Shown: positions 1 through 44,916 of the stretch, piece after piece
How the letters are laid out: each line of letters starts with the position of its first letter
Numbering within the stretch: position 1 is the stretch's first letter
Assembly (NCBI GenBank): GCA_030632725.1
Contig: DAOVUF010000001.1
Span: 1-44,916, forward strand
Direction of reading: 5' to 3'
DNA length: 44,916 nt
From: Gammaproteobacteria bacterium
Lineage (GTDB): Bacteria; Pseudomonadota; Gammaproteobacteria; Beggiatoales; Beggiatoaceae
Position numbers and translations under genes: made by a program
Notes under the pieces: generated by a model
Database searches by the model: none
Seen by the model: only the letters and a program-made list of their open reading frames with translations
Told to the model about the DNA's origin: nothing

Positions 1-1608
1 AGATTGAACAATATTTTCTGCATGATCTGGATTTTCCTCTGGCATACCACAAACACAAAAATAAGCATCACCAATCGTTTTAATACGCTCACATTGATAG
101 ATTTCGATGATATTATCAAAAGTCGTAAAAATATTGTTCAATTCAGAAATCACCGTTTTAGCTTTTAACTGAGAAGATAAATTAGTAAATCCAACAATAT
201 CTGAAAAATAAATCGTCACATTTTCAAAAGATTCAGGTGCTGTTTTACCTTTTTCTTTCAAATCCTCTGCGACTTTTACTGGTAAAATATTTAAGAGTAA
301 TTCATCAGATTTCGCTTTTTCCAATTCAAGCGTTGCATTCGCTTTCTTTTTTGAGCGATAAAGATAAAACATAACAAATGCCACAATAAAAACAAAGAAA
401 AATCCCCCAAATAGAAAATTTCTCTGCAACGTTTGTCTATCCAAATCTAACTGTTTAATGTCATTATCTTTCTTTAAAAGCACTATTTCCTTTTCTTTTT
501 TTTCCATTTCGTAAATGACTTGTATGTTAGCCACTTTTTGAATTCTTTTTTTATTGAAAATCTGGCTATTGAGTTCAGAAGAACGCTTGTAGTAATCAAG
601 GGCTTTTTGATAGTTCCCCAATGCAACATATAGATTGGAAAGAAATACATAATTTTCTTGAACCAGTGCTTTGGCATCAAGTTTTTTGGCTAATCTCAAT
701 GCGGATTTAAGATATGATAATGCGATCTTATAATCTCGCAAAATGGTATAAAGTTCCCCAATGTTATTTGAGACATTGGCAATCTCATATTCGTTGCCAA
801 TTTTTTTCCATTTCTTTATTGATTTTTTATAATATTCCAACGCATTATCGTTATTGCCCAATTCCTTATAGATGAGCCCAACATTATTTAAAGCCTTGGC
901 AATTCCCTTTTTATCATCAAGTTCTTCCTGTATTTTCAAGGATTTCAAATAATATTCTTTGGCTTTTTTATAATCTTTTGTGAAATAATGAATAATGCCA
1001 ATACTATTAAAAGATTCGGCAATCCCTTCTTTATCACCGATTTTTTTTCGTATATCTCTGGCTTTAAAATGATTTTCTAGGGCAGGCCAGTAACGCTTTA
1101 ATAAATCATAAGTAGTGCCAATATTATGATAAGCGTCAGCAATTCCTTTTTCGTTGCCAATGTATTCAAAAATTCTCAGTGATTTCAAACAATGATCTAA
1201 TGCTTTGTCGTAATTATCTAATTTCCAATAAACAATGCAAACATTGAGCAAAGGCTCAGCAAATTCTTTTTTTTCAGCTTCTATTTCTTCAAGTAGATTA
1301 AGTGATTGCCGGAAATAGTCTAAAGCCTTAGCATTTTTGCCATTCGCTTTAGAAACCTTTCCCATTTGATTTAAAATCTTCGCTTTTTTTAAAGCATCAC
1401 CAGCCTGTTCAGCCAATTGTAATGCTTGTTCACCATACGCTATCTTTTCAGGCAATGTGATTTTTTTGCTATCTATTAGTTGAATTAACAGAATTATTTT
1501 TTCATCATCATCAGCGTTTTGTAATTGAGCTTCTAAACTATCAGTCTTATTTGCATAAGAGTTTGATGATAAACAAGTTAAAATTAAGAAATATTTGAGT
1601 ATTTTCAT
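1..1608 (-). CDS. TPR-repeat sensor / class III adenylate-guanylate cyclase, 3' end truncated by window edge (first 536 codons)
   Basis: Not in the ORF track because it is open at the edge. ATG at 1608..1606, uninterrupted frame to nt 1 (1608 = 536 codons). My translation: signal peptide MKILKYFLILTCLSSNSYA, about 8 TPR-like units (GIADAYHNIGTTY, GIAESFNSIGIIH, GIAKALNNVGLIY, EIANVSNNIGELY). Then a TM helix FLFGGFFFVFIVAFVMFYLY and cyclase motifs TIYFSDIVGFT and RIKTIGDAYFCVCG. Confidence 0.85.
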   Translation of the reverse strand, partial: MKILKYFLILTCLSSNSYANKTDSLEAQLQNADDDEKIILLIQLIDSKKITLPEKIAYGEQALQLAEQAGDALKKAKILNQMGKVSKANGKNAKALDYFRQSLNLLEEIEAEKKEFAEPLLNVCIVYWKLDNYDKALDHCLKSLRIFEYIGNEKGIADAYHNIGTTYDLLKRYWPALENHFKARDIRKKIGDKEGIAESFNSIGIIHYFTKDYKKAKEYYLKSLKIQEELDDKKGIAKALNNVGLIYKELGNNDNALEYYKKSIKKWKKIGNEYEIANVSNNIGELYTILRDYKIALSYLKSALRLAKKLDAKALVQENYVFLSNLYVALGNYQKALDYYKRSSELNSQIFNKKRIQKVANIQVIYEMEKKEKEIVLLKKDNDIKQLDLDRQTLQRNFLFGGFFFVFIVAFVMFYLYRSKKKANATLELEKAKSDELLLNILPVKVAEDLKEKGKTAPESFENVTIYFSDIVGFTNLSSQLKAKTVISELNNIFTTFDNIIEIYQCERIKTIGDAYFCVCGMPEENPDHAENIVQS

Positions 1609-1715
1609 AATGACAAATCACCTTTTTAATCTTTAAGTTTATAATGAAAAATGCGAATGGATTTTTTGAATAAACATGTTTAAAATCAATAGTTTAAAAT
1701 TATTTGGCGTTTATC

Positions 1716-1825
1716 GGAGTACAACGCTTCAGCTTTGGCGATTTAATATCACGGTTCCAAAGCTAAAGCGTCCCAGAAAATGCCCAAAGCTGAAGCGTTG
1801 GACTCCAGAAAATGCCCAAAGCTAA
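1716..1825. repeat. Family A 23-mer repeats (GGAGTmCAACGCTTyAGCTTTGG), 4 copies in both orientations
   Basis: ggagtacaacgcttcagctttgg at 1716, then inverted copies ccaaagctaaagcg / cccaaagctgaagcgttggactcc. The same unit recurs at more than 10 loci in the window. Confidence 0.9.
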
Positions 1826-1870
1826 TTAACTTTCAGAGGATGTGACCTCAATTTGATGTAGATAATACTA

Positions 1871-1956
1871 ATGTAGGGTGGGCAACAAAAGGACGTTGCC
1901 CACCTAACCTTATAAATGTAAATGGTGGGCAAGAAAAAGACCTTGCCCACCCTACA
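1871..1956. repeat. Family C2 palindromic element pair (GTAGGGTGGGCAAC...GTTGCCCACC)
   Basis: atgtagggtgggcaacaaaaggacgttgcccacc ... ggtgggcaagaaaaagaccttgcccaccctaca. Related copies at 29688, 31111, 34908-35101 and 35341. Confidence 0.85.
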
Positions 1957-2111
1957 AAAAAAACTAAAACCTCGAACTCCATTATATCCGATAATTTTTG
2001 CTTTGCTACTTAGGGTTAACCAACCCCAACGGGGTTGAAACGTGAATAGCCACCGATTTCATCGGTGGAACTCTAAAACCTCAGAGATTTGAATCCGAGA
2101 ATTGATTCCAA

Positions 2112-3986
2112 CTATTTTTCTGAACATCTATAAGAACCTTTAAGGGAATTTTTACTTTCATTCAATTCGGGTACAATGTTTTTCAAAAGCGTTTTAATTT
2201 CCTTTTCACTATAATTATCACAAGCCTCCGCTATTTTTTTTAAAATGTCATTCAAATGCGCCCAGTCATTACTACGATGTTCTGCGAGTAAAATTTTAGC
2301 ATGAGTTGTTTTACCCAATTTTTCTTCGGCATGAAATAATTCTTCATATAACTTTTCACCTGGACGCAAACCTGTATAAATAATTCTAACATTTTTATTG
2401 TGTATTTTCCCTGATAAGCGTATCATCTGTTCTGCCAAATATTTGATTTTAATAGGTTGCCCCATATCCAACACAAAAATTTCCCCACCTTTTCCCATTG
2501 CGCCTGATTGTAAAATCAACTGGCACGCTTCGGGAATCGTCATAAAATACCGACTGATATCAGGATGAGTAACGGTGACGGGCCCCCCTTTTGCAATTTG
2601 TGCTTTAAAAAGGGGTATAACGCTGCCAGCAGAATTTAATACATTTCCAAAGCGCACTGTAATAAAATGGGTTTTGCTCTGTTCATTCATGGCTTGACAA
2701 ATCATTTCAGCAGTGCGTTTAGTTGCACCCATAATGCTTGTCGGATTAACCGCTTTATCGGTAGAAATCATGACAAAAGTTTGACAGTTTTGAGCCGCAG
2801 CGGCTTGAGCTAAAATTTGGGTGCCTAAGATATTATTACGAGCCGCTTCTCTGGCTTGCGGTTGCAACAAAGGAACATGTTTATAAGCCGCCGCATGAAA
2901 TATCACATTGGGAGAATAACATTCTAAAAGATGACGCATTGCCACCATATCAACAATATCACCTAAATGGGCGTGTAAAACCAAATCAGGAAATGTTTGG
3001 CGTAATTGCATCTCAATTTTATACAAATTAAATTCACAGCGTTCCACAATGACAAGGCTTGTGGGATTTAAACGCGCAATTTGTCGGCATAATTCAGCAC
3101 CGATTGAGCCACCACCACCACTCACCATCACCACTTTGTGGCGTAAACCCGCTTCGATAACTTGCCAATCTAACTGTACTTTTGCACGCCCTAATAAATC
3201 ATCAATAGCCACGTCATGTAAGGCACTCAGTTCGACGTGGAGATTGACGATATTATCCAATTTGGGCAAAGTACGCACAGGCACCGGTACTAATTCACAT
3301 AATTCCACAATGCGGCGCATTTGTTCATCAGTCGCTGAAGGCATTGCGATGATAATCAAATCAATGGCTAAGGATTCGACCAGTTCGGACAATTTATCAA
3401 CACCCCCAAACACTGGAATACCTTGTACTTTACCACCGTGCAAACGCGGTTGATCATCTAAAAAACAAACCGGCAGATAACCGCACGCACTGCGTAGCAT
3501 ATCGCGCACTAACATATCACCAGATGTACCTGCCCCAATGACAAGCACTCGTTGATATTCTGTTTCACCCGTTAATAAGAATTTAAAGGAATGTTCATGC
3601 CATAACCGATATAATAAACGGGGCATTCCCAGTAAGAAAGTTAAGAAGAAGGGATAAAACAGCAAAGAAGAACGTGGAATCAGTTCTAAACGATTAAATA
3701 AAACGAGTATCAAGACAATGGCGAGTGTACCAATGATAACCGTGCGTAAAATTGTAACCAAATCGGGCATACTGGTTAGTCGCCAAATGCCTTGATATAA
3801 GCCGCCATACCATAACACAATACTTTGTACTATCATCACAATAGGCAAAACCTGCCAAAGGACTGTTTGAACTTCTGGAAATAATGGCCACTCGTAGCGA
3901 ACAATAATGGCTAATGCCCATGCAAGGGCAACCATACAAATATCGTGTAAAAGGATGGGGAAGCGGTGTGAGCATGGGTGGTACAT
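2112..3986 (-). CDS. Membrane-anchored nucleotide-sugar 4,6-dehydratase/epimerase (CapD / WbpM / PglF family polysaccharide biosynthesis protein)
   Basis: N-terminal TM helices, then two Rossmann regions (VLVIGAGTSG; VMVSGGGGSIGAELCRQI) and STDKAVNPTSIMGATKR, typical of CapD/WbpM. The track start at 4028 is an alternative codon. The ATG at 3986 (MYHPCSHRF...) is the more likely start. Confidence 0.85.
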   Translation of the reverse strand: MYHPCSHRFPILLHDICMVALAWALAIIVRYEWPLFPEVQTVLWQVLPIVMIVQSIVLWYGGLYQGIWRLTSMPDLVTILRTVIIGTLAIVLILVLFNRLELIPRSSLLFYPFFLTFLLGMPRLLYRLWHEHSFKFLLTGETEYQRVLVIGAGTSGDMLVRDMLRSACGYLPVCFLDDQPRLHGGKVQGIPVFGGVDKLSELVESLAIDLIIIAMPSATDEQMRRIVELCELVPVPVRTLPKLDNIVNLHVELSALHDVAIDDLLGRAKVQLDWQVIEAGLRHKVVMVSGGGGSIGAELCRQIARLNPTSLVIVERCEFNLYKIEMQLRQTFPDLVLHAHLGDIVDMVAMRHLLECYSPNVIFHAAAYKHVPLLQPQAREAARNNILGTQILAQAAAAQNCQTFVMISTDKAVNPTSIMGATKRTAEMICQAMNEQSKTHFITVRFGNVLNSAGSVIPLFKAQIAKGGPVTVTHPDISRYFMTIPEACQLILQSGAMGKGGEIFVLDMGQPIKIKYLAEQMIRLSGKIHNKNVRIIYTGLRPGEKLYEELFHAEEKLGKTTHAKILLAEHRSNDWAHLNDILKKIAEACDNYSEKEIKTLLKNIVPELNESKNSLKGSYRCSEK

Positions 3987-4030
3987 GTTTTTTTTTGTGA
4001 ATTTTGATTGATTGGAATGATAAAACACCT

Positions 4031-4187
4031 ACTCAGGGCAACCATAAAGGATTGCCCTTACAACAATATTCGTTACTACTCAGGGCAACCACAAGGGATT
4101 GCCCCTACATAAGAATATTTTCGTCAGTCTTTCTTCATAAGAATATTGTTGTAGGGGCAATCCCTTGTGGTTGCCCTGAGTTGTTAC
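4031..4187. mobile_element. Family B MITE (TIR ...CTCAGGGCAACCAyAAGGATTGCCCCTAC / GTAGGGGCAATCCCTTGTGGTTGCCCTGAG)
   Basis: Inverted terminal repeats are visible directly, with an extra internal half-copy. It forms the left bracket of the 4219-6626 islet. The track ORF 4004..4201 is a translation of this repeat. Confidence 0.85.
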
Positions 4188-4218
4188 AAACACAAATTTG
4201 ATGTCCGAAAACTTGAAA

Positions 4219-4773
4219 TTATCGTTTTCTTTTACCTTTCGTTTTTTTTGGAATACCTCTTAAAAAATCACCAAATTCATCTTGATTTTTCAAGTTCTTC
4301 CTTTGGATAATAGTCACATTATCTGGTTGAAACACTTTTAACAAATCTCGTTGATATTTCTGATGTTCTTGTAGTGACGAACCACCTGCTGTAACAATGC
4401 AAGCTTTAGGTATATATTTTAATCTGAAATGTCGCTTAAAATGCTTGTAGGTATTTATCACTTGTTTAGTGGCTTTACCTAAATCTTTAATATTATCCTT
4501 CAACTCTACGAAACAAAAAACGCGCTCATCTCCTTTGGCGTAAAATACGAGCAAATCACAAATACTTTCGCCCTTTTGATTTCCATATAATTTTTGACGT
4601 AGATGACAGTCAGGATTCGATTGATCATCTATATGGAAAAAGAGTATCGTTTCAGCCGCTTGTGGTTTTACCCAAACTGATGCTTTGCTTTCATCACAAC
4701 GAGTTTCACCTGTCAGTAAACAGGGGGTTAAGAGTAATGTTTCAAGAAGCGAACTATTTTCAGAATAGGGCAT
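4219..4773 (-). CDS. 184-aa hypothetical protein with PD-(D/E)xK-like motif and basic tail; putative nuclease partner of the upstream ATPase
   Basis: The track start at 4788 is a TTG. An ATG at 4773 is preceded by TGAGGAAAC, a GAGGA SD overlapping the ATPase stop codon. Motif ICDLLVFYAKGDERVFCFVELKD (D, then ExK about 17 aa later in a beta-hairpin-like context). C-terminal tail GIPKKTKGKRKR. I recognise no homologue, so the function is inferred. Confidence 0.6.
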   Translation of the reverse strand: MPYSENSSLLETLLLTPCLLTGETRCDESKASVWVKPQAAETILFFHIDDQSNPDCHLRQKLYGNQKGESICDLLVFYAKGDERVFCFVELKDNIKDLGKATKQVINTYKHFKRHFRLKYIPKACIVTAGGSSLQEHQKYQRDLLKVFQPDNVTIIQRKNLKNQDEFGDFLRGIPKKTKGKRKR

Positions 4774-4784
4774 TATCTGTTTCC

Positions 4785-6185
4785 TCAATCTATCATAGTG
4801 AGTACTTGAGAATAGATATGAGAAACATCGGAAGAGACATTAGCAAAAGTACTCCAATCTATAACTCCCTTTTCATCAACAATATTTCTTGCAGTGCTAT
4901 TTTCAAATAAATAAATCGACACTTGTTCTTGTGGAATAAACGCATCAGTTCGTTCTAAATAAAACCGTTCTTTAATGTCATTCTTATTTTCATGTTTAGC
5001 CGCTTGCATGAGATTTGCTATATGATCAACAATATAAGGGCTATGGGTTGTAATAAGAACACGTAAACCGGCATTAACCAACATAGCTAAAAATTCAATC
5101 AATTCAACTTGAGCGGCGGGGTGCAAGTTCATTTCTGGCTCATCAATGATAATCCAATCGTTTGGTTCAGCCAAATAACGCAAATAAAGGACTAATGGGG
5201 CGAGTTCCTTTATCATTGAAGAAACAAGGGGTATTTCTAATTTGACGTTTTCAGTGGTTTGAAAAAACAATTCCTTTTGTAATCCTGATGTGTCAAAATC
5301 GACATTGCCCCGTAAAATCTCTGTTTCTAAAAATTCAGCCAATTTGACATAATCCGATATTTTTGGATTATTAGTGATTTGTTCTTTCCGAACCGCTGGA
5401 CTTTTAAAGGCTGCCCTCATAATCATTTTTAAAAAACGCTCAACAGGTTCAACCATTCTTCCAGATTCTGTTTCTAAGTTTTCATCTTCTTCAACGCTTT
5501 TTTCCTTGAATTTGAAAGTGCTTAGGGGAAAAGTAATAAAAGTCGTTCTTTCAGTAGGAAAAACGTAGGCATTATAATAGAAGGCTCTTTGAATAATTTG
5601 AAATAATTGCAAACCAACAAATTTTTTTACTGCTCGTTCAGGTAGCTTTTTCAATATTTCACCCTCAGAGTAAAAATATAAAATCGCTTTCCCCGATTCT
5701 TTAAACGCATTAATAAGGGCCTTTTTGCTCTGTGAGCCAAAAGACAATTTTTTATCCACTGTTGTTGCAGTTATTTTATCTAAAAATGCGGTTTTGATCG
5801 CCGCTAAATCAATCTGCAATCGCAAATCATCAAAATTGACTCGCCTTGTTGCCATAAATGTTGGCATCCAAGCGGCTGCAAGACGAGCGACATCATTGAT
5901 ATAGGTTTCCGCATAATCATTAGCAAATTGTACCACATCAATTTGGGCGTTTCCTTCGGCAAGCAACTGTTTAATAGCATTATCTAAAGGCGGATATGTC
6001 TTTTGTGTTTTACCATTGAAATAAGCTGTCAGGTACTTATCATATCCATAAGGACCAAAAATAGCGGATAAAGTATAAGCAGCCCAGGTTTTACCCGTAC
6101 CGTTTTCACCAATAAAAACAGTTAAAGGCTTTAAATCAATAGTAGCTTTGTCAATTGCCCCTAAATGGCTAATTGAAATTTTCAT
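4785..6185 (-). CDS. Split ABC/SMC-like (OLD / AAA_15-AAA_21 type) ATPase
   Basis: Walker A FIGENGTGKTW, about 300-aa helical insert, signature-like VSSMIKELAP, Walker B/D-loop DWIIIDEPEMNLHP, H-loop LITTHSPYIV. The track start (6215) is a TTG. ATGs at 6191 and 6185 follow AGGAGAA, and 6185 (MKISISHL...) has the better spacing. Confidence 0.8.
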   Translation of the reverse strand: MKISISHLGAIDKATIDLKPLTVFIGENGTGKTWAAYTLSAIFGPYGYDKYLTAYFNGKTQKTYPPLDNAIKQLLAEGNAQIDVVQFANDYAETYINDVARLAAAWMPTFMATRRVNFDDLRLQIDLAAIKTAFLDKITATTVDKKLSFGSQSKKALINAFKESGKAILYFYSEGEILKKLPERAVKKFVGLQLFQIIQRAFYYNAYVFPTERTTFITFPLSTFKFKEKSVEEDENLETESGRMVEPVERFLKMIMRAAFKSPAVRKEQITNNPKISDYVKLAEFLETEILRGNVDFDTSGLQKELFFQTTENVKLEIPLVSSMIKELAPLVLYLRYLAEPNDWIIIDEPEMNLHPAAQVELIEFLAMLVNAGLRVLITTHSPYIVDHIANLMQAAKHENKNDIKERFYLERTDAFIPQEQVSIYLFENSTARNIVDEKGVIDWSTFANVSSDVSHIYSQVLTMID

Positions 6186-6249
6186 TGCCATTTTCTCCTG
6201 TGCTAAAAAATTCAATCTTTTCTGTTTTCGATGTTCAAATTCTTCATAC

Positions 6250-6626
6250 TCATGTTTTACATCCCGTCAAGTCATCTAGTGGTTCATTAAAATCATCAGA
6301 CATCCAAACTGAGTCTTTGGCAGTATCTAATTGTCTTGGTGATGTATTTGAAATGGATGGTGAATGACTAACGGCAGATTGCGTGATGGAAACCGGCGAA
6401 AGTATGGCTACCGGATTTCCAGCGGTTGTAATAAAAACGAGTTGTCCGTTGGTAATGGTATTCGTAACTACTCAGGGCAACCATAAAGGATTGCCCCTAC
6501 AAGAATATTCTTATGTTGAGTGACGAAAATCTTCTGATGTAGGGGCAATCCCTTGTGGTTGCCTGAGTAGTAACTGGTATTCATCAGTTCACTTGATAAT
6601 TTCGCTTTTAAAATCAACTGTATGCA
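6250..6626 (-). pseudogene. Phd/YefM-like antitoxin gene split by a family B MITE
   Basis: Removing 6464-6574 plus one copy of the 8-bp duplication TGGTATTC gives a continuous frame. It reads (L)ILKAKLSSELMNTITNGQLVFITTAGNPVAILSPV...DSVWMSDDFNEPLDDLTGCKT*, stop at 6250-6252. As it stands, the frame breaks inside the MITE. There is also a possible second frameshift near the 5' end (MMHTVDFKSEIIK* in another frame). Confidence 0.65.
6464..6574. mobile_element. Family B MITE with 8-bp target-site duplication TGGTATTC
   Basis: TIRs gtaactactcagggcaacc / ggttgcctgagtagtaac. Identical tggtattc at 6456-6463 and 6575-6582. Confidence 0.9.
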
Positions 6627-6658
6627 TCATTTTTCATCTCCTAATAAAAGAAGTAAAT

Positions 6659-6724
6659 GTAGGGTGGGTAGGAACGAAGTGGCACAAAAAATGGTGGGTT
6701 TCGCTATTGCTCTACCCACCCTAC
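6659..6724. repeat. Family C palindromic element (GTAGGGTGGGTAGGAACGAAGTGGCAC ... GGTGGGTTTCGC...CTACCCACCCTAC)
   Basis: Direct reading. Copies at 11596, 30405, 42344 and 44737, with a half copy at 40308. Confidence 0.9.
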
Positions 6725-6754
6725 ATTAAAAGACTTTTTGTTCTGTGCCACTTC

Positions 6755-7828
6755 TTAAAACATTTCAACACGACTACCTACATTACAAAGCAATTCATAA
6801 GCAATTGTTTCCGCGAGACTCGCAATTTCTTCCACAGGTAAACTCTTCCCCCATAAAACAACCGGATCGCCAATTCTGGCATTGGGTTGAGTACGCAAAT
6901 CTACCGTTATCATATCCATAGAAACTCGCCCGATGAGCGGAACCCGTCTGCCATTCACCAGTACAGGTGTCCCTGAAGGTGCTTTACGGGGATAGCCGTC
7001 TGCATAACCAATTGCAACAACACCAACCGGCATGTTTTGTGGGGAATGCCAAGCTGCACCATAACCAATCGCTTCACCTTTACGCAATCGCTTGACGCTA
7101 ATGAGGGCAGATTGTAATTGCATAACTGGTTGTAGCCCTTCATCTATTGCTACGCTATTAACAAACGGGGACGCGCCATATAACATAATTCCCGGTCGTA
7201 CCCAATCCGCATGAGTTTGAGGCCATCCCAATATCCCAGCCGAATTAGCTAACGAAGATTCTTCGATATTCAAAGATTGAACAAGTTGATTAAAGATTTC
7301 CGTTTGTTGTTCAGTCATTTTATCTTGACGATCATCAGCACAAGCGAGATGACTCATCAAGTAAATATTTTCAACCTGTTGATTTTGTTTAAGAAATTTA
7401 TAAATCTGTTCAATATCATTGGGTGAAAAGCCTAAACGGTGCATACCTGTATCTACTTTCAACCAGATATGAATAGGCTTTTCCAATTTTGCTTTGACAA
7501 GCTGTTCTAATTGCTTTGACATAGCAATCACTATCTGTAAATCATGATGTGCAATGACAGGCAATTCATCTATGTGGAAAGCACCTTCAAGCAGAACAAT
7601 CGGTTTTTTTATATCCGCGTCGCGTAACTCAAGTGCTTCTTCAAGACAACACACCGCAAAAGCATCAACATTTGATTCCAGTGCATTAGCTACTTTGACT
7701 GCACCATGATTATATGCATTGGCTTTAATGACTGCCATGACGCGCTGTGTTGGCGCACAAGATTTGACGCGCTGCAAATTATTCTGTAGGGCTGCTATAT
7801 CAATAAGTGCATGAGTAGGACGGGCCAT
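6755..7828 (-). CDS. alr: Alanine racemase
   Basis: 357 aa, PLP-lysine context AVIKANAYNHG. It lies immediately downstream of dnaB, as in E. coli (dnaB-alr). Confidence 0.93.
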   Translation of the reverse strand: MARPTHALIDIAALQNNLQRVKSCAPTQRVMAVIKANAYNHGAVKVANALESNVDAFAVCCLEEALELRDADIKKPIVLLEGAFHIDELPVIAHHDLQIVIAMSKQLEQLVKAKLEKPIHIWLKVDTGMHRLGFSPNDIEQIYKFLKQNQQVENIYLMSHLACADDRQDKMTEQQTEIFNQLVQSLNIEESSLANSAGILGWPQTHADWVRPGIMLYGASPFVNSVAIDEGLQPVMQLQSALISVKRLRKGEAIGYGAAWHSPQNMPVGVVAIGYADGYPRKAPSGTPVLVNGRRVPLIGRVSMDMITVDLRTQPNARIGDPVVLWGKSLPVEEIASLAETIAYELLCNVGSRVEMF

Positions 7829-7833
7829 CTTGC

Positions 7834-9228
7834 TTATTCTCCATGATAATAATCATCGGGTGTGTAATTTTCAAATGTGGTGATATTTCCTCTAAAAGAT
7901 AGACGAGTTGTACCTATTGGGCCATTACGTTGTTTAGCAATGATAATTTCAGCTGTACCTTTATCAGGACTGTCTTCGTTATAAACTTCATCTCTGTAGA
8001 TGAAGACAATTAAATCCGCATCTTGCTCCAAAGAACCTGATTCCCTCAAATCTGACATTTTAGGACGTTTATCAGTCCGTTGTTCCAAACTACGGTTTAA
8101 TTGTGATAATGCAACAACCGGCACATTTAATTCTTTGGCTAATGATTTGAGGGAACGCGATATTTCAGAGACTTCGTTGGCACGAGTTTCTTTGTTATTT
8201 GGTACTTGCATCAATTGTAAATAGTCAATGACGACTAAACCTAATTGACCTTGTTCACGCGCCAAACGGCGCACCCTTGTTCGTAGTTCCGCTGGATTTA
8301 AAGCGGGTGTTTCGTCAATAAATAATTGTGCTGCTTCTAGCTGGCTAACAGCCCTGGTGATTTTTAACCATTCATCATCATTAAGTTTACCTGTTCGGAC
8401 ATTTTGCAAACTGACTTCTGCCAAAGATGAAATGAGGCGCATGGCGATTTGCTCATTAGACATTTCCATGCTAAACACGGCAACCGGTACTTTCTGGTTA
8501 ATGGCGACAGATTCGGCGATATTCATGGCGAAACTGGTTTTACCCATAGAAGGACGACCTGCTATAATAATTAAGTCAGATTGTTGTAAGCCAGAAGTTT
8601 CATTATCAAAATCACTAAAGCCTGTTGATATCCCCGTGATCATACCTTCTTGTTGAGAAAGTATATCTATGCGATCCAGTGTTTCATTTAAAATCTTATC
8701 AATTTTGAGAAAGCCAGTTTGACCATGCGCTCCAATTTCTGCAATTTCAAAAACTTGTTTTTCTGCATGATCAAGTAATTGCGTAGTTGTGCGGCCCTGT
8801 GTATTAGAAGTACTCCTAGCAATTTCTGTACCCACGCGCATTAGTTGACGCAAAATGGAACGATCTCGCACAATCTCTGCATAAGCAACAATGTTTGCAG
8901 CACTGGGTGTATTGCTTGCGAGTAAACCTAAGTAAGCACCGCCGCCAATAGCCGCCAGTTTGTCGTGCTTTTGCAGCCATTCTGATAAAGTGACCGGATC
9001 ACAAGGATGCCCTTCTTCAGAAAGTGATTTGATGGCAGTAAAAAGTGTTTGATGTTCAGGGAGGTAAAAGTCCTTTTCAAGCAATTGATCAGCAATAGAA
9101 ATCCATGCTTCATTATCAAGCATCAAGCCGCCTAATACGGATTGTTCAGCTTCTTTTGAAAAGGGTAGAGTTTTGATGGATTCTACGGCAAGATCGGGGG
9201 GGGCAGTGGAATAAGTTGGCTCCTGCAT
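7834..9228 (-). CDS. dnaB: Replicative DNA helicase DnaB
   Basis: 464 aa. PFSKEAEQSVLGGLMLDN N-terminal motif, Walker A GRPSMGKTSFAMN, Walker B VVIDYLQLM, SQLNRSLEQR. Normal length, so no intein. Confidence 0.95.
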   Translation of the reverse strand: MQEPTYSTAPPDLAVESIKTLPFSKEAEQSVLGGLMLDNEAWISIADQLLEKDFYLPEHQTLFTAIKSLSEEGHPCDPVTLSEWLQKHDKLAAIGGGAYLGLLASNTPSAANIVAYAEIVRDRSILRQLMRVGTEIARSTSNTQGRTTTQLLDHAEKQVFEIAEIGAHGQTGFLKIDKILNETLDRIDILSQQEGMITGISTGFSDFDNETSGLQQSDLIIIAGRPSMGKTSFAMNIAESVAINQKVPVAVFSMEMSNEQIAMRLISSLAEVSLQNVRTGKLNDDEWLKITRAVSQLEAAQLFIDETPALNPAELRTRVRRLAREQGQLGLVVIDYLQLMQVPNNKETRANEVSEISRSLKSLAKELNVPVVALSQLNRSLEQRTDKRPKMSDLRESGSLEQDADLIVFIYRDEVYNEDSPDKGTAEIIIAKQRNGPIGTTRLSFRGNITTFENYTPDDYYHGE

Positions 9229-9277
9229 AGAAGCATTTTATGTCTTGAGAAAATATGGATTTTCCAACGCAATACCT

Positions 9278-9390
9278 CAATGCCATTAAGTTAAGGGCAG
9301 ACACACAGGTCTGCCCCTACAAAACATCGCGTATTCTGTGGTTGTAGGGGCGAACCTGCGTGTTCGCCCTGGCTTAACTTAATGGCATTG
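9278..9390. mobile_element. Family H MITE (TIR CAATGCCATTAAGTTAAG) with 11-bp target-site duplication ACGCAATACCT
   Basis: caatgccattaagttaag...cttaacttaatggcattg, flanked by acgcaatacct at 9267-9277 and 9391-9401. The interior holds two B-like hairpins. Confidence 0.9.
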
Positions 9391-9444
9391 ACGCAATACC
9401 TGCCGGGTTTATAAAAAAAACCTGGCAGGCGCAGGTCTAAGTAC

Positions 9445-9897
9445 TTATTTTTCGGCGATAACTTGGACAGTCACAAAAGCATCCACATCGGAATGTAAGT
9501 GAACTTCAACATCGTATTCACCCACCTGTCGTATAGGTCCATTGGGCAAACGAATTTCTTTTTTAGAAATTCCTATTCCTCCGTCATTAATCGCTTGTGC
9601 AATATCTGCTGCGCTCACTGAGCCAAACAATTTACCTTCAGCACCAACGACTTTGCCAGAAATTTCAACAATAATCTCTTGTAATTGAATGGCACGTTCT
9701 TTGGCTGATGTAAAGACATCTTTTTGTGTTTGTTCAAATTCGAGACGACGCTCTTTAAAATCAGCGATGTTTTCTGGAGTGGCTAATACCGCTTTTTTCT
9801 TTGGAATCAAGTAGTTACGAGCATAACCGCTTTTGACAACCTTTTTATCACCAAGATTGCCTAAGTGTTTTATTTTTTCAAGGAGAATGACTTCCAT
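9445..9897 (-). CDS. rplI: 50S ribosomal protein L9
   Basis: MEVILLEKIKHLGNLGDKKVVKSGYARNYLIPKKKA is the classic L9 N-terminus. 150 aa. Confidence 0.95.
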   Translation of the reverse strand: MEVILLEKIKHLGNLGDKKVVKSGYARNYLIPKKKAVLATPENIADFKERRLEFEQTQKDVFTSAKERAIQLQEIIVEISGKVVGAEGKLFGSVSAADIAQAINDGGIGISKKEIRLPNGPIRQVGEYDVEVHLHSDVDAFVTVQVIAEK

Positions 9898-9999
9898 TTT
9901 AATAACCTCAGTAAGGGTTATCCAGATATTCCAAAGAAGTTTTCAAGACGTTAGAGGTTTAAAAACGGGAATATGGGTAACTTTCAATGTATTCTATTC

Positions 10000-10146
10000 A
10001 AAAAACGAAAACCTCGAAAAACGAGGTTTAAGAAATCCGATTTTTGAAAAAAATCGGATTTCTAAGATTTCTAAGCTCGAAAGAGTTTTGATTCCCAAGT
10101 TTAAAGACTTGGTTTATTAACGCTATGTTTTCGAGGTTTTCGTTGT
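10000..10146. mobile_element. MITE-like insert in the rpsR-rplI spacer (TIR AACGAAAACCTCGAAAA) carrying a family F hairpin
   Basis: aaaaacgaaaacctcgaaaa at about 10001-10020 versus ttttcgaggttttcgtt at about 10127-10145. Internal agaaatccgatttttgaaaaaaatcggatttct at 10031-10063. Boundaries are approximate. Confidence 0.6.
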
Positions 10147-10153
10147 TCATTAT

Positions 10154-10393
10154 TCAATAATCATGTGCATCGGAATAAGGCAGTAAAGCCAAGTAACGAG
10201 CGCGTTTAATCGCTTTTGCTAATTGCCGCTGATATTTTGACTTCGTACCTGTAATACGACTTGGCACAATTTTACCTGTTTCCGTAACATAGCCTCTGAG
10301 GGTGTTCAGATCTTTGTAATCAATCTCCTTAACACCTTCGGCAGTAAATCGACAAAATTTTTTGCGACGTAAAAATCGTGATGTGTACATCAT
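10154..10393 (-). CDS. rpsR: 30S ribosomal protein S18
   Basis: [65 protein letters not shown] is colinear with E. coli S18. The start was moved to the ATG preceded by GAGG (10393 or 10390) rather than the track start at 10405. Confidence 0.93.
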
Positions 10394-10484
10394 ATACAAC
10401 CTCATTAATAGTGAGTAGAAAAATGTTTGATTATGGGGCTCAAAGCTGTTGAACTCCTACGCTCAAAGCTAAAGCCCCTTTATC

Positions 10485-10874
10485 TTAACCAAAATCATTA
10501 TCTAACTTTTTCTCATCACCTTTGTCGCTCAATTTTTCTTCAGATGATTTGTCATCTTTGCTTTTAACCAAGGGTGAGGGTTCAGTAATTGCTCTTTTCT
10601 GCTCAAGAACCAAATAACGAATTACGGCATCATTAAAGCGAAATGCGTTAGTCAATTCGTTAAGGACTGCTGTGTCACACTCAATGTTCATTAAGATATA
10701 GTGTGCCTTGTGTATCTTGTTAATCGAATAGGCTAATTGGCGGCGTCCCCAATCTTCAAAGCGGTGAACAGAACCACTTTTGCCTTCTATCATTGTTCGA
10801 TAACGTTCAACCATTGCAGGTACTTGTTCGCTCTGATCAGGATGAACGAGAAATACAATTTCGTAGTGTCTCAT
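10485..10874 (-). CDS. rpsF: 30S ribosomal protein S6
   Basis: [25 protein letters not shown]... is the classic S6. It has an acidic C-terminal tail and SD AAGGAG. Confidence 0.95.
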
Positions 10875-11282
10875 GGTGCTCCTTATGGATTAAACAGCTT
10901 TATGCTGCCATCAATGTCATAAAGCAAGGAGATAATGTTTGGACATCGATTAAGAATATGTTTTTGAGGCTAAAAGTTTTTATTCAAAAAAAATTAGCCT
11001 GAAAAAGGAAACAAAACAGTATAGTAAAAATCAAAACAGATAGCAATTTAATCTGAATTGAGAAGTTGGAAATGGGTTATAATTTTTTAAAAAAAAAGCA
11101 AGAATTGTTTTAAAAAACAATAAATTAAAGTCATTTTTTTGTTCAGATATTTTTAATGTTCATCATTATTATTTTAAGTTTTTGGTATAAAAATTTATTA
11201 TTCTTAATTAATTAAAGAAAAATTGGTGTTTGAGTTGATGATCAAGTTTGAGGTTGGCGAATTTGGAAATATTGAATTAATT

Positions 11283-11446
11283 GTAACTACTCAGGGCAAC
11301 CACAAGGAATTGCCCCTACATCAGAAGATTTTCCTCCGTCTTCATAAGAATATTGTAGTAGGGGCAATCCTTTATGGTTGCCTGAGTCTTCATAAGAATA
11401 TTGTTTGTTGTAGGGGCAATCCTTTATGGTTGCCCTGAGTAGTTAC
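11283..11446. mobile_element. Family B MITE with 8-bp target-site duplication AATTAATT
   Basis: gtaactactcagggcaacc...ggttgccctgagtagttac. aattaatt at 11275-11282 and 11447-11454. The track ORF 11223..11438 translates this element. Confidence 0.9.
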
Positions 11447-11468
11447 AATTAATTATAAAAACCAAAAA

Positions 11469-11505
11469 AAAAACCTCTGAGGTTTTGAAAACCTCAGAGG
11501 TTTTA
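11469..11505. repeat. Family E hairpin (AAAACCTCTGAGGTTTT G AAAACCTCAGAGGTTTT)
   Basis: Perfect 17-bp arms. Copies at 34152-34190 and 34264-34305, with a half copy overlapping the fic stop (about 35381-35400). Confidence 0.85.
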
Positions 11506-11521
11506 TTTGACTGAACTTTTT

Positions 11522-11727
11522 ATGAATGATGAATTAAATCAATCATTTAAAAAAATTTTTAGACAATAAATGTATCCTATCAAAATTTGGTTAATGTAGG
11601 GTGGGTAGGAACGAAGTGGCACCGTTGAAAAATGGTGGGTTTCGCTCTCGCTCTACCCACCCTACATAACTACATAACGATCACCAAATTTTAATAAGAT
11701 ACCAATAATTCATCATCATTCATCATT
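11522..11727. mobile_element. Heptamer-TIR element (TGAATGA repeats / TCATTCA repeats) with a family C element nested at 11596-11665
   Basis: atgaatgatgaattaaatcaatcatttaaaaaaatttttagacaataa ... aattcatcatcattcatcatt. The conserved core gaattaaatcaa.c.tttaaa...aaatttt(t)agaca recurs at 19258 and 29180. The element abuts the stop of the 1434-aa gene. Confidence 0.7.
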
Positions 11728-11729
11728 TT

Positions 11730-14700
11730 TCAGTCGTCATCACCAGTGACTTCACCAATCAGTTCCGCATGGACTAATTGACTTGTACCATTTATCACCA
11801 ATTCTGCCAATTCACCGAATTCTAAAACGTTGAAATAAGGTGTTGCAGATTCTTCATTGACAGGTGTCATAGTCAATTCAGGTGTGGCTTTCCAGCGGAA
11901 ACCTTCCGAATCAAAATGAATTGTTCCATCCATTTTGAACTCGAAATTCAAGCCCATACCTCCTGATGTAGCCAAAAGTACATTTTTGCGATCATACGCA
12001 GGGTGCATGACTTGCATGGTGCCGTCTTTATAAACCACTTTCGCCACTTCATTAACACCGGCTTTGCCTTCAATGGTAATACCTGGTGCCAAACCTTCAT
12101 CCGCTTGTTGGATCATTGGACTAAAGACGCAAGCGATTTTACGGGCATTATCACCTAGAATCTCTAGTTGCGTTTCACCATATTCATTGATCTCAACGCT
12201 ACCGCCGGCTGTCACTTCAAGCAAGAGTTCAGGTGCTTTAGGCATCGGCATAAACGTGACTTTGTAGCCGCTTGCGGTAATCAGTACATAACGACCTTCT
12301 GCATTCACACTTACCCCTGGCGCAGTGTCTTCTTCAACCGCTTCAATGCCGCCTTCTTCAGGAATAAAGGAAAATTCCAACCCTTGAAGACTACCAGAGC
12401 CTTGTACTATCAAAATACCCGTGTCTTTCTGCTCGAAAGCAAGTTCAGGATAACTCTCTGCCAACGTCTGATTCAATTCAGACAATACCGTTGTTTTGCT
12501 TGCTGACCAGTTTCCGCCTAAACTCAAATCTACCTCTAAATCAGGCAGTTCAGGTAAGGCAATTGTTGCGGACAACTTGACTTTTCTGTGCTTCTTAGGC
12601 AGTTTGATCTTCTTGCCCTTCTTGAATTTCAGCTTGCCCTTGACATTTACTTCAATGCCCAGATGTGCCAAAAACGTATTGATAACCGCAGGTTTAACCT
12701 CGTCAGCATTGATGTTTAAGACAATTTTGAGCATATCCTCAGTTGAGATTTTTTCCAATTCATCTCTACTGATATTTTCCAGAAGGTCAAACCCAATAGC
12801 GAAAATGACTTCGTTATCCAAGCCACCAATGTTATTGGCATTTATACCACCTTCAAGTACCTCTATTGACATTTCGTCAAAATGATCAATAGTTAGCCCA
12901 CTCAAGGCATCCGCGCTGAGACTGGCAAACTGTTCTTGAGTAAAGGCCGCAACAGCTTCTACACTCAGATGAACAATCTGTTCCGCTGTTAAGACAGCAA
13001 TCACATCGACATTCAGTTCAGCCACTTGTTCTTCACTAAAGCCAGCCATTGCTTCGGCAGGTAAAGAGGCGACTTGTTCAACCGTAAAATGGCTAAAGAC
13101 TACTGGGTTCAAGTGAACAATCTGTTCAGCTGTGATGTTCACAATGATTTCATGACTCAGTTGAGTCACCGCGTCGGCGGTGAGATCAATTTGTCCTGTT
13201 TCATCATCGAATGTCCAGCCTTCTGGAATAGTCGTTTCTATCTTTTCAACATGGCCACCTTGTTCGATTATAACCAGCGTGATGGTGATTTTACTGGCGG
13301 CGGGTTGTTTTTCAACAACATTAATTAACACCGTCTCGAAAGTCTTCACCTCGAAGTCAATAACAAACAGCTTTGCCAATACTTCTGGAGGTAGAATTTC
13401 TACTTTCTCTTGAGGAAGCAGTATTTCAAGAGAGACTTCGTCCTGGACAGCTAATATCTCACTGTCAATGGATCCAATCTGTTCGGCTGTCCAGAAACTC
13501 AAACTATTTGCGTCAAATAAGGCAAAGTTCTCGACAGTCAAAGAGGCAATCACTTCAGGAGATAACGCTTTAACGGCACTTTCTGTCAGTTCAAACTGAA
13601 TTGAGCCGTCGTCAAGTGTTATGACAGTCCAATCTATTGTTAGGAACAGCTCTAGGCGCGTTGCTTCAATCACATCCAGATAGTTTAAAACTATCCAAGC
13701 TGATACGTTGCTGTCGCCAGAAATCCATTCCAATATGGTTCCTTCAGCACTTAACACGATCTCTTCAACGACTTCAACATTAAGGGACATCAGAATGTCA
13801 AAGCCCATCGCTTCTAAAATCTCCAGTTTTAGGGCAAGAAACGCTTCTGCACTTAAACCAGATAGGGCTTCTGCACTGAAGTTTGACAGTTGTTCAAGCG
13901 TCAAACTTTCAAGAACACTGATATCAAGCACAGCGACTTGTTCCTTGGTAAGGCTACTGAGGGCAGCCAGAGGAATCTTAGCAAAATCTTCTGCGGTTAT
14001 TCCGGCAATGCTTTCAAGAGAGAGCTTGATGATAGCATTGGCATCCAATTCTGGAAAATCAATCTCAATGACGGTGATGTCATCATCGTCAAGTGTTGAT
14101 GGCGTGCCGGGGTCATCCTCAATGATGGTGATGTCATCCACTGGATCAGGCGATGTTTCCGTGGCGGTTTCATCTTCTATGGTTATGTCTATTCCCATTT
14201 GTTGGTTTGTTACCAACTCCATCAGGCCATCTATCGACAACTCGTTTGTCACCGTGAGAGGCATGAGACCATGCAGGATGACAATTTCATCCCTCTTTAA
14301 GGTTTCAAAGTCAATCCAGTAGATAAATGCCGGGGTCATGTACTTGTAGGCTTTTTTATCCACATCGAACTTGACTTCGACTCTGAACTCGTTGGTCTTC
14401 TTGTCTTCTTTGACCTTGACTTTGGCGTTAATGTAGCTGGGTAAGAACGCTTTGTAGAACTCTTTCAGTTCTTTTTCCAGTTCTTTTTTGAACTTCTTGT
14501 CATATTTACCGTACTTCTTCTCAAACGCGGCGATGAACTGTTCTTGGAAAAGGCGTTGATCCAGGTTGAGAAATATCTTTGCCTTAGTCTCATCGTCCAA
14601 ATCGACACTAAGTAGTCTCAACTGGTCAGCGAATAGAATAAATTCTTCGCCAGTCAAGCCTGCAAAAAAGTCAAGCGACAGTCCTTTAAGCCCGGTGATG

Positions 14701-16034
14701 TCCAAGGTGTCAATATTAATCTCATCACGATCTTCATCGTCGTCATCATCGTCGTCGTCGTCATCACCGTCATCATCATCATCGTCATCACGATCATCGT
14801 CGTCATCATCATCGTCATCACGATCATCATCGTCATCATCAATCAGACTGACAATCTCATCTTCTGTCCATTCTGCTTGAACGGTTTCAGGCATTGAGGT
14901 AAACAATGCGAGCACTTCGTTCTTTTTCAGACTTTCCAAGTCAAGCCACAAGATAAATGCCGGGGTCATGTATTTGTAGGCTTTTTTATCCACATCGAAT
15001 TTGACTTCGACTCTGATTTCCTTGGTCTTTTTGTCTTCTTTGACTTTGACTTTGGCTTTAATGTAGCTGGGTAAGAACGCCTTGTAATACTCTTTCAGTT
15101 CTTTTTCAAGGGCCTTTCCGTATTTCTTGGCACCATTTTTGCCAAATTTTCCCTCAAACAGGGTAATGAACTCTTGTTGGAATAGGTTCTGATCCAGGGA
15201 AAAAAATATCTTTGCCTTAGTCTCATCGTCCAAATCGACACTAAGTAGTCTCAACTGGTCAGCGAATAGAATAAATTCTTCGCCAGCCAAGTCTGCAATA
15301 AAATCAAGCGACAGTCCTTTAATCCCGGTGACATCTAACGTGGCGAAATCTAACATGGCTAAATCAAGCAGGGTCAAGCTCTTGATGTCTGCATCAGTTA
15401 CGCCTTTTGTCACGCTGTCGGGAAAGAGAGTAAACAGTTCTCTCACATCGCTTTCTTTCATACCCTCAAAATCAAGAAAGCTGAAAAACGCTTTGGGCAT
15501 GTAACTCAGGTGGAGCTTTTTGGCCTTTTTCTTATCCAGTTCAAACTTGACTTCGATTTTGAACGTTTTGGTCTTCTTGTCTTCTTTGACTTTGACCTTG
15601 GCTTTAATGTATTCCGGTAAGAACGCCTTGTAGAACTCTTTCAGTTCTTTTTCCAGTTCTTTTTCAAACTTCTTGTCATATTTACCGTATTTCTTCTCAA
15701 ACGCAGCGATGAACTGTTCTTGGAAAAGGCGTTGATCCAGGTTGAGAAATATCTTTGCTTTGTCCTCTTCGTCCAAATTGAGCGTTTTCAGTTGGTCAAT
15801 GAGGAGTACAAACTGCTCTCCTTTTAACGTCTGAAAAAAGCCGATTTCTAATTGAGCGATTGAGGTGACAGTCAATTCTGTTATTTGTACGTTTGTGAGG
15901 ATAACAGAAGAGGCGATATCGCCACCAGGTAGGCTCACGTCAGCTTGAGCAGTCAATGGGGTAATTGATGCACTTCCCATAGCTAACGTGAAAATGGCGG
16001 CTTGAATAGCCACAGTGAGTTTTTTCTTTTTCAA
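11730..16034 (-). CDS. 1434-aa secreted, highly acidic modular repeat protein (function unknown)
   Basis: Signal peptide MKKKKLTVAIQAAIFTLAMGSASITPLTAQA. Three ~230-aa Lys/Glu-rich modules (...LFADQLRLLSVDLDDETKAKIF...KAKVKVKEDKKTK...). A ~45-residue poly-Asp tract. A long series of L-[ST]-x-E-Q-[IV]-type short repeats. A ~330-aa non-repetitive C-terminal domain. I recognise no homologue. Confidence 0.85.
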   Translation of the reverse strand: MKKKKLTVAIQAAIFTLAMGSASITPLTAQADVSLPGGDIASSVILTNVQITELTVTSIAQLEIGFFQTLKGEQFVLLIDQLKTLNLDEEDKAKIFLNLDQRLFQEQFIAAFEKKYGKYDKKFEKELEKELKEFYKAFLPEYIKAKVKVKEDKKTKTFKIEVKFELDKKKAKKLHLSYMPKAFFSFLDFEGMKESDVRELFTLFPDSVTKGVTDADIKSLTLLDLAMLDFATLDVTGIKGLSLDFIADLAGEEFILFADQLRLLSVDLDDETKAKIFFSLDQNLFQQEFITLFEGKFGKNGAKKYGKALEKELKEYYKAFLPSYIKAKVKVKEDKKTKEIRVEVKFDVDKKAYKYMTPAFILWLDLESLKKNEVLALFTSMPETVQAEWTEDEIVSLIDDDDDDRDDDDDDDDDRDDDDDDDGDDDDDDDDDDEDRDEINIDTLDITGLKGLSLDFFAGLTGEEFILFADQLRLLSVDLDDETKAKIFLNLDQRLFQEQFIAAFEKKYGKYDKKFKKELEKELKEFYKAFLPSYINAKVKVKEDKKTNEFRVEVKFDVDKKAYKYMTPAFIYWIDFETLKRDEIVILHGLMPLTVTNELSIDGLMELVTNQQMGIDITIEDETATETSPDPVDDITIIEDDPGTPSTLDDDDITVIEIDFPELDANAIIKLSLESIAGITAEDFAKIPLAALSSLTKEQVAVLDISVLESLTLEQLSNFSAEALSGLSAEAFLALKLEILEAMGFDILMSLNVEVVEEIVLSAEGTILEWISGDSNVSAWIVLNYLDVIEATRLELFLTIDWTVITLDDGSIQFELTESAVKALSPEVIASLTVENFALFDANSLSFWTAEQIGSIDSEILAVQDEVSLEILLPQEKVEILPPEVLAKLFVIDFEVKTFETVLINVVEKQPAASKITITLVIIEQGGHVEKIETTIPEGWTFDDETGQIDLTADAVTQLSHEIIVNITAEQIVHLNPVVFSHFTVEQVASLPAEAMAGFSEEQVAELNVDVIAVLTAEQIVHLSVEAVAAFTQEQFASLSADALSGLTIDHFDEMSIEVLEGGINANNIGGLDNEVIFAIGFDLLENISRDELEKISTEDMLKIVLNINADEVKPAVINTFLAHLGIEVNVKGKLKFKKGKKIKLPKKHRKVKLSATIALPELPDLEVDLSLGGNWSASKTTVLSELNQTLAESYPELAFEQKDTGILIVQGSGSLQGLEFSFIPEEGGIEAVEEDTAPGVSVNAEGRYVLITASGYKVTFMPMPKAPELLLEVTAGGSVEINEYGETQLEILGDNARKIACVFSPMIQQADEGLAPGITIEGKAGVNEVAKVVYKDGTMQVMHPAYDRKNVLLATSGGMGLNFEFKMDGTIHFDSEGFRWKATPELTMTPVNEESATPYFNVLEFGELAELVINGTSQLVHAELIGEVTGDDD
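14722..14842 (-). repeat. GAT/GAC trinucleotide tract encoding the poly-Asp run (DDDDDDRDDDDDDDDDRDDDDDDDGDDDDDDDDDDEDRD)
   Basis: Direct reading. The antisense strand gives the spurious poly-Ser track ORF 14566..14880. Confidence 0.9.
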
Positions 16035-16119
16035 GGTAATACTCCTTTAAATTAAAGTTGTTGATGCGAATTAAGAGCTAAAATTGGAGTTCGAGAGTTT
16101 TAGTTTTTTGAAGAAAAAC

Positions 16120-16301
16120 GTTACTACGAAGGGCAACCACAAGGGATTGCCCCTACATAAGAATACTTTCGTCAGTTTTTGTAGGGGCAATCCTTTATGG
16201 TTGCCCTTCGTAGGGGCAATCCTTTATGGTTGCCCTTCGTAGGGGCAATCCTTTATGGTTGCCCTTCGTAGGGGCAATCCTTTATGGTTGCCCTGAGTTA
16301 C
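16120..16301. mobile_element. Family B MITE whose right arm is amplified to four tandem 29-nt units
   Basis: gttactacgaagggcaaccacaagggattgcccctac..., then gtaggggcaatcctttatggttgcccttc x4 (16181-16296, no spacers). Confidence 0.85.
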
Positions 16302-16321
16302 CAAAAAACGAAAACCTCGAA

Positions 16322-16412
16322 AACGCTTCAGCTTTGGGCTTTTTTTGCTTTGACAAAGCTAAAGCGTTGTACTCCAATGATGTACAAAGCTAAAGCGTTG
16401 TACTCCATGTAC
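16322..16412. repeat. Family A repeats (3 copies)
   Basis: aacgcttcagctttggg ... acaaagctaaagcgttgtactcc x2. Confidence 0.85.
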
Positions 16413-16787
16413 TCCATTTTTTAAATCCGCTTATTGATAAGCGTAGTGATATTTTTTTATAAAGTCAAGAAATAAATATCACTTTTGCCATGCCGATTTG
16501 TGATAAGCCTCTGAATATATTGCGAATACACAGATATGCAAAAAAAAATCCATTTTACTCTCGTTACTCTCATTTCTACGTTGGAAATGAGGGAAACGAG
16601 GTTTATGACAAGGCGTTTTTTTCTCTTTAAAAAACTTTAGTCTCAAATGTTGTTATTTTGTCAGCATGTTACAATAAAAAATATGATTTCTTAATGAGCT
16701 TAGAAATCCGATTTTTGAAAAAAAATCGCTTATAGTCATTGAATAATAATCTATCAAATTTTAGTATTTAAAGTCAAGTCGTCAAAA

Positions 16788-18149
16788 ATGCACATACATA
16801 TTTTAGGGATTTGTGGTACGTTCATGGCGGGGGTTGCTATCCTTGCTAAAGAAAATGGTTATGAGGTGACGGGTTCTGATACCGCCACTTATCCGCCTAT
16901 GAGTACGCAATTAGAGGCTTTAGGGATTGAATGTTATGCGGGCTATTCAGCGACGAATTTAAAGTCGCAACCCGATTGTGTGATTATTGGTAATGCTTTG
17001 TCACGCGGTAATCCAGAAGTTGAGGCTGTACTTGATCAAGGTTTGCCTTATATGTCGGGTCCGCAGTGGTTGGCAGAGCATATATTAGCTAAACGCTGGG
17101 TGTTGGCAGTGGCGGGAACACATGGTAAGACGACGACTTCTAGTTTGTTAGCTTGGATTTTAGAAGAGGCTGGCTTATCGCCTGGCTTTTTAATTGGTGG
17201 GGTGCCAGAAAATTTTGGTATCTCGGCGCGTTTGGGGGAAGAGCCATTTTTTGTGGTGGAAGCTGATGAGTATGATACGGCTTTTTTTGATAAGCGTTCC
17301 AAGTTTGTACATTATCGCCCTCGTACTCTCGTTTTGAATAATTTGGAATTTGATCATGCTGATATTTTTCCAGATTTAGCGGCTATTCAGCGACAGTTTC
17401 ATCATCTTGTACGCACAGTGCCGAGCAATGGTCTTATTATTCATAAAAATCAAGAAGTTGCAATTAATGAGGTGTTGGAACAGGGATGTTGGACACCGAG
17501 AGAAACGATTGGAAAGAGTCAGTGCGATTGGTATGCGAAGTCTTTAAGCCAAGATTATAGTCATTTTGAGATTTGGCATAAAAATAAGCCCTTATGTGGA
17601 ATCAAGTGGGATTTAATTGGACAATATAATGTTCATAATGCGTTGGCGGCGATTAGCAGTGCCCATCATGCAGGGGTTCCTATTGCTGTGGCGTGTGAGG
17701 CGTTGGAAACTTTTCAGAGTGTGAAGCGGCGTTTAGAGTTGCGTGATGTGGTGAATGGTATTAGTGTTTATGATGATTTTGCACATCATCCGACTGCCAT
17801 TGCTGCGACAATTGAGGCTTTACGACAACGAGTAGGAAAACAAAGGATTATTGCTGTACTTGAGCCACGTTCTAATACGATGCGTATGGGTATTCATAAA
17901 GATGAGCTGATGTCTGTTTTGAAGGGAGCAGATGTGGTGGCGTTATTTCAACCTGAAAATCTGGGTTGGTCACTTTCTGAGAAGGCGCAATCTTTGGAGA
18001 ATGCACGGGTATTTGATCAAGTCGAGGCTTTAATTGAGTATCTTGTTAGTCTTGCGCGGCGCGATGATCATATTTTAATTATGAGTAATGGTGGTTTTGA
18101 AAATATCCATTCTAGGTTAATAGATATTCTTCAACAAACTGAGAAGTAG
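16788..18149 (+). CDS. mpl: UDP-N-acetylmuramate:L-alanyl-gamma-D-glutamyl-meso-DAP ligase (murein peptide ligase)
   Basis: MHIHILGICGTFMAGVA... matches the E. coli Mpl N-terminus. Mur-ligase P-loop GTHGKTTTSS. 453 aa. Confidence 0.92.
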   Translation: MHIHILGICGTFMAGVAILAKENGYEVTGSDTATYPPMSTQLEALGIECYAGYSATNLKSQPDCVIIGNALSRGNPEVEAVLDQGLPYMSGPQWLAEHILAKRWVLAVAGTHGKTTTSSLLAWILEEAGLSPGFLIGGVPENFGISARLGEEPFFVVEADEYDTAFFDKRSKFVHYRPRTLVLNNLEFDHADIFPDLAAIQRQFHHLVRTVPSNGLIIHKNQEVAINEVLEQGCWTPRETIGKSQCDWYAKSLSQDYSHFEIWHKNKPLCGIKWDLIGQYNVHNALAAISSAHHAGVPIAVACEALETFQSVKRRLELRDVVNGISVYDDFAHHPTAIAATIEALRQRVGKQRIIAVLEPRSNTMRMGIHKDELMSVLKGADVVALFQPENLGWSLSEKAQSLENARVFDQVEALIEYLVSLARRDDHILIMSNGGFENIHSRLIDILQQTEK

Positions 18150-18164
18150 AACGAGTTTACGAAA

Positions 18165-18207
18165 TTTCGAGGCGAAAATTTTTTGAAGAAAAACTTTCGC
18201 CTCGAAA
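18165..18207. repeat. Family D hairpin directly after mpl (possible terminator)
   Basis: tttcgaggcgaaaattttttgaagaaaaactttcgcctcgaaa. Long perfect stem 16 nt after the mpl stop. Terminator function is an inference. Confidence 0.6.
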
Positions 18208-18249
18208 CGAATTTTTTAATGAGGATTAAGAGTTGAAATTGAAGTACAT

Positions 18250-18532
18250 TCGAGGTTTTAGTTTTTCTTTAAAAAACTAAAACCTTGAATGCTTTAGCTT
18301 TGTATAGGAGTACAACGCTTTAGCTTTGTATAGGAGTACAACGCTTTAGCTTTGTATAGGAGTCCAACGCTTTAGCTTTGGAATTGAAATTAAGTCGCCA
18401 AAGCTGAAGCGTTGGACTCCAATTTCCAAAGCTGAAGCGTTGGACTCCAATTTCCAAAGCTGAAGCGTTGTACTCCAATTTCCAAAGCTGAAGCGTTGTA
18501 CTCCTATACAAAGCTGAAGCGTTGGACTCCAA
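18250..18532. repeat. Family D hairpin plus a palindromic super-array of family A units (about 4 copies one way, 5 copies the other)
   Basis: ggagtacaacgctttagctttgtata x3 and ggagtccaacgctttagctttgg, centre gaattgaaattaagtcg, then ccaaagctgaagcgttggactccaattt x4-5. Track ORFs 18320..18565 and 18496..18753 are artefacts of this array. Confidence 0.9.
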
Positions 18533-18556
18533 AATTCGCATTTTACAAGAATAGAT

Positions 18557-19201
18557 ATGACTCAATTAGCGATTACTTTAGCGATAACGGGGGCTTCTGG
18601 AGCGGTGTATGGATTGCGTTTGTTGGAACAGTTGATTATGGCAAAACAAACAGTCTATTTATTAGTGTCTGCTCCAGCGCAAATTGTTATTGGTATAGAA
18701 ACGGATTTAGAATTACCTTCGCATCCAATTGCGATACAAGAATATTTAAGTGAACGTTATCATGCTGTACCTGGGCAATTACTTGTGTTTGGGCATGAGG
18801 AATGGACTGCCCCTATTGCCAGTGGTAGTGCTGTTCCGCAAGCAATGGTGATTTGTCCTTGTACCAATGCGACATTGGCGGCGATTGCTAATGGTTTAAG
18901 TCGTAGTCTGATTGAGAGAGCGGCTGATGTTATTTTAAAAGAACAACATAAGTTGATTTTAGTACATCGAGAAACGCCTTTATCTGTCATTCATTTAGAA
19001 AATATGTTGCGTTTGGCAAAATTGGGTGCAATCATTTTACCTGCGAATCCAGGTTTTTATCATCATCCTCGCAGCGTTAATGATATTATAGATTTTATTG
19101 TGGCGCGTGTGCTTGATCATTTAGGGCTTGTTCATTGTTTATTGACTCCTTGGGGAAATGTGTTTAATGGTGAATGTTTAATGGTGAATGGTGAATGGTG
19201 A
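18557..19201 (+). CDS. ubiX: Flavin prenyltransferase UbiX
   Basis: ITGASGAVYGLRLLEQL, MVICPCTNATLAAIANG, and PANPGFYHHP are typical of UbiX/Pad1. The last ~12 codons (NGECLMVNGEW) are read out of GGTGAAT heptamer repeats. Confidence 0.9.
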   Translation: MTQLAITLAITGASGAVYGLRLLEQLIMAKQTVYLLVSAPAQIVIGIETDLELPSHPIAIQEYLSERYHAVPGQLLVFGHEEWTAPIASGSAVPQAMVICPCTNATLAAIANGLSRSLIERAADVILKEQHKLILVHRETPLSVIHLENMLRLAKLGAIILPANPGFYHHPRSVNDIIDFIVARVLDHLGLVHCLLTPWGNVFNGECLMVNGEW

Positions 19202-19430
19202 ATGGTTTCGAGGTTTGAGTTTTTCTTTAAAAAACTCAAACCTCGAATAGTGAATTATGAATTAAATCAATCATTTAAATATAAATTTTAGACAATAATT
19301 CATAATTCACCATTCATAATTCACCATTCATAATTCACCATTCATAATTCACCATTCATAATTCACCATTCATAATTCACCATTCATAATTCACCATTCA
19401 TAATTCACCATTCATAATTCACCATTAAAC
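19164..19430. repeat. Composite heptamer element: (GGTGAAT)n - family D hairpin - conserved core - 14-nt (ATTCATAATTCACC) x~9
   Basis: Left arm 19164-19206, D hairpin 19208-19246, core gaattaaatcaatcatttaaatataaattttagacaataa, right array 19299-19426. The arms are inverted relative to each other. Confidence 0.9.
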
Positions 19431-19471
19431 AAACACATTCATCATTAAAAACGAATTTAAAAATCGAAAAT

Positions 19472-20110
19472 ATGTCTCAAACTTCTGATGAATTTTTCAA
19501 AGGCATTTGGAAAGAAAATCCTGTCTTTGTTCATGTATTGGGCTTATGCCCTATGTTGGCTGTCACCAACTCTGCGATCAATGCGCTTGCAATGGGGCTG
19601 GCGACTTTTTTTGTCTTGCTGGGTTCCAGCACCCTTGTTTCTATGTTAAGGCATTTAATTCCCAAACAGATACGCATTTCCTGTTATATTATTATTATCG
19701 CCACTTTTGTGACAGTCGCCGATTATACTTTGCTCGCACTCATACCTGAAGTACATAAAGAACTCGGTGCATTTGTGCCATTAATTGTCGTTAATTGTAT
19801 GATTTTAGGTCGTCAAGAAGCTTTTGCCTCGAAAAATCGTGTTGGTTTAGCGGTTGTGGATGCGCTAGGCACATCAATTGGTTTTCTGTTTGCCCTATTT
19901 ACTCTGGGAAGTGTTCGAGAAATTTTAGGTAATGGCTCATTGTTTGGTATATCACTTTTTGGTCCTCATTTTGAGCCTTGGATTATCATGATCCTGCCAC
20001 CTGGCGGCTTTATCATGCTTGGCTTGATTTTACTCTTTTTCAATTGGATTAATGAAAAAAGGGAAAATGCTATTGCTCAACTGGCCACAACTGAAAGGAA
20101 TGTCATTTAA
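19472..20110 (+). CDS. rnfE: Rnf/Rsx electron-transport complex subunit E
   Basis: GIWKENPVFVHVLGLCPMLAVTNSAINALAMGLAT and NCMILGRQEAFASKN are colinear with E. coli RsxE and closer to it than to NqrD. Confidence 0.85.
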   Translation: MSQTSDEFFKGIWKENPVFVHVLGLCPMLAVTNSAINALAMGLATFFVLLGSSTLVSMLRHLIPKQIRISCYIIIIATFVTVADYTLLALIPEVHKELGAFVPLIVVNCMILGRQEAFASKNRVGLAVVDALGTSIGFLFALFTLGSVREILGNGSLFGISLFGPHFEPWIIMILPPGGFIMLGLILLFFNWINEKRENAIAQLATTERNVI

Positions 20111-20685
20111 TGGATAATCTTATCTGGATTTTTATCAGCGCGTTGCTGGTGAATAATTTTGTCTTTTCTTATTTTCTTGGACTTTGTCCCTTTTTTGGGG
20201 TATCAGGTAAGTTAGAAACCGCATTTCGGCTGGGATTGGCAAGTACATTTGTTATGCTAATTACCGCACTTTGTACATGGTTTCTTAATACCTATATCTT
20301 GATTCATGCCCCCTATTTACGTTTGATCAGCTTTATTGTGGTGATTGCCAGTACGGTGCAATTTGTTGAAATGGTGGTTAAAAAACTCAGCCCCGCTTTG
20401 TTTCGCGCATTGGGTATTTATTTACCCCTGATTACGACAAATTGTGCGATTCTTGGTTTTGCCATTTTTGCGACTAATCGTGGCTATGGATTGTTAGAAG
20501 GGCTTATTTATGCGTTAGGTGCAGGTGGCGGTTTTACTTTGGCATTGATACTGATGGCGGGGCTTCGTGAAGAAAATGAATTGTCAAATGTCCCTAATCT
20601 AATGAAGGGTACGGCGATGAGTATGATTATTGCGGGTATTCTTTCAATGGCCTTTATGGGATTTTCAGGCTTGTTTAGTTCTTGA
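20110..20685 (+). CDS. rnfA: Rnf/Rsx electron-transport complex subunit A
   Basis: LLVNNFVFSYFLGLCPFFGVSGKLETAF and LPLITTNCAILG, ending SMAFMGFSGLF; colinear with E. coli RsxA. TAATG overlap with rnfE. Confidence 0.88.
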   Translation: MDNLIWIFISALLVNNFVFSYFLGLCPFFGVSGKLETAFRLGLASTFVMLITALCTWFLNTYILIHAPYLRLISFIVVIASTVQFVEMVVKKLSPALFRALGIYLPLITTNCAILGFAIFATNRGYGLLEGLIYALGAGGGFTLALILMAGLREENELSNVPNLMKGTAMSMIIAGILSMAFMGFSGLFSS

Positions 20686-20828
20686 AAGAACTTAGTAGGG
20701 CGAGTTAAAAAAGACAACCTGCCCTTTAATAAAGGATTATTCCAACTTTGAATTGGAAAACAGCATTCTGATCATCTCAAATCAGAATGTTCAAGTTGCA
20801 ACAATGCCGCTTGTGATAAAGTAGAACA

Positions 20829-21644
20829 ATGAAAAACGTCATCTTTACTTTCATTTTAATTTGTTTGACTTTTTTACCTTCTCAGAAGGCATTGTCAAAT
20901 GATGAAAGCAAAGCGACTTCTCAAATAGAGAATAATAATGAAGTAAATACCTCACCAGTTATACCGTTTTTGGGGAAAGCAAGTATTAATTTCTCTCGAA
21001 ACAAGGGTAATGTTGATGAAGAGGCGATTGAATATGGTTTTTTGTTAAGCAAAGACGATAAATTCAGTGAAACCTATTTTAAACTGAAGGGAAAAAAGAC
21101 TGAGAAGCAGCAGAAGTGTTCCAAAGAGGAACACGAGTTCAGTGTATTTAAAGTTTATCATTTCAATGAGAGTTCAGGTGTTTATGGAAAATTGACTTCT
21201 TATCAAAATGAACCCAGAGGTTATAAACACCAATGGCGGTTGGGTATGGGCTATTTATATACCTGGTATCAATTTAATGATCAAAGAACTCCCAAAGCGA
21301 AAAGAGAGATTAATAAAAAATTTTTCAAAAGCAGAATTGGTTTTCAAATAAGGGATAGTGATTACACAACAGGGGCTGACAATCATCAAAATTATTTATT
21401 ACTGGGTAGTCGCGCTCAATATCCCATTATGGAAAACGTTTCTCTTTTCATAGAAGTCAATTATGGGGTAAACATTTCTCATGTAGCGGATTATGAAATA
21501 GAGAATGCTTTGTCATTGATTTTCTATGTGAATAAAAAAATAGACCTTAAAATAGATTATGAAATTTTTTACTCCCATATTCCCGTGCTTGGGAAAAAGA
21601 GTACTGATAACTCTTTGGGAACGAGTTTAATCTATAAATTTTAA
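20829..21644 (+). CDS. Putative outer-membrane beta-barrel protein (possibly DUF481/YdiY-like)
   Basis: Signal peptide MKNVIFTFILICLTFLPSQKALS, alternating-polarity strands, aromatic-rich, C-terminal ...LIYKF (terminal Phe). The family assignment is a guess. Confidence 0.55.
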   Translation: MKNVIFTFILICLTFLPSQKALSNDESKATSQIENNNEVNTSPVIPFLGKASINFSRNKGNVDEEAIEYGFLLSKDDKFSETYFKLKGKKTEKQQKCSKEEHEFSVFKVYHFNESSGVYGKLTSYQNEPRGYKHQWRLGMGYLYTWYQFNDQRTPKAKREINKKFFKSRIGFQIRDSDYTTGADNHQNYLLLGSRAQYPIMENVSLFIEVNYGVNISHVADYEIENALSLIFYVNKKIDLKIDYEIFYSHIPVLGKKSTDNSLGTSLIYKF

Positions 21645-21658
21645 TTAATGGTTTCGAT

Positions 21659-21946
21659 TCGAGGCTAAAGTTTTTTTAAAGAAAAAACTTTAGCCTCGAA
21701 TGGTGAATGGTGAATGGTTCAAACAGGTAATTAACCTCCTATTTTAGGAAAACTCATTTAAATTCAATCACTTATTAAGTTTTTAGCGTATTTTTACTAG
21801 ACGATTTTTTGTCACCCTCAAAAAGGATTATGATTTACCGTATTGCGATAATAATTCATTTAATATGAGAGATTTTTACATCGAACTCAGGTTAATTAAC
21901 CATTCACCATTCACCATTCACCATTCACCATTCACCATTCACCATT
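21659..21946. repeat. Family D hairpin plus a heptamer-TIR element ((GGTGAAT)2.5 ... (ATTCACC)6.5) between convergent genes
   Basis: tcgaggctaaagtttttttaaagaaaaaactttagcctcga. Then tggtgaatggtgaatggttcaaacaggtaattaacc ... ggttaattaaccattcacc x6.5, abutting the lptF stop. Confidence 0.85.
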
Positions 21947-23060
21947 AATTTGAAACTGGGCGAAAGAAAAACTTTATAATCGCGTAAAATCTCCTCCATA
22001 ATTGCTGAAAGAAATTTTTGATCAAAGGTAAATTAAACAAAAACAATATAATCAATAGCAAAATAATATGCACCCACCATACGCCTATCATAGGTACAAT
22101 ATCGCCACGTTCCACCCATTTTTTTGCCACATTAAGTAAATTGTTATAAATCAAATAAATCAAAATACCGGATAATATTTTGGCATATTGCCCTTGGCGT
22201 GGGGAAGTACGTGATAATGGTACTGCCAGTGCCGCCAATAAAATGACTGATAAGGGCAAAGACAAACGCCATTGTAACTCCGCCTGTAATGCCGCCTCTT
22301 TTGCGGATAATAGTCTAAGAGTAGAAATCGCCTCACGTTCTTCAGCTTTTTGATTGGCATCAAGGCGTTTGGGGATTCTAATATGATGCTCTGCAAATTC
22401 TGTCACGACATAATTTAAACGTCCTGGCTTGCTCTCATAACGATGACCTTCAAGAAGTACCATATACAATTCCCCGTCTTGCACAGTTTGATAACCGTTT
22501 TTAGCAACCATGACAACCCGTTTATGAGGTAAATTGATTTGTACAAAGAGGGAGTGCATCACATTATCAGAATCAATTGTTTTGACATAGAAAATGCCAT
22601 TACCATGATTAAACTCCTTAAAACGTCCAGCAGTAATACCTCCCACTTCAGCCAGTGAACTTAATTGGACTTCTAAAACGGCCCTTTGACTTTCTGCCCA
22701 AGGTGCGACCAATAGAGATAATAGCGCAATTAGAATAGAAAAAATAACGCCAAACCCAATAATATGGTTTGTCGGCATAGGAACACCGCAGGCTGCCATT
22801 GCCGTGACTTCATTATCTTTATATAACCGCCCTAAGGCTAATAAAACGGCTAAAAAAAATCCCAATGGCAAAATCAGCATCAAATCACTTAATAATCGTA
22901 GTGCTAATAATTGAAAAATGAAACTTGAAGGTAAATCACCTACTGAGGCTTGAACTAAATAAGCCATAAACCGGTGACTGATATAAATCAGTAACAATAG
23001 TATGGTTAAAGCCAATAAAGTGTGTGATATTTCACGAAATAAATAACGAGTGATAATCAA
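21945..23060 (-). CDS. lptF: LPS export ABC transporter permease LptF
   Basis: (M)IITRYLFREISHTLLALTILLLLIY matches the E. coli LptF N-terminus MIIIRYLVRE. The TTG at 23060 is preceded by GGAG at 8 nt, giving 371 aa versus 366 in E. coli. The track N-terminal extension to 23204 runs through repeats. Divergent from pepA, as in E. coli. Confidence 0.88.
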   Translation of the reverse strand: MIITRYLFREISHTLLALTILLLLIYISHRFMAYLVQASVGDLPSSFIFQLLALRLLSDLMLILPLGFFLAVLLALGRLYKDNEVTAMAACGVPMPTNHIIGFGVIFSILIALLSLLVAPWAESQRAVLEVQLSSLAEVGGITAGRFKEFNHGNGIFYVKTIDSDNVMHSLFVQINLPHKRVVMVAKNGYQTVQDGELYMVLLEGHRYESKPGRLNYVVTEFAEHHIRIPKRLDANQKAEEREAISTLRLLSAKEAALQAELQWRLSLPLSVILLAALAVPLSRTSPRQGQYAKILSGILIYLIYNNLLNVAKKWVERGDIVPMIGVWWVHIILLLIILFLFNLPLIKNFFQQLWRRFYAIIKFFFRPVSN

Positions 23061-23094
23061 AAAAATTGCTCCATTTGCGTTTTTGAAAATATTA

Positions 23095-23143
23095 CCCCTC
23101 GTTCCCAAGCTCCAGCTTGGGAACGAGGGGGCTGAGTAGTTAC
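23095..23143. repeat. Family G hairpin (CCCCTCGTTCCCAAGC/GCTTGGGAACGAGGGG) plus a family B TIR fragment
   Basis: cccctcgttcccaagctccagcttgggaacgagggg followed by gctgagtagttac. Related ctcgttcccaacg... at 29133, 34122 and 16560. Confidence 0.8.
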
Positions 23144-23289
23144 AATAAATAAATATAATGAGGTTCTTGCAAAACTCTGAACACACGAGGTTTAAGCGTT
23201 TCAAAAAATCGGATTTCTAAGCTCTCAAAAGCGAGTTTTGCAAGAGCCTCTAATTTAAAACTTTAAACTTAATTATTCAACCATAAAAT

Positions 23290-24813
23290 ATGGAATTTAA
23301 TGTAAAAAGTGGTCATCCAGAAAAACAACGTTCCGCCTGTGTGGTTGTCGGCATTTATGAACCACGCCGTTTGTCAGAAGCGGCAAAAAGAATTGATAAA
23401 ATCAGTAAAAAGCATATTTCCTCTATTTTGCGCCGAGGGGATTTAGAAGGCAAAATAGGGCAAACTTTATTATTACATAATGTCCCTGGTACTTTAGCAG
23501 ATCGTATATTGCTCGTGGGTTGTGGACGTGAACGTGACTTAGGTGATAGACAATATCATCGAATTATTACTCAGGCAGTACGCACATTACATGAAACAGG
23601 TTCTATGGAAACGGTGTGTTATTTGACTGACTTAAATGTGCGTGGACGTGCTACAGCATGGCGTATTCGTCAAGCCATTGAAACAGCCCATTCGACATTA
23701 TACGTTTTTGATCAATTGAAAACACAAAGAGAAAGTACGCGCCGCCCTTTGCGTAAAATCGTTTTTAGTGTCGCTTCAAGGCGTGAATTACCCATTGCCG
23801 AACAAGCCAGTCTTGAGGGACAAAAAATTGCTGATAGCGTTAAACTGGCTAAAGATCTCTGCAATTTGCCAGGTAATTATTGTACACCTTCTTATCTCGT
23901 CAACATGGCAAAAAATCTGTGTAATTTACATGAAAACATCTCTTGTAAAATCTTGACAAAAGCCTTGTTGGAAGAGGAAGGCTTCAACGCATTATTAGCC
24001 GTTTCCAAAGGGAGTGAACAACCCCCTTCTTTAATCGTTTTAGAATATAAGAATGGTCAAAAGGACGCAGCCCCCATTGTTTTAGTCGGTAAAGGGGTCA
24101 CATTCCACTCAGGTAGCCTCTTGAATAAATCCTCAGAAGAGGATATGGACGAAATGAAGTTTGATATGTGTGGGGCCGCCGCTGTATTAGGTACGATATC
24201 AGCAACAGCAGAATTACAACTACCACTCAATGTTGTCGGTATTATACCTGTCGTAGAAAACTTGAGGGGTAAAGCGACGAGGAGTGGTGATATTATTACC
24301 AGTTTATCAGGTAAAACGATTGAGGTGATTAATACTGATGCTGAAAGCCAACTGATTTTATCTGACGCACTGACTTACGCTGAACGCTATAATCCGGAAA
24401 ACGTGATTGATATTGCCACATCGACAGGATGGTGGAGAGTCGCATTAGGTAAACATGCTCATGGACTGATGACTAATTATCACCCTTTGGCGACAGAGCT
24501 ACTTAATGCCGGTAAATTCAGCGAAGATCGCGCTTGGGAATTGCCATTGTGGGAAGAATACCAAGAACAACTCAACAGTCACTTTGCTGACGTAGCCAAT
24601 GTCGATGGTTTTGAAGCCGATACCATTACATCTGCTTGTTTTTTATCCCGTTTTACGAAAAAATTCCGTTGGGCTCATTTGGATGTCACGGGTACGGCAT
24701 GGCTGAAGAATAAAAAAGAAAAATTTGCCACTGGACGACCTGTGCCATTATTAACACAATATCTGATTAATCGCAGTCAAGAAATAGCGGCTGAAGAAAA
24801 TAAAGGCATGTAG
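23290..24813 (+). CDS. pepA: PepA-like M17 leucyl aminopeptidase homologue with substituted catalytic motifs
   Basis: Colinear with E. coli PepA from MEFNVKSGHPEKQRSACVVVG to the C-terminus. However TFDSGG reads TFHSGS, NTDAEGRL reads NTDAESQL, and ATLTGA reads ATSTGW. Confidence 0.85.
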   Translation: MEFNVKSGHPEKQRSACVVVGIYEPRRLSEAAKRIDKISKKHISSILRRGDLEGKIGQTLLLHNVPGTLADRILLVGCGRERDLGDRQYHRIITQAVRTLHETGSMETVCYLTDLNVRGRATAWRIRQAIETAHSTLYVFDQLKTQRESTRRPLRKIVFSVASRRELPIAEQASLEGQKIADSVKLAKDLCNLPGNYCTPSYLVNMAKNLCNLHENISCKILTKALLEEEGFNALLAVSKGSEQPPSLIVLEYKNGQKDAAPIVLVGKGVTFHSGSLLNKSSEEDMDEMKFDMCGAAAVLGTISATAELQLPLNVVGIIPVVENLRGKATRSGDIITSLSGKTIEVINTDAESQLILSDALTYAERYNPENVIDIATSTGWWRVALGKHAHGLMTNYHPLATELLNAGKFSEDRAWELPLWEEYQEQLNSHFADVANVDGFEADTITSACFLSRFTKKFRWAHLDVTGTAWLKNKKEKFATGRPVPLLTQYLINRSQEIAAEENKGM

Positions 24814-24838
24814 GATGTTGCTAGGTTAGTTTTTTTCT

Positions 24839-25038
24839 GGAGTCCAAACCTTCAGATTTGGACGTTTTTTGGAGTCCAACGCTTCAGCTTTGGAGAAATG
24901 GAGTCCAACGCTTCAGCTTTGGTGATTTTGGAGTCCAATTCTAAATCCAAAGCTAAAGCGTTGGACTCCTATAAATACCCACCCAAAGCTGAAGCGTTGA
25001 ACTCCAAAAAACGTCCAAATCTGAAGGTTTGGACTCCA
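24839..25038. repeat. 200-bp composite palindrome of family A units between convergent pepA and the M18 peptidase gene
   Basis: ggagtccaaaccttcagatttggacgttttttggagtccaacgcttcagctttgg... is mirrored by ...ccaaagctgaagcgttgaactccaaaaaacgtccaaatctgaaggtttggactcc. The track ORF 24898..25086 is an artefact. Confidence 0.9.
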
Positions 25039-25043
25039 AAATT

Positions 25044-26345
25044 TCAATTCATTCTAAACAAAGCGATCATTGCCCGAATCATATAATCATGATCAAGAGT
25101 ACCCGCACTCTCTCTCGCACTGTGCATAGACCATAAAGGATTACCCACATCGACGGAACGAATACCCACCTTCGCGGCGGTTATGGCACCGATGGTACCA
25201 CCGCAGGGTAAATTACTGCGATGCACATACTTCTGATAAGGCACATCTGCTTCTTCACAAAGTCTAACAAACAAAGCCTCTGAAATGCTGTCAGAACTAT
25301 AGCGTTGATTCGCATTTATCTTAATAGCAGGACCCGCGTTGATCACAACTTGATGCTCGTTATCATAAAATTTAGGGTAATTGGGGTGATAAGCATGAGC
25401 CATATCGGCACTGAGGATAAAACTATTAGACAATGCACGTTTTTGACTTTCACGATCCAAATTAATGCTGATACGCTCCAAAATATCGGGCAAAAAACTG
25501 CCCCCTGCGCCCTTGCAACTTCTACTCCCCACTTCTTCATGATCAAAATAGGCTATCATATTGGTTGCGATTGGATTATCCACATCAAGCAGGGCGCAAA
25601 GTCCGGCATGGCAGGAAGCCAAATTATCCAACTGCCCATTGGCAATAAATTGATCATCAGGACCAAAAAAACTACCCGGCTGAGTATCGAACACCTGTAA
25701 TTCCCAAGATAAAATCGCATCCGCTTCCACTCCAATTTCATGAGCGATAATCGCAAGAAATTGTTGTTGAGCCGGCAAGTCCTCCTGTAAAACGGACAAC
25801 ATCATCGGTAATTCATTTTGGCGATCCAGCTTTAAACCTGCTTCATTCACTTCCTTATTCATGTGGATAGCCATGTTAGGAATACGGACAAGCGGTTTCT
25901 TAAAATGAATAAGAGGCGTATCAATATCAGTCACTGCTGAACCGGTTTTAATGACAACGCGACCCGCCAAGCCCAAATCTCGGTCCGTAAATGTCGCCAA
26001 AATCGGACCACCATAAACTTCAACACCAAGACGAATCATTGGACCACAAGTATGTGCGGCATGAGGTTTGACTCGTAACCCCGGCGAATCGGTATGAGCC
26101 GCAATAATGCGAAATCCGTGTTGAGTCAAATCGCCACTACCCACGATAAACCCGATAATAGAAGAACCATCACGAACGACATAATAACGTCCGCCTGGTG
26201 CCAAATGCCAAGCCTCTCGCTCATCTAAACATTGGAATTTTTTTTCCTCAAGTTCTGTGATTATACTTGTCGTTACATGCCAAGGGCTGGGGCTGCTATC
26301 AATAAAGTTAAGTAGCCTTTGAGCTTGTTTTTTTGCTTTATTCAT
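25044..26345 (-). CDS. M18 family aminopeptidase (aspartyl aminopeptidase-like)
   Basis: FIDSSPSPWH and IIAAHTDSPGLRVKP, plus DHEEVGS and GGTIG, are M18/ApeB-like. Start likely MNKAKKQ (26345) rather than the track start at 26375. Confidence 0.85.
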   Translation of the reverse strand: MNKAKKQAQRLLNFIDSSPSPWHVTTSIITELEEKKFQCLDEREAWHLAPGGRYYVVRDGSSIIGFIVGSGDLTQHGFRIIAAHTDSPGLRVKPHAAHTCGPMIRLGVEVYGGPILATFTDRDLGLAGRVVIKTGSAVTDIDTPLIHFKKPLVRIPNMAIHMNKEVNEAGLKLDRQNELPMMLSVLQEDLPAQQQFLAIIAHEIGVEADAILSWELQVFDTQPGSFFGPDDQFIANGQLDNLASCHAGLCALLDVDNPIATNMIAYFDHEEVGSRSCKGAGGSFLPDILERISINLDRESQKRALSNSFILSADMAHAYHPNYPKFYDNEHQVVINAGPAIKINANQRYSSDSISEALFVRLCEEADVPYQKYVHRSNLPCGGTIGAITAAKVGIRSVDVGNPLWSMHSARESAGTLDHDYMIRAMIALFRMN

Positions 26346-26383
26346 TTGATCCTTTTTGTACTTTGTACAGGACATTTTTTATT

Positions 26384-26542
26384 GTTAGAATCAGAATTTT
26401 CAGAATTTGAGAATTTTCAGAATTAAAAAATAAGTGAATTTTCATTTCGAGGTTTAAGTTTTTTGAAGAAAAACTTAAACCTCGAAAACATAAAAGGTTT
26501 TAAATTCTGTTAATTCTTAAATTCTTAAATTCTGATTCTAAC
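26384..26542. mobile_element. MITE with GAATTT-type reiterated TIRs (GTTAGAATCAGAATTT...) and a nested family D hairpin
   Basis: gttagaatcagaattttcagaatttgagaattttcagaatt ... aattctgttaattcttaaattcttaaattctgattctaac. The D hairpin is at about 26447-26487. Confidence 0.8.
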
Positions 26543-26618
26543 CATGGAAAGTGATTTAAATCAATGAATTATAAAAAAGTTTCCTGTACAAAGCTTTTTG
26601 TATTGATTATGTTTGCCT

Positions 26619-26720
26619 CCAAAGCTGAAGCGTTGGACTCCAAAAAACGCCCAAAGCTAAAGCGTTGGACTCCAAATTCACCATTCATCATTCACCATTA
26701 AACATTCACTATTAACCATT
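26619..26720. repeat. Family A x2 followed by ATTCACC/ATTCATC heptamers
   Basis: ccaaagctgaagcgttggactcc aaaaaacg cccaaagctaaagcgttggactcc aa attcaccattcatcattcaccatt... Confidence 0.85.
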
Positions 26721-26745
26721 CTTTGTCAAGCAACATTATTTTAAC

Positions 26746-29007
26746 ATGGAAATCTATCGCTACCCCCTACTTTGTTGGCAACTGACAAAAGACACTATTT
26801 GTACCCGTTTAGTCGGTACAGAATATGAATTAGTTGGTGTCCAATTACCTAAATTACAGAGCCATCTTGCAGAACATTTGCAACGTGAATATCTTCAGGA
26901 TGACTTCATACCTGATTCCATGCCCGATGCTCGCCTGAAAAAGATTAATGTCAAAGTTCGTCCTGCCTATAGAGAAGAAAGCGGCGTTTTTCCTGCTGGG
27001 CATACCCTCAGTATTCCCGTCGCCGCCGTTTATGGCACGACTGAACATGGTTATTCTGAATGCTATTTGCCTTTATTAGATCAACATTTTTATTTTTACA
27101 AACCAGAGCAATTACGTGCGCTTATTGAATACTTTGCTCGCGATTATTTTAATAATATGACCCCGGAAAGCTTGCACCGTTATCTGATGCTGGGCGATCC
27201 TTGGTTGGAAGAAGTGACTGTCCGCGTCAAGGCGCGTGAGCTTCGTCGGAATATTGAAGAACGCATAGAAATCAACACGTTACAAAAAATCGCCGATAAA
27301 TTCCCACGTAAAACAAAGGGAAATGAAATTGCCCCTGAAACAGCATGGGAGCGCAGCGAGTTGGTCGTCACCCTGCTTGAAAAGCTGGAGAAAGAACGCG
27401 CGAGTGTCGTGCTGATTGGTGAACAAGGGAGTGGTAAGACAGCTATTTTGTTGGAAGCCGCTCGAAAGTTTTTTAGCTTAACCAAGGAACAGCTTGAAGG
27501 TGCTAACTATTTCTGGCGAACGACCCCGCAGCGTATGATTGCAGGCGCGCGTTATCTAGGAGAATGGCAGGAAACTGCTGAAGAACTCATGGAAGAGTTA
27601 CAGCGTACAGGGGATATTTTATGGATCAATAACTTTGTACATCTCTTATCGGTGGGCGGTGAAGGACCAGAAGATTCTATTGCCGCGTTTATGTTACCTA
27701 ATCTCCGTCAAGGGCATTTGCAAATGATTGGTGAATCAACTCAACAGGAGTGGGAACGTATTCGCCAGCGTTTACCCGGATTTGCCGCGCATTTTCATGT
27801 CATCTCTATTCCTAAACTCTCTAAAAAACAAATCTTTAAGATAATGCAGCTTTTCACGGTTTATATTGATAAACAATTACATATTACCATAGAAGAATCT
27901 GCGCTTAACTTAGCTTATCGTTTATTAGATCGTTATTTGCGCTATGAAGCCTTTCCCGGGAAAATCATTAAATTTATGACCAGTTGCGTCAATGAGGTGC
28001 TTGTACAAAATCAAAAACGCATTGATGATGAAAAAGTGCTAACGCAATTTGTTCAAAAAACAGGCTTGCCCCCCTTTTTATTGCGTGATGATATTCCTTT
28101 AGAAACCACCGCCCTGCATGATTATTTTGCCAAACGCATTATTGGTCAAACTCAAGCGATTGAGCGTGTTTGTCAAATTGTGATGATTTTCAAGGCAGGC
28201 TTGAATGATCCTAATAAGCCAATTGCCACTTTATTATTTTCAGGTCCAACAGGGGTAGGCAAAACCGCTTGCGCCCGTACCTTAGCAGAATATTTTTTTG
28301 GACAAGGGCAAACTTTAAATCCACTGATTCGTTTAGATATGAGCGAATTTCAGCATCCCGTGCAAGTTGATCGTTTGTTAGGCAATGGTGATAAGCCCGG
28401 TAAATTGATTCGTGAAGTCAGAGAACGCCCCTTCAGTGTTGTTTTACTGGATGAAATTGAAAAAGCGCACCCGATTTTTTTTGATATGTTACTGAATGTC
28501 ATGGACGAAGGAATACTGGTGGACGGTAATGGGCGAATGACTGATTTTCGCAATGTCATTTTAATTATGACGAGCAATCTTGGTGCGCGACAAAGTAAAC
28601 GTATTAGCTTTGTCAATAAAACGGATGAGAGTGATATAAGTAGCGCGGTGCGTCATTTTTTTCGCCCTGAATTTTATAACCGCATTGATCAAGTCATCCC
28701 TTTCCAAGCCCTCAGCGCGGCAACGGTGGCAGAGATTACCCGTAAAGAATTAATGGCACTCAATAAGCGGGAAGGTTTTCAAGAACGGGGGATTTCTATG
28801 ACATTCACCCCCAAATTGGTTGAACATTTAGCACAAGCTGGTTTTGATCCAGAATATGGTGCCCGCCCATTACAACGCGCTATTGAAAGAGTCGTGATTT
28901 CAAAACTCGCTAAATTTCTTTTGCAACATGAAATTAATGGGGGTAATTTGTTAGTTGATTGGGTGAATAAAGAGGTGAAAATAGAAATCTTCCAGAAAAA
29001 AAATTAA
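26746..29007 (+). CDS. Clp/Hsp100-family double-AAA+ ATPase with an unrecognised ~200-aa N-terminal domain and a degenerate D1 module
   Basis: D1: Walker A GEQGSGKTAIL, but the Walker B position reads ILWINNFVHLL (DE to NN). D2: GPTGVGKT, VVLLDEIEKAH, TSNLG, PEFYNRID, GARPLQRAIE. No Clp-N or M-domain is recognisable. Confidence 0.8.
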   Translation: MEIYRYPLLCWQLTKDTICTRLVGTEYELVGVQLPKLQSHLAEHLQREYLQDDFIPDSMPDARLKKINVKVRPAYREESGVFPAGHTLSIPVAAVYGTTEHGYSECYLPLLDQHFYFYKPEQLRALIEYFARDYFNNMTPESLHRYLMLGDPWLEEVTVRVKARELRRNIEERIEINTLQKIADKFPRKTKGNEIAPETAWERSELVVTLLEKLEKERASVVLIGEQGSGKTAILLEAARKFFSLTKEQLEGANYFWRTTPQRMIAGARYLGEWQETAEELMEELQRTGDILWINNFVHLLSVGGEGPEDSIAAFMLPNLRQGHLQMIGESTQQEWERIRQRLPGFAAHFHVISIPKLSKKQIFKIMQLFTVYIDKQLHITIEESALNLAYRLLDRYLRYEAFPGKIIKFMTSCVNEVLVQNQKRIDDEKVLTQFVQKTGLPPFLLRDDIPLETTALHDYFAKRIIGQTQAIERVCQIVMIFKAGLNDPNKPIATLLFSGPTGVGKTACARTLAEYFFGQGQTLNPLIRLDMSEFQHPVQVDRLLGNGDKPGKLIREVRERPFSVVLLDEIEKAHPIFFDMLLNVMDEGILVDGNGRMTDFRNVILIMTSNLGARQSKRISFVNKTDESDISSAVRHFFRPEFYNRIDQVIPFQALSAATVAEITRKELMALNKREGFQERGISMTFTPKLVEHLAQAGFDPEYGARPLQRAIERVVISKLAKFLLQHEINGGNLLVDWVNKEVKIEIFQKKN

Positions 29008-29048
29008 CACAAATAGAAACAAAGTTTTTTTATATCTTTGCCCTTTTT

Positions 29049-29233
29049 GGAGTACAACGCTTTAGCTTTGTTGCTATCGGAGTACAACGCTTTAGCTTTA
29101 TTGCTATCGGAGTACAACGCTTTAGCTTTTTTCTCGTTCCCAACGTCTTCGTTGGGAATGCAGGATGAATGATGAATGATGAATTAAATCAAGCGTTTAA
29201 AGATAAATTTTAGACATTCATCATTCATCATTA
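29049..29233. repeat. Family A x3 (30-bp period), family G hairpin, small heptamer-TIR element
   Basis: ggagtacaacgctttagctttgttgctatc x3; ctcgttcccaacgtcttcgttgggaatg; gatgaatgatgaatgatgaattaaatcaagcgtttaaagataaattttagacattcatcattcatcatt. Confidence 0.85.
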
Positions 29234-29294
29234 GTATTATTTCCGTATAAATCAGTATATAATAGCACTCATTTTTATATAAGGAAAACAGGTT

Positions 29295-29570
29295 ATGGAA
29301 ATTGTTCAATCAAGACACATTCTTCAAACACTTGATCGACTTATCGGCGAGATGAATACACTTCGTAGTCAAGTCCTCGCGTCTTTAGACGATTCTTATT
29401 CTAAAACAAGGGGTTCCGTGCGAGATGCAGAATATTTTGGTATGTGGGCAAATCGTTTCGAGGCTAAAGTTTTTTCTTTAAAAAACTTTAGCCTCGAAGA
29501 TATGCCTGAAGGTTCATCAAGAGCATGGCTTGAACAATTGCGTTCGACACAGTGGAGCCGCTCATTATGA
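29295..29570 (+). CDS. PIN-associated (VapB-type) antitoxin-like protein carrying an in-frame 42-nt family D insertion
   Basis: The C-terminal pattern AEYFGMWANR...DMPEGSSRAWLEQLRSTQW is typical of antitoxins paired with PIN toxins. ATGA overlap with a PIN fragment. Residues FEAKVFSLKNFSLE are encoded by the hairpin element. Confidence 0.6.
   Translation: MEIVQSRHILQTLDRLIGEMNTLRSQVLASLDDSYSKTRGSVRDAEYFGMWANRFEAKVFSLKNFSLEDMPEGSSRAWLEQLRSTQWSRSL
29457..29498. mobile_element. Family D palindromic element inserted in frame (14 codons) in the antitoxin ORF
   Basis: ttcgaggctaaagttttttctttaaaaaactttagcctcgaa. Exactly 42 nt, starting on a codon boundary (29457-29295 = 162). Confidence 0.8.
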
Positions 29571-29635
29571 CTGGAAAACTACTTGATACAACGGTACTCA
29601 TTGATTTATTTAGAGGTAATGAAAAAGCCAGGTAG
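29567..29635 (+). pseudogene. vapC: VapC (PIN) toxin fragment, 22 codons
   Basis: MTGKLLDTTVLIDLFRGNEKAR* is a PIN N-terminal motif (LLDTxVLID). The frame ends at the junction with repeat DNA (aggTAGggtaagc). Confidence 0.7.
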
Positions 29636-29687
29636 GGTAAGCAAACTTTGTGTGCAATGGCATTCCATTAATCATCAATCTCGTGTT

Positions 29688-29823
29688 GGTGGGCAACCAC
29701 GTTGCCCACCCTACATGGCTTTGTTGCTGGAGTACAACGCTTTAGCTTTGTTGCTATTGGAGTACAACGCTTTAGCTTTGTCAGTCCGTCCAAAAAACAC
29801 CCAAAGCTGAAGCGTTGGACTCC
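29688..29823. repeat. Family C2 half-element plus family A x3
   Basis: ggtgggcaaccacgttgcccaccctacatgg; ggagtacaacgctttagctttg x2; cccaaagctgaagcgttggactcc. Track ORFs 29583..29810, 29668..29862 and 29702..29902 translate these repeats. Confidence 0.85.
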
Positions 29824-29947
29824 AATTTTAATTCTTAATTCGCATTGGAATCTTAAATTCATCAGATGGGAACGAGAAAAATTAAATTTTATTTTACTTT
29901 GACTTTATCCCTGTTTATATTTAATCCCTGTAGTTATTAGCGGAGTA

Positions 29948-30220
29948 ATGACAATGAATACACAACTACATTCCTTGATTGACACAGCCTTGAAACTCGA
30001 ACCGCTTGAACAATTAGGACTGATTCAAGCGATTTCTCAATCATTACAACACAATTATTTCTCATCCAAGAGCCATTTTGGGCAATCTAAAACCACGCCA
30101 AGCCAACCCGTAAAAAATATTGCTGATTTAAGGGCTGATTTTTGGCCTTCAGAAGAATCTGCTGATGATATTATTAAATATACTTACCAACAACGGTACG
30201 AAGAATGCTTACAAAAATAA
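29948..30220 (+). CDS. Antitoxin-like protein of a second VapBC-type module
   Basis: 90 aa. The C-terminal LRADFWPSEESADDIIKYTYQQR pattern is typical of PIN-partner antitoxins. It overlaps the PIN ORF by 16 nt. Confidence 0.6.
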   Translation: MTMNTQLHSLIDTALKLEPLEQLGLIQAISQSLQHNYFSSKSHFGQSKTTPSQPVKNIADLRADFWPSEESADDIIKYTYQQRYEECLQK

Positions 30221-30404
30221 TAGAAAGTGTTCTACTTGATACGAATATCGTTTCTTTTTTGTTAAAAGGGGATACTCGTGCTCAAGATTACGAAGTCTAT
30301 TTACAAAACCGGACTTTGACCATTTCGGTGATGACGGTTGCGGAATTGTTTCAATGGGCTGCTATTCGGAACTGGGGAGAGCGTCGCGTAAGCCAATTAG
30401 TAGA
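30205..30404 (+). pseudogene. vapC: VapC (PIN) toxin truncated after ~67 codons by a family C element
   Basis: MLTKIIESVLLDTNIVSFLLKGD...RRVSQLVD, then the frame runs into gtagggtgggtaggagcgaag (translated VGWVGAKRK...). The later PIN acidic residues are missing. Confidence 0.75.
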
Positions 30405-30484
30405 TGTAGGGTGGGTAGGAGCGAAGCGGAAACCCACCGTTCGTTGGAAAATGGTGGGTTTCCACTTCGCTCCTACCCACCCTA
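30405..30484. repeat. Family C palindromic element
   Basis: gtagggtgggtaggagcgaagcggaaacccacc...ggtgggtttccacttcgctcctacccaccctac. Confidence 0.9.
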
Positions 30485-30488
30485 CGCT

Positions 30489-30693
30489 TCAATGCCATTA
30501 AGTTAAGTCTTGGAGTCCAAACCTTTAGATTTGGAAGTATTCGAGGTTTGAGTTTTTTTGAAAAAAAAACTCAAACCTCGAATTGATTTTAAACGACATA
30601 ATCAAAATCTGAAGGATTCGAGGTTTGAGTTTTTTGAAGAAAAATTCAAACCTCGAATGGATTCCAAGAAATATTCCTTAACTTAATGGTAGT
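30489..30693. mobile_element. Family H MITE (205 bp, carrying family A-like and two family D units) with 11-bp target-site duplication ACCCTACGCTT
   Basis: caatgccattaagttaag ... cttaacttaatggtagtg. accctacgctt at 30478-30488 and 30694-30704. The target spans the end of the family C element, so H inserted after C. Confidence 0.88.
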
Positions 30694-30699
30694 GACCCT

Positions 30700-30783
30700 A
30701 CGCTTGCTAAGTACTACTTGCCAGCCAAATTTTGTAAAAACCTGCACAACCTTTTGTCCACTGAATCGAGGTAAAGAAGGCAT
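30700..30783 (-). pseudogene. hicA: HicA toxin fragment (~27 codons)
   Basis: TAATG overlap with the hicB stop. MPSLPRFSGQKVVQVFTKFGWQVVLSK is a HicA/YcfA-like N-terminus. It is then interrupted by repeat DNA before the GSH catalytic region. Confidence 0.65.
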
Positions 30784-30989
30784 TAGATAGTTACCTCCAA
30801 CCGTTGAGTTTCAACTGTCAATGGTAATCCTTGTTCGGCTCTAACTTCTAAACAAAGTGCGATGGCTTCTTGAATATTTTTTAGTGCTTCAATTTTTGTA
30901 TGACCTTGACTAATACAGCCATGAATGGCGGGACATTCAACTATCCAAACACCATCTTCGTCACGGTCAATAGTGACTTGAAATTTCAT
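30783..30989 (-). CDS. hicB: HicB-family antitoxin (UPF0150 fold)
   Basis: MKFQVTIDRDEDGVWIVECPAIHGCISQGHTKIEALKNIQEAIALCLE is the classic short HicB. Confidence 0.8.
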   Translation of the reverse strand: MKFQVTIDRDEDGVWIVECPAIHGCISQGHTKIEALKNIQEAIALCLEVRAEQGLPLTVETQRLEVTI

Positions 30990-31453
30990 GATTTTGTTCT
31001 TGAGTAGAATTTTAATCTTGATGGTTAATCTGGTTTAAATTCATCTGGGCAACTTTGGTGCAGCGGCGAAACGTTAAGGCATCACGATATTTACCAGATA
31101 TGACGTTTATGCCGTTGCCCACCACGTTTGCCCACCCTACATGGCTATCGGCTTTCCTGACTCGCAGCGAGTGAGAAACCCTATTCTTCCTTTAGGAACA
31201 ATCATAAAATAACTTGTATTTTTAGAAACTTGGTTTCTCATCATTAATTTGTACAAGTTATTTTTGTTTCGTTCATTATCATTTTTTATATTATATACCG
31301 ATTGAAAAGTTTAAGCAAATCCTTTAGCAAACCAAAAAGCAAGCAAAAAAATACCAACCTTCTTAAAATGGCTTATCATAAAGGTAAACGATTAATTCAC
31401 CCACTTTTTTAGTTGGTATAAAATTGGTCTTCATCCCCCGTTCCTAAAAAAAA

Positions 31454-31482
31454 TTGACCATTATTGGGGAAAAATGTATAAT
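31454..31482 (+). promoter_or_regulatory. Near-consensus sigma70 promoter for the 31556-34024 operon
   Basis: TTGACC (31454-31459), 17-nt spacer, TATAAT (31477-31482). SD AAGGAGA 7 nt before the ATG at 31556. Confidence 0.65.
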
Positions 31483-31555
31483 ATCATCCAATAATTTTGG
31501 CAACAATTTGGAATTTTAAAAATAGGTATTTAGGAATGTATATAAGGAGAACTTT

Positions 31556-32047
31556 ATGAAAAGAAATTTGAAGTCAGCAATCTCAAAGGGATTGTTACCC
31601 TTTGGAATGGCAATTGGACTCTCTTTGTCGTCGGGGATGGCAGCTGCCGTTGGAGAAATAACGGTTGTTGCAAATGACACCCTTATTAAACAGGGAGAAG
31701 AATTGAGTGCTATTGTCGCGCTTAATGGTGATGGTCGTTATGATGTTTATGTCGGCTTAACGGGTGGTATTTTGAATACTTATATTTTTGCATTTGATGC
31801 AAATGGTGGATTAATACTCTGGGACGGAAAAGGATCACCAGCAAAGCTCAGGGAGAATGTAGATTTAGCCAGCTTGTCCGTCAAGGATAAGGTGATTAAA
31901 CTATTTCCTAGATTGCCACTCAGTAGCGATTTGGCGGGGACTTATTCAATTTACGCCGTTCTAAGTGCGCCTGGTCAATTTCAACAACAACTTCAAGAGG
32001 GTACCCTGATTTTTGGTGAGCCCCTCAAATTTGAAGTAGTCGAATAG
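31556..32047 (+). CDS. 163-aa secreted protein, unknown function
   Basis: Signal peptide ...GLSLSSGMAAA/VGE. Strong SD. 9 nt upstream of the next gene. Confidence 0.7.
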   Translation: MKRNLKSAISKGLLPFGMAIGLSLSSGMAAAVGEITVVANDTLIKQGEELSAIVALNGDGRYDVYVGLTGGILNTYIFAFDANGGLILWDGKGSPAKLRENVDLASLSVKDKVIKLFPRLPLSSDLAGTYSIYAVLSAPGQFQQQLQEGTLIFGEPLKFEVVE

Positions 32048-32056
32048 GAGAAACGA

Positions 32057-34024
32057 ATGATGATGAAAACTTGGTTATTTCTACTGCTGCTTATATCAAA
32101 TTTGGTGGTAGCCGCTCCCACATATGATTGGCCATCAGAAACAAATGTGGTAATAAGTCGCCCTACTACCAGTGAAAATATCACCATTACAGAAGGTGGC
32201 GACGAGGTTTTTCAGGCTGAGGGTGGTAAAGGTACCTATAATTGGACAACCTCCAAAGGTAGTTTTTTGCTAGATGCACATGGAAATCCTGTTACAATTA
32301 TGGCAGGAAATCCTGTAATATACACGGCACCACAATGTGGTAACTGTTCCGATTTTGTCACTGTTACCGATGCTTATGGTGACCGTGACACTACTTATAT
32401 TTCGGTAGTAGTACCAAATGTTCCCACCTCATGTACCATTTCTCCGACGAAAGCGAGTTTATCTCCCGGTGAGGAAAAGGAATTTGAGCTATTTGGTAAC
32501 AACAATACAGTAATTTGGACAGTGGATAATGGTGGTGAAATTGAAGAACGGGGTAAAAAAGCCACCTTTAAGGCGGGTGCTGTTGGCACTTATCATATCA
32601 CTGGCACCGATATGTATGATTCCAAATGTAGTGCGACGGCCACTATTAATGTGGAGACAAACTGCTACATCACTCCGCAAGCACCTGTAGTACAGGTCGA
32701 TAGTGAACAACAATTTGATATGGTCGGCAGTGATTGTGATGATATTTATTGGCTTGCCCAAATGGGTACGATAGATCAAGATGGTAGGTATAAAGCGCCA
32801 GTTATTCCGGGTGAATATGATATCACGGCTATAGTGAATACGACGGGTTATTCTGAAACGGTTAAGATAACAGTTACACCAGAATGTTTGGTTAAACCGC
32901 AAAATATTCATTTACAGCCTGGCGCATCTAAGTTTATTACAATCATATCTGGGAACAAACCTTATATTGTTTCAGCAGAAAAGGCTGAGATCGAAAAATC
33001 TTCTTCAGAAGATGTTTTTGAATATGTAGCTAGCAATCAAACAGGCGATGATACTGTTACAATTTGTTGTGGTAACACGATGCAAGAAGAATGCTCTAAA
33101 GTATCCGTTTCCGTAGAAAAAATGTATGTTGACTTGCTTAAAGTAGTGGAAATCAATAATACCTATGAATTTGAAGTAACCGGTGGTAAAGCCGAATATC
33201 ATGCTCAAGCTGATTTTGGCACAATTGATTTTGGTTCTTATGGTAAGCACAGTGGGAAAGGTACATACACAGCACCAGAGCATGAAACGACAGATACTAT
33301 TACAATACGTGATAGTGTCAATAATACTGTGATGAAATCAGTTGAAGTAAGAAATTATATTTCGCCAATTATTTCACCTAGTACAGTCCACGCCGTAGCA
33401 CTAGATGAGGTTTTAGATTTTTCAGTAGTTGGCGGTATAACTCCATTTACGTGGAACTATACAGGTAGAGAGATAGTACCTAATTCTCGCAATGCGACGA
33501 TAACCGTAAAGGGATCAATTGGTACATATCACTTATCTGTAACAGATGGACGCGGAAAAGAGTCAGAAAAAGTCGCTATTCCTGTCACTTTATCGCTGAT
33601 GATTTCTCCTAAAGAATATACGATTTATAAGGGAGAATCAGACAAAGCAAAAATACGGTTTGATATATCAGGTGGTGCTGGTGTTTGCGAGTGGATTTCA
33701 GATAAAATCCAGATAAACGAAGATGGCAAAGACGATAACAACGATTACTATGTAAACGATTACTATATAATCGTTGAACCACAGATCAAAGATAGGCCAG
33801 TTGGTACACAATATAAAGTGACCTGTCGTGATCAAAATGGTAAAGAAGCAACTGCTATAATCACTGTAGCTAAATTAACGTTTGACTCAGACAACGATGG
33901 TTTGATGAATTCTGATGAAACCCAAAGAGCTATTAATCAATTCTTTGTAGATCGTGCAGAAGAACTAATAAACAAAATGGATGGAGAGGAATTGTTCCAC
34001 CATTTAGACAATTTTTTACAATAG
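32057..34024 (+). CDS. 655-aa secreted protein with ~7 Ig-like (Big-type) repeats and a C-terminal EF-hand/dockerin-like Ca-binding loop
   Basis: Signal peptide MMMKTWLFLLLLISNLVVA. Repeated ~85-aa units starting I(S/T)P... and ending ...(I/V)xV. The 12-residue loop DSDNDGLMNSDE (33884-33919) fits DxDxDGxhxxxE. Confidence 0.75.
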   Translation: MMMKTWLFLLLLISNLVVAAPTYDWPSETNVVISRPTTSENITITEGGDEVFQAEGGKGTYNWTTSKGSFLLDAHGNPVTIMAGNPVIYTAPQCGNCSDFVTVTDAYGDRDTTYISVVVPNVPTSCTISPTKASLSPGEEKEFELFGNNNTVIWTVDNGGEIEERGKKATFKAGAVGTYHITGTDMYDSKCSATATINVETNCYITPQAPVVQVDSEQQFDMVGSDCDDIYWLAQMGTIDQDGRYKAPVIPGEYDITAIVNTTGYSETVKITVTPECLVKPQNIHLQPGASKFITIISGNKPYIVSAEKAEIEKSSSEDVFEYVASNQTGDDTVTICCGNTMQEECSKVSVSVEKMYVDLLKVVEINNTYEFEVTGGKAEYHAQADFGTIDFGSYGKHSGKGTYTAPEHETTDTITIRDSVNNTVMKSVEVRNYISPIISPSTVHAVALDEVLDFSVVGGITPFTWNYTGREIVPNSRNATITVKGSIGTYHLSVTDGRGKESEKVAIPVTLSLMISPKEYTIYKGESDKAKIRFDISGGAGVCEWISDKIQINEDGKDDNNDYYVNDYYIIVEPQIKDRPVGTQYKVTCRDQNGKEATAIITVAKLTFDSDNDGLMNSDETQRAINQFFVDRAEELINKMDGEELFHHLDNFLQ

Positions 34025-34047
34025 CGAGCGTCGCATCTGCCAAAGCT

Positions 34048-34305
34048 AGAAATCCGATTTTTGGAAAAAATCGGATTTCTTGATTCGCCAAAGTCACAAA
34101 CCTTAAATTTGCCTAAACGAGTTTTCTCGTTCCCAACGTTTTCATTGAATTGAAACCTCTGAGGTTTTAAAAACCTCAGAGGTTTTTTTTTCTTGTTCCA
34201 ATAACGATAAAAATAATTCAGAAACCAAGTTTTTTCAAAAAACTGACCGTTTCTTTCCGTAATTGAAACCTCTGAGGTTTTTAAAACCTCAGAGGTTTTT
34301 TTTTT
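34048..34305. repeat. Cluster of family F, G and E (x2) hairpin elements
   Basis: agaaatccgatttttggaaaaaatcggatttct; ctcgttcccaacgttttc; gaaacctctgaggttttaaaaacctcagaggttttt; a second E copy at 34264-34305. The track ORF 33937..34395 is an artefact. Confidence 0.85.
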
Positions 34306-34309
34306 CTCG

Positions 34310-34660
34310 TTACATGGCGACACTGGCGACGTGATGTAATTCAATAGGTGTGACATGAAGTTCACTAGAACGCTGTCGAATTGGCCAAAGATCAAAGGCG
34401 TTTTGTAACCTTTCGAGGTTTTAGTTTTTCTTCAAAAAACTAAAACCTCGAAACCAATGGGCGGCGTTAGGTTTTCCAAATGTCATTTCAAGCCGTAAAG
34501 CTATCTCAGGTGTCACTACAGCACGTCCCTTGAGTATCTTGGAAAGTGTTTTCGTACTAATATCCATAAGATGAGCTACTTCAGTGATGGACAGTTCCAA
34601 AGGTTCAATCACCAACTCCTTAAGAATTTTGCCGGGATGGGCAGGGTTATACATACTCAT
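34310..34660 (-). pseudogene. higA: HigA (XRE-HTH) antitoxin split by a 39-nt family D element
   Basis: The N-terminal part MSMYNPAHPGKILKELVIEPLELSITEVAHLMDISTKTLSKILKGRAVVTPEIALRLEMTFGKPNAAHW ends in the hairpin (a stop lies inside it). Deleting 34413-34451 restores ...HWLRLQNAFDLWPIRQRSSELHVTPIELHHVASVAM* (103 aa). Confidence 0.8.
34413..34451. mobile_element. Family D palindromic element inside higA
   Basis: tcgaggttttagtttttcttcaaaaaactaaaacctcga (39 nt). Confidence 0.85.
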
Positions 34661-34672
34661 TGTGTTACCTCA

Positions 34673-34909
34673 TTAATGGTAATCCTCGTAATTGACTATT
34701 TCGGCATCGTGGTTAATGAAACGGAACGTCACACGCCAGTTACCACTGACCTTAACCGCCCAAACGCCTTTGCGATTACCTTTCAATTCATGCAACATAA
34801 GACCTGGCAAATCCATCTCTTCAGGACTTTCTGCTTGATCCAAATTTGAAAGAATTAATCTCAGTCGTTTGGCGTGTTTTGCTTGAATACCCGCTTTGCT
34901 GCCAGTTAT
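34673..34909 (-). pseudogene. higB: HigB (RelE/ParE-superfamily killer protein) lacking its first ~16 codons
   Basis: ...TGSKAGIQAKHAKRLRLILSNLDQAESPEEMDLPGLMLHELKGNRKGVWAVKVSGNWRVTFRFINHDAEIVNYEDYH*. The 5' end is replaced by family C2 DNA starting at 34910. The stop is 12 nt before the higA ATG. Confidence 0.75.
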
Positions 34910-35101
34910 GTAGGGTGGGCAAAGTCCTTTTCTTGCCCACCTTTCTCATTAAAAAAGTTATGTAGGGTAGGCAAAGTCCTTTTCGTGCAACGGCTTCCTC
35001 ATTAAAAAGTGGTGTGCAACCACGTTGCCCACCCTACATGGCTATAATCTTGCTTCTCAGATAATTGAATGGTGGGCAACCAAAAGACGTTGCCCACCCT
35101 A
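34908..35101. repeat. Cluster of 4 family C2 units
   Basis: atgtagggtgggcaaagtccttttcttgcccacc; a degenerate copy; ggtgtgcaaccacgttgcccaccctacatgg; ggtgggcaaccaaaagacgttgcccaccctac. Confidence 0.85.
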
Positions 35102-35106
35102 CTCGG

Positions 35107-35232
35107 CTACTCGGCTTTTTCTCTTTTTCTTGCGCCAGATGCCAAGAAGTAATCTGCTACTTCATTTGACGAAATACGAAACCATTCTTTCGGTTCGATA
35201 TCAAGTTTTTGGGAAAAAATCACTTTCATCAT
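35107..35232 (-). CDS. 41-codon ORF with its own promoter/operator, probably the 5' fragment of a gene truncated by repeat DNA
   Basis: MMKVIFSQKLDIEPKEWFRISSNEVADYFLASGARKREKAE*. The stop lies at the junction with the family C2 cluster. Below the track length cut-off. Function unknown. Confidence 0.35.
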   Translation of the reverse strand: MMKVIFSQKLDIEPKEWFRISSNEVADYFLASGARKREKAE

Positions 35233-35264
35233 GGGTATTAATGCCTCAATTAGAATGACATAGT

Positions 35265-35293
35265 ATTGTAAATACTATTTTTTGTTAAGTCAA
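35265..35293 (-). promoter_or_regulatory. Sigma70-like promoter with an overlapping palindrome
   Basis: On the minus strand: TTGACT (35293-35288), 17 nt, TACAAT (35270-35265). The inverted repeat ATAGTAT-n5-ATACTAT spans the -10. Confidence 0.45.
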
Positions 35294-35388
35294 TTCCATA
35301 AATAAAGCGAATATGGCAAAGATTTTGGGATCGAAATGCCGTTGCACCAAAAAGACGTTGCCCACCCTACATTACTAAAACTAAAACC

Positions 35389-36240
35389 TCAGAGGTTTTG
35401 CTCCAACCGATTTATCCAATCTTTGTCTTGTTGATTTCGTAGCAATTGTTTTTCCCGTGCGGCTTCAACCAGTTTTTGCGACGGTTTCCAGGATTCTCCA
35501 CAAAATGTGATGAAATCGACGAAAAGTGCTTTTTTGGGCAACAAGGGTTCTCCAACTTGAGGTTGCCCAACCGCTAATTCGTATTTTGATAATAAGCGTA
35601 TATATTCTCTGCGTTTTTCGACCGGTATGATAATGGGTGGAAAACCAGAATTGATAACCGGGAAGTTAGCCACTAATCTTGCAATACGTCCATTACCATC
35701 AAAAAAGGGGTGAATTCTAACGAAAGAGAGATGAATTTCAGTATAAGCGGTTAATGCCTGATTGCGATCTAATTTATCTCTGGAAAAACGATTAATCATT
35801 TCAAACCAATTGTCCATCAAAGCGGGTACGGCATTGGGGGCGGCATATTCTAAAAAGTTCTGTTGTTGATCGTCTGTTATCACTGTCGTTCCATTTGGCT
35901 CAACTTTCCAATTCCCAACGGGTTTATAGATATCGGTGATTCGTTCTGTTTGAACGGCTTTGTGTAAAGCAAATAAATCTGCTTTTGTGAAATCACTCTC
36001 ACGCGCAATATAACGCCAGATGAGTTCAATCGCACTGGCATGTCCAACCACTTCCTCATGATCTTTCAGTGGTTTGCCGGAAACCGTTAAACCTTCCTCA
36101 ATAACAAAAGCCGTTTCACCCAGAGAGAGTGTATTACCTTCAATCGCCGTTGAGGTATGCGTCCAAAGATTGCGTAGTTGTTTTATTAATGATTGCTTTA
36201 AGTCCTCATCAATATGAGGCAATAAATCCAAGTTTTTCAT
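35389..36240 (-). CDS. fic: Class II Fic-domain protein (AMPylase-type)
   Basis: Fic motif HPFFDGNGRIARL. N-terminal inhibitory-helix motif STAIEGN ([ST]xxxE[GN]). True start MKNLDLLPH at 36240. The 50 codons added by the track are translated family A repeats. Confidence 0.88.
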   Translation of the reverse strand: MKNLDLLPHIDEDLKQSLIKQLRNLWTHTSTAIEGNTLSLGETAFVIEEGLTVSGKPLKDHEEVVGHASAIELIWRYIARESDFTKADLFALHKAVQTERITDIYKPVGNWKVEPNGTTVITDDQQQNFLEYAAPNAVPALMDNWFEMINRFSRDKLDRNQALTAYTEIHLSFVRIHPFFDGNGRIARLVANFPVINSGFPPIIIPVEKRREYIRLLSKYELAVGQPQVGEPLLPKKALFVDFITFCGESWKPSQKLVEAAREKQLLRNQQDKDWINRLEQNL

Positions 36241-36249
36241 TTTAATCTC

Positions 36250-36446
36250 CCAAAGCTGAAGCGTTGGACTCCATTTCTCCAAAGCTGAAGCGTTGGACTC
36301 CATTTCTCCAAAGCTGAAGCGTTGGACTCCATTTCCCCAAAGCTGAAGCGTTGGATTCCATTTCTCCAAAGCTGAAGCGTTGGACTCCATTTCTCCAAAG
36401 CTGAAGCGTTGGACTCCATTTCTCCAAAGCTGAAGCGTTGGACTCC
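36250..36446. repeat. Seven tandem 29-bp units (family A 23-mer + ATTTCT) abutting the fic start codon
   Basis: ccaaagctgaagcgttggactcc atttct x7, plus a degenerate 8th copy to about 36475. Confidence 0.95.
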
Positions 36447-36494
36447 AAAAACGTTCAAAGCGAAAGCGTTGGAGGGAAAAATCCGTTCATTCCG

Positions 36495-38309
36495 TTAATC
36501 CGTTGTACTCCGATATGAATGCCCCTGCTTGCCATACAATTTAGCATATAACCCATTTTCACGAATTAAACTCTCATGGTGTCCTTCTTCAATAATTCGC
36601 CCTTCATCAAAAACAAAAACGCGATCAGCTTGTTTAACCGCGCTCAGGCGGTGTGCAATGATGATGGTTGTTTTTTCTTTAAGAAAATCATTGAGTGCCA
36701 TAAGAAGTTTGCCCTCTGTTTCCGTATCAAGGGCGGAGGTGGCTTCATCTAAAATCACCACTTTGGGATTAGCTAATATCATTCGTGCCACAGCCACTCG
36801 TTGGCGTTGCCCCCCAGATAGACGCACACCATGTTGCCCTAACATCGTGTCCAAGCCATTTTCCATCTTCTTGACTACTTCGCTTAATTGTGCTATGTCG
36901 AGGGCGTGCCATAGTTGTTCATCAGTTAAATCGCGCCCTAAAGTTAAATTCAAACGGAGCGTATCGTTAAAGAGGGCGGGATGTTGTAATACCGTCACGA
37001 CATTTTCGCGCACTACATCCATGCCAATTTCAGTCATTGGCACATTGTCAAAATAAACATTGCCCGATTGAGGCGCGTATAAGCCTAATAGGACTTGTAC
37101 TAATGTTGTTTTACCGCCGCCGCTGGCACCGACAAAGGCGACTTTTTCACCCCTTTTAATTTCCAATGAAATATGATTGAGTACCCAATCTTCTTGATTA
37201 TAAGAAAACCGGATATTATCCAGATGGACAGAAGTCGTTAATTGATTTTTAAAGGGATTTGATTTATGAGGATAATTGGGTTCCTTTGAGAGGGTAAAAA
37301 GTTTATTGACACGCTGCAAAGCCGCTTTTGCACTGTGATAGCTATATTGAATGCCGATAATTTCTTGCATAGGCATCATCATAAACCAAAGATAACCAAA
37401 CACCGCAAACATTTGCCCTATCGTCAAGTCAGAAAAAACGACCATTAACATGCTAACGGCTCGAAAAATTTCAAAACCGAGAAGAAAGAGGTGGAAAGAG
37501 AAACGCCCTGCTGCTTCGCTTTTCCATGCGTAGGTAATGGCATAATTCTTAATCTTCTCAGCACTTTTAATCACTTTGCCTAAATAATATTGTTCACGAT
37601 TATAGGCTCGGATTTGTTGGATTGCTTCTAAGGTTTCACTCAAAGTTTGTTGAAAGACTCCATAAGCTTCATTTTCTTTTCTTTTAAATTCCTTGACTTT
37701 TCTACCTAATAAAATGGTAATATAGATGACGATTGGGTTGAGAAAGAAGATAAATAATGCCAATTGCCAGTGCATCCACAGTAATACCACAGCGGAGCCG
37801 ATAATACTCAAAGTCGCAATTAAAAAACGACCGATACTCACACCGATAAATTCATCCAATGTATCTAAATCGGTGACAAAATGGGAAATGACTTGTCCAC
37901 TGCCCAACGTTTCATATTCTGCCATCGAAACGCGCTGAAGGCGGCTAACCAAGTCTTTGCGAATACGATACACGACATCTTTAGCAATAATGGTCAATTG
38001 ACGCATTTGCCAAACACCAAGAATCAAACTGATAAAACGCAAAAACAGGACGAGTAGTGTGATGCTTGTGATCGTTAAAATGGGACCATGCCAATTGAGG
38101 GGAAAAAGCCAATTGACGGTGCTCACTAAAAATGCCGGTTGATTAAGTAAGACTTCATCCACTAATAGCGGCATGAGCAATGGAACGGGTACACTTAATA
38201 GGGTGGCTAATATGGCAATAACATGGGCTAAAATAATTTGTCGCTTGTGGTGCAAGGCAATATTGAGAATTTCAGCCCAACGGTAACTCGGATTAGGTTC
38301 ATTTTTCAC
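36495..38309 (-). CDS. ABC exporter, fused permease/ATPase (MsbA/multidrug-type)
   Basis: Six-TM N-terminal half, Walker A GASGGGKTT, signature LSGGQRQRVAVAR, Walker B VVILDEATSALD. Confidence 0.88.
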   Translation of the reverse strand: MKNEPNPSYRWAEILNIALHHKRQIILAHVIAILATLLSVPVPLLMPLLVDEVLLNQPAFLVSTVNWLFPLNWHGPILTITSITLLVLFLRFISLILGVWQMRQLTIIAKDVVYRIRKDLVSRLQRVSMAEYETLGSGQVISHFVTDLDTLDEFIGVSIGRFLIATLSIIGSAVVLLWMHWQLALFIFFLNPIVIYITILLGRKVKEFKRKENEAYGVFQQTLSETLEAIQQIRAYNREQYYLGKVIKSAEKIKNYAITYAWKSEAAGRFSFHLFLLGFEIFRAVSMLMVVFSDLTIGQMFAVFGYLWFMMMPMQEIIGIQYSYHSAKAALQRVNKLFTLSKEPNYPHKSNPFKNQLTTSVHLDNIRFSYNQEDWVLNHISLEIKRGEKVAFVGASGGGKTTLVQVLLGLYAPQSGNVYFDNVPMTEIGMDVVRENVVTVLQHPALFNDTLRLNLTLGRDLTDEQLWHALDIAQLSEVVKKMENGLDTMLGQHGVRLSGGQRQRVAVARMILANPKVVILDEATSALDTETEGKLLMALNDFLKEKTTIIIAHRLSAVKQADRVFVFDEGRIIEEGHHESLIRENGLYAKLYGKQGHSYRSTTD

Positions 38310-38349
38310 TTCTTTTATTCACCGTTTTTTGTTGTCTCCTGCTGGTTGT

Positions 38350-38485
38350 GTTAAAGAGGTAATGGTATAAACCTGACAGGTTTTTGAAACCTGTCAGGTT
38401 TTTTCTTTAAACAGGTAATGGTATAAACCTGTCAGGTTTTTGAAACCTGTCAGGTTTTTTCTTTAAACAGGTAATGGTTTTTTCT
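38350..38485. repeat. About 2.3 copies of a 56-bp tandem unit, each with a 15-bp-stem hairpin (AAACCTGACAGGTTT TTG AAACCTGTCAGGTTT TTTT)
   Basis: The aggtaatggtataaacc anchors at 38357 and 38413 give a 56-bp period, with a third partial copy at 38469. The hairpin plus T-run looks terminator-like. Confidence 0.8.
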
Positions 38486-38496
38486 TCCAGATGAGA

Positions 38497-39576
38497 TTAA
38501 AGCAATGCCACCGTTTTTACCCTCGCATATAAAGTAATGCCGGGTTGTAAATCTAATAACACGCCTGATTTTTTGGTGATTCGTGCCAATAGTAATGCGC
38601 CGCCAATATCCAGTTTAATCATTAATTGCCCTGGTAATTCTTCCATCATTTCTAATACGGTTGCTTGAAAAATATTCAGAATACTGGAATGGACTTCATT
38701 TTCTAAAGCTAAACTGACATCGCGTGCATTTAAGACGACGCGCACCATCGCACCCAATGGTAAATCTTCACGGCGTAAAGTCAAACGTCCTCCGCTAAAT
38801 GCTAAGTAGGTGAGATGAAATTCTTCATCATGTTCAACGACTTTGGCTTCTATGATAACGCCAGCTTCAGAAGCGTGTGAAATGGGTAAGTCTAGCCGAG
38901 TTAATAAGTCTAATAATGCGCCATTCCCAATGAGTTTACCCTTTTCAATAAGAAGAATGTTATCGGCGAGGCGCATGACTTCTTCCATTGCATGGGTGAT
39001 GTATAAAATGGGAATGGATAATTCTTTATGTAGCCTTTCTAAATAGGGAAATATGTCGGTTTTACTCTTGCTGTCAAGGGCAGCGAGGGGTTCATCCATT
39101 AATAACAATTTTGGGCTAGTGAGTAGGGCGCGGGCAATGGCAACGCGCTGTCGTTCTCCGCCCGATAGACGTTCTGGGCGACGGGTCAGTAATGGGGCAA
39201 CGCCTAATAATTCAATGGTTTCATCAAAAGCCACTTTACGCTGTTTATGCGGTGTGCGACGAAAACCATATTCGAGATTTTTTTGTACGGTTAAGTGGGC
39301 AAATAAACTGGCTTCTTGAAAAACATAACCGAGTGGGCGTTGGTGGGTGGGTAAAAAAAAGTGGCGTGATTCGTCTTGCCAACAGGTTCCATTGATTTCT
39401 AAAAAACCGGGCTTCGCACGTTCTAAACCCGCGATACAACGTAATAATGTCGTTTTACCGGAGCCAGAACTGCCAAAAACGGCAGTTATTCCGCATCCTG
39501 GTGTGTGAAAATCGACTTCTAAGGTAAAATCGCCTTGTTGTAATTGAAAGCGTCCATGTAATTCAGAGAGGTTCAT
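38497..39576 (-). CDS. modC: Molybdate ABC transporter ATP-binding protein ModC
   Basis: [38 protein letters not shown], and a C-terminal TOBE/Mop-like domain. 4-nt overlap with modB. Confidence 0.88.
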
Positions 39577-40256
39577 TTATAAAGACGTTTATTAATTGTA
39601 TAAAGTATGACTAAAATAACGAATGAAAACAACAGCATACCGCCAGATAGAATATGTGCTTCATGAAATTCACCCATTTCGACATGTTCATAAATGGCAA
39701 TTGAGAGTACTTGTGTTTTTCCGGGTATGCTACCGCCTATCATTAATACGACTCCAAATTCTCCTACCGTATGTGCAAAAGTGAGGATAGTCGCTGTTAA
39801 GAAACCGGGACGTGCTAATGGAACGACTACAGTCAAGAAACGGTCTAATGGACTTGCCCGCAATGTGGCGGCGACTTCTAAGGGCCGTTGTCCCATTGCG
39901 GTAAAGGCGTTTTGTAAAGGATGTACCGCAAAAGGGAGGGAGTAAATGACTGAGCCAATGACAAGCCCTGTAAAAGTAAATACGAACTGTCCGCCCGTCA
40001 GTGATTGCCACAGACGACCGATTGTTCCTTGTTGTCCCAAAGTAACTAATAAGTAAAAACCTAATACGGTAGGGGGCAATACTAAGGGCAAGGAGACGAT
40101 AGCTTCAATAATACTTTTACACCAACATTTAGTCTGTGCTAACCACCACGCCAATGGTGTGGCGAGCAATAAGAGGGTAAGCGTTGTGATGGTGGCTAGA
40201 CGTAGTGTAATCCAAACGGGAGACCAGTTAATTGCTGTTTCAAACATTTTTTTCAA
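39573..40256 (-). CDS. modB: Molybdate ABC transporter permease ModB
   Basis: 227 aa (E. coli ModB is 229), CysTW/ModB-type permease, coupled to modC. Confidence 0.85.
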
Positions 40257-40343
40257 CTGAAATCAAATCGGTGAAAATGTTAAAATGATTAGCGATTAGA
40301 ATGAGAAGGTGGGTTTCGTACCTCTACCCACCCTACGTTCACT

Positions 40344-41171
40344 TTACGTGAGTTTAAATACTTTGGAAACGGGTAGGGCTTGGAAGAATTGTAAGACGCT
40401 TTCTTCGAGGTTCAAGTTTTTCGGAAAAAAACTTGAACCTCGAAACCATTTTATAGTACGGACTGGGGTACCAGAGTTATGCTTTTTGCTGGTATCTTGG
40501 TATTGGCCGTGTTTAAGACCTTCTTCTGTTAGTTGATAGTAAAGGCGTTTTTTGTTATCACGGTGTTTGGTTTGTAAACCAAATTCGATTAATTTGACAT
40601 TAACAGGCCGAGCATTTTTGAAATCAACTCGTTTGGCTATTTCTGTGGGGATTAGTAAGGCTTTTTGGATTTCGGCAACGGTGGATTCGATGCCGAATAA
40701 TTGCAACATATCGCAACCAAATTGTTGTTTTATGGAGTTGTTGATGGCGATTTTTTTGGCATTACCAACGAGACCAAGTTGGTCTAATTCGTCTGCTTTG
40801 GCTTGGGCGAATGTGGCAATTTCTTGTTTGGGGTCCAGTGATACTGAGCCTGTGGTTAGGAGTTCATAGATCCATTCGCTTACCATGACAGCGAAGTTGG
40901 GTTCACACCAAATAGCTAAATGAATAGCCACTTTTGGATGTATCCAAGTTCCACCATAACGCCCTGATTTTACTTCGATAATTTTAATTATGGGAATTCC
41001 CATAGTTAAACTATAAGTCTCAAGATATTCTTGAGTGGTTTTAAGACGCTTGTAATCGGCAAACAGTTTACCAACAGCTTGACACATATCTGTCGCGTTC
41101 AAATATCCATCACTAGAACGTTGACGAATTTTAGCACCGTGAAAATCACGGCTTATTAATTGAGTGGTCAT
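40344..41171 (-). CDS. KilA-N domain protein (phage/antirepressor-like); the C-terminus reads through a 39-nt family D element
   Basis: KilA-N: FHGAKIRQRSSDGYLNATDMCQAVGKLFADYKRLKTTQEYLE...GTWIHPKVAIHLAIW. Residues RGSSFFPKNLNLE are encoded by tcgaggttcaagtttttcggaaaaaaacttgaacctcga (40405-40443, 13 codons, in frame). Confidence 0.8.
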   Translation of the reverse strand: MTTQLISRDFHGAKIRQRSSDGYLNATDMCQAVGKLFADYKRLKTTQEYLETYSLTMGIPIIKIIEVKSGRYGGTWIHPKVAIHLAIWCEPNFAVMVSEWIYELLTTGSVSLDPKQEIATFAQAKADELDQLGLVGNAKKIAINNSIKQQFGCDMLQLFGIESTVAEIQKALLIPTEIAKRVDFKNARPVNVKLIEFGLQTKHRDNKKRLYYQLTEEGLKHGQYQDTSKKHNSGTPVRTIKWFRGSSFFPKNLNLEESVLQFFQALPVSKVFKLT

Positions 41172-41277
41172 TTTGATATTCCATAGCAGTTATAGAATTT
41201 TTAATAGCGTCGGGTAGAGCGAAATTCAATTATTTGCATATTAGTTTTCTACAGTGAGTAAAATGGATGTTAGTGTT

Positions 41278-41569
41278 TAAGAAAAAATAACTTTCGCCTC
41301 GAATACAAATACGTTGAGAGTTGGAGGTTTAAGTTTTTTGAAGAAAAACTTAAACCTCGAAACCAAGTTTTTAACTACTCAGAGCAACCATAAAGGATTC
41401 GAGGTTAAAGTTTTTTTAAAGAAAAAACTTTAACCTCGAATGCCCCTACAACATTTCAGCCTAAAGTTTTTTGAAGAAAAACTTTAGGCTGAAATATTCT
41501 TATGTAGGGGCAATCCCTTGTGGTTGCCTGATGTAGGGGCAATCCCTTGTGGTTGCCCTGAGTCGTTAC
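41278..41569. mobile_element. Nested pile of family D hairpins and a family B MITE
   Basis: Half D at about 41278. D at 41324-41361. B from 41373 to 41569 (right arm duplicated). Its left TIR aaaggat|tgcccctac is split by a D element (41399-41439), and its loop by a D-like hairpin (41453-41494). Confidence 0.85.
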
Positions 41570-41597
41570 AATAAAATACCTGCTCATGCTTCTGTAC

Positions 41598-42266
41598 TTA
41601 TTCGCGTCGATAAAGCAAGTCCCTTATGTCATGCCCTAAGCGTCGCCCTCGCTGCTCAAATTTGGTTAATGGACGCGCCGAAGGGCGTGGGGCAAATTTC
41701 CCTTCTTTGACGCAATTAATAAACTCAGGGGCTGCTTCTAAAACCTGTAACATTTGTTCTGCATAGTTTTGCCAATCTGTCGCTAAATGGAAACAGCCGC
41801 CTGATTTTATGCGTGTCGCAATTAATTGGACAAATTCAGGTTGCACCAGCCGCCGTTTGTGGTGATGTCTTTTAGGCCAAGGGTCGGGAAAAAATAAGTA
41901 GATTGCATCTAAACAATGTTCCGGTAAACGATATTGTAAAACATCTACTGCATCAGCACATAGTACCCGTACATTAGTCAATTGAGCGGCTTTGATTTCT
42001 TTCAACAAATGATTCGTACCAGGACGGTAAACATCAATGCCTAAATAATCATGTTCAGGATGTGTTTTTGCCATCGTTACGAGGGCATCACCTCGCCCAA
42101 AACCGATTTCCATCTTTTTTTTGGCTTCTCGCCCAAATAGGGCGTTTAAATCTAGTACTTCCTGATCATTTTCTACACCAAAAAGGGGCCATAAGGTATC
42201 AAGGACGTGTTGTTGTGCTGGTGTGAGACATCTGCAACGGCGGACAAAACTACGAATGTGTGTCAT
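41598..42266 (-). CDS. trmB: tRNA (guanine46-N7)-methyltransferase
   Basis: EIGFGRGD and FFPDPWPKRHHHKRRLVQPEF are classic TrmB. 222 aa. Confidence 0.92.
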   Translation of the reverse strand: MTHIRSFVRRCRCLTPAQQHVLDTLWPLFGVENDQEVLDLNALFGREAKKKMEIGFGRGDALVTMAKTHPEHDYLGIDVYRPGTNHLLKEIKAAQLTNVRVLCADAVDVLQYRLPEHCLDAIYLFFPDPWPKRHHHKRRLVQPEFVQLIATRIKSGGCFHLATDWQNYAEQMLQVLEAAPEFINCVKEGKFAPRPSARPLTKFEQRGRRLGHDIRDLLYRRE

Positions 42267-42343
42267 AAGTCGAAATTAAAAAACGGGGTTAATTATGCGA
42301 ATTGTTTAATTAACTTGTTTTAAATCAAATGGTTAAAATAGTA

Positions 42344-42412
42344 GTAGGGTGGGTAGGAACGAAGTGGCACCAAAAAAAATGGTGGGTTTCGCGGACGCGA
42401 AACCCACCCTAC
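42344..42412. repeat. Family C palindromic element
   Basis: gtagggtgggtaggaacgaagtggcacc...ggtgggtttcgcggacgcgaaacccaccctac. Confidence 0.9.
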
Positions 42413-42439
42413 GTTCTTTAGACTCCAAAATGTCATTTC

Positions 42440-43033
42440 TTATTTTATGGTAATGACAATGTTTTCAATATCATCAAAACAATTGATTTTCCACAATTTA
42501 ACCAATTGGTTATTGGACATATAACTGTACATTATTTCATGTATGTCAAGTAACTGTTTGACTCTAGCGCGTATCCACAGTTTTTTGAAATACTTAACAT
42601 CATTCTCATCATGTAACCATAACACCGCAGTATGTCCCTGTAATACGATATTCAACGCCCTACGCAACCTTGCTCCCATGGATTGTGGAAGACGTAATTC
42701 AGTTAATTGTGTCAAACAGATCAGCGAAAGGGTTTCTAAATGAATCGCCTTATCAACGGGTTCATCTATCAAGCCTTTGAAAATATATACTTTTTTAAAA
42801 TGCAGACATAACAATTGATACAATCTTTGTTCTGGCATCAAATCGAATCGAAGCATTTGATAATCCTGAATCGTACTGATGATAATCGTCAATTCTCGCA
42901 GTTCAGCATTTATATGTAACTTCAATCTTTTTAATTTCAGAAAAGCCAATGTTTTGAAAGAAAAAGTGTCGCTATCTGCACAAAATTCATTGAGCAGATG
43001 AATACTATTTTGTAGAATCCACCTTGTATTCAT
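42440..43033 (-). CDS. Hypothetical ~197-aa protein wedged between thiG and trmB
   Basis: Long ORF, no recognisable motif. Start probably MNTRWILQ (43033). The track start (43066) would overlap thiG by 17 nt. Confidence 0.5.
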   Translation of the reverse strand: MNTRWILQNSIHLLNEFCADSDTFSFKTLAFLKLKRLKLHINAELRELTIIISTIQDYQMLRFDLMPEQRLYQLLCLHFKKVYIFKGLIDEPVDKAIHLETLSLICLTQLTELRLPQSMGARLRRALNIVLQGHTAVLWLHDENDVKYFKKLWIRARVKQLLDIHEIMYSYMSNNQLVKLWKINCFDDIENIVITIK

Positions 43034-43049
43034 ATCGCTGAATAATCTA

Positions 43050-43847
43050 TTAAAAAAACAAACCATTTAATGGTGAGGAGGCACTTCCATAACGTTTACG
43101 TGACATGCGCCCCGCAAGGTAGGCTTCACGCCCCGCTTCAATGGCTTTTTTCATCGCAGACGCCATCAAAATGGGCTGTTTTGCCGCCGCAATTGCGGTA
43201 TTCATTAATACCCCATCACAGCCTAATTCCATCGCAACCGCAGCATCTGAAGCGGTACCAACACCCGCATCAACTAAAATAGGTACATGAGCGTTTTCAA
43301 TAATGTTGACGATATTAAAAGGATTACGGATTCCTAATCCTGAACCTATCGGGGCTGCCAATGGCATTACCGCGACACATCCTAATTCTTCAAAACGCTT
43401 TGCTTGGATGGGATCATCATTGGTATAGACCATTATCTGAAAACCGTCTTTAATTAAAATTTCCGCGGCTTCCAAAGTGGCTGGCATATCAGGAAATAGG
43501 GTTTTTTCATCCCCTAAAACCTCCAATTTGACTAAATTCTGTCCATTCAGCAGTTCTCGTGCCAATCGACAGGTACGCACTGCATCTGCAGCTGTATAGC
43601 ATCCCGCCGTATTAGGCAAAATGGTGTATTTATCAGGAGAAATGACATCCAACAAGTTGGGTTGATCGGGGTCTTGACCAATATTTGTCCGTCGAATAGC
43701 TACAGTGACTATTTCTGCACCACTTGTTTCAATAGCTTGGCGGGTTTCTTCTAAATCTCTATATTTGCCTGTTCCCACAAGCAAGCGTGAAGTGTAATTT
43801 TTACCTGCAATCGTTAAAGGTTTATCCGTAAATTGACGTTCAGACAT
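43050..43847 (-). CDS. thiG: Thiazole synthase ThiG
   Basis: [40 protein letters not shown], and [14 protein letters not shown] are classic ThiG. 265 aa. Confidence 0.93.
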
Positions 43848-43993
43848 ATTGCACCTATCGTAGGGTTAAGTTTAAAATTGAGATGAATTCGAGCTTAAAG
43901 AAACCTTTAGGCGAGAATACCGTTTTTTTCATTCTGATGATGTAAAATATTTTACCAGTTATCTATATTCTTGAAAATTGTAAATGGTGAACT

Positions 43994-44653
43994 ATGCGTC
44001 AATATTTAAAAAGTAGTTTGGAATTTTTTAGCATTTTCTTAGCCTTGTTCATTTCTTATCATGAACTCAAAGAAGTCATACCTTCTGATCCAATTATTAT
44101 ATTGGAAATTGAAAAAATTAAAACGCCCCATGATATGCCGGCGTATTTGCTCACTGGGGCTATTTCCGATCAGGATTATTTGCTAGAATCGGTTAGATTA
44201 ACGCCCTATTCAGAAAATATTGTCAAGCGAGCAACGTTTAAGTATGAACACTATACTAAAGAGGTTAGCTTAAAAGAAATCAAAAGTGCCAAGCCATACA
44301 CCTATCTTGTTTCAAGAGAACTTTTGCAAAAAAAATATGGTGAGGATAACAGTTTTTCTTTTGAATTTTTAGATGAAGAACGTTTTACTTTCTACTTTCA
44401 ATTTGAAGGCGTAGAAACTGATAAAACGAAATTTGAATGTCGGGTGCGATCCGTTGATCACAAAAACATCCCTTGTGAAGTGAGAGAAGTGGGTTATTTG
44501 TCATTATTTCGAGGAATACCCTGGTATTTCTTAGCGGTTTTGGTAGGTATTTTACTCATTGTCATTATTGAAGTGATTGATATATTCTTCAAACGAGGAG
44601 GTAAAAAAACTCGTCGCTCCAAAAAAAATAAATTGATTCCTGATCAAGACTAA
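43994..44653 (+). CDS. Hypothetical bitopic/double-TM protein with a basic C-terminal tail
   Basis: N-terminal TM FFSIFLALFISY, C-terminal TM WYFLAVLVGILLIVIIEVIDIFF, then KRGGKKTRRSKKNK. No homologue recognised. Confidence 0.5.
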   Translation: MRQYLKSSLEFFSIFLALFISYHELKEVIPSDPIIILEIEKIKTPHDMPAYLLTGAISDQDYLLESVRLTPYSENIVKRATFKYEHYTKEVSLKEIKSAKPYTYLVSRELLQKKYGEDNSFSFEFLDEERFTFYFQFEGVETDKTKFECRVRSVDHKNIPCEVREVGYLSLFRGIPWYFLAVLVGILLIVIIEVIDIFFKRGGKKTRRSKKNKLIPDQD

Positions 44654-44688
44654 GCGCATTGTTAATGCGAATTAAGAGTTGAAAATTT

Positions 44689-44816
44689 GGAGTCCAACGC
44701 TTTTGGCGGTTTTTTGGAGTCCAACGCTTTAGTTATGTAGGGTGGGTAGAGCGAGAGCGAAACCCACCATTTTTCAATGGAACGGTGGGTTTCCACTTCG
44801 TTCCTACCCACCCTAC
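44689..44816. repeat. Family A x2 followed by a family C element
   Basis: ggagtccaacgcttttgg...ggagtccaacgctttag; gtagggtgggtagagcgagagcgaaacccacc...ggtgggtttccacttcgttcctacccaccctac. Confidence 0.9.
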
Positions 44817-44916
44817 ATATATTTTACCTATATTTATCACAAACACCAACTTTACGAACTCAAACCAACAAACAATCTATCTCACTCCACAGCACCGCTC
44901 TCGCTCAACACACATC

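Follow-up and report, generated by a model that had tools for sequence, protein, structure and literature searches.

A two-gene ABC ATPase and PD-(D/E)xK locus that probably forms a diverged branch of the PD-T4-4/WonAB defence group

PD-T4-4 was discovered by a functional phage-defence selection (Vassallo et al. 2022, PMC9519451). It is a two-gene operon in which an ABC ATPase of ~460-470 aa comes first and is followed by a PD-(D/E)xK protein of ~180-210 aa, and it is found on enterobacterial mobile elements (E. coli and Klebsiella, e.g. plasmid pKPN6); both PADLOC and DefenseFinder list it as a system. Purified PD-T4-4 assembles into a higher-order complex, and no cleavage of DNA is seen with it in vitro (bioRxiv 10.1101/2025.07.10.664194). 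We also observed a PD-T4-4-type pair in a P2-like Vibrio phage, where the repressor gene flanks it on one side and the integrase gene on the other. A related system, WonAB, is carried by the WASA-1 prophage of Vibrio cholerae and consists of an OLD-like ABC ATPase without Toprim (WonA, AWB73975.1) and a small PD-(D/E)xK partner (WonB, AWB73976.1). Its authors group it with PD-T4-4-like operons and refer to the 'OLD-ABC ATPase + novel REase' operons of Krishnan et al. 2020 (PMC12137116). WonAB functions only if both genes are present and the ATPase motifs and the lysine of the nuclease are intact, and it acts by abortive infection, in which translation is blocked and the DNA is left intact (PMC12137116). 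Overproduction of WonB is toxic, and this toxicity requires WonA and its ATPase activity; WonB is non-toxic without WonA, and loss of WonA is non-lethal in the native context (PMC12137116).

Here, we analysed a 44,916-nt stretch of contig DAOVUF010000001.1 (the window), in which a pair of genes, A and B, lies on the minus strand at positions 4219-6185. The pair sits between a capD-like gene and alr and dnaB, all of which were identified by the Pfam labels that their orthologues (95% identical) carry. These flanks had been named in a preliminary description of this DNA, whose sequence-level statements (open reading frames, motifs, spacer, repeats and the broken antitoxin frame) all hold. Like PD-T4-4, the pair is a two-gene operon with the large ATPase first and the small PD-(D/E)xK protein second. 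We conclude that A-B is probably a diverged, unnamed subfamily of the PD-T4-4/PDC-M47/PDC-M29 group, in which PDC-M47 and PDC-M29 are uncharacterised PADLOC candidates and which the literature links to WonAB. It would be of the kind that combines an ABC ATPase sensor with a PD-(D/E)xK nuclease effector. The features of the pair are as follows.

4785..6185, minus strand: gene A, ABC-type (OLD/PtuA/AriA-like) ATPase without a fused nuclease, 466 aa
4774..4784, minus strand: A-B intergenic spacer, 11 nt; a GAGGA Shine-Dalgarno, as read from the sequence, overlaps the ATPase TGA
4219..4773, minus strand: gene B, PD-(D/E)xK (restriction-endonuclease-fold) protein, 184 aa; ATG at 4773, stop at 4219-4221

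The listed open reading frame of gene A spans 4785-6215 on the minus strand. We took the ATG at 6185 (MKISI...) as the real start, because it lies 9 nt after an AGGAG and yields a protein of 466 aa, the length of a 94%-identical homologue. Every ATPase motif is invariant in the homologues. These comprise Walker A at residues 26-33 (G26-x-N-x-x-G31-K32-T33), E212-R213-T214 in the Q-loop position, S322-S323 as a signature remnant, Walker B (D348-E349-P350-E351) and the H-loop (T379-T380-H381-S382). Conservation is otherwise block-wise, with variable segments at residues 121-160 and 221-280. Gene A matched Pfam AAA_15 (1.1e-23) and AAA_21 (1.9e-18), its AF2 model (pLDDT 85.1) adopts the ABC fold, and its top Foldseek matches in the PDB are PtuA, Rad50 and AriA (E 4e-8 to 5e-6), which bears out the earlier reading of this protein as an OLD/Septu/PARIS-like ABC ATPase.

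Among the PADLOC models, PD-T4-4_A matched residues 2-435 of gene A (3.6e-57) and PDC-M47A matched residues 2-433, the full length (5.1e-46). Gene A is collinear with genuine PD-T4-4_A and PDC-M47A across all ATPase motifs, which it has in common with PD-T4-4_A. However, it is just 22-24% identical to PD-T4-4_A and PDC-M47A (22-23% to PD-T4-4_A), and it scores 193 bits against PD-T4-4_A, compared to 364-772 bits for genuine members. The proximity to Rad50 heads as well as to PtuA, together with faint NCBIfam matches to RecN and to the RecF N-terminus, would also fit a housekeeping or accessory pair for DNA repair or recombination, in which a Rad50/SbcC/RecF-like ABC ATPase acts with a structure-specific nuclease on host DNA. 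Against this, gene A lacks a long coiled-coil, and its best HMM matches are defence-system models throughout.

Gene B encodes a protein that contains ICDLLVFYAKGDERVFCFVELKD and a basic KKTKGKRKR tail. In a diverged set of homologues (30% mean column identity), E41, D73 and E90 are invariant, and K92, Q104, Cys18, Cys72 and Cys87 are retained in at least 90%. Cys72 adjoins the catalytic Asp, close relatives additionally have Cys56, and the lysine/arginine tail is preceded by a conserved FLRG motif. We found no family match for gene B in Pfam, PHROG or NCBIfam. Its AF2 model (pLDDT 86.7) shows a strand-strand-helix-strand arrangement around D73/E90xK92/Q104, and Foldseek returned mostly restriction enzymes, Cap4/Can2/Card1 nuclease domains and UL24, with weak E-values of 8e-4 to 5e-2 (best 8e-3 in the PDB and 8e-4 in BFVD). 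The model, the structural matches and the invariant residues support the proposal that the partner is a PD-(D/E)xK protein with conserved catalytic residues. A match of the gene B profile to CadC in a sequence search against the PDB was dismissed as chance (E 0.2).

The pair shares the ABC ATPase fold and the sensor-plus-nuclease logic with Septu (PtuAB), PARIS (AriAB) and Gabija/OLD, but the effectors differ. PtuB is an HNH effector, whereas gene B has no HNH match and a PD-(D/E)xK fold; AriB is a Toprim/DUF4435 protein and GajA and OLD carry a fused Toprim, whereas gene B is a separate PD-(D/E)xK protein. Neither A nor B matched Toprim or DUF4435, and the GajA, Old and AriA HMMs cover only the ATPase core of A. 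The partner had been described as lacking HNH and Toprim signatures, and the Pfam and PADLOC searches agree.

To place gene B, we compared it with the nuclease models of the related systems. PDC-M29B was the sole library model to recognise gene B (7.6e-5, profile positions 44-124 of 164), and it matched 18/22 gene B homologues (best E 5.3e-9). PDC-M47B matched just two of the 22 (~1e-3) and PD-T4-4_B one (6.3e-3). With a cut-off of E 1, gene B of the window was not matched by any PD-T4-4_B HMM. The PADLOC models of PD-T4-4 in the strict sense call for such a match, and genuine members produce it at 1e-43 to 4e-93. At the level of families, hhalign aligned gene B with PD-T4-4_B/PDC-M47B at a probability of 95.3% (E 2.4e-8), with the D, ExK and Q in register; significance was reached only against the 25-sequence family alignment, and comparisons of the gene B family to single PD-T4-4_B or PDC-M47B sequences were insignificant (probability 0.9% and 6%). 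Gene B thus has the xCD...(E/D)xK...Q core of PD-T4-4_B, but it differs from PD-T4-4 in having its own N-terminal segment with the conserved Cys18 and in its basic C-terminal tail.

These comparisons define how far the pair lies from the named systems. PDC-M29A covers only the C-terminal residues 347-442 of gene A (96 residues, 2.4e-15), so that the two PDC-M29 HMMs do not both match over most of their length, and the E-values of A-B are far from the 1e-231 and 3e-61 obtained with a genuine PDC-M47 pair. A-B is neither PDC-M29 nor PDC-M47 in the strict sense. The PD-T4-4_A and PDC-M47A matches of gene A and the hhalign result for the gene B family instead identify it as a new subfamily of a known kind, and together with the PDC-M29B matches they do not bear out the suggestion that the combination is a distinct type. 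The kinship of A-B to WonAB rests on the grouping made by the WonAB authors. Equivalents of the essential WonAB residues can be assigned in the pair, with K34/R182/E300/H333 of WonA corresponding to K32/R213/E349/H381 of gene A, and K71 of WonB to K92 of gene B. WonB is smaller than gene B (16.1 kDa) and WonA is shorter than gene A, and A-B is chromosomal whereas WonAB is prophage-borne.

Next, we assessed whether the two genes form a unit. The 11-nt spacing and the Shine-Dalgarno over the ATPase stop, both described earlier, were confirmed by reading the sequence, and the latter suggests that A and B are translationally coupled. The two genes are also close in homologous loci, where they overlap by up to 29 nt or are separated by up to 32 nt. 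Neither gene is disrupted, and both evolve under purifying selection (dN/dS 0.16 for A and 0.12-0.21 for B). Where the ATPase is at least 38% identical, the partner lies directly downstream in 30/30 informative GTDB loci (26 by HMM and four by tblastn; three further loci end at a contig edge), and the same arrangement is seen in six other gene-annotated contexts. A and B are therefore obligate neighbours elsewhere.

In contrast to the enterobacterial PD-T4-4, the A-B pair is hosted by cyanobacteria, sulfur bacteria (including giant ones), Chloroflexota and methanogenic archaea, and the gene B proteins of the clade fall into about 120 clusters when grouped at 90% identity and into about 200 when grouped at 50%. 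No A-B copy was found in a pattern search of IMG/VR viral contigs, nor was gene B found by tblastn against plasmids. The neighbouring ORFs (n = 124 from 32 loci) are mostly housekeeping genes, with three Type I specificity subunits and four PIN proteins, so that the association with defence genes is weak. Genes for replication or translation (such as dnaB, gyrB and infB) are frequent among the neighbours, which again would suit a repair pair. However, A-B occurs patchily in both bacteria and archaea, with flanks that differ in almost every lineage, and of two genomes with 95-96% identity only one has the pair (see below). With the defence-type HMM matches of gene A, these observations make a role in host DNA repair very unlikely.

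The same data bear on whether A-B is a selfish mobile element, in which target-site cleavage by the nuclease would promote the spread of the element in a homing-like manner, with the ATPase as helper. DNA homology to a second locus, L009, spans just the two ORFs, and there are no shared flanks, integrase or repeats between loci. In some genomes the pair is also inserted inside conserved operons, e.g. between rbfA and truB. On the other hand, we saw no target-site duplication or conserved insertion site, and the position beside capD is retained in 88%-identical relatives, which suggests vertical descent and loss and not frequent homing. We know of no homing-endonuclease family with a two-gene architecture of ATPase and PD-(D/E)xK protein, and we consider this the least probable of the explanations weighed here.

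The region upstream of gene A contains three further features. L094 denotes the sister genome of 95-96% identity.

6186..6245, minus strand: leader upstream of gene A, 60 nt; unique to the locus, with no homology in L094 or L009
6246..6253, minus strand: vapC (PIN toxin) remnant, first 8 nt (ATGAGTAT); overlaps the antitoxin stop and marks the left deletion junction
6250..6630, minus strand: VapB/Phd-type antitoxin pseudogene, originally 87 aa; a neighbour of the pair and not a component

The preliminary description had read the pseudogene as a Phd-like regulator of an antitoxin-regulated three-gene system. A repeat at 6464-6568 interrupts its frame, as do stops or a frameshift. Intact homologues are 87 aa long and 86% and 76% identical, are annotated as antitoxin by JGI, and lie directly upstream of a PIN/VapC gene in L094 and two further loci (L094-L096). 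These homologues support the Phd-like reading. By profile, the C-terminal tail of the rebuilt protein gave only sub-threshold matches to NCBIfam TA_VapB (27.9 bits, cut-off 60) and Pfam DUF2281 (17.6, cut-off 26.5), and Pfam did not detect PhdYeFM in it. A regulatory role over A-B was rejected, because the intact homologues pair with PIN genes and the vapBC locus of L094 exists without A-B. In addition, no antitoxin gene lies upstream of A-B in the six other gene-annotated contexts, and the DNA similarity to L009 ends 1 nt before the ATPase start; the three-gene system is not borne out. The 60-nt leader presumably holds a promoter or a read-through entry from the antitoxin remnant. A scan for promoters and terminators gave sites no more numerous than in shuffled sequence.

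Alignment of L094 to the window showed that ATGAGTATTTTGCTTGATACACAC... begins a 128-aa PIN protein in the sister genome. L094 has an intact vapBC at this locus and lacks the A-B pair, of which it retains the last 29 nt of gene B. This is reciprocal loss, of vapC in one genome and of the defence pair in the other, and the locus offers a clean example of such gene loss in near-identical genomes.

By analogy with the characterised relatives, A-B is most likely an abortive-infection defence. On the model of WonAB and PD-T4-4, the ATPase would dimerise and retain the nuclease in complex with it. A cue from the phage, which the two variable segments of gene A would probably sense, would shift the ATP-dependent state of the ATPase, and the nuclease would then be freed or activated to cleave nucleic acid. 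RNA of the translation apparatus is a more likely target than bulk DNA. The infected cell would thereby halt growth before phage production. It is also conceivable, if rather doubtful, that the subfamily is functionally distinct from PD-T4-4/WonAB, as a regulated RNase with its own trigger that has spread between bacteria and methanogenic archaea, in which Cys18, Cys72 and Cys87, with Cys56 in close relatives, would serve as a metal- or redox-dependent switch and the FLRG motif and tail would bind RNA. Such a system would be a new named defence family, beyond another PD-T4-4-like pair.

We further weighed a toxin-antitoxin addiction module, with B as the nuclease toxin and A as a sequestering ATPase antitoxin, whose loss would kill the cell and which would have no dedicated anti-phage role. 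Pfam names AAA_21 'putative AbiEii toxin, Type IV TA system', and at most loci A-B stands alone among housekeeping genes, like many such modules; here it lies in a toxin-antitoxin-rich spot beside the vapBC remnant. The toxicity of overproduced WonB also fits. However, the dependence of this toxicity on WonA and its ATPase activity rules out simple sequestration, the sister genome lost the pair with no compensation apparent, and a sensor-effector system would better explain the large-ATPase-first order and the conservation of the ATP-hydrolysis motifs. An addiction module thus appears unlikely.

Read as an abortive-infection defence, A-B represents an additional clade within the ABC-ATPase/PD-(D/E)xK defence group, with a nuclease that has only a marginal PADLOC match. 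Since gene B also lacks a family match, automated defence annotation probably misses the pair. Because WonAB blocks translation without DNA degradation and purified PD-T4-4 cuts no DNA, this diverged branch, with its clear conserved and variable segments, is useful comparative material for the group. It leaves the understanding of such defence systems unchanged.

Finally, palindromic repeats lie on both sides of the pair.

6464..6568, no strand assigned: palindromic repeat in the antitoxin gene, an inverted pair of a 26-nt unit; absent from L094
4014..4194, no strand assigned: composite repeat cluster between gene B and the capD-like gene, three units; absent from L094

These repeats had been taken as MITEs that bracket an islet. 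They do flank the genes, but both are recent insertions and not cassette ends, so that 'bracketed islet' overstates the arrangement. Across the antitoxin repeat, L094 4063/4051 joins window 6569/6463. The composite cluster starts 24 nt past the gene B stop, and there L094 6714/6724 matches window 4195/4013. Mobilisation of an A-B cassette by the repeats was rejected, since the copies are absent from L094 and the DNA between the repeats and the genes is common to L094. The alr-capD interval is a variable region that also contains the antitoxin pseudogene and the palindromic repeats, neither of which is related to the A-B pair. The 26-nt palindromic unit (GGCAACCAYAARGGATTGCCCYTACA) occurs in 15 copies in six places in the window, compared to 0 expected, and its sites include 4037-4175 and 6476-6563.

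We annotated the ATPase and its partner, together with the antitoxin-like frame beside them, in the following reading frames:

6215-4785, minus strand: ATPase ORF, maximal frame
4788-4219, minus strand: partner ORF, maximal frame
6250-6630, minus strand: antitoxin-like frame, disrupted by stops or a frameshift as well as by a repeat element of 105 nt

Because of its homologues and a ribosome-binding site (AGGAG, 9 nt upstream), the ATPase start was placed at the ATG at 6185 (MKISISHLG...), giving a protein of 466 aa, the same length as its 94%-identical homologue P0121. The partner comprises 184 aa from the ATG at 4773, and the 95%-identical homologue P0001 covers 100% of it. An 11-nt spacer, GGAAACAGATA, separates the ATPase TGA from the partner ATG, with a GAGGA overlapping the ATPase stop. 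The pair has a GC content of 0.36-0.38, a little lower than the 0.40-0.44 of the flanking housekeeping genes. The preliminary description had read the sequence accurately, including both ORFs, the 11-nt gap with its GAGGA, the broken antitoxin-like frame and the repeats on either side of the pair.

Two of the Pfam families proposed there for the ATPase, AAA_15 (1.1e-23) and AAA_21 (1.9e-18), match. The top PADLOC models are PD-T4-4_A (3.6e-57, residues 2-435) and PDC-M47A (5.1e-46); the AriA, Old, PtuA and GajA models follow far behind and cover mainly the conserved core. For comparison, the ATPase was aligned with bona fide PD-T4-4_A and PDC-M47A proteins, which are encoded on small Col plasmids in E. 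coli and Klebsiella or on a cyanobacterial plasmid. We observed that the proteins are collinear, with G26, N28, G31-K32-T33, E212-R213-T214, S322, D348-E349-P350-E351, N353-L354-H355-P356 and T379-T380-H381-S382 invariant. In the AlphaFold model (pLDDT 85.1), helical and sheet subdomains are inserted into an ABC head, and an acidic loop at 220-241 is disordered. Foldseek matched it to PtuA of Septu and retron complexes, Rad50 heads and AriA (E 4e-8 to 5e-6, TM ~0.3-0.47), and none of the solved structures searched was closer. Conservation within the subfamily is 80-85% in the ABC core and just 15-40% at residues 121-160 and 221-280. At locus L012 in another genome (5607-7564, compared with 4219-6185 in the window), partner identity is 74.5% against just 58% for the ATPase, and nucleotide similarity is seen at both ends of the ATPase gene but is absent over codons ~126-280; this discordant divergence suggests a hypervariable or exchanged insert domain. 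In a cyanobacterial genome (L002, 4851-7990), an insertion sequence with a DDE_Tnp_1/DUF772 transposase splits the orthologous ATPase gene and the partner gene is intact.

The partner has no match in Pfam or PHROG, none in the PDB by sequence, and a single chance-level match in NCBIfam (E 0.024). Its homologues form ~120 clusters at 90% identity, all named 'hypothetical', from hosts including Thiomargarita, Parabeggiatoa, Microcoleus, Nostoc, Oscillatoria, Methylococcaceae and Desulfobacteraceae; at 50% identity the family has 206 representatives. Across a diverged set with a mean column identity of 30%, E41, D73 and E90 are invariant, and conservation reaches 90% or more at K92, Q104, T108, Cys18, Cys72, Cys87 and R172. 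In the AlphaFold model (pLDDT 86.7, pTM 0.86), D73 opens one strand and E90-x-K92 lies on the next, followed by a long helix with Q104 and then a fourth strand. Such an arrangement is the PD-(D/E)xK layout of restriction enzymes. Foldseek matches are weak and mostly to PD-(D/E)xK nucleases. Those in the PDB include BsmI, BstEII, PaqCI, BspD6I, FokI, BamHI and the Cap4/Can2/Card1 nuclease domains (E 8e-3 to 5e-2, probabilities up to 0.92); those in BFVD include herpesvirus UL24/ORF20, restriction enzymes, VRR-NUC and Mrr (best E 8e-4). Sub-threshold Pfam matches of the homologues (HSDR_N, SduA_C, DUF2726, UL24) agree. Together, the model layout, the conserved catalytic residues and these matches bear out the earlier proposal of a PD-(D/E)xK-like partner. 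Cys56 is invariant in close relatives and Cys72 adjoins the catalytic D73; many PD-T4-4_B and PDC-M47B proteins likewise have a cysteine before the catalytic Asp. Cys18, Cys56, Cys72 and Cys87 may form a metal or redox site.

Where the ATPase is more distantly related, the downstream ORFs belong to a second BLAST cluster, which contains genuine PD-T4-4_B and PDC-M47B proteins and shares an xCD...(E/D)xK...Q core with the window's partner family. Profile-profile comparison aligned the two families with a probability of 95.3% (E 2.4e-8), catalytic residues included. PDC-M29B (PADLOC HMM) is matched by 18/22 close homologues of the partner (best 5.3e-9), and a few of the 22 match PDC-M47B or PD-T4-4_B at ~1e-3. 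On the A models, genuine PD-T4-4 pairs reach 1e-109 to 1e-233 and a genuine PDC-M47 pair 1e-231; on the B models the values are 1e-43 to 4e-93 and 3e-61, respectively. The window's pair scores far more weakly. The aligned partner families and the scores far below those of true members place the pair, as judged by sequence comparison, in a separate subfamily within the PD-T4-4/PDC-M47/PDC-M29 group. The suggestion of a distinct type is thus not upheld, since the ATPase match to PD-T4-4_A and the alignment of the partner families assign the pair to a known kind; what is new is just the subfamily itself, which is diverged and unannotated and has conserved cysteines and a basic tail of its own. 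A longer partner variant (260-312 aa) is encoded downstream of ATPases 28-39% identical to the window's at L047, L048, L051, L052, L053, L057, L058 and L073, in Trichormus, Anabaena, Microcystis, Capsulimonadaceae and other hosts. It aligns with both partner families (hhalign, 96.9% and 94.7%), its N-terminal half matching the 184-aa family (96.9%) and a C-terminal extension lying beyond.

Scanning the ATPase alignment against one genome per GTDB species revealed at least 534 relatives; the 80 best hits, at 79 distinct loci, were retained. Linkage was counted in the 33 loci among these best 80 of at least 534 hits with an ATPase identity of at least 38%. A partner-family ORF lies directly downstream in 26/33 by HMM and in 4 more by tblastn (missed in ORF picking), and the remaining 3 stop at a contig edge, so the partner is present in 30/30 informative loci. 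Independent look-ups found the same pair in Microcoleus, Nostoc PCC 7524, one genome between rbfA and truB, and other Beggiatoaceae; the two genes are therefore conserved neighbours. Bacterial hosts of the linked pair include Nostocales, Microcoleus, Thiomargarita, Methylococcaceae, Thiotrichales, Ktedonobacteraceae, Thermogemmatispora, Caldilineaceae and Desulfomonilaceae; archaeal hosts, methanogenic and methanotrophic, include Methanothrix, Methanoregula, Methanomicrobiales and ANME-2c. This distribution over bacteria and archaea implies transfer between domains. The archaeal pairs (L027, L028, L035, L036, L039, L040, L043 and L054) have ATPase identities of 38-47%. Nucleotide similarity to the 88%-identical copy (L009) spans exactly 6186-4222, the two ORFs only. 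Against this copy dN/dS is 0.16 for the ATPase and 0.21 for the partner, and against a more distant copy 0.16 and 0.12.

Rebuilding the antitoxin frame revealed intact 87-aa homologues, 86% and 76% identical, with the JGI label of an antitoxin of a TA stability system. In three contexts these overlap the start of a 128-aa PIN (VapC) gene. One such context is the sister genome L094 (GCA_029940435.1), 95-96% identical to the window and collinear with it from rpsF-rpsR-rplI-dnaB-alr through to the capD-like gene. Between the antitoxin stop and capD, L094 carries vapC, a 145-aa ORF and a DUF502 gene (4269-6661), where the window has the ATPase-nuclease pair (4248-6245). The first 8 nt of vapC remain in the window, and L094 keeps the nuclease gene's final 29 nt (...KTKGKRKR*) beside a stretch similar to a repeat end. 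In the 88%-identical relatives, too, the pair is located upstream of capD. The simplest reading would be an ancestor with both modules, loss of vapC-DUF502 in the window lineage followed by decay of the orphaned antitoxin, and loss of the pair in the L094 lineage. The reciprocal loss can be followed at 6246-6630 and 4195-4247 in the window and at 4001-6714 in L094.

PD-T4-4, discovered through functional selection (PMC9519451), is regarded as a PD-(D/E)xK nuclease with a P-loop NTPase, which form higher-order complexes and are inactive on DNA in vitro (bioRxiv 10.1101/2025.07.10.664194). WonAB is described as pairing an OLD-like ABC ATPase with a PD-(D/E)xK variant, its relatives being PD-T4-4 and the operons that Krishnan et al. 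2020 termed 'OLD-ABC ATPase + novel REase'; it requires both genes and the catalytic residues, and its abortive infection blocks translation while DNA stays intact (PMC12137116). We consider it likely that the window's pair is an abortive-infection module, on the grounds of homology, linkage and rapid gain and loss. Only the homology, conserved motifs and linkage were observed here; the complex, trigger and target are proposed by analogy with WonAB and PD-T4-4. A dimer of the ATPase would hold the nuclease, a phage cue sensed by the variable inserts would switch its ATP-dependent state, and the nuclease would then cut, RNA of the translation apparatus being a more probable target than DNA. A toxin-antitoxin module, a DNA repair pair or a selfish element would each explain fewer of the observations than abortive infection.

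Housekeeping families (NadA, metallophosphoesterase, GpsA, PNPase/S1, GyrB, IF2, TilS) are the commonest among the 124 neighbour ORFs scanned at 32 loci. Defence-type neighbours are only 3 Type I specificity subunits (with ResIII partners), alongside 4 PIN proteins, and a BsoBI-type restriction-modification system lies close to the Nostoc copy. On the earlier question of enrichment near defence genes, the evidence for an association is therefore weak. In the 88%-identical relatives, the pair and capD are separated by three genes (L009-L011, 9016-10941): a Dam-like methyltransferase, a 259-aa ORF and an HTH gene, which probably make up a type II restriction-modification cassette that includes a controller protein. 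P2-type prophages often carry defence genes near the integrase. A PD-T4-4-type ATPase and a 209-aa partner, which matches the PD-T4-4_B/PDC-M47B cluster HMM (1.4e-20), lie between the repressor and integrase genes of the P2-like Vibrio phage 1.202.O (Peduoviridae; L093, 2501-4532), and this location supports a defence role for the wider group. A pattern search of IMG/VR viral contigs did not find the window-type subfamily.

A 26-nt palindromic unit, GGCAACCAYAARGGATTGCCCYTACA, occurs in 15 copies at six places in the window (0 expected), on both sides of the pair among others, with clusters at:

4037-4175
6476-6563
11295-11434
16132-16292
41503-41557

The units form inverted pairs and also head-to-tail runs at 29-nt spacing (16180-16292, 41503-41557), and look closer to a REP/BIME-type repeat family than to a classical MITE. 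The preliminary description had taken them as MITEs bracketing an islet. A role as the ends of a cassette is not supported: the copies at 4014-4194 and 6464-6568 are both absent from L094, although the flanks are common to both genomes, and by this comparison they were inserted recently. Immediately upstream of the antitoxin remnant (6656-6727 and 6676-6754) is a second repeat family, in which a GAAGTGGCACAAAA pair is nested with the perfect 16-nt inverted repeat AATGTAGGGTGGGTAG/CTACCCACCCTACATT; L094 has a related copy at another position (6539-6590). Clusters of the palindromic repeat also flank both sides of a 1434-aa ORF at 11730-16034 on the minus strand.
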